64,000 nt of DNA from Longimicrobiales bacterium (lineage in GTDB: Bacteria > Gemmatimonadota > Gemmatimonadetes > Longimicrobiales > Gaopeijiaceae), in NCBI GenBank assembly GCA_965226375.1, contig CBDDCX010000008.1, positions 1,312,001 to 1,376,000 on the forward strand, written 5' to 3'. Below the pieces are notes generated by a model, which was not told the origin of the DNA, searched no databases, and was given only the letters and a program-made list of their open reading frames with translations. The stretch's first letter is position 1; each line of letters begins with the position of its first letter. Positions 1 to 64,000 of this stretch are shown piece after piece. A program made the translations under genes and the position numbers.

Positions 1-699
1 CATGCGTTCCAGTTGAAGGCGGAGCACGTTGAGGACGTCGGCCCACTCGATGGCCTCTTCAATGCGCTGGAAGACGGTCACACCAAGGTCGGCAATCCCC
101 ATCGGGAGCAGCGTTCGCGGACCACATACGGCGACCTCGGCTCCGAGCTTGACGAGCCCATAGATGTTGGAGCGAGCCACCCTCGAATGTAGGATGTCAC
201 CGACCATGCAGACCTTGAGTCCCTCTATGCGTCCCAGGTGATCCCGGATGGTCAACATGTCCAGAAGAGCCTGCGTGGGATGCTCGTGGCTCCCGTCACC
301 GGCGTTGATGACCATCGAAGGAATGCGCTCCGCAAGGAACTTGGCCGCCCCGGACGAGCCGTGGCGCATGACCACCATGTCGATCCGCATGGCCTCGAGG
401 TTGCGCGCGGAGTCGACAAGGGTCTCGCCCTTCACGACCGACGAGCCACTCGAAGAGATGTTCACCGTATCGGCGCTCAGGCGCTTTTCCGCGAATTCGA
501 AGGATACGCGTGTACGGGTAGAGGGCTCGAAGAAGAGGTTGACGATCGTCTTTCCGCGCAGGACCGGCACCTTCTTGATGCGTCGTTCGGAGATTTCCTT
601 GAACGGCTCTGCGGCGTCGAGAATCGTCAGGATCTGCTCAGATGTGAGGTGCTCGAGGCCGACCAGGTCCTTTCCGATGGAAGAGGCTGTTCGACTCAT
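1..699 (-). CDS. pyrB: Aspartate carbamoyltransferase catalytic subunit (5' part; runs off the left edge)
   Basis: Manual minus-strand translation from ATG at 699: [18 protein letters not shown]...[27 protein letters not shown]...[21 protein letters not shown]...[12 protein letters not shown]...[13 protein letters not shown]. The start overlaps the pyrR stop (ATGA). Confidence 0.95.
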
Positions 700-1229
700 T
701 GCGCCTCCGTTGGGACCTTCACGATGTCCACCGCGAGCTTGCCGTCGATCTCGGGGACACTCACGTCCACAGTCTGGTCCGGAAGCACGGACACCACCCG
801 CCCCACCACATCCGGCTGAATCGGGATTTCACGTCCGCCTCGATCGATGAGCACGCAGAGAAATACTCGTGAGGGCCGCCCCCAATCCATGAGCTCGTTC
901 AAGGCTGCCCGGATGGTGCGTCCGGTGAAGAGGACGTCGTCCACGAGCACCACCGCGCGTCCGTCTATCCCCCCGGGGGGCAATACGGACTCGCCCACCA
1001 CCGGACGGGGCCCGACCACCATCAAGTCGTCACGGTAGAGGGTGATGTCCAGGGTGCCGAACGGAAGGGCCACACCTTCTGCCCGTTCGATTTCGGTCTG
1101 GATCAGGTGAGCGATCTGGACGCCGCGTCGCTGAATGCCCAGGAGGGCGAGTTCGTTGGGTCCTTCGTTGCGTTCGACGAGCTCACGGGCCATGCGTGCT
1201 ACCGCCCGTCGAAACGCCTGTTCGTCCAT
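696..1229 (-). CDS. pyrR: Bifunctional pyr operon regulator / uracil phosphoribosyltransferase PyrR
   Basis: [52 protein letters not shown] motifs. Start trimmed to the ATG at 1229 within ORF 696..2114. Confidence 0.95.
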
Positions 1230-1443
1230 GATCGAGACGTGCAGTGCAAGCTCCTGTCGTAGACTCGATTCCCCTATGCGACAATCCCCAAAGGCCGATC
1301 CCCGGTGGAGCCGGCCCCCGGGGTTGGTGCTACGCGTCCAGGGCGCCGGAAGGTAGACAAGGTCCCGATGCTTTACAAGGGAACCGCGGCCCGGCATCAT
1401 GAACGCCGTTTGGCCGACCCCAACACCCCCGCAAAGGGCCCTC

Positions 1444-3402
1444 ATGCGTGTGAGCTTTGTCTTCCGTCTCTTCCTGTTCACGATTGCTCTCAGTGCGTTT
1501 TCACCGCAAGTCTCCGTGGCCCAGGAAGTGAGCCAGGCACCCAAGGTGGTCCTCGGCGGAGTGCCGTTCACGCTCGACGTGACCGGCGGAGGAGACGCGT
1601 CGCTCTGGTATGAGGTGCGTGATGCGGGCAACACCCTCATGGGCTCAGGCACCGTTGCCCCCGGAGAGACCGCGACGGTGGCCGATCTGATGGTTCCCGC
1701 ACGGGACGGGCTGCCTTTGACGGTGCTGATCGGCGACACGACACACGAAGTGCGCCCCTCTTTCGCTCCCGGATGGTTCTCGCTCGTTCCGCCCCTGGTC
1801 GCCATCCTGCTCGCTCTGCTCTTCAAGGAGGTCATCACCGCCCTCTTCGCGGGCGTCTGGCTCGGCGCCCTGGCCGTGGCCGGATACAACCCCCTGTCCG
1901 CGCTCTGGCGGACCATCGATACGTATGCGGTGCAGGCCCTCGGAGACGTGGACGGAGGCCACACCCAGATCGTGATCTTCTCGCTGCTCCTGGGGGGACT
2001 GGTCGGGATCGTGGCCCGCAACGGAGGCACACAAGGCATCGTCGACGCCGTGAGCCCCTTTGCGAGCACCAGTCGGCGTGGGAAGATCGCTACGTGGCTG
2101 GCAGGACTTGCCATTTTCTTCGACGACTACGCGAACACGCTCATTGTCGGGAACACCATGCGGCCCATCACGGATCGCTTGAGGATTTCCCGTGAGAAGC
2201 TCGCATATATCGTGGACTCGACCGCCGCGCCCGTGGCGGCGTTGGTCCCCATATCGACCTGGGTGGGCTACGAGATTTCCCTCATCGCCGACGGGATGAG
2301 GATCGCCGCGGCCCAGCCGGGCACGGATCCGGCCCTGGCGGGAACGCTCTCGTCCGTAAGCCCCTTCGCGGTTTTCGTCGCCACGATCCCCTACCTTTTC
2401 TACCCGCTCCTGGCCCTGGCCTTTGTCTTCATCACGTCCATCATGAACCGCGACTTCGGCCCGATGGCCGCGGCGGAAAGACGGGCCGCTCGCGGCGAGG
2501 GCCTACACCGCCCCGGAGCCCAGCTGACGATGGACACGGCCGACACACTCCTGGTACCCGCCGAGGGGGCGGTTCCGCGCTGGTACAACGCAGCCATTCC
2601 CGTGTTCACCGTGATTCTCGTCGTCCTGGGTGGACTCTATACGACGGGGCGTGCCTCCGTCGAAGCAGACGCTTCACTGATGGACATTTTCGGGGCCGCC
2701 GACCCCTTTGCCACCCTTCTGTGGGGATCCTTCGCCGGCTGCTTGATGGCCATCTGCCTCTCGGTCGTCCAACGCATCCTGTCGGTGAAGGAATCCTTGG
2801 ACGCCTGGTTCGCGGGAATCAAGGCCATGATCATCGCGATGATCGTCCTCATTCTGGCGTGGTCCCTTGGGCAGGTCACGAACGACCTCGGGACCGCCCA
2901 GTACCTGGCCATGGCCCTGAGCGACGCCCTTCCCATCGAGGTCGTGCCTGCTCTGGTGTTCCTCACGGCGGCGGCGATGGCCTTCGCGACCGGCACCTCA
3001 TGGGCCACGATGGCCATTCTCCTCCCCCTTGTGATCCCCCTCACCGTGAGTCTGGGTGGTGGCGAGGGCTTCATGGTGGCAGGAGAGTATTCGATTCTGC
3101 TCGGCTCCATCAGTTCGGTACTGGCCGGGGCCATCTTCGGGGACCACTGCTCCCCGATTTCAGATACAACGGTGTTGAGTTCAACAGCGGCCGCTTGCGA
3201 TCACGTCGACCACGTGAAGACCCAGCTTCCCTATGCGCTCCTCGTCGCTGGTCTGGGCATGGTGGTCGGGAATCTGGGAACGGCTCTGGGACTGCCCGTT
3301 TGGATCGCCCTGCTCCTGGGCGTGATCATCTTGGTCGGATTCCTGAAGCTTCTAGGCACTTCCGTGAGTCAGGAGGACATGGCCGCCGGAATGGCGTCGT
3401 AG
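1444..3402 (+). CDS. Na+/H+ antiporter NhaC-family membrane transporter with N-terminal secreted domain
   Basis: IFFDDYAN, REKLAYIVDSTAAP, AFATGTSWATMAI, GAIFGDHCSPISDTT, DHVKTQLPYA motifs; many TM helices; signal-peptide-like N-terminus. Confidence 0.9.
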   Translation: MRVSFVFRLFLFTIALSAFSPQVSVAQEVSQAPKVVLGGVPFTLDVTGGGDASLWYEVRDAGNTLMGSGTVAPGETATVADLMVPARDGLPLTVLIGDTTHEVRPSFAPGWFSLVPPLVAILLALLFKEVITALFAGVWLGALAVAGYNPLSALWRTIDTYAVQALGDVDGGHTQIVIFSLLLGGLVGIVARNGGTQGIVDAVSPFASTSRRGKIATWLAGLAIFFDDYANTLIVGNTMRPITDRLRISREKLAYIVDSTAAPVAALVPISTWVGYEISLIADGMRIAAAQPGTDPALAGTLSSVSPFAVFVATIPYLFYPLLALAFVFITSIMNRDFGPMAAAERRAARGEGLHRPGAQLTMDTADTLLVPAEGAVPRWYNAAIPVFTVILVVLGGLYTTGRASVEADASLMDIFGAADPFATLLWGSFAGCLMAICLSVVQRILSVKESLDAWFAGIKAMIIAMIVLILAWSLGQVTNDLGTAQYLAMALSDALPIEVVPALVFLTAAAMAFATGTSWATMAILLPLVIPLTVSLGGGEGFMVAGEYSILLGSISSVLAGAIFGDHCSPISDTTVLSSTAAACDHVDHVKTQLPYALLVAGLGMVVGNLGTALGLPVWIALLLGVIILVGFLKLLGTSVSQEDMAAGMAS

Positions 3403-3495
3403 CCCGAGGGCTGCGGCCCGCTCATGAATGTCGGACCGAGTGTCCTGTCCCGGAAATACGCCGGCATTCAGGACCGTATTTCTGGGACAGGACAC

Positions 3496-4636
3496 TTAGC
3501 GTCCGAAGCCTGCCTGGCCCACGCGACGCAGGAACGGTACGTCGCCCGCGCCTTCTCCGGAGGCGACCGCCCAGTCGTAGGAAAACAGCATGACGCCTCG
3601 CACGCCCATCGCGCGGGCGATCCCGATCATGTCGAGCGTGCCCTGGTAACTGGCTACGTGGGTCCCCACAGCCGCCCACACGCGCTGTGCGCCTCCGACC
3701 CGCACCGCCTGGTCCATCAAGATCCTGGTACCGTTCGTCGTCAGCCGTGTAGGCCATCGGGGCCACCACGTCGATGATACCGTCACGGATCCATGCACCC
3801 CAGTCCTGATATCTCTGTGTGAAAGAGGTATTCAGGTCCGGGAAGACCGCGGCGGACACCACCACCTGTGGGCGTCGTCGCTTAACGCCCGTATAGATAC
3901 GCTCCACGAGGTCCGTGATCTGCGCCCGCCGGAACTCCGACCACGGTCCGGGCAAGGCTTCGGCATACGCCAGAGGATCGGTCATGAGAGATTCGTCAAG
4001 CTGGGCGCGCCGATCGGGGGACAGCCGCTCTCCCACCCATGAACGGAAGCGGGCCAACGCACACCGCGAGTAGTCGTACTCGCCACTGGGATAACGCACA
4101 TAGTCCAGGTGGATACCGTCGACGTCATAACGATCCACGAGATCCATGATCACCGCGTAGACCCTCTCCTTGACCTCCGGGCTCGACGGACTCGAGTAGA
4201 GACCTTCGACGCGGCTTCGGTTTTCCTCCGCATGGCGTCTCAGACGCTCCAGATACCCGGATTCCTCAGGGCTCATGCCATGCAGATCACCCGCGAGCTC
4301 CCTTGGCACGGCGAGGAGATCCGGCCTCGCGTGCACCAGATGAGCGCGATCGGCGGGAAGACGCGGAGCGTTCACGATCAGATGCACGTTCACCCAGGCA
4401 TGCACTTCGAGCCCCCTCCTGTGCGCCTCCTCGAGGGTCAAGGCCAACGGATCGAACTCGGGCCGCTGACGCAGGGCGTCGGCTACCGAGGTCGATCCTG
4501 CAGGCCCCCTGCCCGGGACCTCTAGAGTCGGGCCTGCGGCCTCGCGTGAACCGGAGGCGTCGCCCGTAGCTCTCACAGAGCCCACCGTTTGGCAGGAACC
4601 ACTCAAGAAGACCGCGACCGCGTAGGCTCGGATCAC
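3496..4636 (-). pseudogene. Disrupted family 10-like glycosyl hydrolase (GHL10/DUF187) lipoprotein
   Basis: FDPLALTLEEAHRRGLEVHAW, YDVDGIHLDYVRYP, VSAAVFP, QDWGAW...PMAY lie in ORF 3422..4675. The natural C-terminus (LMDQAV...GVRGVMLFSYDW) is in another frame (ORF 3496..3798), giving a frameshift near 3725. The N-terminal barrel segment also seems to be missing. Confidence 0.7.
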
Positions 4637-4658
4637 CCGGAGCCCGCTCTTCCGAACC

Positions 4659-5201
4659 CTAGCCCCTTCGAGCACGAAAGAACTCCTTCAGCAACCTCCC
4701 GCAAGCATCGGCCAACACGTCTCCGGTGACCGCGATCCCGTGATTGAGCCGCTCGTCTTGGACCAGGTTGCCGAGGCTCCCCACCATACCGGCCTTCGGA
4801 TCCGGCGCTCCGAACACGAGACGCGGAAGGCGAGACAGAACCAATGCGCCCGCACACATGGCACACGGCTCCAGGGTCACGTAGAGCGTAGCCTCAAGGA
4901 GTCTCCAGTCACCGAGGCGCCGTGCTGCCTCGCGAAGCACGACGACCTCTGCATGTGCGGTGGGATCCTGCGCCGTCACGGTCCGGTTGTGTCCCTCGGC
5001 CAGCAGCCGGCCCTGCCAGGTGAGTACCGCGCCCACCGGCACCTCACCCCGAGAGCCCGCCAGTACAGCCATCTCCAGAGCCCGGGCCATCCACATGGAA
5101 TCGGTGGACTCCGATGGGGTCCAGTCTACCGGGGGGGAAGACGTGGGGGCGCCCAAGGCTAGACTATCGGAACGTGATGTCCAGGGAGAGCCCCCGGACA
5201 C
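4659..5201 (-). CDS. tadA: tRNA adenosine(34) deaminase TadA
   Basis: GEVPVGAV, DPTAHAE, TLYVTLEPCAMCAGAL, DPKAG motifs. Exact start uncertain. Confidence 0.93.
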   Translation of the reverse strand: MSGGSPWTSRSDSLALGAPTSSPPVDWTPSESTDSMWMARALEMAVLAGSRGEVPVGAVLTWQGRLLAEGHNRTVTAQDPTAHAEVVVLREAARRLGDWRLLEATLYVTLEPCAMCAGALVLSRLPRLVFGAPDPKAGMVGSLGNLVQDERLNHGIAVTGDVLADACGRLLKEFFRARRG

Positions 5202-5206
5202 ATCCT

Positions 5207-5890
5207 CTAGTGTGCCGTGCTGCTGACCAGGATGGCGGCACCGTCCATGCGCCGGTACAGTGCCACGACCCGCCCGATAAGTTGCAGCCGCGATGGATCC
5301 TCAACAGCAGTCGCCTGTCCTCCGCCGTGCACAGGTATGAGGAATACGCCGCGTCCGTTTCGCGAGAACTCGTAGAAGGATGGCCCACCGTCGATCCGCG
5401 CAACGACGATCGCTTCCGCCGCTAACTCATCGACGGAGGTGGGCTCCACGAGCAGGTAGTCACCATCGTGAATACCGAGCGAGGCGAATTCTGCTCCGCT
5501 CGCACGAACGAAGAACGACCCCTTCACACCGGCGAGGCGCCGGTCCATGGTCAGGTGCATCTCGGCCTGTTCGATTCGCAGGCCTACCCGATCTTGCGGG
5601 AGTTCATGATAACAGGGAACCGACACGGTCTGAGCGCTCAGGTCCACACCCAGGATCTTCACCCCGCGCGAGCGGGAGGGGTCCCGCTCCAAAAATCCCT
5701 TGTCGGCCAGGGCCTGAAGGTGCTCGGAAACGGTCTTAGTGCTCTTGATCCCAAACCGTTCGCCGATCTCGCGGATGGAGGGCTGATACGTGTTGGTACG
5801 CAGGTAATGCACCATGAAGTCGAGTATTTTGCGCTCGATTTCGGTGATGCCTTGGTCCATCCGTGACGCCGATATTCTTGGATTCGGCAC
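5207..5890 (-). CDS. lexA: LexA-like transcriptional repressor (degenerate peptidase domain)
   Basis: N-terminal wHTH QPSIREIGERFGIKSTKTVSEHLQALADKGFLER..RSRG; S24-like C-terminal domain (GIHDGDYLLV, IVVARI, IGRVVALYR) without catalytic residues. Confidence 0.8.
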   Translation of the reverse strand: MPNPRISASRMDQGITEIERKILDFMVHYLRTNTYQPSIREIGERFGIKSTKTVSEHLQALADKGFLERDPSRSRGVKILGVDLSAQTVSVPCYHELPQDRVGLRIEQAEMHLTMDRRLAGVKGSFFVRASGAEFASLGIHDGDYLLVEPTSVDELAAEAIVVARIDGGPSFYEFSRNGRGVFLIPVHGGGQATAVEDPSRLQLIGRVVALYRRMDGAAILVSSTAH

Positions 5891-5914
5891 TCAACACCCA
5901 CTTACATACAGAAT

Positions 5915-5926
5915 AAACACCTGTTC
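5915..5926. promoter_or_regulatory. SOS-box-like palindrome upstream of lexA (AAAC-ACCT-GTTC)
   Basis: One mismatch to the GAAC-N4-GTTC LexA operator; 25 bp upstream of the lexA GTG start. Confidence 0.5.
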
Positions 5927-6004
5927 CCGCCACCGAAAGGGTCTTGTCGGGGCTGGGATGAGGACATCCTAATGCGCGGCGATCCACCGAGTCAAGGAAG
6001 GGCC

Positions 6005-7471
6005 CTAATCACGTGCGACAGTCGGTGCTTCAGGAGCCTCGAGACGCTCGATGGCCCAATCCAGGCGCGCCAGAACCCGCTCCCTGCCCAAAAAATCGAG
6101 AACTTCGAAAATTCCGGGACTCGCCGGGCGACCCGTAACGGCCACACGGAGGGGATGGATGACCTTGCCCGCCCCAACGGAAGTCTCCTCTGCATAACCC
6201 CGTATGATCTCTTCCATCGCTACTACGTTCCAGGCGCCATCGGCAAGCCTGGACCGTAGGGTTGTCAGCCTTTCCAGGGTCTCCTCCGGTGACTTGAGCC
6301 AGTGTTTCTGGACCGCCTCAGCATCGAAGTCGAGCTCTTCGGTGAGGAACGGACGGGCCAGATCCACGAGATCGGAGACGCGGCGCGCTCGAGTCTTCAG
6401 GAGATCGATAAGGCCCAAATACCAGTCCCAGCGCTCCTGGAGCTCGTCCACAGTCGCCAGCCCCGCAGCTTCCAGCCCCTCCGTAAGGTAGGGCTCCAGC
6501 TCGACGGCAGTACTCGCGTTGAAGTGTTGTCCAGAGAGCCAATCGAGCTTCTTGGGATCGAAGACGGAGCTCTTCTTGAGCACACGGTCCATGGAGAAAC
6601 GATCAACGAGGTCCTCGACGGTCATTATTTCCTGATCATCGCCCGGACTCCAACCCAACAACGCCAGGAAGTTGACCATGGCCTTGGCTAGAAAGCCCTC
6701 TTCCTCGTAATCGCCTACCGCCGTGGCTCCATGGCGCTTGGAGAGTCGCTTGCCGTCCGAGCCGAGTATCATCGGAACATGGCCGAATATGGGGACGGGC
6801 CACCCCATAGCCTCGTAGATCAAGATCTGCTTCGGCGTGTTCGACAGGTGATCGTCTCCGCGGATCACGTGGCTGATGCGTTGCTCCGCATCATCCGACG
6901 CGACAGCGAGATTGTACGTGGGGCTCCCGTCACTACGGAGAATGACCAGGTCGTCTATGTCCTCGTTCTGAAAAGACATCTCCCCGTGAACCATGTCGTC
7001 CCAGACCGTCTCCCCGTCGGGCACACGAAAACGGACGGCATGAGGCACACCGGTCGCCTCGAGTTCTTCGGCCTCGTCCGGCGCCAGAGACTCCGCACGC
7101 CGCCTGGGCACACGCCGGTCGGAGGCACCGCCCTTGGCCGCCTCCCTCTGTTGAGCGAGTTCCTCGGGGGTCGTGAAGTCCCGGTAGGCCTTTCCCGCGC
7201 TCAGTAGGCCCAGAGCATCCCGCCGATGCCGTTCGACGCCGTCGCTCTGATAGTAGGGACCCTCGTCCCAGTCCAGACCCAGCCAGCGGAGGGCGTGGAG
7301 GATGGCCTCGGTATGCTCGGGCTTCGACCGATCCCGATCAGTGTCTTCGATACGCAGGACGAGCGCACCTCCGTGATGCCGGGCGAACAACCAATTGAAC
7401 AGGGCTGTACGGGCGCCACCTACGTGAAGATATCCTGTTGGTGAGGGGGGGAACCTGACTCGTATCGTCAT
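6005..7471 (-). CDS. gltX: Glutamate--tRNA ligase
   Basis: PSPTGYLHVGGARTALFNWLFA, LRIEDTD, HVIRGDDHLSNTPKQ, KRLSKRHGA. Confidence 0.96.
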   Translation of the reverse strand: MTIRVRFPPSPTGYLHVGGARTALFNWLFARHHGGALVLRIEDTDRDRSKPEHTEAILHALRWLGLDWDEGPYYQSDGVERHRRDALGLLSAGKAYRDFTTPEELAQQREAAKGGASDRRVPRRRAESLAPDEAEELEATGVPHAVRFRVPDGETVWDDMVHGEMSFQNEDIDDLVILRSDGSPTYNLAVASDDAEQRISHVIRGDDHLSNTPKQILIYEAMGWPVPIFGHVPMILGSDGKRLSKRHGATAVGDYEEEGFLAKAMVNFLALLGWSPGDDQEIMTVEDLVDRFSMDRVLKKSSVFDPKKLDWLSGQHFNASTAVELEPYLTEGLEAAGLATVDELQERWDWYLGLIDLLKTRARRVSDLVDLARPFLTEELDFDAEAVQKHWLKSPEETLERLTTLRSRLADGAWNVVAMEEIIRGYAEETSVGAGKVIHPLRVAVTGRPASPGIFEVLDFLGRERVLARLDWAIERLEAPEAPTVARD

Positions 7472-7579
7472 ATTATTAAATGATTTACCATAGTTTTTCT
7501 AATGTATATTCTGGTTTTAGCGCCTTCGGCTTCTCCATGTGGAGCCACGCCTCAGAGGGTGCCCCAGAGAGAGCGGTGC

Positions 7580-8818
7580 TCACCCGCTGACGGCGATCCC
7601 TTCCCCGTAGTGGGTCCGTACGTAGTCGTCCAAAATCACCTTGAACTCGTTCACGAGAGCGTCCCCACTGAGCGTGGAGTGGTGCTCTCCGTCCACGTAA
7701 ACGGGGGCTTTGGGCTCCTCGGACGTGCCCGGCAACGAGATTCCCAGGTTGGCGTGCTTCGACTCGCCTGGACCGTTTACCACGCACCCCATAACGGCCA
7801 CGGTCATCTCTTCGACGCCGGGAAAGTCCTCACGCCACCGGGGCATCTGATCTCGGATGTACCCATGGATTTCCTGGGCCATCTCCTGGAAGAACGTGCT
7901 CGTCGTACGACCACACCCCGGGCACGCCGTCACCTGGGGCTCGAAGCTCCGGATCTGGAGCGACTGTAGAATCTGCCGGGCCACCCGAACCTCTTCGGCT
8001 CGGTCACCCCCGGGCTCCGGGGTGAGCGAAACCCGTATGGTGTCCCCTATCCCGTCGATCAAAAGGGGGCCGATGCCGACAGCCGTGGCAACTACACCCT
8101 TGGTCCCCATGCCGGCCTCGGTCAGGCCCAGATGAAGGGGGTAGTCACTCCGGTCCGCAAGAAGACGATACACCTGTATGAGGTCCGGAACCTCGGAGAC
8201 CTTGGCACTGAGAATGATCATATCGTGTGCCATCCCGATCTCCTCCGCGAACTCGGCGGAGCGCATTGCGCTCTCCACCACGGCATCGATCAGCACGTCG
8301 CGCCCGTCCTTCGGATCCGCGAGGCCGGCGTTCGCGTCCATCATCTCGGTGAGGAGGCGCTGATCCAGAGACCCCCAGTTCACGCCGATCCGCACCGGTG
8401 TGTCGTTGGCGATGGCAACTTCGATGATCTTCTGAAAGTTCTTGTCGCGGTGCTTGGTCCCCACGTTTCCCGGATTGATCCGGTACTTGGCCAAGGCCTG
8501 GGCACACGCGGGGTGTGAAGTGAGCAGCAGATGCCCGTTGTAGTGGAAGTCTCCGATAATCGGAACGTCGATGCCATCGGCCATGAGGCGTGCCACAATT
8601 TCGGGCACGGCCGCAGCCACGTCGTCGTTGTTGACCGTGACTCGGACTAGCTCACTGCCGGCCTCGGCCAGCTCCCTGACCTGGATGACGGTCGCCTCGA
8701 TGTCGGCCGTATCGGTATTGGTCATGGACTGCACGACCACCGGGTTCATTTTTCCGACCCGGACACCTCCGATATCGACCTCGACGGATTCCCTACGGTT
8801 CCAGCAGCTCACACGCAT
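7580..8818 (-). CDS. ispG: (E)-4-hydroxy-3-methylbut-2-enyl-diphosphate synthase
   Basis: [59 protein letters not shown]. Start trimmed. Confidence 0.96.
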
Positions 8819-8963
8819 CCCACGCTTCGAGAGTGGACGGACCCAGCGGAATCTACCCAACGGCCTCGGGCGCTCCAAGACGAAGCTCGACGACTCACTT
8901 GGAACCCGCGCGGGAAGTGGGGTATGCCCGAGTTCGTTTATAACAGCCAACCCAGGAGGAACT

Positions 8964-9179
8964 TTGTCCGAACCGCGCATCACGATCCGAGAAAACGGAT
9001 CTCTCCGGATAGAAGGGGAAATCCCCCTGTGCGACAGTGACGGGAATGCCGTGACCACGCCGGAGGGTAAGCCGTACTCCTTATGTCGCTGCGGTGGCTC
9101 GAGCAGAAAGCCCTTCTGCGATGGAAGCCATAAGACCAACGGCTTCGACGGATCTTTGGCCGTGCAGGACGACGCATAG
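8964..9179 (+). CDS. CDGSH iron-sulfur domain protein
   Basis: [18 protein letters not shown] motif; AGGAGG RBS just before the TTG at 8964. Confidence 0.9.
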
Positions 9180-9243
9180 GAACTGGCTCCTCAAGCCGAC
9201 CCTTTAATGCGGTAGCCGTTCAGATGCAGTAGCGCCTACAAGG

Positions 9244-9525
9244 CTATCGCATCTGATACCAGGCTCGGACGCCATGTCCATCGGGATGTCCCACGTCGGG
9301 GAACAGTTTGCCGTTCTCTACTCGAAACCATGCCCGACCGCTCCTGCCATCGGGATGTCCCGGCGCTGCGTAGACCTTTCCGTCCTTGATGACGAACCAG
9401 GGCTTGAAGCCCACCCGCTTGGGGGGCCCGACATCGGTGAACACCTTGTCGTCCTTTACCCGGAACCACGGCCTGCCACTAATCCCGATAGGGTGAGCGT
9501 GATCCGGATATAAATAGATGGCCAT
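9244..9525 (-). CDS. Small hypothetical protein made of four 23-aa repeats
   Basis: Repeat consensus K-[VL]-[FY]-x-D-x-G-H-P-x-G-x4-[PA]-W-F-x-[VI]-x-[DN]-G occurs four times. Confidence 0.75.
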   Translation of the reverse strand: MAIYLYPDHAHPIGISGRPWFRVKDDKVFTDVGPPKRVGFKPWFVIKDGKVYAAPGHPDGRSGRAWFRVENGKLFPDVGHPDGHGVRAWYQMR

Positions 9526-9736
9526 GGTGACAACTCTCGCCTGGGGACGGAGGAGCACTTCTTAGAATCTCGACGCGCTCTGCCCAAGTTAATGCCTGAC
9601 CCGGCAGTTTGCAGCCGCTAGCGCCTGCAAGAGACCGCCCCCATCATGGGACCTTCGGTCCGCCGCCTGTCACAAGACGAGGGTCCACGCGTATGGGACC
9701 TCAGTCGGATCATGTATCTTCCGGGAGCATTCTTCT

Positions 9737-10483
9737 GTGCGCCAGTCCCTGATCGCTACAACGCTCTCCGTCTTCCTTCTGGGATGCGGCGGCGGGGACC
9801 TGGTGGGACTCGACGATCCGTCCTTCGACTCGGACAGCGACGGTATCTTGAACCAGGACGATGCCTGTCCCGGTGAGCCCGAAACCGTCAACGGTGTATT
9901 GGATGGTGACGGCTGTCCGGATACGCCCTTGGAGTTCTATGAGGCGATCCGAATGGACCTGGAGCAGTACTGGACCTCCGCGTTCCCTGTCTACGGGGAG
10001 ACTTATCGTCCCATCGGTGTCTTTTTATCGTTCTCCAGTGCGACTACGACGGGCTGTGGCGTCGTCTATCCGCAAAATGTGGAGTCTTGCTCAAGGGGTG
10101 AGGGCGTTTACTACGATCTGAACATGCTTCAGGAGTCGCTGGATCTGGTCGGGGACATGGGGCCCGCATTTATCCTCTCACACGCGATCGGTGGCCACAT
10201 ATCATGGCTCCTCGAATGGTCGTTGTGGCTGACGCCGAATACCCTCCGGCTTCAAGCGGATTGCTGGGGGGGAGCTTGGGCCAGTGACGCCTCGGCCCGC
10301 GGATGGCTAGACGTGGATGATCCCGAGGTTGCCGTCGGGCAGATCGTGCGACTCTACGAAACTCCTGGGACGTGGTTCGACGCGTCGAAGTACGGGACTC
10401 CCGAGCAGAGAGTGGCGGCGTTTCGGGTTGGCTTCTTAAACGGCCCTCCTGGCTGCGCCAGCGTAGAGTTTTTCGACATCTAG
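9737..10483 (+). CDS. Lipoprotein with TSP3-like Ca-binding repeat and YpfJ-like neutral zinc metallopeptidase domain (degenerate active site)
   Basis: Lipobox FLLGC; DSDSDGILNQDDACP..DGDGCPD; TGCG, LQADCWGGAW, GTPEQRVAAFRVG. Confidence 0.7.
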   Translation: MRQSLIATTLSVFLLGCGGGDLVGLDDPSFDSDSDGILNQDDACPGEPETVNGVLDGDGCPDTPLEFYEAIRMDLEQYWTSAFPVYGETYRPIGVFLSFSSATTTGCGVVYPQNVESCSRGEGVYYDLNMLQESLDLVGDMGPAFILSHAIGGHISWLLEWSLWLTPNTLRLQADCWGGAWASDASARGWLDVDDPEVAVGQIVRLYETPGTWFDASKYGTPEQRVAAFRVGFLNGPPGCASVEFFDI

Positions 10484-10532
10484 GTGGTGAGTCGGAGCGT
10501 CGACTGCCTGGTACACATCTGAGACACCCGTC

Positions 10533-11327
10533 TCAGGGAGATGGCGTAGCGAAGAGCGGGAGCCTCTCGATGGAATCCGCGCGGATGGGATTCTGCGGCC
10601 CGACAGCCAAGAGCTCGTGGTCGGCACCCCAGTCACGCTCCGGATGGGCGATGCGCTCGGCCAGAGCAGAAGACGGAAAGAGTCGGAATCCACGCTCCGA
10701 TAGCGCGCTGTGACACTCGTCATAGCACGAACGGTCGTGAATGGATATGAACAACAGCATCCGCTCGGAGAGCAGGTCACCGGCACCTCGCAGGACCGCA
10801 CCCTCACTTCCTTCCACGTCGATCTTGATCACGTCCGGAGCCTGAAGAGCCTCTTCAGTCTTCAGGCTCTGCAGTGTGGACGACCTCACCCGCTCACTCC
10901 CCTGGCCCAAGCGGAAAGTGATGGACGAACCCCGACCTCCAAACTGTTCCTGGCCTTCACGGTCACTCACGGCCACCGCGAGGACCCGAACGTGGTCCAG
11001 CGCATTCCAGTCGACGTGTTTGCGAAGAAACCAGAGGTTGGTGTCGGAGGGCTCAAAGGCCACAACCGATCCGGACGGCCCGACTCGCCGAGCGAGCATC
11101 ATCGACACGTAGCCCTTATGAGCACCTATGTCCCAAACATGGTCCCCCGGATGGACGAGTGAACGAAGCGTCTGGATTCGACTCACCTCGAACCGCCCCG
11201 ACCGGTATCCTCGACCCGAGCTGGCGAGACTCCATTTCAGACCCTCGTTAGGGCCGGAGGCGATTCGAAACGGAATACCACGGAGTAGCCGGGCGCCGGC
11301 CGCTCTGAAGGATCGGGACAGTCTCAT
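10533..11327 (-). CDS. FkbM family methyltransferase
   Basis: WDIGAHKG, VVAFEP, PDVIKIDVEGSEGAVLRGA. Confidence 0.9.
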   Translation of the reverse strand: MRLSRSFRAAGARLLRGIPFRIASGPNEGLKWSLASSGRGYRSGRFEVSRIQTLRSLVHPGDHVWDIGAHKGYVSMMLARRVGPSGSVVAFEPSDTNLWFLRKHVDWNALDHVRVLAVAVSDREGQEQFGGRGSSITFRLGQGSERVRSSTLQSLKTEEALQAPDVIKIDVEGSEGAVLRGAGDLLSERMLLFISIHDRSCYDECHSALSERGFRLFPSSALAERIAHPERDWGADHELLAVGPQNPIRADSIERLPLFATPSP

Positions 11328-11342
11328 CGCCTGATGGCAAGA

Positions 11343-12641
11343 TCACCCGCCGGGCCCTCTGCGGACATCCGGCTCCAGGCGCCACTCCAGGTTGTTTGGC
11401 GGCGTCACGGTCAGCTCTTCCGGTCTACCCAGCGCCCGCAGTTGTGGGGTGAAATCGTACGGAATCACCGAGGGTCGGGTCGTGCCCCCCCTGTTCATGT
11501 ATTCCCATACGATCTCGCCGTCGGGTTTCACCTGAAAGAGCCGGCCGGTGTTGTCTTCGGCAATGTACGTATTGCCATTGGGCAACCGCTTCTGGGTGCC
11601 CATGCTCTTGCTGAAGAACTTCAGGTTGGCATAACCTTCCGTCTCATAGATCCACACGATTTCCTGAGTCGTCGGATCCATCTCGACAATGAAGGTCTGA
11701 CCCGTATGGGTCCGATGCCTCGTGAAGAGACCGTTGTCGAACAGAATGATATTGCCGGCCCCCGGAAGTCCCTTTTCGATCATCTCCGCCTCATGGGCGT
11801 GGGCCATGCCACCCTTATAGTCATGGGTGCCTTCCCAGACGATCTCCTTGGTCTGTTTGTCGATGATGTAGACCATGTTGATGTTTCGCGCGTTGAGCAG
11901 AATGTTGCCGGGCCTGAACCGCTGGTCACCCGCATCGAACCACTTGTTTTCCGGAAGGGGAGCGATCGCGTTGACGTGCAGCCAATCGCCTTCCGGAGTG
12001 GCAGGTGAGAACAGGTTCAGATCCAGATGATTGTGCGCGTGCCACTCCCAGACCACGTCACCGTCCAGATTCACTTCGTATAGATCGGCGCCCAATTGGG
12101 TCTCTCCCGTACCCCGCAGGCGAGGCTTCCACCAAGGGGCGATCTCGACGTCTTTGACCTGCGCCTGGAACTCTTCGGGGATCGGTTCGTGGGCGATCAG
12201 CAACCGATTGTTGTTCGGCAAGACGCGCATATCGTTCACTGAGCCGATGCCCTGATGCGTCCACACGACTTCGCCGTCCCAATCGTATTCATAGATCGTC
12301 TTGTTGGCGCCCACATAGACCAGGTTTCCATTGGGGAGCAGCCTGCTTCGCTTGTTGAAGTTGGGAGCGACCTCCCAGGTGTGAACGACATTGCCGTTCA
12401 TGTCGATGAGGCGAATGTCGGTGGGGCTTCCGCCTCCAGCCTGGGCCCGGGCGGTCGCACTCGAATGATTCCCGATCGCGCTGTGGTCTGATATCAGGAC
12501 ATAGGTGCTGTAGGCTTGCGCGGGATCGTAAATCGTCGTGCCTGTCGGAAACACGGACTGTGCTGCAGCCGTGTGGGTCAGCGCAGCAAGTATTAGCACC
12601 CAGGCGGAGATCGAGAGGGTCTGTTTCCTGATGTTCATCAT
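11343..12641 (-). CDS. Secreted aryl-sulfate sulfotransferase (ASST) family beta-propeller protein
   Basis: Signal peptide; VFPTGTTIYDP, LIDMNGNVVHTW, DWLHVNAI, HAHEAEMI..GAGNIILFDNG, QKRLPNGNT; GGAGAG RBS. Confidence 0.82.
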   Translation of the reverse strand: MMNIRKQTLSISAWVLILAALTHTAAAQSVFPTGTTIYDPAQAYSTYVLISDHSAIGNHSSATARAQAGGGSPTDIRLIDMNGNVVHTWEVAPNFNKRSRLLPNGNLVYVGANKTIYEYDWDGEVVWTHQGIGSVNDMRVLPNNNRLLIAHEPIPEEFQAQVKDVEIAPWWKPRLRGTGETQLGADLYEVNLDGDVVWEWHAHNHLDLNLFSPATPEGDWLHVNAIAPLPENKWFDAGDQRFRPGNILLNARNINMVYIIDKQTKEIVWEGTHDYKGGMAHAHEAEMIEKGLPGAGNIILFDNGLFTRHRTHTGQTFIVEMDPTTQEIVWIYETEGYANLKFFSKSMGTQKRLPNGNTYIAEDNTGRLFQVKPDGEIVWEYMNRGGTTRPSVIPYDFTPQLRALGRPEELTVTPPNNLEWRLEPDVRRGPGG

Positions 12642-12902
12642 TCTCTCCATAGATGAAGGCGTGCTTCCGACGTAACCGATGTGGTGTGCGTCCTCGGGCG
12701 ACGAATGCGATTCATGGTGCGAACAACATCTACACGCGGAAGTAGCGCACACATTGAAATAGAGCGCAAAGATGTGGGCCGACGGCGGACCGCGCGAGTT
12801 TGGAAGTGCGGGAGTCCGTGCTTCGAGACCCTGGCGCCATCTCGGCTCTGTTGCGCGGCTAAGATGTAGAACGGGCGTGAAGCGCGCGACCCGGCCGCCG
12901 AC

Positions 12903-13115
12903 CTACGATCCGCAGCACGTCAGCTGTATCGCGATCCACACGAAGGGGGTCACCACGATGGCCAGACCGAGTCCGATGGTTTTTGCCGGGCTGAGTGCCG
13001 ACTCCTCAATCGACGTCACGAGACCCAACGGCATCTCAAACGGTATCCGTCCCCTCGGATTACGACGCACCTCCGTCCCCACCAACCTGTCGCCCTCGAT
13101 CCTGGCCTGGTCCAC
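12903..13115 (-). pseudogene. Probable 5'-truncated membrane protein gene fragment abutting the repeat array
   Basis: 70 aa with a C-terminal hydrophobic helix (KTIGLGLAIVVTPFVWIAI); begins exactly where the repeat ends, with no evident RBS. Confidence 0.4.
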
Positions 13116-13558
13116 TCGAGGGACCGCCCGTGGCCCAGAGCCCGAGCAATCTCAATTAAGCGGAGGGGGTGGGATTGACGTCGCTTCGCGACGTCGTCTC
13201 GCGGAAAGACCGGCTCGGCCGCATGCGCGGTCTTTCATCCTGACCGCTCGGCTCGAACCCGCGAGGCGCCCTTCTGGGAAGGGCGCGTGGGTTCGAACTC
13301 GAGAATGTCGAGGACCACCCGTGGCCCAGAACCCGAGCAATCTAAATTAAGCGGAGGGGGTGGGATTGACGTCGCTTCGCGACGTCGTCTCGCGGAAAGA
13401 CCGGCTCGGCCGCATGCGCGGTCTTTCATCCTGACCGCTCGGCTCGAACCCGCGAGGCGCCCTTCTGGGAAGGGCGCGTGGGTTCGAACTCGAGAATGTC
13501 GAGGACCACCCGTGGCCCAGAACCCGAGCAATCTAAATTAAGCGGAGGGGGTGGGATT
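13116..13558. repeat. tRNA-linked tandem repeat, 191-bp period, about 2.3 copies
   Basis: CGGAGGGGGTGGGATT starts at 13161, 13352 and 13543 (the last is the tRNA itself). The two full units are identical by eye; the distal partial copy 13116-13160 has several substitutions. Confidence 0.95.
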
Positions 13559-13626
13559 CGAACCCACGAGTCCTTGCGGACGCCGGTTTTCAAGACCGGT
13601 GCATTGAACCGCTCTGCCACCCCTCC
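13543..13626 (-). tRNA. tRNA-Ser (anticodon TGA)
   Basis: GGAGGGGTGGCAGAGCGGTTCAATGCACCGGTCTTGAAAACCGGCGTCCGCAAGGACTCGTGGGTTCGAATCCCACCCCCTCCG: 7-bp acceptor stem, CCGGT/ACCGG anticodon stem, long variable arm, G discriminator, no encoded CCA. Confidence 0.96.
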
Positions 13627-13709
13627 AGTACTTCGCGCCCCCGAGAAACTCAGGCATTCATGCGGGCTGTGTAAAGAGGCGGGGCGTGGATACGCCCCGC
13701 CGGCTCCGA

Positions 13710-15389
13710 TCAATGCCGGAAGAGGCGCTGCTCGGTGAAGACCATGGCCATGCCGTGTTCGTTGGCGGCCTCGATCACTTCGTCGTCTCGCATCGAGCCG
13801 CCGGGTTGGACGATGGCCCGCACTCCAGCTTCGGCGGCGGCGTCCACCCCGTCGCGGAACGGGAAGAACGCATCGGATGCCAGTACGGCCCCTGTGAGGT
13901 CGAGACCGGCGTCGGCCGCCTTCTGGACGGCGATGCGCGAGGAGTCCACCCGGCTCATCTGACCGGCGCCGAGACCCAGCGTGGCTCCGCCGCTTGCGAA
14001 CAAGATCGCGTTGGACTTCACACCGAAGACCGCGGCCCATGCGAAGCGGAGGTCGTCCCACTCCGCTTCGTCGGGACTCCGGTCGGTGGCGACGGACCAG
14101 TTGACCTTGCTCGTACCGTAGAAGGGGGGCGACGGTGGAGTCTGGGCGAGCATTCCACCGTATACGCTCCGCAGAGCGAGGGCTTCGGGCCGGCGCCCAT
14201 GCTGCGCAAGGAAACGACCGGTTCGCCGGACTTCTTCCGGTGCTCTCTGCCACCAGTCCCCATCGGGCTCGCCCTCCAACTCCTCGCCGATACCTCCCGA
14301 CACCAATAGCCGGAGGTTCTTCTTCTGTGTTAGCACCTCCAGGGCCTCGTCGTCGAAGGCCGGCGCCACCACGCACTCGATGAACAGCCCGGACATGGCC
14401 TGGGCCGTCTCCTCATCGATGCGCCGGTTCACTGCGATGACCGAACCGAACGCGCTTACGCCGTCGGTGCGGAGTGCCCGTTCGTACGCCTCGGACACTG
14501 TTCCGGCCACAGCCAGCCCGCAGGGCGTGGTATGCTTCACGATACAAACCGCTGGTCTGGGAGAGTAGGCGAACGGTGCAAGGGATAAGAGCGCGCCGTC
14601 GAGATCGAGCAGGTTGTTATAGGAGAGGTCCTTGCCGTGGACTTGCTCGAGTCCCGCTAGTCCATCTTGTCTTCCGGGGCGTCGATAGAAAGCGGCTCGC
14701 TGGCCCGGATTCTCACCATATCTCAGCTCCTGGACCAATTCGAGATCGAGGGACAAGGCCCCCGGAAGACTCGTGTCCGGGTCCCCCGTGACCGGTTCCT
14801 CGCCATCGGCTCCCACTTCCAGATAGGTGGCCACGGCGGCGTCATACTCACTGATGTGACGAAAGACCTTGGCGGCGAGTTCGCGACGCAACCCGGTATC
14901 AACCGTACCGCCATCCGCCAACGCAATCACAACGCGGTCGTAGTCCGCAGGGTCCACCATCACGAGCACGTCGGTATGGCTCTTGGCAGCGGCCCGGACC
15001 ATGGTGGGCCCGCCAATATCCACCTTCGCCATCGCCTCACCCACCGGAACGTCACCGCGGGCCACGGTCTCTCGGAACGGATAGAGATTCACAGCCACGA
15101 GGTCGATGGGTGCGTATCCGTGCTCAGCCAGAGAAGCCATGTCATCGGGTCGGTCGCGGCGCGCCAGGAGGCCCGCGTGCACGGCGGGATGCAGGGTCTT
15201 GACGCGCCCATCCATCATCTCTGGATGGCCGGTCACCTCGGCCACTTCGGTCACCGGAAGGCCGGCGTCTCGCACGGCCCCAGCGGTGCCCCCCGTGGAC
15301 AGTATCTCCCAGCCCGCCTCGATCAGTGAGTTGGCCAGAGCTTCGATACCCGACTTGTCGGACACGCTCAGGAGCGCTCTTCGCTTCAT
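13710..15389 (-). CDS. purH: Bifunctional AICAR formyltransferase / IMP cyclohydrolase
   Basis: [63 protein letters not shown]. Confidence 0.97.
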
Positions 15390-15429
15390 GTCTAAGTTCG
15401 TTCTCCTCTATGTGATCGCTTCTCGAGAG

Positions 15430-16083
15430 TCAGTCCTGAACAGTCGATTGAAAATCGACGGACGCCAGGATGAACGGAGCCGGTTCTCTATTCTCCGTCA
15501 CGGCCCGACAGATGTGATCGAGCACGGCCGGATAAAGGCGGTGCTCTATCTTCAGAACGCGGGCGGCCACTGCTTCCTCATCATCTCCGGGCAGGACCGG
15601 CACGGGCCACTGCGCCACGATGGTCCCGGTGTCGTACTCCTCGTCCACGTAATGGACCGTGGCACCGGTCACCTTGGCCCCCTCGGCCAGAACCGCCCTG
15701 TGCACCCGTGCCCCGTACATGCCCTTTCCGCCAAAAGCCGGAAGCAGAGCGGGATGGATGTTCAAGATGCGTCGCGAGTACGCGGTCACCACGGCCGAGG
15801 GTATGAGTTTGAGGTACCCGGCTAGGGCGATCACCTGCACGCCGCGATCACGAAGGAGTCGGAGAGCCTCAACGCCGACAGTTTCCGAGGAGCGGTCCAT
15901 TACCGAGACTACCAGGGCGTCACGACCAGCGGCTTTGGCCCGATCGAGCACGCCGGCATCCGGACGATCTGCGATGACCGCTACGATGCGGTACGCCTCG
16001 CCCGTGTCCTCGTGGTCCAGCAGTGACTGGAAATTCGTGCCCCCGCCCGACGCGAATACGGCAACGGGAACAGGAGGCGTCAC
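15430..16083 (-). CDS. purN: Phosphoribosylglycinamide formyltransferase
   Basis: ASGGGTNFQ, LNIHPALLPAFGGKGMYG, TGATVHYVDEEYDTG, EHRLYP. Confidence 0.96.
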   Translation of the reverse strand: MTPPVPVAVFASGGGTNFQSLLDHEDTGEAYRIVAVIADRPDAGVLDRAKAAGRDALVVSVMDRSSETVGVEALRLLRDRGVQVIALAGYLKLIPSAVVTAYSRRILNIHPALLPAFGGKGMYGARVHRAVLAEGAKVTGATVHYVDEEYDTGTIVAQWPVPVLPGDDEEAVAARVLKIEHRLYPAVLDHICRAVTENREPAPFILASVDFQSTVQD

Positions 16084-16730
16084 GCCAGCTCCCCTCCGTA
16101 GTGGGGGGTCAGAAAAGGGTTACCGGTACGCTCGTGACCGACCGAGGTAGGCGGTCCGTGGCCGGTCAGGAGGCGGGTCTCGTCAGCCATGGTCAACACA
16201 TGCCGCCGAATGCTGTCGAAGAGGGCCTGATAGTCGCCACCTGGAAGATCGGTCCTTCCGACCGAGCCCGCAAAAACGAGATCGCCGACGATTGCGAGCT
16301 GGTCATCCGCAGCCACGAGGATCACGTGTCCCGGTGAATGACCGGGCGTGTGAATGACCTGGAAAGCCGATTCACCGAACGAGAATGTGTCCCCGTCATG
16401 AAGCTCTTCTTCGGGCGACGCCAACTCAGGTGCTGTAAGGCCGAACATGGCAGCCTGCGCCGGCACGGCGTCGAAGAGTGGACGATCTGCCGGGTGGAGG
16501 TAGGTGGGTGCGTCTGTAAATTCGCGAATGACGTTCAGGCCCTCCACATGATCGAGATGCGCGTGTGTCAACAAGACGGCGACGACCTCGCTGCCCTCGT
16601 CTGCAATTGCGGCCACCATCTGCGGGGCGGAGGCACCGGGATCCACGACAACGCACTGGCCCGTGGTCTCACACCACGCAACGTAACCGTTCTCGGCAAA
16701 ATTTCCGGCTGTGAAGTCTTGAAAGCGCAT
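16080..16730 (-). CDS. MBL-fold metallo-hydrolase (glyoxalase II-like, YcbL/GloC type)
   Basis: LTHAHLDHV, HTPGHSPG, GDLVFAGSVGRTDLPGG, GHGP..E...NPF. Confidence 0.92.
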   Translation of the reverse strand: MRFQDFTAGNFAENGYVAWCETTGQCVVVDPGASAPQMVAAIADEGSEVVAVLLTHAHLDHVEGLNVIREFTDAPTYLHPADRPLFDAVPAQAAMFGLTAPELASPEEELHDGDTFSFGESAFQVIHTPGHSPGHVILVAADDQLAIVGDLVFAGSVGRTDLPGGDYQALFDSIRRHVLTMADETRLLTGHGPPTSVGHERTGNPFLTPHYGGELA

Positions 16731-16772
16731 CTTGATCAGACATGACGACACCGCGACGCAATGTCAGTCTCA

Positions 16773-16813
16773 CAAAAAAATAAGTGGCCCGTAGGGATCT
16801 CACCTACGAGCCG
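16773..16813 (-). terminator. Intrinsic terminator after erpA
   Basis: Minus strand GGCTCGTAGG-loop-CCTACGGGCC followed by ACTTATTTTTTT. Confidence 0.8.
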
Positions 16814-16839
16814 ATAGATCGGAGTCTGTTCTGGGAACT

Positions 16840-17184
16840 CTACGCGGTGAACGAGCTTCCGCAGCCGCATCCGCCAGAGGCGTTGGGGTTCGTGAACGTG
16901 AATCCCGATCCCATCATGCTGGTCACGTAGTCGATCTGGACACCGGTCAAATACTGGACACTGAACGGGTCGACAAAAATTTTGACACCCGCCATGTCGA
17001 ATACCTCGTCGTCGCTCTCTGGAGCATCCTCGATGTTCAGGCCGTACTGAAAGCCCGAGCATCCACCAGGGAGGACCGCGACACGGAGCCCCGCGTCTTC
17101 CGACGCTCCCTGCTCTTCAATGAACGACTGGACCTTGCTCATCGCCGTGGGCGTGAGGGTCAGCAGCGTCTTGGTACTTTCCAT
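16840..17184 (-). CDS. erpA: A-type Fe-S cluster carrier protein (ErpA/IscA/HesB family)
   Basis: LRVAVLPGGCSGFQY, NPNASGGCGCGSSF. Confidence 0.9.
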   Translation of the reverse strand: MESTKTLLTLTPTAMSKVQSFIEEQGASEDAGLRVAVLPGGCSGFQYGLNIEDAPESDDEVFDMAGVKIFVDPFSVQYLTGVQIDYVTSMMGSGFTFTNPNASGGCGCGSSFTA

Positions 17185-17285
17185 GACATCTATCTCCTGG
17201 GGCTGTTTTACCCCTACCGTCCCCGAATCGTTCTCGGCGACGATGATTTAGTTCCCTGGAACACCCCAAAAAGCTATCGGGAGGC

Positions 17286-17858
17286 CTAGAGGTGGTCAAC
17301 GCCCGCATTCGCTCCGAGAATGAGCCGTACGGCCTCCGCCAGATCGTCGACGACGGCCACACCGTTCGGCATCCGCGGTTCTTCGTCGACTCCATACCCT
17401 GTTCGAACGAGTACTCCCGTTCCCCCCAGCTCCTGAGCCGGGAGTACGTCGGTGACCTTGTCGCCCACGTAATAGGAATTCTCAAGGCTGAGTCCCAATG
17501 TCTCGGCGGCATCACGATGCATGCCGGTGTCCGGTTTGCGACACCGGCATGGCTCGCCGAAGTCGGGGTGGTGCGGACAGTACAGGGTCGCGTCCACGGC
17601 GGTCCCGGCGGCTTGCAGCATCTCGTCGAGCCTCCCGGCCACGGCCCGGTAGTCGCTCTCCCCATACAGTCCTCGGGCGATCCCGGACTGGTTGGTCACG
17701 ATCACGACGGCGTAGCCCGCCTCGCGCAGCGTCTTGATCGCATCCGGGGCCTGAGACATCAGAACCACGCCGTCAGGATCGGCGAGGTAGACCTTTTCTT
17801 CGATGAGGGTGCCGTCTCGGTCGAGGAAGACCGCCGGGCGAACCATCTGGTCCATCAC
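17286..17858 (-). CDS. gmhB: HAD-IIIA phosphatase, D-glycero-D-manno-heptose-1,7-bisphosphate phosphatase-like
   Basis: AVFLDRDGTL, VTNQSGIARG, CPHHP..CRCRKP, VGDKVTD; GTG start overlaps the selA stop. Confidence 0.85.
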   Translation of the reverse strand: MMDQMVRPAVFLDRDGTLIEEKVYLADPDGVVLMSQAPDAIKTLREAGYAVVIVTNQSGIARGLYGESDYRAVAGRLDEMLQAAGTAVDATLYCPHHPDFGEPCRCRKPDTGMHRDAAETLGLSLENSYYVGDKVTDVLPAQELGGTGVLVRTGYGVDEEPRMPNGVAVVDDLAEAVRLILGANAGVDHL

Positions 17859-19240
17859 GGCCGGGCGTGATCGGAGAGAAGCCTGAGCACTTCCGAGTCC
17901 TGCCAATCGAGCACGGTCCTCAGATCGATCCAGAGAGACCCGTCTTCGACCCGGCCCACGAGGGGTGGCGCGGCGGAGCGTAGGATCCCGGCCAACCTGT
18001 GGGCCCCGAGTGCATCGGATCGAACTCGAATCCCGTGGCTCGCCAACTCGACTCCCGGAAACGTCCCACCCCCGACGACCGACGACATGGCCACCACGTC
18101 AGCTTGGACGCCCTTCGCGGACAGCCCCGCTGCAAGAGCTTCCGCGCGTACTCGTAGCGTCTCCACGTCGGCCGAGATCATCGCCAGAGTGGGAATATCG
18201 CGCATGGCCCGTTCCGGCTCCCGATACATCTGCAGGGTGGCCTCGAGCGCAAAGAGAGTCGTCTTGTCGACCCGGAGCGCTCGGCAGAGCGGGTTACGCC
18301 GCATACGGGCGATCCACTCGCGTTCGCCGACCAGGACTCCCGCCTGGGGACCGCCTAGCATTTTGTCCCCCGAAAAGGCGACCACGTCCACCCCAGCAGC
18401 CAAGCTTTCCGTGGGCCGGGGCTCCGGCGGCAGGCCGAGGAGCGCCGCATCGACCATCAGACCCGAGCCCAGATCATGGACCACCCCGACCCCCCCTTCT
18501 CTTCCGAGCTCGGTCAATTCGCCGAGTGTCGCCTCTTCGGTGAACCCGGTGATCCGGAAGTTGGAGCGATGCACCTTCAGAATCAGGGCGGTGTCGGCCT
18601 CAGACATCGCCTCGCGATAGTCCTCGAGACGCGTGCGGTTTGTGCTTCCTACCTCCCTAAGGATTGCGCCCGAGCTCTCCATGATCTCGGGAATCCGGAA
18701 GCCGCCACCGATCTCCACAAGCTCGCCTCTGGAGACGAGCACCTGCCGTCCATGCGCGAGGGTGCTCAGTGCCAGGACCAACGCGGCGGACCCGTTGTTG
18801 ACGACGACGGCATCTTCGGCGCCCGTCAATTCCCGCAGGAGCCCGGAACAGTGGTCGTACCGGGATCCCCTTGAACCCGCTTCCAGGTCGTATTCGAGGT
18901 TGGAGTATCCTCGAGCACCCTCCATCGCCTCGATAGCCTTCCGGGCCAAAGGCGCCCGGCCGAGGTTGGTATGGAGGACCACACCGGTACCGTTGATCAC
19001 GGGCCGGAGGGATGGCGTCAGGGCTCGGTCCAAACGACGTGTCACGGCCTCGGCGTACATGCCGACGTTCTCGACGTCCCCCGACTCCTTCCCCGCCCCG
19101 ATGTCGCGCCGCACCTGTTCGATTTCGTCCCGCAGTTGGCTCAAGACGAACCCTCTGGGATGTCCCTTCAGAATGCCCTCGAACTGCGGTGACTCGAGCA
19201 TTTGCTCCACCGAAGGAATACGACGGCGATCGTCGGTCAC
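17855..19240 (-). CDS. selA: L-seryl-tRNA(Sec) selenium transferase
   Basis: VINGTGVVLHTNLGRA, YSNLEYDL..G.RGSR, SRGELVEIGGGFRIP, KVHRSNF, DLGSG, FSGDKMLGGPQAG, RALRVDK; GGAGG RBS before the GTG. Confidence 0.93.
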   Translation of the reverse strand: MTDDRRRIPSVEQMLESPQFEGILKGHPRGFVLSQLRDEIEQVRRDIGAGKESGDVENVGMYAEAVTRRLDRALTPSLRPVINGTGVVLHTNLGRAPLARKAIEAMEGARGYSNLEYDLEAGSRGSRYDHCSGLLRELTGAEDAVVVNNGSAALVLALSTLAHGRQVLVSRGELVEIGGGFRIPEIMESSGAILREVGSTNRTRLEDYREAMSEADTALILKVHRSNFRITGFTEEATLGELTELGREGGVGVVHDLGSGLMVDAALLGLPPEPRPTESLAAGVDVVAFSGDKMLGGPQAGVLVGEREWIARMRRNPLCRALRVDKTTLFALEATLQMYREPERAMRDIPTLAMISADVETLRVRAEALAAGLSAKGVQADVVAMSSVVGGGTFPGVELASHGIRVRSDALGAHRLAGILRSAAPPLVGRVEDGSLWIDLRTVLDWQDSEVLRLLSDHARP

Positions 19241-19241
19241 A

Positions 19242-20771
19242 TTACCTCCAAGGGGACATCTGCCGCTCGGATCGATCGCGGCGACGCGTGTAGAGCGGCG
19301 TGCCCATGGCCCGCGTTCTTCCTGAAGGAATCGCATGACCCGGCCGGTCCCATAGGGGCGTCACACCCGCCGAGCCCACTCGGGGGTCAGCCGGCGAAAT
19401 GGTATCCCGCGGAATGGTATCCCGGGGTGTGACGGCGGCAGAGTCGGCGGCCAACTCGGCGGCCGCTATCGAATCTGCGATGGCGATCGAGTCCGCAATC
19501 GCCGTTGAGTCGACGGGCGGAAGCGACCTGAGGATTTCTTCGGTCCCACCGCCGCCTGAGACTCCGTTGATATTCGTGACGTCGGAGACCGACACCTCGT
19601 ACGTCTCGTCGGATATCAGCGTGTCGCTCAAGAGAAGGTAGATGGTCCGCTTGGGAAGATCCCTGTCCGGATCCTCGCGTCGGTCAACCGAAGGATTGGG
19701 CACGAGTGGGGGCCGGGCGTCAAGTTCCTCCTCGGCCGCGGCCGAATCCCCCGCTGCGAGGAGCGAGTCCACGATCCGTTCCGACTCGAGAATCATAAGC
19801 GAGTCGGCTATCCACAGAGAATCCTCCCTGGCCTCCGCTCGGACATGGTAGTCGCGCTCGTGGAGGATCTGCTGCACAGTAATCCCCGACGCCACCGAAT
19901 CAAGAGAGAGCGTAGCCGTGAGTGAGTCCAAAGGCATGTCAGGGTCGAGGTAGTCGTCGAACTGGACAGCCACCGTTACCGAGTCCGTCACGTCCCCATC
20001 ACTGATGATGGCCCCTGTAGTATCTGGGCGCAGGAGGCTCATGTCCGCGAAGACCGTATCCGCTCCATTGACGACCTGAAAGGCATGGCCGAGCCGTTCG
20101 AAGAAGTCGGCCTGCCTGTTTCTGTTCACATCCTCGAATCCCGTCAGGGCATATCGACCCACGGGAGGTAAGTACCGAAACGCGAATACGCCGCTGGTGT
20201 CCGTGATGGCGACGTGCGTCGGCCCCTGGGCTTCACCCACCCCCCCCACGAGGAGAGGTTGAAAACGTGCGGTGACGCGCACTCCTTCCATCACTTCACC
20301 GGTGAGCCGGTCGAAGACCATGCCGGCGATGACGTTCGGCAGCATCTCGGCTCCGGTGGAGAACACGAACTCGAACGGCTGAGGCATGGCATTCCGAAAA
20401 AGGTCCTGCACGCTGGGCAACACAGTGACCCGATACACCAGGTCCGGAAGGAACCCGCCTTCCATCTTGATCTCCAGGCCGTCCTTCTTGTGGCGCACTT
20501 CAATCTCTCCGGACTCGGGCGAAATCTGCACCGCCTGGTCCAAACTGCCGGACGCGCCACGCTCGCTGATCCGCTCGTTGAACGTGATCCGGATCGCGTC
20601 GTCGAACGCTTCCACCTCGGCAAAAGGATCTGGAACCGTCGCGACCACCTGGGGGCCCGACAGATCAGGGGGACCTCCCGGCGGCCCCTGTGGCCTGGCA
20701 CACGAGGAAATGGCAAGGACCGCGAAGGCCCCCACCGTGCAAAGGATCAACGCGCCGTCCGATCTACTCAT
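19242..20771 (-). CDS. Lipoprotein with Ig-like (Big_5-type) domain
   Basis: Lipobox ISSC followed by ARPQGPPGGPPD..P.V...P (typical of this family), ITFNERI, FEFVFSTG; acidic low-complexity C-terminus. Confidence 0.75.
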   Translation of the reverse strand: MSRSDGALILCTVGAFAVLAISSCARPQGPPGGPPDLSGPQVVATVPDPFAEVEAFDDAIRITFNERISERGASGSLDQAVQISPESGEIEVRHKKDGLEIKMEGGFLPDLVYRVTVLPSVQDLFRNAMPQPFEFVFSTGAEMLPNVIAGMVFDRLTGEVMEGVRVTARFQPLLVGGVGEAQGPTHVAITDTSGVFAFRYLPPVGRYALTGFEDVNRNRQADFFERLGHAFQVVNGADTVFADMSLLRPDTTGAIISDGDVTDSVTVAVQFDDYLDPDMPLDSLTATLSLDSVASGITVQQILHERDYHVRAEAREDSLWIADSLMILESERIVDSLLAAGDSAAAEEELDARPPLVPNPSVDRREDPDRDLPKRTIYLLLSDTLISDETYEVSVSDVTNINGVSGGGGTEEILRSLPPVDSTAIADSIAIADSIAAAELAADSAAVTPRDTIPRDTISPADPRVGSAGVTPLWDRPGHAIPSGRTRAMGTPLYTRRRDRSERQMSPWR

Positions 20772-20792
20772 GGTCTCGACATCGGCGGTCGC

Positions 20793-23549
20793 TCAGGCGT
20801 CAGCAAGCGTCGCGAGCTTGTTCGTGAGTTTGTCCAGTTGCTCCTCGAAGCTCCGTGCCTTCTCACGCTCGCGCTCTACCACTTCCTCAGGGGCCTGCTG
20901 AACAAAACTCTCGTTGGCCAACATCTTCCGCGATCCATCCAATTGCCCGCCCAGGCGCTCAATCTCTCCCTGGAGCCGTTCCCGCTCCCGCGTAATATCG
21001 ATGACTCCCTCGAGCGGCACGAACACCTCTGCGCCATTCTTGAGAACGGCGTGGGCCCCAACGCCGTCGGCGGGGGTGTCGAGGTCGCACTGATCCACTC
21101 GTGCGAGCCGCCGCAGGGCCGCCCCCTGCTCTTCAACCATGGTGCGGAACCCGTCCTGCAACCCCGTCAACTTGACCGTCACCCCAGTACCCTCCGCCAC
21201 TCCATACTCCTTGCGGAGACTCCTCACCTGGGTGATCAGCTCCTGAAGTTCCTGGAGACGTGTTTCGGACTCGGGATCGAGGAGCGCCTCATTTACCTCG
21301 GGCCACTCGGCGATCATGAGCGCCTCCGGACGGACGGACCCTTCGGGTGATGGGAGTCGATCCCAGAGCGCCGAGGTCACGAACGGAGTGAGCGGATGAA
21401 GAAGGCGGCAGATACCGTCCAAGACCACTACGAGCGTGGCCCGGGCAGACTGCAAGCTCTCATCGCCCGAGGCACCTTGCATTCGAGGCTTGATCAGTTC
21501 CAGATACCAGTCGGCGAAGTCCCCCCAAACGAAGTGGTAGAGGCGATCCGACACCTCGTGGAGTCTAAAGCGTTCGAGATCCTCGGTGACGTCACCCACG
21601 GCCCGCTGCATGCGCGACAAGATCCATCGATCCTCGAGTTCCAGATTCTCCCCCGTCGCTTCAAGCGTCGGTATGGGATCGTCACCAAGGCTCATGAGCG
21701 CGAAACGTCCGGCGTTCCAGAGCTTGTTGGCAAAGTTGCGTCCGGGAGAAAACGCTGTCTCCAGGTCCTGGTGATCCAGCTGGATGTCGGTGCCGACGCC
21801 AGCCGAAGCAAGAAGAGTGAAACGAAGCGCATCCGCGCCGAACCGATCCGCCACCTCGATCGGATCGATACCGTTGCCCAGCGACTTGGACATCTTTTTG
21901 CCCTGCTTGTCTCGTACCGTCCCGTGTAAGTATACCCGCGTGAAAGGTGCCTCTCCCATGAATTCGTACCCGGCCATGATCATACGGGCTACCCAGAAGA
22001 AGAGAATCTCTGGGGCTGTGGTCATGTCATGAGTGGGATAGAACGCCTTCAGATCATCTGTCTCTTCGGGCCAACCGAACACGGAAAAAGGCCACAGCCA
22101 TGACGAAAACCAGGTGTCCAGTACGTCCGGGTCCTGGGTCAGGTTCGTGCTGCCGCAAGAATCACATGCGTCTGGATCCTGCCTGGCCACGGTCGTCGCC
22201 TCGCAGTCGCCGCAATACCAGACCGGGATCCGGTGGCCCCACCAGAGCTGTCGGGAAATGCACCAATCCCGGATGTTCTCCATCCAGTTTTCGTACACCT
22301 TTTGCCAGTGTGCAGGAGTAAAGGTGACGGTACCGTCGCGAGAGGCCGCGAGAGCGGGCTCGGCCAAGGGCTTCATGCGCACGAACCACTGGAGGCTGAG
22401 ACGTGGCTCCACCACAGTGTGGCATCGGTAGCAGTGCGGGACCGAGTGCGAGTACGGGTCCTCGCCTCCTCCCAATCCCAGATCCGCCAGGGCCTCGAGG
22501 ACCCGCTTCCGTGCGTCGAGACGATCCAGATCCCGAAACGCCTCCGGGGCGTTCTCGTTCATCTTGGCATCGGGGGTCAAGATGTCCAAGAGCGGTATCC
22601 CCGCGCGCTGGGCCATCTCGAAATCGTTGGGGTCGTGGGCCGGCGTGACCTTGACCATCCCCGAGCCGAACTCGGGATCCACGAACTCGTCGGAGATGAT
22701 CGGGATGGTACGGCCGGTGAGGGGAAGCTCTACATCCGCCCCGACCAGCCCCTCGTAGCGCTCATCTTCGGGACTCACGGCGACCGCGGTATCCCCGAGC
22801 ATGGTCTCCGGACGCGTGGTCGAGACAGTCAGATACCACCGTCCGTCCGGAAGCTGCCCTATGGCTTCTGCGCCCGCATCTCGAGCGGCCTGGGCACCGC
22901 CGGCGGCGGCGTCACTAAGCGGATAGCGCAGGTGATAGAGGCGACCCTCCACCTCTTCTCCTTCGGCCTCTTCATTCGAAAGGGCCGTGAGACACCGGGG
23001 GCACCAGTTGATGATATACTCGCCGCGGTAGATCAGGTCCTTTTCGTAGAGGCGCACGAACACCTCGCGGACCGCCTGACTGAGCCCGTCGTCCAAGGTG
23101 AACCGGGTACGCTCCCAGTCGCAGCTCGACCCGATCACCTTGAGTTGCTCCAGGATGGTACTTCCCGTCTCCTGCACGTAGCTCCAAACGCGCTCGGTGA
23201 AAGCCTCCCTGCCCAAGTCTTGCCGGGAAATCCCTTCTGCCGCGAGCTGCCATTCGACTACGTTCTGGGTCGCGATGCCGGCGTGATCGGTCCCCGGGAT
23301 CCAAAGTGAGACTCTGCCCTGCATGCGCCTCCAGCGGGTCAGCACATCCTGGATGGTGGCATTGAGCCCATGTCCCATGTGAAGCACGGCGGTCACGTTG
23401 GGGGGCGGTATCACGATGACGAAGGGGGCCCGTCCCTCGGCCAGGACCGCCTCGGACTCGGCGCGGAAGTACCCGCGCTTACTCCACTGCTCGTAGAGGG
23501 GAGCCTCGATGGTCTGCGGATCTAGGCGAGGTGGCAACGCGTCGGCCAC
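20793..23549 (-). CDS. valS: Valine--tRNA ligase
   Basis: PPPNVTAVLHMGH, GTDHAGIATQ, TTRPETMLGD, DWCISRQLWWGHRIP, KMSKSLGN; C-terminal coiled coil. Confidence 0.97.
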   Translation of the reverse strand: MADALPPRLDPQTIEAPLYEQWSKRGYFRAESEAVLAEGRAPFVIVIPPPNVTAVLHMGHGLNATIQDVLTRWRRMQGRVSLWIPGTDHAGIATQNVVEWQLAAEGISRQDLGREAFTERVWSYVQETGSTILEQLKVIGSSCDWERTRFTLDDGLSQAVREVFVRLYEKDLIYRGEYIINWCPRCLTALSNEEAEGEEVEGRLYHLRYPLSDAAAGGAQAARDAGAEAIGQLPDGRWYLTVSTTRPETMLGDTAVAVSPEDERYEGLVGADVELPLTGRTIPIISDEFVDPEFGSGMVKVTPAHDPNDFEMAQRAGIPLLDILTPDAKMNENAPEAFRDLDRLDARKRVLEALADLGLGGGEDPYSHSVPHCYRCHTVVEPRLSLQWFVRMKPLAEPALAASRDGTVTFTPAHWQKVYENWMENIRDWCISRQLWWGHRIPVWYCGDCEATTVARQDPDACDSCGSTNLTQDPDVLDTWFSSWLWPFSVFGWPEETDDLKAFYPTHDMTTAPEILFFWVARMIMAGYEFMGEAPFTRVYLHGTVRDKQGKKMSKSLGNGIDPIEVADRFGADALRFTLLASAGVGTDIQLDHQDLETAFSPGRNFANKLWNAGRFALMSLGDDPIPTLEATGENLELEDRWILSRMQRAVGDVTEDLERFRLHEVSDRLYHFVWGDFADWYLELIKPRMQGASGDESLQSARATLVVVLDGICRLLHPLTPFVTSALWDRLPSPEGSVRPEALMIAEWPEVNEALLDPESETRLQELQELITQVRSLRKEYGVAEGTGVTVKLTGLQDGFRTMVEEQGAALRRLARVDQCDLDTPADGVGAHAVLKNGAEVFVPLEGVIDITRERERLQGEIERLGGQLDGSRKMLANESFVQQAPEEVVEREREKARSFEEQLDKLTNKLATLADA

Positions 23550-23701
23550 AGTCGCTCCTGTCAGGAAAGCTGGAAGGTTGAACTGGTGTCCAGAATCAGG
23601 TTCTGTGCGGGCATCGGTGGCCCGACAATACGCCAGTCGACGTCAGGGTGTTCCAGGGGTGCCAGCGTACTTCCGGGACAGGACACGACGCCCGCGGCGA
23701 A

Positions 23702-25027
23702 TCAGCTCGCGCTGGAGCGATCGATGGACCTGCGGCGGGCCCCGAGAGTCCGTTGTAGCCAGCCCTCCAACGTCTTATCCGGGCTCCAAAGACCTTCGAA
23801 GACATGACCTGGAAGCTGGACGAAGTGCTCTACGATTCCAGGGCCGAACTGGCTACCGGATGAATGGGAAATCTCGTCGAGCGTATCACGGTGGGAGCAC
23901 GCAGATCTGTAGACCCTACCGGAGGTCATGGCGTCGTAGGTGTCACAGACACCCAGGATCTGGGCGACCATAGGAATACGATGGCCGGACAACCCCTCCG
24001 GATACCCCGTGCCATCCCATCGCTCATGGTGGTAGCGAAGACCCGGTGACAAGTGCTTGAGACCGGGAATGCCCCCCAGAATTTCCGCACCGGCCGCCGC
24101 ATGACCCTGAATGCTCTCACGCTCCTCGTCATCGAGCGGACCCTCCTTGGTAAGCACCCTGAGGGGTACGCTCACCTTGCCCAGGTCGTGCAGGTAGCCG
24201 GCCTCCCACGTGGTTACACGGATCTGGGGGTGCATACCCATGCGGTCCGCCAAGGCCTCCGCCAGGTTCGCGACTCGTCGCGAGTGTCCCGCCGTGTACG
24301 GGTCCTTGGCGTCGATGAGGGTCGCGACAATGTCCAGAAACTCATGAGTGGACAACGGAGAAACTTCTTCCGGAATCAGATCGTAGGCGGCATCGAGGCA
24401 GGCGCGGTGGAAAATCGTCTCGTGGAACTCGTGCAATTGATCCCGTCGTGCCAGGTCGAGATACGCCTGGGCGACCGTAGGCCCGAATTCCTTCTGCGCT
24501 CCCGCCTCCACGACCGCGATGACTTCGGACTGGGCCAGAGGGCCCCGCTGAGGACGCGCGGTGCCTAGGGCCACCACCGTGTCCGCAAGACGCAGGATCT
24601 GCGCTCCCATCGGGATTTGGTCCCCCTTGAGGCGGTCGGGATATCCCGTGCCGTCCCACCACTCGTGATGGTGCCGCACGAGTGGCGCCAACGAGCTGAG
24701 GTGCGCGATTTGTCGGATGCTGCGCTCGCTACGCTCCGGATGCTCCAAGACCCGGGCTCGGGCGTCGGGAGGCAGAACCAGCACGGGGTTCTCCCACGCT
24801 TCTTCCACGAGGCCGATCATCCCGATGTCCGAGAGGATGGCCGCGAACAGAATTTCCGATCGAAAGGACGCCGGTACTTCCAATTGATCGGCAAGGCGCG
24901 AGGCGAGCATCGCGACCTTGGGACCGTGGCCAACCAGGTATCCTTTGGCCATACCCATCACCTGAACGAGGGCCTCCAAGAGACCAACGTAGATGCCCCG
25001 ACCGGAATCTGTCCGCAATTCGTCCAC
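23702..25027 (-). CDS. Tandem HD-GYP domain protein (cyclic dinucleotide phosphodiesterase-like)
   Basis: Two HHExWDGTGYP motifs; the second domain has AKDPYTAGHSRRV and LHDLGK. Confidence 0.9.
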   Translation of the reverse strand: MDELRTDSGRGIYVGLLEALVQVMGMAKGYLVGHGPKVAMLASRLADQLEVPASFRSEILFAAILSDIGMIGLVEEAWENPVLVLPPDARARVLEHPERSERSIRQIAHLSSLAPLVRHHHEWWDGTGYPDRLKGDQIPMGAQILRLADTVVALGTARPQRGPLAQSEVIAVVEAGAQKEFGPTVAQAYLDLARRDQLHEFHETIFHRACLDAAYDLIPEEVSPLSTHEFLDIVATLIDAKDPYTAGHSRRVANLAEALADRMGMHPQIRVTTWEAGYLHDLGKVSVPLRVLTKEGPLDDEERESIQGHAAAGAEILGGIPGLKHLSPGLRYHHERWDGTGYPEGLSGHRIPMVAQILGVCDTYDAMTSGRVYRSACSHRDTLDEISHSSGSQFGPGIVEHFVQLPGHVFEGLWSPDKTLEGWLQRTLGARRRSIDRSSAS

Positions 25028-25151
25028 GAGCGTCCATCATTCGAATGATGCCCCCGGGCAAAATCGCGCGACAACGGAAGGCATTAGGGAACATTTGAAT
25101 ATTGGGGCTCCTTTCCGGAAGGAAAAGAGTCATGTGTTGCCATGGCGTGAC

Positions 25152-26012
25152 TTAACGCGGGGGTCTTCCACCAGAAGTGCGGGTCGTGTCAGGCTGCTGG
25201 TCGGCCTCCCGGCGTTGTCTTTCTTTTCTCTCCCTGATGGCCTTGGCCCTCTCGCCCCAGACCGCCCGCGCAGCCTGAGAATTGAGATTGTTGAGGATGT
25301 CGGCATCCTCCCAGGCTCTTCTCGTGGCCCTCTCACGTTGCCACGTCGTGCCTCCGAAGTTGATCGGAAGAGGCAGGGTGAGGCTTCCGAGATGGAGTTT
25401 CCCCTCGGACACTCCCCAGCGATTCCCCTGATCGTCCGTCATCGTCCAGTCGGTAAAGGCCGACTCGGCGGCGAGAGCGATGGCCACGGAGTCATGCCAT
25501 GCTTCAAGGAGGCCGGCCAGCTCCAGCTGGAGTCTTTCAGAGTCGGTGAGTTCGAAGATTTCTGGAAGAGCGGCCCGCCAAAGTCGACGATCGGCACTGC
25601 GTACCCTCAACGCGTCGGCGGCCCGCACCCCACCGCGCTCATCCCCCTGTTCATCCGGGCCCTCGTCACCGGGATCCGTGACTGGTTCCGGTCCCTGCGC
25701 CTCCGCTTCCGGCTCCGCCACGATTTCCAGGATCGGTTCCGGCTCCTCTTCACGGGCCTCGTCCTCGGGCGCGACGAGCTCCACTACCTGCACGACACGC
25801 ATGCCGGAAAACGGCCTCGCGACAGATTCTACGTCCAGCGTGTTTTCGGTGGGACCCCACTCCGTAACACCGAAGGAATAGAGGATGATGACCAGTAGGT
25901 GCACGGCGGCAGACAGCCCGAACCCAACCCCTATGGCTCGGCGGTGCGAGGCGCGAGGGCGATCGACCCACCCACGCCTAGACTGTTGATCGACGGGTTG
26001 CAACTCTGTCAT
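25152..26012 (-). CDS. Hypothetical single-TM protein with Glu/Pro-rich linker (TonB-like N-terminal anchor)
   Basis: TM segment with SxxxH (LSAAVHLLVIIL), acidic Pro-rich spacer, C-terminal WT.TD.QG.RWGVS.G.LHLG. Start uncertain (ORF extends to 26057). Confidence 0.65.
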   Translation of the reverse strand: MTELQPVDQQSRRGWVDRPRASHRRAIGVGFGLSAAVHLLVIILYSFGVTEWGPTENTLDVESVARPFSGMRVVQVVELVAPEDEAREEEPEPILEIVAEPEAEAQGPEPVTDPGDEGPDEQGDERGGVRAADALRVRSADRRLWRAALPEIFELTDSERLQLELAGLLEAWHDSVAIALAAESAFTDWTMTDDQGNRWGVSEGKLHLGSLTLPLPINFGGTTWQRERATRRAWEDADILNNLNSQAARAVWGERAKAIRERKERQRREADQQPDTTRTSGGRPPR

Positions 26013-26066
26013 CGGGTCTTGTAAACCCCCTTGGAATGGCAGTTCCTCTGGGAGCATTCGGTCTGC

Positions 26067-27236
26067 TCAGGCCTGAATGAGCCTCCCGAGTCGCGTCGCC
26101 GCCTCCCTGATACGCCCTTCGTCCACAGTGAGCGCCACCCTGAAGAAACCCTCACCGCCGGTCCCCAGTGCCTGGCCGGGGAGAATCACCACACCTTCTT
26201 CTTCCAGAGCACGCTCCGCGAAGTTCAATGAGGACTCGTCTCCGGGCACCGGAACCCAAAGATACATGGTGGCTTTGGGAACCGTGATATCAAAGCCCGC
26301 CTCGCGAAGGCTCTCCACGGCCACGTCCCGTCGGCGCTCGAAGCGCGCCACGTTGCCGGGCACCCACTCATCATAGCACTCGAGCGCTGCAACTCCAGCT
26401 GCCTGTACGGCCTTGAACACACCCGTGTCGATGAACGTCTTGACCCTCGACAGAGCCTCGATCAGGTCGGCACCACCCGCCGCCCAGCCGAGGCGCCACC
26501 CCGTCATGTTGTAGGTCTTCGAAAAAGAGTGAAATTCCAGAGCCACTCCACCTGCCCCCTCGAGTTCCAAGATGCTCGGAGGCCGGTAGCCGTTAAAGGC
26601 GATCTCGCTGTAGGCGTGATCGTAGACCAAGACGACATCGTTCTCGTGACAGAAGTCCACCGCTTCTCGGAGATAGTCGAGCGGTGCGGACCCTGCCGTC
26701 GGATTGTTAGGGTAGTTCAGGTAGAGCATCCGCATCCGCGACCGCACGTCCTCCGAAAATTCGTTCAGCGGAATCAGAAAGTCGTTCTCGGGCCGTAGCG
26801 GCACGAGGTGCGGCTCCCCTCCCGCGAGGATCACTCCACCCCGGTACGCTTGGTAGCCCGGATCGGGAATCACCGCCAAGCCCCCGGGGTCGAGGAACGC
26901 CAGAGGGAGCTTCGCGATTCCTTCCTTGGAGCCGAGAAGAGGCAGGACCTCTTTGTACGGATCGACGTGCACGCCAAAACGCTTTTCCATCCAGGCCGCC
27001 ACCGACTCCCGAAAGGCTGGAAGGCCCAGTTGGAAGGGATACCGAGACATCTCCCGCTTCGCGGCCGCCTCGGAGAGTCCGGCAACGGCGGGCGGCGGCG
27101 GGTCGAGATCGGCGTCGCCCGCTCCCAGATCGATGACATCGATCCCGGCGGCCGCCAAACGTCGACGCTTCTCTGGAATACCCGCCAGGGGATAGCCCGG
27201 CAGGCCGAGAAACGCACGGCTCCGCTTAGGCGCCAC
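26067..27236 (-). CDS. dapL: Class I/II PLP aminotransferase, LL-diaminopimelate aminotransferase-like
   Basis: LLGSKEG, PDPGY, LNYPNNPT, DHAYSE, EFHSFSKTYNMTGWRLG, GEGFFRVAL. Confidence 0.78.
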   Translation of the reverse strand: MAPKRSRAFLGLPGYPLAGIPEKRRRLAAAGIDVIDLGAGDADLDPPPPAVAGLSEAAAKREMSRYPFQLGLPAFRESVAAWMEKRFGVHVDPYKEVLPLLGSKEGIAKLPLAFLDPGGLAVIPDPGYQAYRGGVILAGGEPHLVPLRPENDFLIPLNEFSEDVRSRMRMLYLNYPNNPTAGSAPLDYLREAVDFCHENDVVLVYDHAYSEIAFNGYRPPSILELEGAGGVALEFHSFSKTYNMTGWRLGWAAGGADLIEALSRVKTFIDTGVFKAVQAAGVAALECYDEWVPGNVARFERRRDVAVESLREAGFDITVPKATMYLWVPVPGDESSLNFAERALEEEGVVILPGQALGTGGEGFFRVALTVDEGRIREAATRLGRLIQA

Positions 27237-27924
27237 CGTCCTCTTCTCCCACCACAGGATTGCGAAGGACTCCGATTCCCTCGATCTCCACCTCGACCTC
27301 GTCGCCAGGCTCCAAAGCGCCGATCCCCTCGGGCGTACCGGTGGCAATCACGTCGCCGGGTTCGAGCGTCATGATTCGCGAGATGTACGCGATCAAAGTC
27401 GGCACCGAGAACACCATCTGTGAAGCCGGCGCCCGCTGGCGCTCCACACCGTTGATCCGGGTGACGATCTCCAGGTCAAGGAATGCGTCAGGATGGAACG
27501 GGCAGACAGACCCGATGGCACAGAACGTGTCGAATCCCTTGGCCCTGGACCACTGGCTGTCCTTTCGCTGGAGATCCCGTGCCGTCACATCGTTCAACGG
27601 TACGATCCCGTCGACCACGCTCCACGCATTCGCTTCGGACACATGCCGGGCGGTCGTCCCGATGCTGATTCCGATCTCCCCCTCGTAGTCGACCCTGCCC
27701 ACTCCGGACGGGATGATAATGGGTTCGCCGGCTGTGATGACGCTGGAGGGCGGCTTGAGAAAGATGAGCGGCTCATCGGGGACAACGTTTCCGAGCTCCG
27801 CGGCGTGGGCGTGGTAGTTACACCCTATGCAGACGATCTTGGATGGCCGTGAGGGTGCACCAGACGTGCTGATGGCGTCAATCCTCGGCCGGCTGAGTGT
27901 GGATCCAGGTTCCGATGATGGCAC
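27226..27924 (-). CDS. Fumarylacetoacetate hydrolase family protein
   Basis: PSKIVCIGCNY..HA.E, FLKPPSS, DYEGE, NDVTARDLQ, RAKGFDTF, TLEPGDVIATGTP. Start uncertain. Confidence 0.92.
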   Translation of the reverse strand: MPSSEPGSTLSRPRIDAISTSGAPSRPSKIVCIGCNYHAHAAELGNVVPDEPLIFLKPPSSVITAGEPIIIPSGVGRVDYEGEIGISIGTTARHVSEANAWSVVDGIVPLNDVTARDLQRKDSQWSRAKGFDTFCAIGSVCPFHPDAFLDLEIVTRINGVERQRAPASQMVFSVPTLIAYISRIMTLEPGDVIATGTPEGIGALEPGDEVEVEIEGIGVLRNPVVGEEDGGA

Positions 27925-28078
27925 CGAAGCCCGCGACGGTGAGGAGCACCGTGATTACCGCCCACCAGAATCCGATATCCGAATGACCATCCGCCCACCC
28001 GGCGGCCGAGTCCTGGAAGGTGAAGCCCGCCATCAAGAGGATTCCGACGCCGGCGAGCATGCCTAGAACGCGAGTCAT
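27878..28078 (-). CDS. Small two-TM membrane protein
   Basis: Two hydrophobic helices; fits between dinG and the FAH gene in the operon. Confidence 0.65.
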   Translation of the reverse strand: MTRVLGMLAGVGILLMAGFTFQDSAAGWADGHSDIGFWWAVITVLLTVAGFGAIIGTWIHTQPAED

Positions 28079-28174
28079 TGAGTATCCGCCTTTGTGTGGA
28101 TCCAGCCGGGACTCCCCGGACGACAGGCGGAATCTACCGCGGCCGGCGCCTCCCACAAGGTGTGTAACAGCGGG

Positions 28175-30781
28175 CTATTCTTGCCCCGCGCGTCCCTCGT
28201 GAAACAGAGCAAGAACGTGGGCGACCTCGCTCCAGGGCCCCTTGGTCAGGGGAGCCGGCGGAAGCGAGTCTCTGAGGTAGACGCCGTAGCGCTTCCGCAG
28301 AATGCGATCGTCCAGGATCACCACACTGCCGCGATCGTCATGAGAGCGCACGAGCCGTCCGAAGCCCTGCTTCAGCCGGAGGGCCGCCAGAGGTAGTACG
28401 AAGTCCCAGAACGCGTTTCCGCCGCGCTTCTCGATGGCCTCCACCCGAGCCGCGATGACCGGTTCGGTGGGCACCCGGAAGGGGAGACGCTGGATCACGA
28501 GGCCCCTCAACGGGCGACCCGGCACGTCGACCCCCTCCCAAAAGGAGGCCGTTCCAAGAAGGATGCCGGATCCGGAGGCCGTAAAGTCCTGAAGGAGGCG
28601 CGCGCGCCCATCCTCACCTTGAACGAAAAGCGGCCATGGCAGGCCGCCGTCCGCTCGCATCAGCTGCGCCACCCTTCGCAAAGCCCGATACGATGTAAAC
28701 AGGACGAATAGGCCTCCGTCGGAGATACCTGCCATGTCACGCACGACACGTGCAGTGGCCTCGTCGAGCGCATCTCCTGAGGCATTCACATCCGGAAGAT
28801 CCGTCGGAACGCCGAGTATGGTTTGACGTTCGAAGTCAAAGGGCGACAATATTATAGATTCCACCACCTCTTCTATTACATCGGATCGGTCCACCTCCTC
28901 CACTGCCAACCCGACGCGACTCCGTAGGAAGTCGAAAGAGCCTCGCGTGGCCAACGTGGCCGAGGAGAGGATCACCGTGTCGGTCTTCTCGAACAGCCCC
29001 TCCCTGAGCATGCCCCCCAACTCGATGGGAGCAGACGCGATCACCAGATTCCGCCTGCCCTTGCGAGGAGGCCCCTTCCACTCCAGCCACCGGACGAAAC
29101 GCTCCTCTCCCTCTTCGGGATCCAAAACGGTACGCAGAGCAGTCACCGCCCCACCCAGTCGGCGCTCCGCGCTCTGGAGGTCCAAAACCCGCCCTTCGAG
29201 CCCTTCGGACAAGGTTTCGTCACGATCGAGGGTCTCTCTGACGTTGCGCACCTCGGCCTCCAAGGTTCGAAACGCGACAACCAGTCCGTCCAAGCGCTCC
29301 CGAACCGCAGGACGTGCCACCGGCTCCGGGAAGTCCACGGTGCCGATGCGTGCTGCCCCCACGGCGTCGGTCGGCAACAGGGGCTCCATGGTGTCGAGAA
29401 AGAGCGTGAGCTGGGCCCTGGCCTCGTCCACGGCTGGTCGCACACGTTCTTCGATACGACTTCTCAACTCGGTTGCGGCCGTCATGCCACCACCGCCCGA
29501 AAGCGCGTCCTGCACTGCCGCCAGGACACCCCGTCCTCTTCGGTCCAGGCGGGCCAGGATCCGGAACATGCCCAGGCGGGACGCCTCGAGGCCCAGGTGA
29601 GACGTCGCAGCGTCTTCGATGTTGTGCGCCTCGTCGAGAATCAGGTGTCGGTAGGCGGGAAGTACGGCCGACCCCGAATAGTTTTGCGTAGCCAGCCGGA
29701 CCGACAGATCCGTAAAGAGCAGGTGGTGGTTCGCGATCAGAATACGAGCCGCCGCCGCCTTGCGTCGCGAGCGTTGGTAGAAACAGGCCTGGAAGTGCGG
29801 ACAGCGCGTACGAAGGCAGATGTCGGGATCGCTCCTCACCTCATCCCAGATGTCATCGCTGGGCACGAACGTCAGATCGGCGAGAGAGCCGTCTTCTGTG
29901 CCATCGATCCAATCCAGGAGCGCGTCGAGCTCGTCCGCCCGGTCGTCCTCGAACAAGAGGGGGGCCGTCTCCGACGCCAATCGCGCCCGACGGATGGAGA
30001 TATAGTTGCCACGCCCCTTCACGAGGGCCCAGTCGACGTCATCACCAAGAAGCCTCCGCACTAGCGGCAGATCCTTACTGTGGAGTTGCTCCTGCAGGTT
30101 GATGGTATTGGTGGAGATGACCGTCCGCTCACCGTTCTGCAGCGCCCAGGCCGCCGCAGGCATGAGGTACGCAAGCGATTTACCAGTTCCGGTGCCGGCC
30201 TCGACGATGGCCACCCCACCCTCGTTGAAACGTTCTGCGACCAGTCGTAGCATGGTTCGTTGCCCAGGCCGGTTCTCGTAACGCGGATGGTGCTCCACCA
30301 AGGGGCCGTCAGGGCCGATCAACGCATCCAGCCCCTCCACGTCGAGAGGCTCGATGTGACGTGGGGCCGGAGGCTCGACGACCACGTAGAGTCGCCCCCC
30401 GGCGTTGTCCGTGATGGCGGACCCGAGGCCCTCCTCGTACAGCCGCGCGGCCACACCCAAGTCGGCGTCCGAGGGCTCCAGCACGCCCGAGGGGTGATTG
30501 TGAATCACGACGCCCCCCTCCTCCGCTCCGCGAGCCGCAACCAGGACCGCGGCTTTGTTCCCCCGCGCGACGGCCCGAGGCTCGATCAGCTCTCTGGCCT
30601 CGTTGACCTGTGCAAGGAAGCACACTTCACGGCCGCCGGCCTTTTCGATTTCTGCACGGATGGTCTCGGTGGCACTCGCGGAGAGGCGAAGGTCCGACGT
30701 TGATCCGGGCGGCTCAGGAAGGCCGGGACCGTGCGTGATCCCATCGGCGGAAACCGGGGAGAGCTCCTGGTCAGGATTCAC
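28175..30781 (-). CDS. dinG: DinG/YoaA-family SF2 helicase with N-terminal JAB/MPN (RadC-like) domain
   Basis: N-terminal EV...HNHPSGVLEPSDAD; Walker A EAGTGTGKS, ISTNTINLQEQL, DEAH, SATL, SFWEGVDVPG, QGFGRLVRS..DRG. Confidence 0.9.
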   Translation of the reverse strand: MNPDQELSPVSADGITHGPGLPEPPGSTSDLRLSASATETIRAEIEKAGGREVCFLAQVNEARELIEPRAVARGNKAAVLVAARGAEEGGVVIHNHPSGVLEPSDADLGVAARLYEEGLGSAITDNAGGRLYVVVEPPAPRHIEPLDVEGLDALIGPDGPLVEHHPRYENRPGQRTMLRLVAERFNEGGVAIVEAGTGTGKSLAYLMPAAAWALQNGERTVISTNTINLQEQLHSKDLPLVRRLLGDDVDWALVKGRGNYISIRRARLASETAPLLFEDDRADELDALLDWIDGTEDGSLADLTFVPSDDIWDEVRSDPDICLRTRCPHFQACFYQRSRRKAAAARILIANHHLLFTDLSVRLATQNYSGSAVLPAYRHLILDEAHNIEDAATSHLGLEASRLGMFRILARLDRRGRGVLAAVQDALSGGGGMTAATELRSRIEERVRPAVDEARAQLTLFLDTMEPLLPTDAVGAARIGTVDFPEPVARPAVRERLDGLVVAFRTLEAEVRNVRETLDRDETLSEGLEGRVLDLQSAERRLGGAVTALRTVLDPEEGEERFVRWLEWKGPPRKGRRNLVIASAPIELGGMLREGLFEKTDTVILSSATLATRGSFDFLRSRVGLAVEEVDRSDVIEEVVESIILSPFDFERQTILGVPTDLPDVNASGDALDEATARVVRDMAGISDGGLFVLFTSYRALRRVAQLMRADGGLPWPLFVQGEDGRARLLQDFTASGSGILLGTASFWEGVDVPGRPLRGLVIQRLPFRVPTEPVIAARVEAIEKRGGNAFWDFVLPLAALRLKQGFGRLVRSHDDRGSVVILDDRILRKRYGVYLRDSLPPAPLTKGPWSEVAHVLALFHEGRAGQE

Positions 30782-30792
30782 AGGTGTGCCGC

Positions 30793-32046
30793 TCAGGTCT
30801 TGAGCTTCTTCTTCTTGGCCGCCGGGAAGAGAACGTTGTTCAGGATCAGCCGATACGAAGGCGAGTTGGGATGGAGATCCAGATCGGTGGGAGGATCGCC
30901 GATCTGATGTTCGGGATCCTCCGGGTCATGTCCGCCGAAATACGTCCACGTGCCTTCTCCGAAGTTGCCGTGGATGTACTTGGCGATTTCGCCTTCCTGT
31001 GCCAACACGATGGTCTCCGGCTTGAGACGGTCCATTCTGAACGACGTGGTCAGTCCGTAGAAGTCCGGAATGACGTCCTCGTGACTCTGCGTGAGCATTG
31101 TGGGTACCGGATCGAACTTGGCCGAGAAGTCGAAGAGGGTGAAGGCCCCGAGCTGCAGACGCCAAGGCGTGTTGACCTGATGTCCATCGATGTCGCTGAA
31201 CGCGTTCACGGAAGGTCCGACCTGAACGACCGCGTCGGTAAAGCCCATGGTTCCCGACCAGTCCATCTTTCGCGTGGCGTCGGGATCCGCGGGAGTGCCG
31301 TCGGAGTAGGCAGCGGCGATGTCCACATACTGCGCGCCGAGTGCCAACTCCAGCGTCTCCGTCGCAGAGCACATGGCGAAGAGGAACCCACCATCCTCGA
31401 CGTACTGCCGAATTTCCAGTGCAACACCCTTCTTTAGAGCCGGTACGGTCGCAAAGCCGAGTCGACGTGCCACCTCCTCGTTTCTAGCCACCTCATCCTG
31501 AAGCCAAGGAGATCCGGCGTAGGTGATGAAAAACTTTGAGTACTGGCCAGTGAAGTCCTCGTGGTGGAGGTGCAGCCATTCGTAATCCTCGAGCCTCTCC
31601 TCGATCACATCGTCGTCCCAAATCTTCTCGTACGGGATTTCGGCGTAATCGAGGGCCATGGTCACCGCATCGTCCCAGGGCGTGCTGTTCGGCGGGGTAT
31701 AGATGGCGACCTTGGGCGCCTTTTCCAGCACCACGGCGTCCATGTTCGAATCGATGATCACCGCGCGGATGGCCGCCACGTCCGCTCCCCCGACCGGCTC
31801 GACGGTCACGCCGCGCAGTACCGCCTGCCTCCGAACGGCGCGCGTGTCCGGGAGCAGGAAGGACCCGTCTCGGTAGTTCAAAAACCACTCGGTGCGCCCG
31901 AACTGCTCGAGCGTCCAGTATGTGAGGCCGTACGCCTTGAGATGATTCACCTGGGACCGATCCATCGGGACGAGCAGGAACTGCCCAGCCACGGGGATCG
32001 GCATGGCGATGACGGCCAGGACCGAGAGCAATCGCGATATCCTCAT
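30793..32046 (-). CDS. Secreted conserved protein of the family often labelled 'asparagine synthetase B' in FCB bacteria; class I GATase-like
   Basis: Signal peptide; LVPMD..Q.NHLKAYG, PWDDAVTMAL.YAEIPY, WLHLHHEDFTGQY, GGFLFAMCSAT, GGHDPED, YRLILNNVLFPAAKKK. No Ntn-Cys1 or ATP-PPase motif of true AsnB. Confidence 0.75.
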   Translation of the reverse strand: MRISRLLSVLAVIAMPIPVAGQFLLVPMDRSQVNHLKAYGLTYWTLEQFGRTEWFLNYRDGSFLLPDTRAVRRQAVLRGVTVEPVGGADVAAIRAVIIDSNMDAVVLEKAPKVAIYTPPNSTPWDDAVTMALDYAEIPYEKIWDDDVIEERLEDYEWLHLHHEDFTGQYSKFFITYAGSPWLQDEVARNEEVARRLGFATVPALKKGVALEIRQYVEDGGFLFAMCSATETLELALGAQYVDIAAAYSDGTPADPDATRKMDWSGTMGFTDAVVQVGPSVNAFSDIDGHQVNTPWRLQLGAFTLFDFSAKFDPVPTMLTQSHEDVIPDFYGLTTSFRMDRLKPETIVLAQEGEIAKYIHGNFGEGTWTYFGGHDPEDPEHQIGDPPTDLDLHPNSPSYRLILNNVLFPAAKKKKLKT

Positions 32047-33824
32047 GGACCTCTTCCGTCCCTCAACCTCTGGAGTTCCCGGCGGGCCATCGGTACGACC
32101 GCGTTTTCGGGCGAACTCAGAATCAATTCCTCGAGTAGTCGGACCGCTTCTTCCACCCTGTCCGACGTGGCGCCCCGGAATCGGGCCAGCTCGAGCGTGG
32201 CCTCAGGGGTCTCGGCCGCATCCGGATGATCCCGCACGATGCGAGCCCTGAACTCGGCTGCCTCGGCGACCAGCTCACCCCCGTCGGCGATCCGGGCACC
32301 GTGCGCCAGCACCGCCGGTTGGTCGGCCCTCGGAAGGCCACCGACGGCGGCCCCCACTTCGCCGACCGCGGCAGCGACACGACCCCGGTGGGCCAGTACC
32401 GCACTACGCATGACGACCACCAACGTCGCCCCCTGCTTCTCGTCCAGGAGCCCCAACAGCGAGATCACGTCGGTCGCGCCGGTAGGCGAGAGTCCGGGAA
32501 GCGCCTCGCGGAGGTTCATGCGACCCGGCACCACCTCTCCGGACGCCAGGTACAGATACCCCCTCTCCAGCAAGCTTTTCGGACCGTCGACTCCGGCCAA
32601 CAGAGATCGAGCCCCCATGCCGTCGCCCTCATCTTCGAGCCTCATGGCCAGGGTCACCGCCAACTCGTCGATCTCGCTAGCCCCGGGGAACTCGCTTCGG
32701 AAGCGGTCCAGGCGCTCCCGAGCGTCCGGCTCCCCTCTCGAAATGCGAATTCGAAGGATCTCGGCCAATGCGCGTCGACGTTCTCCACTTCCGGCCGAGA
32801 GACCCACCGCGATCGATTCTTGTGCTTCGAGGGCCGTCGCGGTGTCGCCGGCGGCCAGAGCCGCGTCGGTGATGCGATGATCCAGTGCGCGCGCCTCGTT
32901 TGCGTCGGACGCTTTTTCCTGCAACGCCTCGTACGCCCAGAGCGAGATGGTCGCCGCCCCGTCTACTTCCTCGGCCTGACGGGCCAACGCCGTCAGGAAG
33001 CCGCGGCGAGCCTGTCCTTCGAGCTCCTGGGCCACCTGGCCGGCCAACTCAAGGGCTTCGTCCACGAGCCCCGCCTCCACCGCGATCCTGGCACCGGCCC
33101 GCTGACGAGCGACCGTGGTCGGCGAACGAGATAGCTCCTCTACCAGAGGCCGGACCAACTCCGCTCGATCCTCCTCGATTTCGGTGACTCTGCGCATGAC
33201 CGGCGATACCTGTGCTCCGTCGTCCCCGATGATCCGAGCCCACTGGAGGACGGCTTCCTCTATCCTACCAAGATCCCGAAGGAGATCTCCTATTTCCATG
33301 GCGAAAAGGGACGGTTGGGCGAGGGCGTCGCGCCCATCCTCCAACACGGAGAGCGCGCGTTCAGGTCCGAAGACACGCTGGAAGACGCGGCTGACTTCCC
33401 GATAGGGCTCCGGCGATGTTCCAGACTGCTCCACCCACTCCTCGGCGGTCTGGACCAGTTGGTCCCTCTTATCCAATTCCGTGAAAACTCGGAGCAACAG
33501 GATCCTGGGGGCAGCCGCGTCAGGCTCCCGGTCCCGGTATCGAAGGGTGACGGGGAGGATCTCTTCGATGCGCCCCTGAGAGCGCAACACCCGCTCCAGC
33601 GCGAACAGGCCCCCGGTGGAGGTAGGCCTCTGCCCCATCAGGTCCTTCAGGATATGCTCAGCCTCACCGAGGTTGCCCTGTGACTCCTGGCTCGCCGAGG
33701 AACGCAGCAGCCGACCCTCCAACAGTGGATCTTCGGTCTGCGACAGCGCGACCGCGGGACCAAAGGCGGTCAGCGACAGGAGCACGGCGATAGATCGCAA
33801 CCCGATGCGCCCCGGCAGGTTCAC
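32043..33824 (-). CDS. Secreted tetratricopeptide-repeat protein
   Basis: Signal peptide; Ala/Leu/Glu/Arg-rich helical repeats; C-terminal HPDAAETPEATL..LILSSP..VPMARRELQRL. Confidence 0.7.
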   Translation of the reverse strand: MNLPGRIGLRSIAVLLSLTAFGPAVALSQTEDPLLEGRLLRSSASQESQGNLGEAEHILKDLMGQRPTSTGGLFALERVLRSQGRIEEILPVTLRYRDREPDAAAPRILLLRVFTELDKRDQLVQTAEEWVEQSGTSPEPYREVSRVFQRVFGPERALSVLEDGRDALAQPSLFAMEIGDLLRDLGRIEEAVLQWARIIGDDGAQVSPVMRRVTEIEEDRAELVRPLVEELSRSPTTVARQRAGARIAVEAGLVDEALELAGQVAQELEGQARRGFLTALARQAEEVDGAATISLWAYEALQEKASDANEARALDHRITDAALAAGDTATALEAQESIAVGLSAGSGERRRALAEILRIRISRGEPDARERLDRFRSEFPGASEIDELAVTLAMRLEDEGDGMGARSLLAGVDGPKSLLERGYLYLASGEVVPGRMNLREALPGLSPTGATDVISLLGLLDEKQGATLVVVMRSAVLAHRGRVAAAVGEVGAAVGGLPRADQPAVLAHGARIADGGELVAEAAEFRARIVRDHPDAAETPEATLELARFRGATSDRVEEAVRLLEELILSSPENAVVPMARRELQRLRDGRGP

Positions 33825-36800
33825 GGGGTCCCTCCCGGAGAGCGACGCTCTGCCTTGTTCAGGCGCTCGAAATAGTCCAGCACCATCTGCCGCTGAGCGG
33901 GAGAGAGCCGGCTCAGCGTTTCGGCCGGTGGAAGCTGGAAACGGAGCGCGCCCAGGTCGTCGGCCGAAAGAGCGCCGACGTCACCTCTCTCGAACTCGCC
34001 TGGCGCCGTCGACTCACGCTCCTCAGAGAATTCGTCCTTCTCCAGACTGCGACCGGCGTCCAGCATACGGTGGAACAGCTGCTCCTGGCGCTGGAGGGTC
34101 TCCGCATCGAGTCGGTTGCCGGCCAGACGGTCGGCCAGCTCCATGGCCTCCAGGGCCATGGCCTCCAGATCGCCGAGGGCCTCGTCCTGGGCCCCAGGTT
34201 TCTGTGCGAGATCCTGCAACTCCTCTGCCACGTCCTCCTGTCGCTCCGCCGCGTCCTGGAGTTGCTGGGCCATGGCCTGCTCACCGAGCTGCATGGGGGT
34301 CAGCTGACCCGTCTGGCTGTTGATGGATCCCTGTTGCTGAGCCAGCTGCTCCATCTGTTCCATCATTTGCTGAGCCGACTGCGACTGTCCCATCTGGCCG
34401 GCCTGCTGCGCCGCTGCCATGGCGGCGAGTGCGACCTGATTCAGGGCCCCGACAGCCTGCTCGGCCGCGTTGCGGGGCGATGGTGTGCGCCCGCGCTGAT
34501 CCTCGAGCGCCGCCAGGGTCTGCTCCATGGCCTCCATGGCCTGTCCGATCTGACCGGCGACGTCGCGATCTTCACCCTGACTCATGCGGTCCTGAGAAGA
34601 CAGGTTGTCCGCCATGTTGCGGACCCCCTGGAGGAGCGCGGCCTGGTCACCCCGCATCTTGGCCAGCTCTTCCCGGCCGGCACCCTGCATCTGGTCACGC
34701 AGGCTCGACTGCTCCCGGGCCATGGTCAGGGCGTCCGTGGCGGTCTCTTGCATCGCCTCCTGCATGGCCTGCATCATCTGCTCAGCCATCTCCTGCTGAG
34801 CCTGCTGAAGCTGCCGGGACATCTGATCCATGGACTCGGCCGCTTCTTGTGCGGACTGGGCCGCCTCTTGCGTTTGGCCCATACGAGACTGCTCCTGAGC
34901 CTCGGACATGGACTGCTGGGCCTGTTCGCCTTGCTTGGCGGCCTCCTCGACCGCGTCCCGAGCCGCATCTTCACCCGCTTCTTCGAGGCGCTCTTGGAGT
35001 CTGTCCAGGCGGTCCTGAAGATCCTCGGCCCGCTCCTCGAGCGCCTCTTGTTGATCTCCGCGTAGTTCCGGATCGTCCCCCTCGGCCATGGCATCCGCCA
35101 GGGCCTCTTCCTGTTGGGCCAATTCTTCGGCCTCGGCTGCCGTGGCTCTGAAGTCCTGCTCCAGGGCAGCGCGCTTGAACGCCTCGATGGCCTGTTCCAG
35201 CCGGTCACGGAGGGCTTCTTGGTCGGCCGCGAGCTCCTCGAGCGTCCGCTCCGCCTCGCTGGCGGTCATATCCTCGACCCGCTCAGACAGCTCCTGGAGC
35301 CGCTTCTGCATGTCTTCGGGAGCCAGCTCGTCCATCAGACGTTGCAGTTCCTGAAGCTGTCTCTGCAACTCCGGATCACCCAACCCCGCAGCCTCCATGT
35401 CTCGATCCAGCTCACCCAGCTCCATCTCCAGAGAGTCGATAGCGTTGAGCAGTGCTTCCTGGTCCTCCAGGGCCCCTCGGATGTCCTCTTGCTCCTGGAA
35501 CTCCATGCGCTCCCGAGCCTCTTCGAGCGTGCTCAGGGGGCCGCGCTCGGGCTCCGGCGGATTTTCGAGCTGGCGCTCCAGGTCCCGGGCCTCTTGAGCC
35601 TGCTCGTCCGCCCGTTCGGCGAGTTCTTCGACTCCCCTGGTCGCATCGTCCAGACGCTCCTGGGCTTCGCGTCTGAGGTCCGCCGGTGTGGGCGGCCGAA
35701 GAACATATTCGGGGGTCTCACTCACGTTGGGCGACGGGGCGTTGTCCACAGCGCGGACGAAGTAGCGTACGGTGTCGCCCGGAAGAAGCTCCCACTGGGA
35801 CAAATCCATGACTGGACGCATGAGCGTACCTCTGCTGCCACCCACCTGCATCGGGCTCACCACCGGCTCCAGGCGGTCGCCAAAGGCCGTGACCCGGTAT
35901 ACCACCAGTTCCAGGCGGTCGAGGCCGTAGTCATCCGACGCCTCGATCACCAACGGCTGGCGAAGGGACACGGACAACAGCGTGTCCTTACCCGGCAACA
36001 GAACCGCCACGTCGGGCGCCGAGTCAGGGACGATCATGAGCTGCAAAGGAGGAGGCGCTACTTCAGCCGGGTCTCCCTCTGTGTCGGTAAAGTGCCACGC
36101 ATAGACCCCGCTGGCCCGCGGTCGCCAGTTCCCCTCGAAGTCCTGACCCGACACGGCCAAGCGGACCTCCTCCTCGCCCTCGGGCCCGTCGAGTCCGGCA
36201 GAGGTGAGGGGTCGACTCGCACGGCCCTGGATGGCGAAGCGGGTTCCGGCCGGGATGTCGAGCGGCGGTATGTCGGCCCCGTACTCCTCCGAGAATCGGC
36301 CGGTGTGAGGGGGAAACGTGAGCGACACGGTCACATCACTCACCAGCAGGGGGTCGATCGGCTGAAGCTCGTAGCTCGGTGAGCGTGCTCCGTCGGGCGC
36401 TACGACCCAGTACTCGGTCCGGGCGGAAACCGTCCGAAGCACTAGTCCCGCCTGATCGCCGACGACGTCGAGCCGCTCCTGGACGGCCACGTCACCCGCC
36501 GCCTGCCAATGGACCGTAACCGACTGGCGCCCCGGCGCCGTCACGGTGAGCGGCACGTCTGAACCGCGAAGCACTTCTGCGGACCCCGGCTTGACCTCGA
36601 GCGGCGGAAGAGTGGGACCGGCAAGAAGGCCGAACGGCCGCGCGAGCCCCGACCAGGCAGCGAACGACCGCGTGGGAGACGCCACCGTCAACAGCATCAC
36701 CGCAGGGACCAGCAGAACCAGCCCCCACGTGCCACGGCGGATCCACCCCGTGGCTTCTCCAGCCAACCGTCCGGCAAGACGAGGTCTGGGACCCCTCAGA

Positions 36801-37198
36801 TCGGTCAGCGCCTCTTCTGCGGCGTGGACCGCGAGAACGGACGAAACGCCCGAAGGAATGGCCCTGGCCAGCTCCAGTGACCCCTGGAGCACCCCGGGAG
36901 CGAGGCCGGCGCTCTCTTCCATACTCGCGGTCAGATTCGGCTCCCGAAGCCAGAGCGTCCTGGCCTTGCGATACGCCAGCCAGGCGAGAAGCCCCAGCGA
37001 AACCATGGTCAGATCGATCGCCAGAGGCATGACGGTGCCTTGGCGCCAACCGTCGGGATCGGCCACCAGCCAGGCCAGGATCAGACCCCCGGTCACACCC
37101 GCGCCCAGCCACAAGCCGAGGGCAAGACGCGCTCGCTTCAAGAGATGCTCGCGCACATCTCCCACGACACGAACGATACGTACGGGAGCCGGACTCAC
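33821..37198 (-). CDS. DUF4175-like membrane-anchored protein: TM helices, Ig-like beta region, long Gln/Glu coiled coil
   Basis: Three N-terminal TMs, ASDDYGL, LLPGDTVRYFVRAVDN, long Q/E/A/M-rich coiled coil, C-terminal V.DYFERL. Confidence 0.75.
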   Translation of the reverse strand: MSPAPVRIVRVVGDVREHLLKRARLALGLWLGAGVTGGLILAWLVADPDGWRQGTVMPLAIDLTMVSLGLLAWLAYRKARTLWLREPNLTASMEESAGLAPGVLQGSLELARAIPSGVSSVLAVHAAEEALTDLRGPRPRLAGRLAGEATGWIRRGTWGLVLLVPAVMLLTVASPTRSFAAWSGLARPFGLLAGPTLPPLEVKPGSAEVLRGSDVPLTVTAPGRQSVTVHWQAAGDVAVQERLDVVGDQAGLVLRTVSARTEYWVVAPDGARSPSYELQPIDPLLVSDVTVSLTFPPHTGRFSEEYGADIPPLDIPAGTRFAIQGRASRPLTSAGLDGPEGEEEVRLAVSGQDFEGNWRPRASGVYAWHFTDTEGDPAEVAPPPLQLMIVPDSAPDVAVLLPGKDTLLSVSLRQPLVIEASDDYGLDRLELVVYRVTAFGDRLEPVVSPMQVGGSRGTLMRPVMDLSQWELLPGDTVRYFVRAVDNAPSPNVSETPEYVLRPPTPADLRREAQERLDDATRGVEELAERADEQAQEARDLERQLENPPEPERGPLSTLEEARERMEFQEQEDIRGALEDQEALLNAIDSLEMELGELDRDMEAAGLGDPELQRQLQELQRLMDELAPEDMQKRLQELSERVEDMTASEAERTLEELAADQEALRDRLEQAIEAFKRAALEQDFRATAAEAEELAQQEEALADAMAEGDDPELRGDQQEALEERAEDLQDRLDRLQERLEEAGEDAARDAVEEAAKQGEQAQQSMSEAQEQSRMGQTQEAAQSAQEAAESMDQMSRQLQQAQQEMAEQMMQAMQEAMQETATDALTMAREQSSLRDQMQGAGREELAKMRGDQAALLQGVRNMADNLSSQDRMSQGEDRDVAGQIGQAMEAMEQTLAALEDQRGRTPSPRNAAEQAVGALNQVALAAMAAAQQAGQMGQSQSAQQMMEQMEQLAQQQGSINSQTGQLTPMQLGEQAMAQQLQDAAERQEDVAEELQDLAQKPGAQDEALGDLEAMALEAMELADRLAGNRLDAETLQRQEQLFHRMLDAGRSLEKDEFSEERESTAPGEFERGDVGALSADDLGALRFQLPPAETLSRLSPAQRQMVLDYFERLNKAERRSPGGTP

Positions 37199-37860
37199 GG
37201 CACCATCTGGCTGAGGACGTAGAGATAGAGATTCACGCCCATGCGGATTGAGGCTTCACGGACGTCCTGTGCGTCTTCGTGAACATCAGGATCTTCCCAG
37301 CCATCTCCCAGATCGGACTCGTAGCTGTAAAAGACGATCAGCCTTCCTCCATGGAAGATACCGAAGGCCTGTGGCGGCTTCCCGTCGTGCTCGTGGATCT
37401 TCGGCAAGCCCTCCGGAAAGTCGTACATGACCTCGAAGACAGGGTGCCCCGCTGGAATCTCGGACAGCTCGTACTCCGGGAAGATCTCGCCGATCTCCCT
37501 GCGGAACGACTCGTCCATGCCATAGTTGTCGTCGGCGTGGAGGAATCCTCCTGACAAGAGATACTCCCGAAGAGCCACTCGTTCTTCGGCAGAAAAACGC
37601 ACGTTGCCGTGGCCCGTCATGTAGAGGTAGGGGAAGTCCTTGAGCGACGGATCAAGCGGCCGTACGGTCTCCGGCCGGCCCGCGACAGGAAGGCCGGTGC
37701 GCTCGCGGATGGCCGCGAGGAGGTTGGGTAGCGACGAAGGGTTGGCATACCAGTCCCCGCCCCCTTCGTACTGCAGTCGCGCTATGGACAGGACGGAGTC
37801 GGGCGCTACGCCCGGACCCGCAGCGGCCAGCACGCCTACCAGCAGAGCGATACTGACCAC
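37195..37860 (-). CDS. DUF4159 domain-containing secreted protein
   Basis: IARLQYEGGGDWYANPSSLPNL, PYLYMTGHGN, GGFLHADDNYG, GLPKIHEHDG, ESDLGDGWED, MGVN. Confidence 0.88.
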   Translation of the reverse strand: MVSIALLVGVLAAAGPGVAPDSVLSIARLQYEGGGDWYANPSSLPNLLAAIRERTGLPVAGRPETVRPLDPSLKDFPYLYMTGHGNVRFSAEERVALREYLLSGGFLHADDNYGMDESFRREIGEIFPEYELSEIPAGHPVFEVMYDFPEGLPKIHEHDGKPPQAFGIFHGGRLIVFYSYESDLGDGWEDPDVHEDAQDVREASIRMGVNLYLYVLSQMVP

Positions 37861-37891
37861 GAGCCTCCCAATCCGTTTTGCACCGCTCCGC

Positions 37892-38761
37892 TCAACTCGA
37901 TTCCTCTCCGCTTGCTTGATCGCCGCCGCCCGAAAGTGAATGGACGATCTCGTACGCCAGATTCTTCGCGATTTTTAATCGAACCGACACCTCGCGCGCC
38001 GCCCGGCTCTGCGTCAGGCCCTCAGCCAGAAGCGCTTCCGCCAAGGCTCGTGCAGCGGCGGCGTCGACCCGCTGTTCGGTTTCTTCTTCCGCCTTTGGCG
38101 ACACGACCACCGTGATCTCTCCCCGGGGTGGTCGCTCGCCGTAATATCGGGCGGCATCTCCCATTGTTCCCCGGAAAAACTCCTCATGAATCTTGGTCAT
38201 CTCCCTGGCCACGACAACCTGGCGTTCCTCCCCCGCCAGCCCCACGAGGTCGCTCAGGAGGGCCCCGAGACGCCGGGGCGCCTCAAACACGACCGAAGTC
38301 TCCCCTGCCCCCACGATCCGTTCCAGAATCTCTCGTCTCGGCCCCTTCTTCCGCGGGAGGAAGCCATGAAAGGTGAAGGGCACGGTCGGGAACCCGGCGC
38401 CGACCAGCGCGGTGAGAACCGCTGAGGGCCCCGGAACAGGCACGACGTCATGCCCCGCTTCGACGACCGTGAGCACGAGGCGCTCTCCGGGATCCGAGAG
38501 CAGAGGCGTCCCGGCATCGGACACCAGCGCGAGTCGCTGACCGGAATCCAGGCGGTCAACGATGCTCCCTATCCGCGAGGCCTCGTTGTGTTCATGCAGT
38601 GATGTGAGCGGGGCGCGAAGCTCGAAATGATCCATCAGCACCTTGGTGCGTCGGGTGTCCTCCGCCAGCACTCCGTCGACTGAACCCAAAAGCTCGATGG
38701 CCCTTCCGGACGTATCCGAGAGATTGCCGATGGGCGTAGCGACGATGTAGAGGGTACTCAT
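37892..38761 (-). CDS. rsmI: 16S rRNA (cytidine(1402)-2'-O)-methyltransferase
   Basis: LYIVATPIGNL, AEDTR, LVSDAGTPLLSDPG, PGPSA, AREMTKIHEE, RGEITVV. Confidence 0.96.
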   Translation of the reverse strand: MSTLYIVATPIGNLSDTSGRAIELLGSVDGVLAEDTRRTKVLMDHFELRAPLTSLHEHNEASRIGSIVDRLDSGQRLALVSDAGTPLLSDPGERLVLTVVEAGHDVVPVPGPSAVLTALVGAGFPTVPFTFHGFLPRKKGPRREILERIVGAGETSVVFEAPRRLGALLSDLVGLAGEERQVVVAREMTKIHEEFFRGTMGDAARYYGERPPRGEITVVVSPKAEEETEQRVDAAAARALAEALLAEGLTQSRAAREVSVRLKIAKNLAYEIVHSLSGGGDQASGEESS

Positions 38762-38768
38762 GGCAAGC

Positions 38769-38777
38769 AGTATAGCA
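38769..38777 (-). promoter_or_regulatory. Extended -10 element (TGcTATACT) 7 nt before the rsmI ATG; probable leaderless promoter
   Basis: Minus strand reads TG-C-TATACT-GCTTGCC-ATG; no Shine-Dalgarno sequence. Confidence 0.6.
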
Positions 38778-38908
38778 CGCGGGGGCCTCGGAGGATTCAC
38801 CCGTGAACCGACAACGGCCCGGGAGCTTTCTCTCCCGGGCCGTCCGTCCAAGTCGAGTCCTGGACCCTGGGTCTTGGGTTACCTCGGTGACAAGCCGTCA
38901 CCGCGGTA
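38778..38908. ncRNA. Structured intergenic element (candidate 6S-like RNA, or trxA terminator region)
   Basis: Perfect 12-bp hairpin at 38814-38843, further hairpins at 38846-38865 and 38885-38903, and 6S-like flanking words. Confidence 0.3.
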
Positions 38909-38921
38909 GAGCACCAGGAGG

Positions 38922-39257
38922 TTACATATGCTCTTGGACCTTGGCCTCCAGGGTGGGGCGAGGGACCGCACCCACCACCGTGTCGATGTGCTCTCCGTCC
39001 TTGAAAAACAGGATGCTCGGAATCGAGCGCACGGCAAAGCGAACGGTCACCTGTGGGTTCGCGTCCACGTCGAGTTTTCCCACCTTCAGCCCTTCGTCGC
39101 CGTACTCCTCGGCCAACTCTTCGACGATGGGAGCCACCATTCGGCATGGACCGCACCATGCGGCCCAGAAATCCACCATTGTGAGACCGCTGCCCTCTTC
39201 GATGGTCTCAGCAAAGTTCTGGTCCGTGATTTCTACGATCTTCCCGTTATCACTCAT
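38922..39257 (-). CDS. trxA: Thioredoxin
   Basis: VDFWAAWCGPCRMVAP, VRSIPS; AGGAGA RBS. Confidence 0.96.
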   Translation of the reverse strand: MSDNGKIVEITDQNFAETIEEGSGLTMVDFWAAWCGPCRMVAPIVEELAEEYGDEGLKVGKLDVDANPQVTVRFAVRSIPSILFFKDGEHIDTVVGAVPRPTLEAKVQEHM

Positions 39258-39332
39258 CAGGTCGTCTCCTTGTACCTTCATCAGACCGGTCATACGATCC
39301 GGTCCAGGCTCATATACTCAATCTAATCAATC

Positions 39333-39728
39333 ATGAACGGCTATCCGCTCGATCACGTCGCTATCGCAGTCCGATCAATTCGAGAATCAGCGGCGACCTT
39401 CGAACCCGTTACCGGGTGTGCTTGTTCCACCCTCGAAGAGCTGCCGTCACAGGACGTCAACGTCGCCTTCATGGGGGCCCTGGAACTCATCGAGCCCCGG
39501 TCCTCCGACAGTGGTGTGGCCCGCTTCATCGAGCGCCAAGGTCCCGGACTCCACCACATCGCGTATCGGGTGCCCGACATCCGAACAGCCCTCACACAGC
39601 TAAAGACACGAGGGTTCCAGCTCATAGACGAAGAGCCGCGGCCGGGAGCGCGCGGGCACCAGGTCGCCTTCCTTCATCCTGAGACAACGGGGGGCGTGCT
39701 GATTGAACTGGTCCAGGAGACGCGGTAG
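39333..39728 (+). CDS. mce: Methylmalonyl-CoA epimerase (VOC family)
   Basis: LDHVAIAV, LELIEP, GPGLHHIAY, PRPGA.G..VAFLHP..TGGVLIELV. Confidence 0.88.
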   Translation: MNGYPLDHVAIAVRSIRESAATFEPVTGCACSTLEELPSQDVNVAFMGALELIEPRSSDSGVARFIERQGPGLHHIAYRVPDIRTALTQLKTRGFQLIDEEPRPGARGHQVAFLHPETTGGVLIELVQETR

Positions 39729-39762
39729 CGGGCCGCGTCGCGGCTACCACAGCGTCAGGTCC

Positions 39763-40260
39763 CTAAGACCCTGTGACTTTTTCTAGCTCAATGATATTGA
39801 CCAGCCACTGGTCGCCCGACGCAAGCACCACCGTGAAGCCCACGTCCCGCACGTTTCGCCCTCCGGCAAACGTCAGGTCCACGCCGACTCGGGTCGTCTG
39901 GGCCACCGTCCCCGCAACCATGCGCTCGGACGCGATCTGGTAGTCCTCGTGTCGAAGGATGCCCGCAATGGCGTCCATACGCAGCTCGACCTCGGTCCAT
40001 TTCGCGCACGATTGTCCGCCGAACACGGTGCCGATTTTCTTCCAGAAGCATCCGAAGGAGCCCCCGGTATCCTCCATCGGACCGTCGCTGGTCCCGAACA
40101 GACGAGCCATCATGCGCAGGTCTCGCATATTGGAAGCCTAAAGGAACCTCTCGACGGAGAGGGAGGGTGCCACAGCGATGATCGGATTACTGGTCACCGA
40201 TCTGGTTGTACAGCCCCACACAACCGTGAGCAGAAGCAGGGCTATCGCGGTACGCTTCAC
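39763..40260 (-). pseudogene. Hypothetical lipoprotein interrupted by an in-frame TAG at 40138-40140
   Basis: GTG at 40260 gives MKRTAIALLLLTVVWGC...SVERFL*ASNMRDLRMMARLFGT..., in frame with ORF 39763..40128. Confidence 0.7.
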
Positions 40261-40366
40261 TAGGGACTCCGTTTCCGTAGAGCCCGGTGTCGGGCCGGGA
40301 CGGCGCCGGTCACTATTCTACCGGGCGAGTCAAGACCGTCAAGCGGTCGGCTTTCAGCCGAAAATG

Positions 40367-41815
40367 TCAGGGCAACCGCCCGCCCGTGACCCGCTTCACG
40401 AGAGTGCCGGCGTCCAGGACTTCATCCACGGTGCGCCGATTGAGGTTAGCCAACTTCTGAAGATCGACGGAAGACGGATAGGCTTCTGCGAACTCCCCGA
40501 AAGTCATCCGCGCTGGAAGTCGCACGATCTCCAGACGAGCGGGCTCGATTCCCAGCACGTCGGCATCGCGCTCCGGCCGGAAGCTCCTCCCTGTGTTCAC
40601 CACGTCGCTCTCGTAATCGGGCCAGCGGGCTGCACTCGCGTAGCCGAGAATCTGGACAATGGTGCCGCCGTGATCGACAAAGAGCACCCTTCCGCGATAG
40701 GTCCCGTCGGCGGTTCGTGCCTCGAACAAAGCCTCACTCGCCTCGAGACCATTGACGGGACTGCGCCGCACATCGCCCCCGTAAATGTCGTCCTGGCGCA
40801 GAAAGCCCGTCATGGCCGCCTCCACACCCCCCTGCTCCGCGGAAAGGTTGACAATGACGATCGCCCCTTCGTCCTCGGACACAGCCACAACCCGGGACTT
40901 CTGGTTCGCCGTCTTCCAACGCACTGGAAAATCGATGGCGAAGGCCATGTCCGGATGCCGGAACACGTAGCCCTCGAAGAAGCCTTCCCGAGGGTTCACT
41001 CCGTACATGAGTCCGTCCAGACGACGCAGGTATTCGTCCCTTCTGGACGTGTACCCCGAGTAGTCCTGCCCAGAGCTTGCCACCAACTCGAGAATCTTGG
41101 CTCCACGATTTTCAGGACTCGGGTGTGTGGACTGCCACTCCGGAAGCCTGCCTCCACCCCCGGCGGCCAACGCCAACGTCTGGAACACACCCACCAGGGC
41201 GTTGGGGTCGTACGCGGCGCGTGACATGTAGCGGACCCCGAGCTCGTCCGACTGAGACTCGTCACCGCGGCCGTAACGAAGGTTGAGGACTTGGAGTCCA
41301 GCCGAAAGCACGCCCGCGGCGGAGGCCAAGTCCGAGGACACAGCAGCCCCTACTCCCAGGCCGAACTGCTGGAGTTGCCGACGGCTGAGTTGGCTCGCGG
41401 AGTGGCGCGCCGTGACGTGCCCGATCTCGTGGCCCAGGACACCGGCCAACTCAGCCTCCGAGTTCAGGCTGGCGAGGATTCCCCGGGTAATGAAGATGAA
41501 CCCTCCGGGCAGCGCGAAGGCGTTCACGATGGGGTCGTCCAACACCCTGAAGGACCAAGGTAGTTGTGGACGCTCCGATCGTCCGGCCAGGTCCTCCCCT
41601 ATGCCGCGGACGAACGCCTGGAGTTCTTCGGAGCCATACAACCCGTACGCATCAGTGACCTGCTGGTCGGCGTCCCGGCCCATCTCGATCTCGTCACTCT
41701 CACTCACCAGCATGAACTGGCGCTCACCGATGGCCGGGTTGACCGCACAGGCCGCCACTGCTCCCAAGAAGCCGGCTAGAAGAGACCGGCGGGCTTGCTC
41801 TAGCCATCTGTTCAT
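40367..41815 (-). CDS. M48 family metalloprotease lipoprotein
   Basis: Lipobox AAC-AVNP, NAFALPGG, ELAGVLGHEIGHVTARH, E.Q.D.LG, STHP. Confidence 0.92.
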   Translation of the reverse strand: MNRWLEQARRSLLAGFLGAVAACAVNPAIGERQFMLVSESDEIEMGRDADQQVTDAYGLYGSEELQAFVRGIGEDLAGRSERPQLPWSFRVLDDPIVNAFALPGGFIFITRGILASLNSEAELAGVLGHEIGHVTARHSASQLSRRQLQQFGLGVGAAVSSDLASAAGVLSAGLQVLNLRYGRGDESQSDELGVRYMSRAAYDPNALVGVFQTLALAAGGGGRLPEWQSTHPSPENRGAKILELVASSGQDYSGYTSRRDEYLRRLDGLMYGVNPREGFFEGYVFRHPDMAFAIDFPVRWKTANQKSRVVAVSEDEGAIVIVNLSAEQGGVEAAMTGFLRQDDIYGGDVRRSPVNGLEASEALFEARTADGTYRGRVLFVDHGGTIVQILGYASAARWPDYESDVVNTGRSFRPERDADVLGIEPARLEIVRLPARMTFGEFAEAYPSSVDLQKLANLNRRTVDEVLDAGTLVKRVTGGRLP

Positions 41816-41979
41816 CGGACCTCTTCCACACCTTGTGCCCACCGATACAAGGATCGGACTCCGAACACTACGTGTATTCCACGTCGATGTACGATCTGTC
41901 CAAAGATAGTAGATTGTGGCCCCGGTCGAGACCCACGGAAGGCCGCCGCCGCCCCATCACTTGGAGAACAGAATTCGAT

Positions 41980-42357
41980 ATGCTGCGAACGTCGAACCAC
42001 GTGACCTCCCGTCTTAGGCCCAGCGGCATTCTGAGCACGATGCTCTTGGGGTTAGCGTCTGGAGCCTGCAGTGACAACGCGCCATCGGCCATGCCGGACA
42101 CCGTAGAGCGAGAGACCTTCATCGAGGTATACGTGGCTCTCAGGCATGTGGCGCTCCGGAAGACATCGCGCAGGGTCAACCCCATCGAACGGGACAGTGT
42201 CCTGGCCATGCACGACGTTACCGAAGAGGACCTCCGGGTATTTCTCGACGTCTACCATACCGAGGCCGAGTACATGCGTGATCTGTGGAACGAAGTGGAG
42301 GGGCGCATGTCCCTGATGTTGGAGATGGCGGAAGAAGGATCGGAAGGTGATGGCTGA
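41980..42357 (+). CDS. Hypothetical small lipoprotein
   Basis: Lipobox-like SGAC; helical domain FIEVYVALR..RDSVL..HDVTEEDL; overlaps the RidA start. Start uncertain. Confidence 0.65.
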   Translation: MLRTSNHVTSRLRPSGILSTMLLGLASGACSDNAPSAMPDTVERETFIEVYVALRHVALRKTSRRVNPIERDSVLAMHDVTEEDLRVFLDVYHTEAEYMRDLWNEVEGRMSLMLEMAEEGSEGDG

Positions 42358-42739
42358 TTTCGAGCGTAGCTTCAGTGGGGCTCCCTGGGAGGCGAGGGTG
42401 GGTTATTGCCGATCTCTCAGGGCGGGAGACCGCGTCTTCGTCACGGGAACGGCGCCGGTGGCCGAGGGCGGCGGCGTCCACGAAGTCGGGGACGCATATC
42501 TACAGGCACTTCGTTGTTTCGAAATTATTCGCGACGCCCTGGCGGCCCACGACGCGGACATATGCGACGTCGTCCGCACCCGCATGTTCGTCACCGACAT
42601 CGAGCGCTGGGAAGAATACGGGCGGGCTCATCAGGAGACGTTCGGCTCACATCCTCCGACGACGACCATGGTAGAAGTGAGCCGGCTCATCGACCCCGAC
42701 ATGCTCATCGAAATCGAGGCTGATGCGGTAGTTTCCTGA
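42347..42739 (+). CDS. RidA/YjgF family protein
   Basis: SGAPWEARVGYCR, VTGTA, DVVRTRMFVTDI, MVEVSRLIDP.MLIEIEADA. Confidence 0.92.
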   Translation: MMADFERSFSGAPWEARVGYCRSLRAGDRVFVTGTAPVAEGGGVHEVGDAYLQALRCFEIIRDALAAHDADICDVVRTRMFVTDIERWEEYGRAHQETFGSHPPTTTMVEVSRLIDPDMLIEIEADAVVS

Positions 42740-42749
42740 CGCTGCTCGG

Positions 42750-44297
42750 CTACTCCCACTCGATGGTGCCGGGAGGCTTGGACGAGACGTCGTAGCACAC
42801 CCGATTGACCCCCGCCACTTCGTTGCTGATGCGAGAGGAAATCCGGCTGAGGACTTCGTGCGGAAACGGATACCAGTCCGCGGTCATCCCGTCCCGGGAG
42901 GTGACCGCCCTCAAGGCGACCACGTTTTCGTAGGTTCGGTTGTCGCCCATCACCCCTACGGCACGCACCGGTAACAGTACGGCGAAGGCCTGCCAGATTT
43001 CGTCGTACAGCCCCGCCGCGTGAATCTCGTCCAGGTAGATGCTGTCCGCCTCACGGAGAACGGCCAAGCGTTCCTCCGAGACCGCTCCGAGCACGCGTAT
43101 GGCAAGTCCCGGACCGGGGAATGGATGCCGACGGATGAACTCCTCTGGCAGGCCGAGCTCACGACCCACCTGGCGCACCTCATCCTTGAAGAGTTCACGA
43201 AGAGGCTCGATGAGCTCGAACGGAAGGTCCTCGGGTAGTCCCCCCACATTGTGGTGGGTCTTGATGGTCTGGGACGGCCCGCCGGTGGACAGGGACTCGA
43301 TGACGTCCGGATACAGCGTGCCCTGCACAAGATGGCCGGCACCGGGCACTTCAGCTTCAGCCACTCGACCGAAAACGTCGATGAACACATGCCCGATCTG
43401 CTTCCGCTTCTCCTCGGGCTCCTCCACCCCGGACAGAGCGCTCAGGAAGTCTTCGGCGGCATCTTCGACGATGAGCCGAATGCCCATGTGCTTGCGGAAG
43501 GTACGCTCCACGTTCTCCCGTTCGTGCTTTCGGAGCAGGCCATTGTCGACGAAAATGCAGGTGAGGCGATCGCCTACGGCACGGTGCACCAGCGCAGCCG
43601 CCACAGAAGAGTCCACGCCACCCGAGAGGCCGCAGATAACCGCGCCCTCTCCCACCTTCTCTCGGATCGCCGCCACCGACTCTTCGATGAACGCTCCCGA
43701 TGTCCACGTGGGACGGCACCGACAGATCCGCAGGAGGAAGTTCGAAATGATCTCCCCTCCGCGGACCGTGTGAGCGACCTCGGGATGAAACTGGACTGCA
43801 TATATGGGACGGCTCTCGTGCTTGAAGGCTGCCACCGGGAGTGTCTCGGTCGACGCCAACGTCTGGCAGGCGGGCGGAGGCGCACGGACATGGTCACCAT
43901 GCGAGCACCACACCTGGGTCGGCTCATCCTTCGCGAAACCGGCGAACAACTCACCCGGATCGAGGACCGTAAGGTCGGCCCGGCCGTACTCGCGTTTGCC
44001 GACCACGACCTCGGCGCCCTCGAGCTCCGCGATGAGATGCATCCCATAGCAGATGCCGAGGACGGGCACGCCGAGCTCGAGCAGTGCGGTCTCCGCTCTG
44101 GGCACTCCCTCATCGTAGACCGACGCGGGTCCTCCCGAGAGGATGATCCCCTTCGGGGCCCACTTACGAATCCAATCGAGCGAGCGGGTGGGTGGGTGGA
44201 CCTCCGAGTAGACCCGCTCTTCTCTGATTCGTCGAGCGATGAGCTGCGTGTATTGAGAGCCGAAATCGAGAATCAGAATGCGGTCATGCTCGATCAT
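42750..44297 (-). CDS. guaA: GMP synthase (glutamine-hydrolysing)
   Basis: [61 protein letters not shown]. Confidence 0.97.
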
Positions 44298-44303
44298 AGG
44301 GCC

Positions 44304-45575
44304 TCAAGGGGACAAGGTCCCGTCCGGGAGCCTCTCTCCCCGGATCAGGTCGTCGAGCGTTTCCCGACGCCGAGCCAGGACAACGTCCGAACCGTCGACC
44401 ACCACCTCGGCGGCTCGTCGGCGCGAATTGTAGTTGGACGCCATGGTGAATCCGTACGCGCCGACGGTGTGGACGGCGAGCAGGTCTCCCTCGTCGGGGA
44501 GGGGCAACTCTCTATCGAGCGCCAGAAAGTCGCCGCTTTCGCAGATGGGGCCAACCACGTCGACCACGGTCGGCGTCGGGTCTCCCTGGAGTAGCACCGG
44601 CTCGATGCTGTGATAGCCCTGGTAGTGGCTGGGGCGAATCAACTCGGTCATCCCCCCGTCGGTCACCACGAACGTCCTGGGGCCTTCATTCTTCACGTAG
44701 AGCACCTTGGTTACCAGGAGCCCCGCTTCTCCGACGATAAACCGACCCGGCTCCAGGATAAGGCGGAGGCCGGCTTCTTTTACCCGTGGCACCACCACGG
44801 CAGCCAGTGCATCGACCGACATGCGGTCTTCATCGGAATAACGAACGCCGAAGCCTCCACCCAAGTCGACAAAGCGCAGGTCGATCCCTTCATGGGACAA
44901 TTGACCAGCAAGGTCAAGCACCTCTTCCAGGGCCTTCTGATAAGGGTCGGGCTCGAGAATTTGCGATCCGATGTGGACGTCGATCCCCACGATCTCGAGG
45001 GCGGGGCGTCCGGCAGCCCAGCGATAGAGATCCAGCACCCGATCCAACGGGACACCGAACTTGGACTCGCCATGTCCGGTCCGGGTGTATTCATGGGGCG
45101 TGTCGGCCAAGACGTCGGGGTTCACCCGCAGCGCCAAGGGCGCACGTTTGCCCATCCGGTCCGCCACCGCGTCCAAGGCGCGGAGCTCTCCTTCGCTCTC
45201 TACGTTGAACGCCAGGATGCCAGCGTCGAGGGCCACCTCCATCTCCACTTCGGTCTTCCCGACCCCAGCAAAGACGATGCGTTCGGGTGGCACCCCCGCC
45301 GTCAGGCACCGGTGCAACTCTCCCATGCTGACGATGTCGGCGCCGGCTCCCAATGCGGCGAGTCGCCGCAGGATCTCCAGATTGGAGTTCGCCTTGACCG
45401 AATACGCCATGAGTAGGTCGACGTCGTCGAACGCCGTCGCGATCTGCTCATACGCGGACGCGATGACCTCGGCATCGTAGAGGTAGAGAGGTGTACCGTA
45501 CTCCTCAGCGACCTCCGACACCGTACGCTCGCCGACGCAGAGCTCGCCGTCGACTCGGGGGAACGCGCGCCTCAC
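44304..45575 (-). CDS. lysA: Diaminopimelate decarboxylase
   Basis: YGTPLYLY, YSVKANSN, SKFG, HIGSQ, DLGGG, EPGR, GPICESGD, GAYG..MASNYN; GTG start with GAGGGG RBS. Confidence 0.96.
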   Translation of the reverse strand: MRRAFPRVDGELCVGERTVSEVAEEYGTPLYLYDAEVIASAYEQIATAFDDVDLLMAYSVKANSNLEILRRLAALGAGADIVSMGELHRCLTAGVPPERIVFAGVGKTEVEMEVALDAGILAFNVESEGELRALDAVADRMGKRAPLALRVNPDVLADTPHEYTRTGHGESKFGVPLDRVLDLYRWAAGRPALEIVGIDVHIGSQILEPDPYQKALEEVLDLAGQLSHEGIDLRFVDLGGGFGVRYSDEDRMSVDALAAVVVPRVKEAGLRLILEPGRFIVGEAGLLVTKVLYVKNEGPRTFVVTDGGMTELIRPSHYQGYHSIEPVLLQGDPTPTVVDVVGPICESGDFLALDRELPLPDEGDLLAVHTVGAYGFTMASNYNSRRRAAEVVVDGSDVVLARRRETLDDLIRGERLPDGTLSP

Positions 45576-45597
45576 ACCCCCTCGGCCGGGTCGAGCA

Positions 45598-47058
45598 TCA
45601 ATATGCCTTGGCCCACACGACCTCCATGGTGGAGTCATCCTCTCCACCGATACACTTGGTGGGCGCTTCGGCGGATCGGAATTCCTCTCCGGGAATACAA
45701 CGTAGCGTGGCCTTGGTCTCGTCCTTGATACGTTCCTCGACGGCAGGGTCGCCGCTCCAACCCGTATAGACGTATCCGCCGGTGGTATTCATGATCTCGG
45801 CCAATTCCCCCAGGTCGTTTACACCCCTGTAGGAATTCTCTTCCCGCCTGGTCTTGGCCGTCTCGAGGAGCTGTGACTGGAACGCGTCGAGCCGGTCACC
45901 GATCGTGGCGAGCGCCTCGGCCTCCGGTATGAACTCCTTGCGCGGCTCGTCTTCGGCGCGCAAGCGCTTGGCCAGCGCGACCTGTCCGGACTCGATGTCC
46001 CTGGGACCCACCTCCATCCTGAGAGGGACTCCTTTATGCTCCCACTCGTAGTACTTTTTGCCGGGGCTTAGAAAGTCTCGCGAGTCGATCTTGACACGTA
46101 CGCCCTGTGCCCGAAGAGCATCACCGATGGCGTCGACCTTCTCTAGCACCGGCCCGTGGTCGTCTCCCTTCAGGATGGGCACGATTACGACTTGGACGGG
46201 AGCCAGCTTGGGCGGTAGCACTAATCCCTGATCGTCGCCGTGCGTCATCACCAGGCCACCGACCAGACGGGTGGACACCCCCCAGGACGTGTTCCAGCCG
46301 AACTCTTCCTTCCCCTCCTCGGTCTGGAAGGTCAGCTCGAATTGCTTGGAGAAGTTCTGGCCCAGGAAGTGTGAGGTGCCGGCCTGAAGAGCCTTGTTGT
46401 CCTGCATCATGGCCTCACACGCGTAGCTCCGGACCGCTCCGGCGAATTTCTCGGCTTCGGACTTCAGCCCGGTCACGGGCGGCATGGCCATCCAGTCTTC
46501 CATGAACGTCCGGTACACCCCAAGCATGCGCCGCGTGTGCTCCTCAGCCTCTTCGGCCGTCGCGTGCACGGTGTGGCCCTCCTGCCAAAGGAACTCGGAG
46601 GTTCTCAGAAAGAGTCGGGTCCGGAGCTCCCAGCGCATGACGTTCGCCCACTGGTTCAGCAGCAGAGGGAGGTCGCGATAGCTTTGGATCCACTTCGCGA
46701 ACATCGACATTATGACGGTCTCGGAAGTCGGTCGGATGACGAGAGGTTCCTCCAGCTCCTTGCCTCCGGCGTGGGTGACGATCGCGAGCTCTGGCTTGAA
46801 CCCCTCGACGTGCTCCTTCTCCTTCTCGATGAAACTCATGGGTATCAGGAGCGGGAAATAGGCGTTCTCGTGGCCGGTGGCCTTGAACATGTTGTCGAGA
46901 GCCCGCTGCATGTTTTCCCAGATCGCATATCCCCACGGTCGAATGACCATGCTGCCCCGCACGGGGGAGTAGTCCGCGAGCTCGGATCGGAGTACGAGCT
47001 CGTTATACCAGGCCGAAAAGTCCTCGCTCCGAGGGGTCAGCTTCTTGTTGTCAGCCAT
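45598..47058 (-). CDS. proS: Proline--tRNA ligase (archaeal/eukaryote-like type)
   Basis: DFSAWY, RPTSET, SYRDLPLLLNQWANVMRWE.RTRLFLRTSEFLWQEGHT, QAGTSH.LGQNF, SWGVSTRL, C-terminal AKAY. Confidence 0.96.
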   Translation of the reverse strand: MADNKKLTPRSEDFSAWYNELVLRSELADYSPVRGSMVIRPWGYAIWENMQRALDNMFKATGHENAYFPLLIPMSFIEKEKEHVEGFKPELAIVTHAGGKELEEPLVIRPTSETVIMSMFAKWIQSYRDLPLLLNQWANVMRWELRTRLFLRTSEFLWQEGHTVHATAEEAEEHTRRMLGVYRTFMEDWMAMPPVTGLKSEAEKFAGAVRSYACEAMMQDNKALQAGTSHFLGQNFSKQFELTFQTEEGKEEFGWNTSWGVSTRLVGGLVMTHGDDQGLVLPPKLAPVQVVIVPILKGDDHGPVLEKVDAIGDALRAQGVRVKIDSRDFLSPGKKYYEWEHKGVPLRMEVGPRDIESGQVALAKRLRAEDEPRKEFIPEAEALATIGDRLDAFQSQLLETAKTRREENSYRGVNDLGELAEIMNTTGGYVYTGWSGDPAVEERIKDETKATLRCIPGEEFRSAEAPTKCIGGEDDSTMEVVWAKAY

Positions 47059-47359
47059 CACTTCTCTTGGTTGCGGACCCGGCCTCCGGGTCCTTGGCAT
47101 CGGGCGGGGCCGTCGATCGGCGCTCCCTGACCAGCACCACAATACCCGGTACCGCGAAGAACAGAACGGACGCCACCATCCAGGACATCCTGAACGAGAC
47201 ACCCGTCTCGTTTTGGAGTATCCACGCCGTCAGCGCGCCGGCGGCCAGGGCAAGGGCCATGGCCCCACCGAGAATCAAGTACTCGAGGACGTTGAGGCGC
47301 CGAATGGCCGTTTCCATCATTCGCCGAGTCCCAGAGTGGGCGTCAGGGTCCACCCTCAC
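47051..47359 (-). CDS. Small two-TM membrane protein
   Basis: Two hydrophobic helices; overlaps both the hisS stop and the proS start. Confidence 0.7.
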   Translation of the reverse strand: MRVDPDAHSGTRRMMETAIRRLNVLEYLILGGAMALALAAGALTAWILQNETGVSFRMSWMVASVLFFAVPGIVVLVRERRSTAPPDAKDPEAGSATKRSDG

Positions 47360-48639
47360 TCGAGCTCCTCCAGGGATACCTCGCGCTCTTCGCCCGATGC
47401 CATGTTACGCACGACGGCGTGACCGCGAGCCACCTCGTCTGGACCCAGTACGATGACGTCCTTGGCCCCGGCATTGCCAGCAGATGTGAACTGCTTGCGC
47501 ACCGACTGGTCCCTGAGACCGTAGAGAACGCTCCGACCCTTGTCACGATTGGCGTGGGCTATGGAGAGTGCGAGCTCGCGATGCTCCTCCCCGATGATCA
47601 CGATGTAAAAATCCACCTCAGGGCGAGCCTCGGGCACGAGCCCTCGGTCACGGATCAGCTCCCCGAGGACCACGTCGCCCATGCCGAACCCGACCGCGGG
47701 TAGGGGGTCGCCGCCCACGAGCTCCAGAAGCCTGTCGTAACGACCGCCTCCACAGATGGCTCGCAACTCGCCCTTGCGATCGAAGAGCTCGAACACGATT
47801 CCCGTGTAGTAGGCCAAACCCCGGACGATCCTGAGGTCGAACTCTACGTAGGCGCCCAAGCCCATGGCTTGCAGCTGCCCAAAGTACCCCTCCAGGCGCT
47901 CCAACTCCGGGGCGACACCGTCATGACCACCCATGCGCGATGCGATCGCCTCGAGGGTCCCTGCCGTGAATAAGTCCAGCGCCTCGCCTGCCTTCGCGTC
48001 GCTGAGCCCCGCCTCGGTCTGAAGTCTCTCGAGGGACCGGTCCGGGTTCGCACGTTCAAGCTTGTCGATGATTGTGAACGCAGACGCGAGACGCTCCTCC
48101 TCCACCCCGAAGGCCGAGAGCACCGCGGACAAGAGGCGACGATCGGATACACGAGCCAGGATGTCTTCGGGGCCGAGCCCCAGCTCCCGGAGCCCGTCGA
48201 GGCCGACAGCCAACACCTCGACGTCGGCCGAAATTCCCTCTTCGCCCACGATGTCCACATTCCACTGGAAGTGCTCCTTCAAGCGTCCTCTCTGCTGCCT
48301 TTCATAGCGGAAGAGTTGAGGGACGGAGAACCAGCGGATGGGCTTGGCAAGGGAGCGGCCGTGTTCGGCCAGGATACGGGCCAGGGACGGCGTCATCTCG
48401 GGGCGTAGCGAGACCTCGCGCTCACCTTTGTCCTGGAAGTTGTACAGCTGACCGACGATCTCCTCGCCACTTTTCTCTACGTAAAGGGCGAGCGGCTCCA
48501 AGGGGGGACCGTCGTACTGGGCAAAGCCGTAGCGACGGGCAACCCGGCGCCAGGCGTCCAGAATATGCTCACGGAAGGCGAAGTCTTCCGGGACAAAATC
48601 ACGAAATCCGGGAAGGCGCGCAAAGATCGGCTTCGACAT
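47356..48639 (-). CDS. hisS: Histidine--tRNA ligase
   Basis: LRPEMTPS, FRYERQQRGRLKEHFQ, IVRGLAYYTG, GGGRYD.L, GFGMG. Confidence 0.96.
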   Translation of the reverse strand: MSKPIFARLPGFRDFVPEDFAFREHILDAWRRVARRYGFAQYDGPPLEPLALYVEKSGEEIVGQLYNFQDKGEREVSLRPEMTPSLARILAEHGRSLAKPIRWFSVPQLFRYERQQRGRLKEHFQWNVDIVGEEGISADVEVLAVGLDGLRELGLGPEDILARVSDRRLLSAVLSAFGVEEERLASAFTIIDKLERANPDRSLERLQTEAGLSDAKAGEALDLFTAGTLEAIASRMGGHDGVAPELERLEGYFGQLQAMGLGAYVEFDLRIVRGLAYYTGIVFELFDRKGELRAICGGGRYDRLLELVGGDPLPAVGFGMGDVVLGELIRDRGLVPEARPEVDFYIVIIGEEHRELALSIAHANRDKGRSVLYGLRDQSVRKQFTSAGNAGAKDVIVLGPDEVARGHAVVRNMASGEEREVSLEELE

Positions 48640-48646
48640 GCGGGCG

Positions 48647-48652
48647 AATCTA
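48647..48652 (-). promoter_or_regulatory. -10 element (TAGATT) 7 nt before the hisS ATG; possible leaderless promoter
   Basis: Minus strand reads TAGATT-CGCCCGC-ATG; no Shine-Dalgarno sequence. Confidence 0.45.
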
Positions 48653-48723
48653 TATCAGGCGTCTCAAAAGTACAGTGGCCGCGGGACGTCAGGCCCTCCC
48701 GGAACGAGCGTTGCGGCGGGATA

Positions 48724-50079
48724 TCAAAACACAGACAGATTCAGGGCTTCCAAAGCGTCGCCGACAGTGTGGTTCGACCCGGTCACCACAATCGTGCCCG
48801 ACCCTGCCAGCTCTCTCGCTCGCTCCAGCGCTCCCTCGAAGGTCGGACGGATTTCGGCCTCAGACCGACCCACATCCGATGCCGCCTCAATGGGATTCCA
48901 CCGCCGCTCGAGGGGGACCGATGGTGCCTGTGTGAACACGGCGTGGTCGGTGTTGTCGAGGAGGGGCGGCAGAATTGCACGCCAATCCTTGTCGCCGAGC
49001 ACGGCAGCCAGGAGGACCACCGGCCGTGGCAGGGCGAGTTTCTCGAGCACCGAAGCCAGCGCCTGAGCGCCGGCGGGGTTGTGCGCCACGTCGAACAGCC
49101 ACGTCTGATCATCGAGGCGCACGATCTGGGATCGTCCCGGCCAGCGGACACTCTCGATTCCCTCCAGAACGACCCGGGCATTGGGACGTAGGGAGTCCGG
49201 CAAGTCCTCGAGAATGGCGACAGACAGCGCGCCGTTGGCGGCCTGATGCTCACCCAGAAGTGGCGTAGGAATACGCAGCGTTCCCCATGTCCGGGTCTCG
49301 ACGGTGAAGCAGGTCCGGGTCTGCGTGATATCGAGATCCATGGACGTCGGGTCGACGGGTACGGGTCGAAATGGAGCCCCCACTTGATCGCAGACGTCCT
49401 CCAGAACGGACAATAGTCGCTCGTCGCGCTCGGCCGTAAGCAGAGGTACACCTGCCTTGATGATACCCGCCTTTTCCCGCGTGATCTGGGTGAGCGATTC
49501 GCCCAGATATTCGGAATGGTCCTTTGCCACATTGGTAATCGCGGTGATCAGTGGCGTCACGACGTTGGTTGCGTCCAACCGCCCTCCAAGTCCCACTTCG
49601 ACCACGGCCACATCCACCTTGCGACGTTGGAACAGATGGAATGCCAAGGCTGTGGCTGCTTCGAAGAACGTCAACTTGTGGCGGACGAGGTCGTCCTTCA
49701 GGTCACGGACGAGATTTCGTAACTCGCCCTCTTCCACAGCCTCTCCCGCCACCCGAAACCGCTCACGGAAAGAGCACAGGTGAGGTGAAGTGTAGAGCCC
49801 GGTGGTGGTGCCCCCTCGATCCAAGACCGTCGCCACGGTCGAAGCCACGGAGCCCTTCCCGTTGGTGCCCCCGAGATGAATGCTCGGATAGGACCGGTGA
49901 GGGTCCCCCGTGTCCCTGAGAAAGCCCTCCATCCGCTCCAGGCCCCAGTCGATACCATGGGTCAACCCACCGAACAATTCTTCCAGGAAGGGGTCACCCA
50001 TGGCGCCATCCGGGGCGCCATCGAGTCGGGCGGGAGAGCGGGGAGTGGAGCGACCCAAGGAAGGGCCGGGTCCTTTCAT
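48724..50079 (-). CDS. folC: Folylpolyglutamate synthase / dihydrofolate synthase
   Basis: GTNGKGS, YTSPHL..FRER, TFFE, EVGLGGRLDATN, EKAGI, WPGR, DVAHNP. Confidence 0.95.
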   Translation of the reverse strand: MKGPGPSLGRSTPRSPARLDGAPDGAMGDPFLEELFGGLTHGIDWGLERMEGFLRDTGDPHRSYPSIHLGGTNGKGSVASTVATVLDRGGTTTGLYTSPHLCSFRERFRVAGEAVEEGELRNLVRDLKDDLVRHKLTFFEAATALAFHLFQRRKVDVAVVEVGLGGRLDATNVVTPLITAITNVAKDHSEYLGESLTQITREKAGIIKAGVPLLTAERDERLLSVLEDVCDQVGAPFRPVPVDPTSMDLDITQTRTCFTVETRTWGTLRIPTPLLGEHQAANGALSVAILEDLPDSLRPNARVVLEGIESVRWPGRSQIVRLDDQTWLFDVAHNPAGAQALASVLEKLALPRPVVLLAAVLGDKDWRAILPPLLDNTDHAVFTQAPSVPLERRWNPIEAASDVGRSEAEIRPTFEGALERARELAGSGTIVVTGSNHTVGDALEALNLSVF

Positions 50080-50918
50080 CAGCCGATCATGTGCCGCAGG
50101 AGCGTGGCCATCTGGCTCTTCAGCTCTCGGCGATCCACGATCCGGTCGACCATCCCGTGCTGGAGCAGGAACTCGGACCGCTGAAATCCCTCGGGAAGCT
50201 CCTGACGGATCGTCTCTTCGATAACCCTCGGACCCGCGAAACCGATCAGGGCCCCGGGCTCGGCCAGATTCACGTCCCCGAGCATGGCGTGCGAAGCCGT
50301 AACACCACCGGTCGTGGGATCCGTGAGCACCGCGATGTACGGGAGTCCGGCTTCATGGAGGCGGGCGAGCACGGCCGAGGTCTTGGCCATCTGCATCAAC
50401 GAATAGATGCCCTCCTGCATCCGCGCGCCCCCCGAGGCGCTGACGACGATGAGTGGCATCTTGCGATCGAGCGCCACTCGGCCGGCACGCGCGATCTTTT
50501 CCCCGACCACCGAGCCCATGGAACCTCCGACGAAGCGGAAGTCCATGACGGCCAGGGTCACGGCCATGCCCTCGAGCGTTCCGGTTCCAGACAGGACCGC
50601 CTCTTTCCTACCGACCTTCGACTCTGCCGTCTTCAGACGATCCACATAAGCCTTGAGATCCTGGAATTCGAGCGGGTCGGCGCTACTGATGTCGCGGTCG
50701 ATCTCCTCGAAGGAGCCTTCATCGAGAAGGATCTCGACATACCTCTCGGCAGCCATGCGAAAGTGGTGCCCACAGCTGGGGCACACCTGAAGGTTCTGGG
50801 CGAGCTTCTCCCCGTAGAGAATTTCCCCGCACCCCTGGCATTTGTCGAAGACGTCGGACGGTACGTCACGCCGGTCCTCTGCCTTGAGCGGTTGTTTGTC
50901 CTTACGAAACCAGGCCAT
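50079..50918 (-). CDS. accD: Acetyl-CoA carboxylase carboxyltransferase beta subunit
   Basis: CxxC..CxxC zinc finger, [37 protein letters not shown]. Confidence 0.96.
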
Positions 50919-52157
50919 TTATTCGTCGTATGCGACCCTCGTCGCCAACGCAACGGCGATCCAGGACATCAGGAGAAAAGTGCCACCGTAGCTAACAAAG
51001 GGTAGGGGTATTCCCGTGACCGGCACCATGCCTACGGTCATGCCGACATTCACGAAAATATGGACCAACCAGGCTCCGAAGATACCGAAGATCACCAACC
51101 CCGCAAATGGATCGGCCGCCCGTTCCGCCATCTTCACCAGACGATAGAGAATGTAGCCGAAAAGGGTCAGCGCCAATCCGGTTCCGAGGAAGCCCAACTC
51201 TTCGCCGATCACGGAAAAAATGAAGTCCGTGTGCTGCTCGGGAAGAAAGTCCAGCCTCTTCTGACTCCCTTGGGTGAACCCCTTCCCAACCAGCCCGCCG
51301 CTTCCGATGGCGACCATGGATTGGATGAGATGATAGCCGGCCCCGCGCGGATCGACGCTGGGGTCCAAGAACACGAGAATCCGGTTCTGTTGGTACTCGG
51401 CCAGGGAATTCCACAACGGGGGGGCTAGGGTGCCTGCCGCGAGATTCGCCAGCACGAGCGCGATCGACTCCACCAGGAACAGTCGGTACCGATAGAGATA
51501 CAGAGAGCCTACGACGAGCACGAAGAAAACGGCCCAGATTCTGTTGTCGAAACTCAGGATCAAAGCGACGCCGGGGCTCGCGAGTAGTGCGAGCAGGCCG
51601 ATCGGCGCACCGGCCCAAAAAAGGGCGGCGAAGAGGATCCCGACGAAGGCGAGTGCCGTCCCGAGATCGGGTTGCAGAATCACCAACCCGAGCGGGATGC
51701 CGACGATGACCGATGGAGTCACCAGGGCCCGCAGAGTCGTGGGATCCTCGGCACGGGTTCCCAGGTACCGAGCCAGAGCGAGGATGGTCGCTAGCTTGGC
51801 GAGTTCAGCCGGCTGGAGGCGGATGAATCCGAGATCCAGGAAACTCTTCACTCCGGTGGCCGTACCAGACCCGGTGCCTACCACCAGCGTCACGGCAAGA
51901 AGAACCAGGCTCAAGCCGTACGCGGGCACTGCAATCCACTCGAACCAGCGGGAGCGTAACTGGCGCAGCGCCGTGAACGCCACGAGAGCGATCACGAACC
52001 AGCGCGTCTGTCGGATCCAAGCTCCCTCGGTAATCGGGCTGGGGATGTTCAGGACGCCTGCCGAGTAGATCATGCCGATCCCGAAGCCTGTCATGAGCAT
52101 GACGGCCAGCACCAGCCCGGGATCACCCGCCCAGCGGGCAAACGCTCTACGGAACAC
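50919..52157 (-). CDS. rodA: Rod shape-determining protein RodA
   Basis: QPAELAK, QPDLGT, QSMVAIGSGG..GKG, LPEQHTDFIF, TGIPLPFVSYGG. Confidence 0.95.
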   Translation of the reverse strand: MFRRAFARWAGDPGLVLAVMLMTGFGIGMIYSAGVLNIPSPITEGAWIRQTRWFVIALVAFTALRQLRSRWFEWIAVPAYGLSLVLLAVTLVVGTGSGTATGVKSFLDLGFIRLQPAELAKLATILALARYLGTRAEDPTTLRALVTPSVIVGIPLGLVILQPDLGTALAFVGILFAALFWAGAPIGLLALLASPGVALILSFDNRIWAVFFVLVVGSLYLYRYRLFLVESIALVLANLAAGTLAPPLWNSLAEYQQNRILVFLDPSVDPRGAGYHLIQSMVAIGSGGLVGKGFTQGSQKRLDFLPEQHTDFIFSVIGEELGFLGTGLALTLFGYILYRLVKMAERAADPFAGLVIFGIFGAWLVHIFVNVGMTVGMVPVTGIPLPFVSYGGTFLLMSWIAVALATRVAYDE

Positions 52158-52233
52158 CGACGCGCTTAACCGGCGATTGGTGAATCAGGGAATCTGGCAG
52201 TGATGGACGTAACCCCATTCGCGCTCTGGGGCC

Positions 52234-54066
52234 TCACCACCGGGCCCAGGGTGCCGGTGTGCCGGACTCCACGTGTTCGGCGAGAGTCTGTATGGAATCC
52301 ACCGGGATGCCGTACTTGCGACGGAGGTAGAAGTCGGCGGCCTTGGCGGCGATCGGAGCGGCCATCGCGGAACCGCTCCCCCCAAATTCGACCAACGCCA
52401 CGACAACGATCTCTGGCTCTCCACCCCAGGGACCCGCCATGCCCGCGAACCACGCGTGGGCCCGTTCCGGATCCTGAGCGTTTTGGCCACTTCCGGTCTT
52501 TCCGATGATCTCCCAGTGCTCGAGCGAGGCCCTGTAGTGCGCCGTACCGCCCGGCGCCGTGACCCTACGCATTCCCTCGCGGAGTTGCTCGATGCTCTCG
52601 CGAGAGAGGTTGAGCCGCCACCCTTCTCGCGGATCGGGGTCTGCCAACAGGTGCGGGGCGGGAGCCGAGCCGTCACGGGCGAGCGCCATGTAGAACTGGG
52701 CCATCTTGAGTGGCGTCTGTGAATTCGGTCCCTGTCCGAGTGCGAGACTCAACACCTCGCCCTCCAGAGGCCGGGAACCAAAACGCCGTTCCCAGAACGC
52801 ACGTTCCTCCGGAAAGATGCCCCGACTCTCCTGGGGCAGGTCGATGCCGCACTGTTCCGCGAAACCGATCTTGGTGCCCGCCTCGAGCATGCGATCCAGG
52901 CCGATTCTCATCCCGAGTTGGTAGAAGTACACGTTGCACGACTGGGCGATGGCTCCAGCGAGATCGAGGAAGCCGTGTCCCGAGGCAAGCCAGCAAGAGC
53001 GATATTGGCCGCCGTACGTCAATCCGCCCGTGCACGGAATCGGCATCTCTTCATGAGGCCCTACGACGCCAAGGTCGAGGCCGATGCCGGCCGCGGCCAA
53101 CTTCCAGGTGGATGCCGGGGGATAGAGACCCATCACGGTCCGATTGAGCAGCGGCTTCTGCGGATCCGTATTGAGTACGTCCCAATCCTCCGTGCTTATG
53201 CCGCCCACGAAATCGTTGGGATCGAACGTCGGCGCGGAGTAAAGCGCCAGGACACCTCCATCTGCAGGATCCAATGCCACCACCGCGCCCGGAAGGGAGT
53301 CTGGAAAGATGCTGTGGATCCACTCCATCAACTCCAAATCGAGCGTCAATTCGAGATCTTGGCCGGGCTCTCCCGGATCCTCTTCGATGCCGGCCAAGGG
53401 ACCGACGATGCGTCCGGTGGCGTCGACCTCCAGGTAGCGCATACCCTGCCGGCCCTGGAGCACCTCCTCGTATTGACGCTCGATTCCGACCTTTCCGACC
53501 AAGATGCCCTGCTCGTATTCGGCGAAGCGGTCGGTCTTCAGCTCTTCGGCCGTGACTTCACTGACGTACCCGATCGCGTGTGCCACCGCTTCTTCACCAT
53601 AGTAACGGCGCTTGGGTCGCATCTCGATGTAGACACCGGGAAAGCTTTCCCGTCGCTCCTCCAAGACCGAGATGGCCGCGAAGTCGGCATCGATATCCAC
53701 CAAGAGGGGCTGGTGACGACGGACCCGCGCCATGAGACGCTCGATCCCTGCGTCCGAAAGTGCGAGGTGGGGCCGCAGTCCCTCCAGCGTCTCCCGCGTG
53801 GATTCCCTGGAATCTCTCAAGACGTAAACCGCGTACCCGGGAACGTTGTCGGCGATGACTCGCCCGTATCGATCGAACACGGTCCCGCGGGGCGCCGGGA
53901 CGGCCAGGGGGCGGAACCGGTTGGACTCGGAGCGGAGCTTGTAGTCGCTGGACCGAAGCACTTGCACCCTGAAGAACTGCAGACCCAGAGTGCCGAGGAC
54001 GACCACGGCAATGCCCAAAGCGCCGTGTGCTCTCAGTCTCTTTCGGTGGGGGTGCTGTGCTCTCAC
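52234..54066 (-). CDS. mrdA: Penicillin-binding protein 2
   Basis: APRGTVFDR, YPPASTWK (SxxK), SCN (SxN), GKTG; GTG start overlaps the mreD stop. Confidence 0.95.
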   Translation of the reverse strand: MRAQHPHRKRLRAHGALGIAVVVLGTLGLQFFRVQVLRSSDYKLRSESNRFRPLAVPAPRGTVFDRYGRVIADNVPGYAVYVLRDSRESTRETLEGLRPHLALSDAGIERLMARVRRHQPLLVDIDADFAAISVLEERRESFPGVYIEMRPKRRYYGEEAVAHAIGYVSEVTAEELKTDRFAEYEQGILVGKVGIERQYEEVLQGRQGMRYLEVDATGRIVGPLAGIEEDPGEPGQDLELTLDLELMEWIHSIFPDSLPGAVVALDPADGGVLALYSAPTFDPNDFVGGISTEDWDVLNTDPQKPLLNRTVMGLYPPASTWKLAAAGIGLDLGVVGPHEEMPIPCTGGLTYGGQYRSCWLASGHGFLDLAGAIAQSCNVYFYQLGMRIGLDRMLEAGTKIGFAEQCGIDLPQESRGIFPEERAFWERRFGSRPLEGEVLSLALGQGPNSQTPLKMAQFYMALARDGSAPAPHLLADPDPREGWRLNLSRESIEQLREGMRRVTAPGGTAHYRASLEHWEIIGKTGSGQNAQDPERAHAWFAGMAGPWGGEPEIVVVALVEFGGSGSAMAAPIAAKAADFYLRRKYGIPVDSIQTLAEHVESGTPAPWARW

Positions 54067-54545
54067 CGTACGGGCTCCCACCCGATGCCACTGATGGCTA
54101 CCACGCCGAGTCCGATCAAGGCGGCGTATACGGCTGCTAGAGGCGAATTGATAAGCATGGTGTCGACGAAAGGTTCTCTCACTGACTCGCCTACCGCAAC
54201 CCAGTGCAGGAGATCCCTGCACCACTTTCCGAAGACGAGATACGACACCATGAATATGAGAGAATCGCCCACGAACAGATCCCTGGTCTTCGCTCCCGCC
54301 GCTCCGACCAGAGTCAGGGCGAAGGCGTTGGCTCCGAAGGCCAGGACCGAGAACGCGTCATCCAGGAGCCCCAGGAAGAACCCGAGACCCGATCCGGCAC
54401 CCACCCCAACTTCGCGGGCGCCGATCAGGACAGCCACGATAAGCAGATCGGGGGCGCCCTTGCCAAGGCCGAGATTGAGATGAAGGCCAAAGTGGAGAAC
54501 GACCAGAAGACCTACGACGATCCAGACCCTGAGGGAGCCCTTCAT
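54063..54545 (-). CDS. mreD: Rod shape-determining protein MreD
   Basis: Hydrophobic, PDLL, GFFLGLLDD; lies between mreC and mrdA. Confidence 0.9.
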   Translation of the reverse strand: MKGSLRVWIVVGLLVVLHFGLHLNLGLGKGAPDLLIVAVLIGAREVGVGAGSGLGFFLGLLDDAFSVLAFGANAFALTLVGAAGAKTRDLFVGDSLIFMVSYLVFGKWCRDLLHWVAVGESVREPFVDTMLINSPLAAVYAALIGLGVVAISGIGWEPVR

Positions 54546-55462
54546 GTGCCCGGCCTTCTCACTGGCACAGCGCCCTCATCCTGGCGATCTGGTCCCTCAC
54601 CGGTCTCGGACGTGGCCCCGTCTCTCCACACCTCTCCCACGTCTTCGACTCCCCCGCCCGGCACCAGCACGAGAACATGCGTGGCCTCGCCGGGGGAAAC
54701 GAAGGGTTGCAGCCAATACGACCGCCGCCATCCCGCTCGGGCTTCCGCCTCTTCCAGCACGGTGCCGATGGGGATTCCTCGAGGATACACGCCGCCGAGG
54801 GCGCTCGTCACCAAGACCGTGCCGGGCATCAGCTCCTCGTGAAACGGAATGCCGTCCAACAGCAACCGATCGGCCTCACGGAACAGCCCTCGAGTAGCCT
54901 GCACCAGGCCATAGACCACTCCATCCAACGTCATGGCACTGGCACGGAACTCGGGATGGGTCCAATCCATGCCCACAGCGTTGTTCTCTCGGGACTCCCG
55001 CACTACACCGAGCAGTCCACGCCCCATGATCACAGGCGTGTTGGCCGCCACACCCGCACGAGCGCCGACGTCGAGAAGAAACATGCTCTCCGAACCCGGG
55101 GTCCCCGGTCGGATCACACTCGCGGCCACGTAAGACACCGAAAGTCGCTCGGAGAGCTCCAGCAGGCGACGGAGCCGATCGTTCTCTTCTCCCAACGTAG
55201 TTTGATCCGAGAGGACCGCCGCCAGGGAATCGAGCTGCTGCTGTAGCACCTCTGTCTCGGCAGCGTGCACCCGCCGACGCGCGAGTCCCTCCTGGGTCAT
55301 CACGAAAGGCCGTAGGACGCTGCGGCGAACGAGTGAGGCCAATTGTTGTTGGGGACCGACGGGAAGGTAGAGCACCAGCAGAGAGGCCACGACGAACCCC
55401 AGGGCAATCAGTCCTCCGCGGCTCGGTTCCGCCCCGTCGGTTTCGTTCGTGTACGTTGGCAT
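54542..55462 (-). CDS. mreC: Rod shape-determining protein MreC
   Basis: TM helix, coiled coil EENDRLRRLL, VTSALGGVYPRGIPIG. Confidence 0.92.
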   Translation of the reverse strand: MPTYTNETDGAEPSRGGLIALGFVVASLLVLYLPVGPQQQLASLVRRSVLRPFVMTQEGLARRRVHAAETEVLQQQLDSLAAVLSDQTTLGEENDRLRRLLELSERLSVSYVAASVIRPGTPGSESMFLLDVGARAGVAANTPVIMGRGLLGVVRESRENNAVGMDWTHPEFRASAMTLDGVVYGLVQATRGLFREADRLLLDGIPFHEELMPGTVLVTSALGGVYPRGIPIGTVLEEAEARAGWRRSYWLQPFVSPGEATHVLVLVPGGGVEDVGEVWRDGATSETGEGPDRQDEGAVPVRRPGT

Positions 55463-55511
55463 AGGTGCTACCGAGCCCTGAGGACGGTTGGTCTCTGGTA
55501 AGATCCCTACA

Positions 55512-56510
55512 TTACGTGGCCAGCACCGTGCGGTACTTCCGCAGGTCGTCCAATATCCGACCGGCACCTCGCACCACGCAGGTAAGGGGCTCTTCATCCA
55601 CATGGATGGGCAGGTTTGTTTCGTGCTGCAGGAGCCTGTCCAAGCCCCGAATCAGGGCGCCTCCTCCCGTCATCACGATGCCCCGGTCCACGATGTCGCT
55701 CGAAAGTTCAGGGGGCGTAATCTCCAGCGCCCGCCGTACGGCCTCCACGACCGCCTGGATCGGTTCCTGGATACACTCACGGATCTCCTGCGAATGCACG
55801 TGGACGGTCTTGGGGATACCGCTTACGAGGTCCCGCCCTTTCACGTCCATCTCCCGCTCCTCGCCGGACTCGAAGGCCGATCCGATCTGGATCTTGATCG
55901 CCTCCGCTGTCGGCTCGCCGATCAGGAGGTTGTAGTTCTTTCGAAGAAACGTGACGATGGCTCCGTCCAGCTCGTCTCCACCGACCCGGATCGACGTGTT
56001 CGATACGATTCCCGCCAGGGCGATGACCGCGATTTCGGTGGTTCCCCCGCCGATGTCGATGACCATGTTGCCGGTGGGAGTCTCCACCGGCAGTCCGACG
56101 CCGATGGCCGCGGCCATGGGCTCCGCAACCATGTAGACCGCCTTGGCACCCGCCGAGATCGCGCTCGCACGCACGGCTCGGCGCTCCAGCTCGGTGATCC
56201 CCGACGGCACACCGACCACCACCCGGGGCTTAATACGAAAAACCCGCTTGGCGGTGACCTGCTTGAGGAAGTGACGGAGCATCATCTCCGTCACGTCGAC
56301 ATCGGCGATGACGCCGTCCTTGAGGGGCCGAACGGCTTCGATCCCCTCGGGCGTGCGGCCCAGCATACGCTTGGCCTCGAGCCCGACACCCATGATACGG
56401 CCAGACCCCTTGTCCACCGCCACAACCGAAGGTTCGTTGAGGACGATTCCCTCGCCCTTCACATACACGAGGGTATTGGCCGTACCAAGATCCACCGCAA
56501 TGTCGTTCAC
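55512..56510 (-). CDS. mreB: Rod shape-determining protein MreB
   Basis: DLGTANTL, EPSVVA, RPLKDGVIAD, EPMAAAIG, DIGGGTTE, TGGGAL. The frame is open upstream to at least 56558, so the start is uncertain. Confidence 0.96.
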   Translation of the reverse strand: MNDIAVDLGTANTLVYVKGEGIVLNEPSVVAVDKGSGRIMGVGLEAKRMLGRTPEGIEAVRPLKDGVIADVDVTEMMLRHFLKQVTAKRVFRIKPRVVVGVPSGITELERRAVRASAISAGAKAVYMVAEPMAAAIGVGLPVETPTGNMVIDIGGGTTEIAVIALAGIVSNTSIRVGGDELDGAIVTFLRKNYNLLIGEPTAEAIKIQIGSAFESGEEREMDVKGRDLVSGIPKTVHVHSQEIRECIQEPIQAVVEAVRRALEITPPELSSDIVDRGIVMTGGGALIRGLDRLLQHETNLPIHVDEEPLTCVVRGAGRILDDLRKYRTVLAT

Positions 56511-56678
56511 GGGAATCAGCCGGCCGGCTTCAAGCCAATCCTTGAAAGTCTGGGCTATCGGGGATTCTCTCTAGTGTCAGATCTTGAAGGCATCACTCTA
56601 CCATCACCTCAAGATGCCTGCAAGAAATGTGGCGTCAAGTTATTGTCAAACTGTCAGTTGCAGGATCCGGGCCACCGC

Positions 56679-57125
56679 TTATCCGCGTCCGGTGCTTCCG
56701 AAGCCGTCCGAGCCCCTGGCCGTGACTCCGAGTTCCTCGGACTCGACCACTTCAGGCGTCGCAAAGCGGTTGAAGACCAACTGGGCGATCCGCTCCCCAC
56801 GCTCGATACGCACCGCCTCGGCCCCGTTGTTCTGCATGATGATCCGTAATTCACCTCTGTAATCCGGGTCGATGGTGCCCGGACTGTTGGGAAGCGTGAT
56901 GCCGTGGCGAAGGGCGAGGCCCGACCGAGGACGTACTTGACACTCAAGGCCCTCGGGCAACTCCATATTCAAGCCCGTGGCGACCAGCCGAATCTCCCTC
57001 GGCTCGAGCACGAAGTCCTCTTCGGCGGATCGCACATCATAACCGGCGGCATGTTTCGTCGCGCGAGTCGGCAACGGAAGATCCGGATTGCTGTCGAGGC
57101 GCCTGAACCGTACGAGGTCGCCCAA
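56679..57125 (-). CDS. dut: dUTP diphosphatase
   Basis: [42 protein letters not shown]. Confidence 0.96.
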
Positions 57126-57129
57126 TCCG

Positions 57130-58260
57130 TCAGGCCTGCAATGCCGCGTCGAGGAAGTCCTGGACGTTGGCGCAATCCAGCCCGAACGCCTCGGCGACTC
57201 CCGGATACGTGATCTGTCCGTCCACGATATTCACACCCAATGCCAACGCGGGGTCCCGCCGGCACGCGGCCTGCCAACCCTCCGTCGCCAGGGTGATGGC
57301 GTATGGCAGTGTGGCGTTCGTCAGAGCGAGGGTGCTCGTTCTGGGCACACCACCCGGCATGTTGGCGACACCGTAGTGGATAACGCCGTGGACTGTGTAG
57401 ATGGGATCGCCGTGCGTGGTGGGACGGATCGTTTCTACACAACCACCCTGGTCCACCGCCACATCCACGATCACGGAACCCGGCTTCATCGCCTTGAGAT
57501 CGTCCTCGACGATGAGGTTGGGTGCCTTGGCGCCGTGGAGCAGCACCGCGCCCACCACCAGGTCGGCGTCTTCGATCTGTTTCCGAATAGCGTACCGGGT
57601 CGAATAAAGCAGGTTCACGTTGGCCGGCATGATGCCTTCCAGGTGGCGAAGGCGCGCGAGCGACACGTCCAGAAGCGCCACTCGAGCACCGAGTCCCGCA
57701 GCCATGAGGGCGGCGTGCATCCCGACGATGCCACCCCCGAGGATGACGACCTTACCGGGTAATACCCCCGGGACACCGCCGAGGAGCACGCCCGCTCCCC
57801 CGGAGTGACGCTCGAGGTACTTGGCACCTTCCTGCACCGCCATGCGACCTGCGACCTCGCTCATCGGAGTCAGGAGGGGCAGTTCTCCGCTAGGCAGTTC
57901 CACGGTCTCGTACGCGATGGCAACGGCCTTGGAGGCGATGACCGCTTGGGTCAACGCTTCGGATGACGCGAAATGGAAGTAGGTGAAAAGGATCTGATTG
58001 GGCCGCATTTTCTCCCACTCCGACTCGATGGGCTCCTTGACCTTCATGATCATCTCGGCCCTGGCCCATACCTCGTCCGAGGTGGGTACCAGCTCGGCGC
58101 CGGCCGCCGCGTAAAAGTCGTCGGTGAAGCCGCTCCCCTGGCCGGCCCCAGCCTCGAGCAGGACCTGATGGCCCGCCCGGGTCAACGCTTCGGCACCCGC
58201 CGGCGTCAGAGCCACTCGGTACTCCTCTTGCTTTATCTCCTTCGGTACTCCAATCAGCAT
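57130..58260 (-). CDS. ald: Alanine dehydrogenase
   Basis: [58 protein letters not shown]. Confidence 0.96.
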
Positions 58261-58382
58261 GATATATGGGGTTTGTGTGGAAATCGTGGGGTCTCATCAA
58301 CTCCAGAAACTACCAAATCGAGCGAGCTCAAGCGACCCTCCGAGGAGGCGAGTCGTCGGGCTGCGAACACCGGTGAACGCAA

Positions 58383-59603
58383 TCACGGGCCCAAGCTCAG
58401 AGCGTACTGGTCCTCCGGGTCGAAAAATCGTGCGCAAGCGGTATTGACCTCTTCCAGGGTGACGGCGTCGACCCGGGCCAAGGACTCCTCCAACTCCCGA
58501 TAAGGCTCCCCGCGCAAAGCGTACCCAGCGACTCGCTGAAGCCGAGCACCGGTGGACTCCATGGACAGGATCATGTGCCCCTTGCTCTGGTTCTTGGCCT
58601 GTTCGAGCTCGAGGGCCGTGAGGCCATCTGCGTGGAGCAGCCGGTATTCCGCACGAATGGCGTCGAGGGCCTGCTCCCGAGACTCCGGCCGGGTGCCGAC
58701 ATACACGCCCGCCGCTCCGGCCCGGCTATAGAACGACTGGTACGAGAATACCGAGTAGGCCAAAGCCATTTCCTCCCGAATCCGTTGGAAGAGCCGTGAG
58801 CTCATGCCTCCTCCAAACGCGCTCGAAATCAGTATCAGAGCGTCACGTACCGGATCCTGGTGCGACGGCGTACGGTTACCGACCACCACGTGCGCCTGGG
58901 CCGCCTGACGAGACACCAAGTCATGTCCGGTCGTGCTCTCCGCGGGCTGGTCAACCTCCGCACCCGGGTCCCCTGCGTAGGCCGGGCCGAAGAGCCTGAC
59001 AACGTGTTCAGCAACGACGTCGTGATCGACGTTGCCCGCACACGCAACCAATATGTTCCCACCGTGGTACTTCTCGGTGTGCAGCCGCCGGGCATCCTCG
59101 ATACTGAGCGCAGCAACCGTTTCGCGGGTGCCGAGGATGGCCTGACCGTACGGGTGACCGTTCCAGAAGCGCTCACCGTGAAGATCGAAGACGAGATCGT
59201 CCGGTGTGTCCTCGACGCCCGCGATTTCTTCCAGGACCACGGCACGCTCGAGCTCCAGGTCCGTCGGGGCGAGGCGAGGGTGTAGCACGAGATCGGCCAG
59301 CACATCGAGAGCCTCCGGCACATGTTCGTCCAGCACCCGGGCCTGGTAGCTGGTGTGCTCCCGGGTAGTGTAGGCGTCCAGCCCGCCTCCAAGAGACTCC
59401 AGCGAGAGAGCGATCTCGTGCGCGCTGCGTCGCTCCGTGCCCTTGAAGACCAGATGCTCCAGGAGATGGCTGACCCCAAGCACGTCCGACGATTCATGAG
59501 CCGAGCCCTGCTTCAGCCACACGCCCACAGCGGCGGAGCGTATTCCGGGAATCGGTTCCGTTACGAGACGGACTCCGTTGTCCAGCCGTGTTTCACGCAT
59601 CAC
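58383..59603 (-). CDS. M16 (pitrilysin) family zinc peptidase
   Basis: Inverted HxxEH motif (SHLLEHLVFKGT), GGGMSSRLFQ.IRE...LAYSV; usual position downstream of pnp. Confidence 0.93.
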   Translation of the reverse strand: MMRETRLDNGVRLVTEPIPGIRSAAVGVWLKQGSAHESSDVLGVSHLLEHLVFKGTERRSAHEIALSLESLGGGLDAYTTREHTSYQARVLDEHVPEALDVLADLVLHPRLAPTDLELERAVVLEEIAGVEDTPDDLVFDLHGERFWNGHPYGQAILGTRETVAALSIEDARRLHTEKYHGGNILVACAGNVDHDVVAEHVVRLFGPAYAGDPGAEVDQPAESTTGHDLVSRQAAQAHVVVGNRTPSHQDPVRDALILISSAFGGGMSSRLFQRIREEMALAYSVFSYQSFYSRAGAAGVYVGTRPESREQALDAIRAEYRLLHADGLTALELEQAKNQSKGHMILSMESTGARLQRVAGYALRGEPYRELEESLARVDAVTLEEVNTACARFFDPEDQYALSLGP

Positions 59604-59619
59604 TGGACCCTACCTCCTC

Positions 59620-59664
59620 AAAAAGGCCCAAGGGGGCATGGACGAATCGCCCACACCCCCTTGG
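59620..59664 (-). terminator. Hairpin / possible terminator after pnp
   Basis: CCAAGGGGG...CCCCCTTGG inverted repeat followed on the minus strand by GCCTTTTT. Confidence 0.5.
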
Positions 59665-59687
59665 AAGTCCTTTCGTGCTTTGGTCGG

Positions 59688-61859
59688 TCAGCTGACTGCC
59701 TCCTCGACCTCTTGCTCCTCGTCGGACTTGCTGTCCTCGGATTCGTCACCGTCTGACCCCGAGAGCGCATCCTCCGCCATCGCAGCCTTCCGCGAAAGCC
59801 GGAGTCGGCCCTTCTCGTCGATGGAGAGGAGCTTCACACGAGTGATATCTCCCTTGTTCAGCACGTCCTCGGTCTTCTCTACCCTGCCCTCTGCGAGCTC
59901 GGATATATGGCACAGACCCTCGACTCCAGGGACGATCTCGATGAAGGCTCCGAAAGACGTGGTGTTCTTCACGGGACCCTCGTAAATTCGGCCGACCTCG
60001 GGCTCCTGAACAATGGCTTCGATCATCTCGCGAGCCCGCGCGCCGGCCTCGCCGGACACGGCCGCGATCTTCACGAGACCCGAATCATCGATATCGATCT
60101 TGGCCCCAGATTCCTCCTGGATGGCCCGGATCGTCTTGCCCTTAGGCCCGATGATGTCCCCGATCTTCGAGGGGTTGATCTGGAGCGACACGATGCGGGG
60201 AGCGTACTGAGACAGATCGCTCCGCGGCTCGGCCAAGGCCTGCTCCATGACATCGAGAATGTGCATACGACCCGTATGCGCGCGCTCGAGGGCGGTCTTC
60301 AGGATGTCACTGGTGAGCCCGTCGCACTTGATGTCCATCTGGATCGATGTGATACCGTCACGCGTGCCCGCGATCTTGAAGTCCATGTCACCCAGGGCGT
60401 CCTCGAGCCCCAGGATGTCGGTCAGAATGGCGACGTCGTCGCCCTCCTTGATCAAGCCCATGGCCACACCCGCGACCGCTGCCTTTATCGGCGCGCCCGC
60501 ATCCATCAGCGCCAGCGAGGCACCACAGACGGTAGCCATGGAGGACGACCCGTTGGACTCGAGAACGTCGGAGACGATACGAATCGTGTAGGGGAAGTCG
60601 TCGTAGGCCGGAAGCAACGGACGGATCGCCCGTTCGGCCAGGGCTCCATGACCCTGCTCACGCCGCGTCGTGCCGCGGAAGGGCCTCGCCTCACCCACGG
60701 AGAACGCGGGGAAATTGTAGTGCAGCATGAACGACTTGGTGACTTCTTCCGCAGTGTCGATCGAGTCGATCCGCTGCTCGTCCCTGGACGTGCCGAGCGT
60801 CGTCACCACGAGGGCCTGTGTCTGGCCACGCGTGAAGAGCGCCGAACCGTGGGTCCGGGGTAGGATTCCAACCTCGGAGGTGATGGGGCGGACGTCTTCG
60901 AGACCGCGGCCGTCGGCACGCTCGCCCGAGTCCAGAATCCGCCTGCGCATCGAGCTCTTCTCGATGTTGCGAAGCACCTCTTTGATGGACTTCTCGTGCT
61001 CGGAGTATGCCTCGTCCTCTTCGACCAGGCGGCCGATCACGTCTTCGGCCACGGCGGCCATCGCTTGATTGCGCTCCGCCTTATCGGAGAGCGTCAGCGC
61101 TTCCTTGATGCGATCCTCGGCCATCTCGGTCACGCGGTCGGCCAGAGCCTGCTCCGGCAGGATGGGAGACCACTCCATGTCGGGCACCGTGTGGCCCTCG
61201 AGGAGTTCCCTCTGGATGCCGATGAGCTCTTTGATTCCCTCGTGGGCAATCTCGAGCCCCTCCAGGATGTCCGCCTCGGAGACCTCCAGAGATCCGCCCT
61301 CGACCATGAGAAGGGCGTCCTCGGACCCCGATACGACGATGTCGATATCGGAGTACTCAAGCTGCTGGAATGTCGGGTTCAAGACCCACGTGTCCCGAAT
61401 GCGTCCAATGCGCACGGAGGCAACGAGCGTGTTGAAAGGGACCTTGGACAGGTTCAGCGCCACCGAGGCACCGAGCATGGCCAGAACATCCGCAGAGTTT
61501 TCCTGGTCGGCGCTCAGGATAAAGCACGCGACCTGGGTCTCATGCATGAATCCCTCGGGGAACAGGGGCCGGAGCGGACGGTCGGTGAGACGGGCCGCGA
61601 GAACCTCGTTCTCGCCGGGGCGTCCCTCACGTTTGAAGAAGCCACCGGGAATCTTCCCGGCAGCATAGCTCTTTTCCCTATACTCGATCGTGAGCGGGAA
61701 GAAGGGCAGATGGGTGGGTCGGTCCTGGACCGTGACGGCACACAGGACCACCGTGTCGCCAAACTGCACAAGGCAAGAACCCTGTGCGAGCTTGGCCATG
61801 CGCCCGAACTCGAGGCTTAAAGTGCGCCCCGCGAACTGGCGTTCGATTCTCTGAATCAT
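59688..61859 (-). CDS. pnp: Polyribonucleotide nucleotidyltransferase
   Basis: FFPLT, GKIPGGFFKREGRP, HGSALFTRGQTQ, ESNGSSSMA, DILGLED..GDMDFK; KH and S1 domains. Confidence 0.97.
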   Translation of the reverse strand: MIQRIERQFAGRTLSLEFGRMAKLAQGSCLVQFGDTVVLCAVTVQDRPTHLPFFPLTIEYREKSYAAGKIPGGFFKREGRPGENEVLAARLTDRPLRPLFPEGFMHETQVACFILSADQENSADVLAMLGASVALNLSKVPFNTLVASVRIGRIRDTWVLNPTFQQLEYSDIDIVVSGSEDALLMVEGGSLEVSEADILEGLEIAHEGIKELIGIQRELLEGHTVPDMEWSPILPEQALADRVTEMAEDRIKEALTLSDKAERNQAMAAVAEDVIGRLVEEDEAYSEHEKSIKEVLRNIEKSSMRRRILDSGERADGRGLEDVRPITSEVGILPRTHGSALFTRGQTQALVVTTLGTSRDEQRIDSIDTAEEVTKSFMLHYNFPAFSVGEARPFRGTTRREQGHGALAERAIRPLLPAYDDFPYTIRIVSDVLESNGSSSMATVCGASLALMDAGAPIKAAVAGVAMGLIKEGDDVAILTDILGLEDALGDMDFKIAGTRDGITSIQMDIKCDGLTSDILKTALERAHTGRMHILDVMEQALAEPRSDLSQYAPRIVSLQINPSKIGDIIGPKGKTIRAIQEESGAKIDIDDSGLVKIAAVSGEAGARAREMIEAIVQEPEVGRIYEGPVKNTTSFGAFIEIVPGVEGLCHISELAEGRVEKTEDVLNKGDITRVKLLSIDEKGRLRLSRKAAMAEDALSGSDGDESEDSKSDEEQEVEEAVS

Positions 61860-62048
61860 TTCTCTCTTTTTCTGCTTTCGGTCGAGCGGGACCATCCCGC
61901 CCGACGATGTCTCGCCCGTCGGGGCATTCCCGACCGGGTCGATACAGCAGGTACCGAAGAGAGATCGACCGCCGCAATGCAGGGCACGGCGTGCCCCGAC
62001 CGATTGCAGCTATTTGGTTGGGCCGATTCTCCATCGGGTCCTGCTGAC

Positions 62049-62087
62049 CAAAAACGAAACGGCGACCGACCTTCCGGCCGCCGCCGA
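62049..62087 (-). terminator. Intrinsic terminator after rpsO
   Basis: Minus strand CGGCGGCGGCC-GGAA-GGTCGGTCGCCG followed by TTTCGTTTTT. Confidence 0.7.
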
Positions 62088-62104
62088 TTCGCGTCCGCCT
62101 CTGT

Positions 62105-62365
62105 CTAGTGGCGGAGTCCTAGGTCCGCGATGAGCTCGCGGTAACGTTCCATGTCCGTCCGCTTCAGGTACTCCAACAACCGGCGTCGGCGTCCAACCAT
62201 CTTGAGGAGGCCTCGGCGACTATGGTGATCCTTCTTGTGGTCGTCGAAGTGGGACCTGAGGTCGTTGATGCGAGCCGTCAGGATCGCAGCCTGGACCGGA
62301 GCGCTCCCGACGTCTCCGTCGTGGAGCTGATGCTTCTGAATAATCTCTGTTCTGTTAATCGTCAT
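62105..62365 (-). CDS. rpsO: 30S ribosomal protein S15
   Basis: D.GS..VQ.AILT.RI..L..H...[25 protein letters not shown]. Confidence 0.97.
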
Positions 62366-62521
62366 GCCTGCGTTTGCCTCCGCGAGAGTCTGCGCTACAA
62401 GGGAAGCTGATTCGTCCTTTTACGAACAGCCATTTAAGGTAGCGGGACCGGTGTGGGGCAACAACGGCTCTCCCCGTCCTCCGCGATTCACCCGAGATTT
62501 CGGGGGGACCACGGAGCTCGT

Positions 62522-63475
62522 TCAGGACTCCGCTAGAATTTCGCGTGCTTCGACAACATCCTCGCGCATCTGGTCCACCAGCGCACGTTGCGAATCGAAG
62601 GGACGGATCTCTCGGAGGTAACGCACGAAGTCGACCCGGATCTCCTCCCCGTAGATGTCCCTCTCGAAGTCCAACAGATGGACCTCAATGGTGGGTGGGG
62701 ACCCCCTGAAGGTGGGCCTCGGACCCAAATGAAGAGCTCCGTCGTAGGTACCCGACCTCAGGACGCCCCTGACGGCATAGATTCCCGTAGGCGGTATGAG
62801 CTTCTGGCCTACCCCACCACCCCTGACCTCGAGGTTCGCCGTGGGAAAGCCGAGAGTGCGGCCCCGCTGATCGCCGCGGACAACCAAGCCGCGGAGCGAG
62901 TATGGACGACCGAGTGCTTCACCGGCTGAGGCCATATTCCCTTCCAACAGAGCTCTGCGAATGCCTGTCGAAGAAACGGGATTTCCGCCTGGACCCACCG
63001 GACCTACCACATCGACCTCGAACCCCAACTCCGAGCCGAGAGCACGGAGGGTATCAGCGTCGCCGGTCCGCCCCCGACCAAAGTGGTGATCGTACCCAAC
63101 CACCAATTCCTTTACACCGAGTCGGCCTACGAGAATTTCCTCGACGAAGCGCCGGGGCGTATACCGGGCCAGCACGGGGGTAAAGGGCAGGAACACCGCG
63201 TAGTCGAGCCCGGATTCTGCCAAGATCTCCTTCTTCTCCACGGGCGTGGTGAGCATGGGAGGAGCCAGCTCCGGGCGGACGATGGTGAGGGGATGTGGGT
63301 GGAAGGTCGCGAGAACGCTGCGGCGGCCGGTCTCCTGCGCCCTCCGGCGAATCTCCGAAAGAACTTCCCAGTGGCCGCGGTGGATCCCGTCGAAGGTGCC
63401 GATGGTGACCACCGTCCCCATTCCATCCGACGGGAGACCTGAAGGAAGAGCCGGATCGATGGCGAATTCGGTCAT
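62522..63475 (-). CDS. ribF: Bifunctional riboflavin kinase / FAD synthetase
   Basis: IGTFDGIHRGH, TFHPHP, VGYDHHFG, VSSTGIR, GRTLGFPTAN, GPRPTF, IEVHLLDF; ATG overlaps the truB stop. Confidence 0.96.
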   Translation of the reverse strand: MTEFAIDPALPSGLPSDGMGTVVTIGTFDGIHRGHWEVLSEIRRRAQETGRRSVLATFHPHPLTIVRPELAPPMLTTPVEKKEILAESGLDYAVFLPFTPVLARYTPRRFVEEILVGRLGVKELVVGYDHHFGRGRTGDADTLRALGSELGFEVDVVGPVGPGGNPVSSTGIRRALLEGNMASAGEALGRPYSLRGLVVRGDQRGRTLGFPTANLEVRGGGVGQKLIPPTGIYAVRGVLRSGTYDGALHLGPRPTFRGSPPTIEVHLLDFERDIYGEEIRVDFVRYLREIRPFDSQRALVDQMREDVVEAREILAES

Positions 63476-64000
63476 GTGGTGACGGCACCCTCGAGCATCT
63501 TCCTCGGTGCGATTTCCCCATCCCGCACTTCGCCGATTCCAAGCAAACCCACCTCGTCGAGTACGGCGATAGGCATGTCGGCCTGCAACCCCGCTTCCGG
63601 AAACGGAATCCTGCCACCCTGACGGAGTCGCAACGCCGCTTCTGCCGCCACGTGTACGGTGGGGAGATGAGCAATAGCTTCGGCCGCATCGATCCACTGG
63701 CCAGGTATGGGCCGAACGCCCTCTCTCAGCTCGTCACCCGGCATCGCGCCTTGAACGGAGAAATCCCCTACCCTGGTCCGGCGCAACGCCGTGAGATGGG
63801 CTCCGACACGCAGTGCATCACCAAAGTCCCTCGCAAGGGCACGAATGTAGGTACCGGCCGAGCACGTCACCTCGAAGGAGAGATCCGGCGGCTCGAAGTC
63901 GGTCAACCCGATGTCCGAGATTTCGACGGTCACCGGAGTCAACTTCACGCTCTCACCCCGCCGGGCCTTCTTGTACATGGCTTCTCCGCCGACCTTCTTG
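63472..64000 (-). CDS. truB: tRNA pseudouridine(55) synthase (3' part; runs off the right edge)
   Basis: K.GG..MYKKARRG, CSAGTYIRALARD.G..L..GAHLTALRRTRVG; synteny with ribF-rpsO-pnp. Confidence 0.95.
   Translation of the reverse strand, partial: KKVGGEAMYKKARRGESVKLTPVTVEISDIGLTDFEPPDLSFEVTCSAGTYIRALARDFGDALRVGAHLTALRRTRVGDFSVQGAMPGDELREGVRPIPGQWIDAAEAIAHLPTVHVAAEAALRLRQGGRIPFPEAGLQADMPIAVLDEVGLLGIGEVRDGEIAPRKMLEGAVTT

Follow-up and report, generated by a model that had tools for sequence, protein, structure and literature searches.

We found that the tandem array behind the tRNA-Ser(TGA) gene of the window (the whole 64-kb stretch of DNA that was analysed) is best read as a tRNA-linked repeat of a distant RtT type, with a 77-base double-hairpin core that is likely to be a gene-less mobile element which would fold as single-stranded DNA and be moved in trans by an enzyme; we give this reading a probability of roughly 0.6. 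The core is likely to be a tiny piece of gene-less mobile DNA because related cores are present at, or cleanly absent from, matching sites in the same genome, and the mobile unit is likely the core and not the 191-bp unit which contains it. What is new here is the evidence that a related core has exact ends and occupies unrelated sites.

ARAGORN placed an intact tRNA-Ser(TGA) gene at 13542-13626 on the minus strand (Rfam tRNA score 62 bits), in which CCA is not encoded. The purH gene lies directly upstream of the tRNA, and the neighbours of the array are purH and an arylsulfotransferase-like gene. TRF reported a repeat at 13116-13558 with a period of 191, 2.3 copies, 98% matches and a score of 856, and alignment of the units at 13541-13351 and 13350-13160 (191 bp each) gave 100% identity, confirming the two identical units which a first-pass annotation of this DNA had placed behind the tRNA. 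The same annotation had described a diverged partial third unit; a diverged copy is indeed present at 13116-13159 (minus strand), but this comprises only about 40 nt of trailer, with 3 substitutions in 39 aligned bases relative to the trailer, and contains no insert. It probably represents what is left of a third unit.

In transcript order, each unit consists of a 39-nt trailer, a linker, an inverted copy of the T-arm, a cap hairpin, a direct copy of the T-arm as far as A58, the core and the tRNA 3′ end. The features of unit 1, all on the minus strand, are as follows. The trailer (13503-13541) is specific to this locus and is not common to relatives, whose BLAST matches begin mainly at around query position 50. 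The inverted copy of the T-stem 5′ strand and T-loop of the host tRNA (13477-13488; inverted-repeat pair I5) is followed by the cap (13458-13476), which in orthologues shows compensatory changes and often a GNA loop, and by the direct copy of the T-stem 5′ strand and T-loop to A58 (13444-13454), which carries one substitution. The 77-nt two-hairpin core, the putative mobile unit, lies at 13367-13443 and scored 52.9 bits with our covariance model R1, which includes this copy, and the tRNA 3′ end from position 59 is repeated at 13352-13366. Unit 2 (13160-13350, minus strand) is identical to unit 1 and has its core at 13252-13176. A 77-nt insert in the T-loop had been correctly recognised in the first-pass annotation, but its boundary, drawn there at 13177-13253 and 13368-13444, falls one base later, after A58 (13443-13367 and 13252-13176), since the register is fixed by relatives whose core ends in C and by head-to-tail cores. 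The insert is also not the palindrome that had been proposed; it is made up of two hairpins. All three of the hairpins described for each unit do appear in the predicted fold, which is more stable than expected both as RNA (z = −4.85) and as DNA (z = −3.77), with none of 200 shuffles equally stable. One feature had been missed: what forms the 5′ arm of the first hairpin is the T-arm of the tRNA itself, copied in inverted orientation (pairs I4 and I5).

In an Rfam scan of the region only the tRNA passed. Two other families were considered at the array and rejected, as the sX4 match overlaps the tRNA and the Acido-Lenti-1 match is confined to a hairpin and reached 13.8 bits against a cut-off of 37. 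No promoter-like site was found, and the one terminator-like site was at chance level. Elsewhere in the window's own genome (G000), two tandem tRNA-Gly(CCC) genes which lie 140 bp apart have repeated trailers (G000:C8:1230703-1230915).

We compared the unit to 61 genomes by BLAST and found matches in 16, nearly all of them outside the trailer; within the window's own genome, related units were found behind tRNA-Cys and tmRNA. Among the relatives which we inspected, the trailer varies between genomes, the arms and the 3′-end repeat track the host tRNA, and the core is common to all. A 23-base, two-block core pattern taken from the window retrieved at least 116 stretches from the genome collection, and 79 loci were examined among the matches listed; these belong mostly to Gemmatimonadota and Enterobacterales. 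Among these listed matches, 51 of the 79 loci had a called tRNA or tmRNA no more than 700 bases upstream, with hosts including tRNA-Lys (n = 24), tRNA-Pro (n = 9), tRNA-Arg (n = 6), tRNA-Ser (n = 4), tRNA-Cys (n = 3), tmRNA (n = 3) and tRNA-Tyr (n = 1), and one locus inside a tRNA array. The position of the T-loop junction is the same in most of the 51. By eye, the other 28 loci included 6 chance matches in coding DNA and 8 cores lying directly in displaced tRNA fragments, the remainder being contig edges, spare tRNA copies and partial loci. A 14-base motif used alone was dropped as a search pattern for its lack of specificity, with 4 of 30 loci behind a tRNA and matches to the reversed control as well. 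In Rahnella (L112, L089 and L092) the inverted arm resembles a tRNA-Lys T-stem variant of Serratia, and the 3′-end repeat agrees with the current tRNA, which suggests that the inverted arm and the 3′ end may be refreshed at different rates.

The covariance model R1, built from 53 Gemmatimonadota-type cores, matched 23 of the 36 genomes of the family, 0 of 12 in one sister family and 2 of 12 in another, the latter two matches being weak and likely due to chance. The spread of the element within the family is patchy, and it should be noted that the absences in 13 of the 36 genomes are uncertain, as the genomes are incomplete.

The link to the E. coli tyrT/rtT repeats which the first-pass annotation had raised turned out to be closer than proposed, with both the architecture and core motifs common to the two. 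Known for decades, the tyrT repeats of E. coli are catalogued as a small RNA, and several RtT copies are carried by laboratory E. coli; in the tyrT/tyrV repeats of K-12 the order of the parts and the junction are the same as in the window array. A core from Rahnella matched 2658 of 5426 E. coli genomes, and all 15 among the matches listed were in annotated RtT features. When loci retrieved with the window-derived pattern were tested against the Rfam RtT model (RF00391), 7 of 7 from Enterobacterales and Marinobacterium passed, with 50-88 bits, and 0 of 11 from the window's own subfamily did so. On the array, RF00391 gave no RtT match at E values up to 10, and its best score in the genome was 15.7 bits, the gathering score being 45. 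In the reverse comparison, model R1 ranked five RtT copies above all other matches at two E. coli loci, but at 11.6-16.7 bits, with a bare T-loop scoring 8.6. The TRIP1 repeats of E. coli were also considered and dropped; in the accessible part of their description these are 146-273-bp repeats between protein genes (PMC10888264).

Model R1 also matched sites in the window's own genome which are not tRNAs, and searches of 201 genomes for two such site types found both empty and filled examples. A MITE of approximately 164 bp with terminal inverted repeats occurs with and without a 69-nt core at one position, and searching for this site gave 29 matches in 16 of the 201 genomes: 20 empty, 8 filled and 1 chance match. 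Both states were found within single genomes, with 4 empty and 3 filled in G000 and 1 empty and 4 filled in another genome of the collection (G001). Empty copies include G000:C8:1698038, C5:229718, C2:39445 and C8:1097090, and filled copies G000:C5:146683, C8:1811033, C8:140224 and C8:545077. The MITE cores are 55-65% identical to the window core (a chance match gives 45%). In G000, a core that is 97-99% identical between copies lies in two MITE variants, each of which has an empty twin, and these two variants differ within a few bases on both sides of the core. Since each of the filled MITE copies is 69 nt, a single ancient insertion could account for them all, with gene conversion having spread it or deletion having removed it. 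The core itself was rejected as a classical MITE, as its ends are not inverted repeats and there is no duplication relative to empty sites. This MITE family has terminal inverted repeats bounded by CTAG and an interior stretch which resembles the central junction of the core, and is represented in the window by two short, internally deleted derivatives at 3437-3495 and around 23660-23688.

The second site type, labelled attC-like from its end motifs by eye and without a model, gave 13 matches in 7 of the 201 genomes, including 10 empty and 3 filled sites, one of the filled ones being a tentative remnant in the window. This remnant (12841-12890, minus strand) carries what appear to be the first six bases of a core, with a tentative junction at 12847|12846, and its flank matches empty and filled attC-like sites elsewhere. 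Dispersed attC-like repeats are found at G000:C8:913069, 978105, 2266030 and 903914 and at C7:610166, far from the integron integrase at C4:70278. Cores were also found joined head to tail, with the end of one core running straight into the start of the next, at six distinct junctions, and in one genome (G011) two different cores lie in tandem within a tRNA fragment. Cores in further repeated targets which are not tRNAs (L358, L367, L384 and L403; L371 and L378) have a junction of the same kind.

The classes of site which contain cores are T-loops of tRNA and tmRNA, displaced tRNA fragments, the MITE, attC-like sites and the end of another core, and in all of these classes the core is immediately preceded by an A and followed by ATCC, CTCC, ATGC or ATCG, and the target is not duplicated. 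In metagenomes, 84 matches were analysed from 80 of 122 stretches; 67 of these were cores with a recognisable left end and measured 57-110 nt, and the remaining 17 comprised contig edges, degenerate ends and tandem cores. No gene-bearing (autonomous) core, whether enclosing a gene or split by one, was found among the 84 metagenome matches, and viral contigs gave no exact match to two core patterns.

We aligned the 53 cores and found that 93.2% of 805 cells were paired (none of 500 shuffles was as high, and slid controls did not come near), and that both sides change in 10 of the 16 pairs (65 cells with double changes). Since these rows are related to one another, and most of them were collected with a pattern which fixes part of the first hairpin and so inflates conservation, it is the second hairpin which carries the weight of the covariation. 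Opposed GA steps near the hairpin base were found in 52 of 53 cores in the first, pattern-fixed hairpin and in 48 and 44 of 53 in the second. Hairpins of the type C(GNA)G were counted 50 times (5.1 in shuffles), GNRA loops 4 times (4.2 in shuffles) and UUCG not at all. G-T pairs made up 5 of 750 pairs in core stems versus 21 of 490 in the stems of 41 tRNAs of the genome (P = 2e−5, which is overstated given the kinship of the rows). GNA triloops and tandem G.A pairs have particularly high stability in DNA, and tandem G.A pairs also occur in RNA. Taken together, the covarying stems, GNA triloops and scarcity of G-T pairs point to a core which would fold as single-stranded DNA.

Based on these patterns, we propose that the core forms two hairpins which abut each other and carry a tandem G.A pair close to the base of each, as suggested by covariation, so that its ends would be brought together in a roughly two-fold symmetric dumbbell. 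By analogy with the miniature derivatives of IS200/IS605, an enzyme would cut this dumbbell and rejoin it into DNA exposed as a hairpin or loop. The core is inserted alone where it occurs in spare tRNA copies or displaced tRNA fragments; where the tRNA is a sole copy, the gene is intact and the core is found behind it, in a rebuilt copy of the T-arm with an inverted arm. Template switching is the likely origin of this rebuilt copy. Amplification of the 191-bp unit would then probably be due to recombination of the tRNA 3′ end with its repeat, the two having 23 identical bases in common, and a crossover in these bases would give the identical middle copy which is observed. The first-pass annotation had the array growing from the tRNA side. 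The three differences in the distal trailer agree with this, but the same pattern would result from a crossover in the common tRNA 3′ end. If tRNA processing does release an RNA, this would be a by-product or would have been co-opted secondarily.

We looked for an enzyme which might move the core and found no candidate, in searches which divergent enzymes could escape. The Y1 transposase (PF01797) was found in 1 of the 36 family genomes, a non-carrier, in none of the 23 carriers and not in G000. Integron integrases were present in 8 of 23 carriers versus 1 of 13 non-carriers (P = 0.11) and in G000, and were rejected as the mobiliser, since they are not required and their association with the core is not significant. 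At G002:C3:1028977-1030403, a core-bearing tRNA has an integron integrase gene next to it, and behind the tRNA-Ser(TGA) locus of G001 there is a gene start which we take to be similar to an integron integrase. The multicopy group II intron and the IS110 of the genome were also set aside, as their ends have no visible link to the core; the reverse transcriptase gene of this intron is present in seven equal-scoring copies (G000:C6:336967 and six other places), one of them truncated.

Several other explanations of the array were considered. The unit may serve mainly as an RttR-like small RNA of the host, freed from the tRNA precursor and retained for regulation, for example through pairing of the inverted arm with the tRNA T-arm, although we think this unlikely. 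It is built like E. coli RttR, whose annotation is of a 171-nt RNA that stops at the CCA of the tRNA-end repeat; the unit is always sense to the tRNA, and the cap hairpin covaries at tRNA-Ser(TGA) across genera. RNA release has been reported for RttR of E. coli, with its mode of action called unknown (bioRxiv 10.1101/2024.07.17.603846, accessible part), and RtT RNAs have been detected in Actinobacillus by Northern blots (PMC4986893, accessible part). However, the loops which are enriched are GNA triloops and not GNRA, G-T pairs are scarce, CCA is not encoded in the window array, the element was not found in 13 of the 36 family genomes searched, and cores also sit in MITEs, attC-like sites and tRNA fragments, where a role as RNA is unlikely. 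We also consider it improbable that the core is the hairpin partner of a small Ssn-like GIY-YIG nuclease, a transient visitor which would nick single-stranded tRNA genes and spread by way of homing-like repair. SsnA does bind a hairpin and cut single-stranded DNA beside it (PMC11893778, accessible part), but its degenerate SRM motif was found neither in the array nor in any of the 53 cores, no small GIY-YIG gene was detected in the 36 family genomes or G000 (divergent enzymes could escape this search), and a simple pattern gave no GIY-YIG-like motif beside the scanned loci of the collection. GIY-YIG frames of under 200 aa were found in 4 genomes of another family, all without the core, and the two GIY-YIG matches in G000 lie inside a 634-aa frame and a 393-aa gene.

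Movement without any dedicated enzyme, through host template switching and short-tract gene conversion among hairpin-rich repeats, with the array as a neutral local duplication, would agree with the lack of a candidate enzyme co-occurring with the core, with a direct-inverted-direct layout that is the expected trace of template switches, and with a junction microhomology of one base only; this too is improbable in our estimation, as the same exact ends recur in unrelated targets with only around 5 bases in common and the stems are maintained by compensatory change. The first-pass annotation had suggested a non-autonomous miniature element, a description that fits the 77-nt core but does not fit a unit of 191 bp inserted by a tyrosine integrase. 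A 191-bp circle integrating in tandem at the T-loop by such an enzyme would explain a junction in the T-loop, and the genome has 20 tyrosine-recombinase (PF00589) matches, but none of these is in the 64-kb window, the trailer is not common between genomes and the trailer and arms are specific to the locus, and related cores insert at non-tRNA sites with neither a tRNA end nor a duplication, so we give this possibility very little weight. The head-to-tail core junctions are seen as joints in chromosomes and not as circles. The second unit could conceivably be an assembly artefact, with a true locus of one unit, given that the units are 100% identical and that the tRNA-Ser(TGA) locus of one relative (G002) appears twice in one contig (G002:C3; L009 and L035), once with two units and once with one, which reflects either assembly overlap or strain variation in copy number. 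We regard such an artefact as highly improbable, as diverged arrays of two to four units are found in G002, G026, G023, G161 and G172, and it would bear on the copy number only and not on the element.

If the core is indeed a mobile single-stranded DNA element, it would be one of the smallest mobile DNAs, the way it inserts into hairpin DNA without a scar could be useful chemistry, and it could alter integrase and integron sites by landing there. Exact ends for a related core are defined by the empty and filled sites and by the cores joined head to tail, and how RtT repeats originated thereby becomes a question of transposition that is testable in laboratory E. coli. Much more tentatively, RtT cores from E. 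coli to Gemmatimonadota might form one widespread class of single-stranded DNA dumbbell transposons of 60-110 bases, which would insert after the A of A-[A/C]T[C/G][C/G] in exposed hairpins (T-loops, attC-like sites, MITEs and each other) and be moved by an undescribed or host-encoded single-stranded DNA recombinase, none of the resident Y1, Ssn or nearby integrases being responsible.

The array resembles known systems to different extents. The T-loop is a known crossover zone of tyrosine integrases, and the array is like tyrosine-integrase islands in having its junction in the T-loop and a repeated tRNA 3′ end; unlike these islands, it has no integrase or cargo, and its core enters sites which are not tRNAs. 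The miniature derivatives of IS200/IS605 and the REP/REPIN elements are gene-less, have hairpin ends and are moved by Y1 HUH enzymes. The core is likewise gene-less, inserts beside a short motif without duplication and has hairpins at both ends, and its predicted folding is of the single-stranded DNA type of the IS200/IS605 derivatives. It differs from IS200/IS605 and REP-RAYT systems in that carriers have no Y1 transposase, in that its hairpins abut its ends and in that it targets T-loops and other hairpins. Both of these groups are briefly discussed in the accessible part of PMC11893778, where the Ssn NTS/SRM sequences are, like the core, small DNA hairpins with GNA-type loops which end near an AATC motif; the core is unlike them in that the SRM pattern is unmatched and no small GIY-YIG gene is present, and the accessible main text of that paper makes no mention of tRNAs.

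RtT (RF00391) is the closest of these systems. The window array differs from it in lying below the Rfam cut-off, in its longer first hairpin and different second hairpin, in the absence of an encoded CCA and in belonging to another phylum. The RtT literature, so far as it is accessible, treats RtT as a host RNA and not as a mobile insert, and a full-text literature search (most subscription journals and older papers being outside its coverage) found no description of RtT cores as mobile inserts. Like RtT, the array lies behind a tRNA in the sense orientation, repeats the tRNA 3′ end from the T-loop, has an inverted T-arm copy before a direct T-arm split after A58, and contains a multi-hairpin core in tandem copies, and the core sequence blocks are common to both, to the extent that the 23-base pattern derived from the window retrieves RtT members. 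Given this RtT-like build and these common motifs, together with scores below the Rfam threshold, the window element is not a member of RtT by the Rfam criterion but is probably homologous to it.
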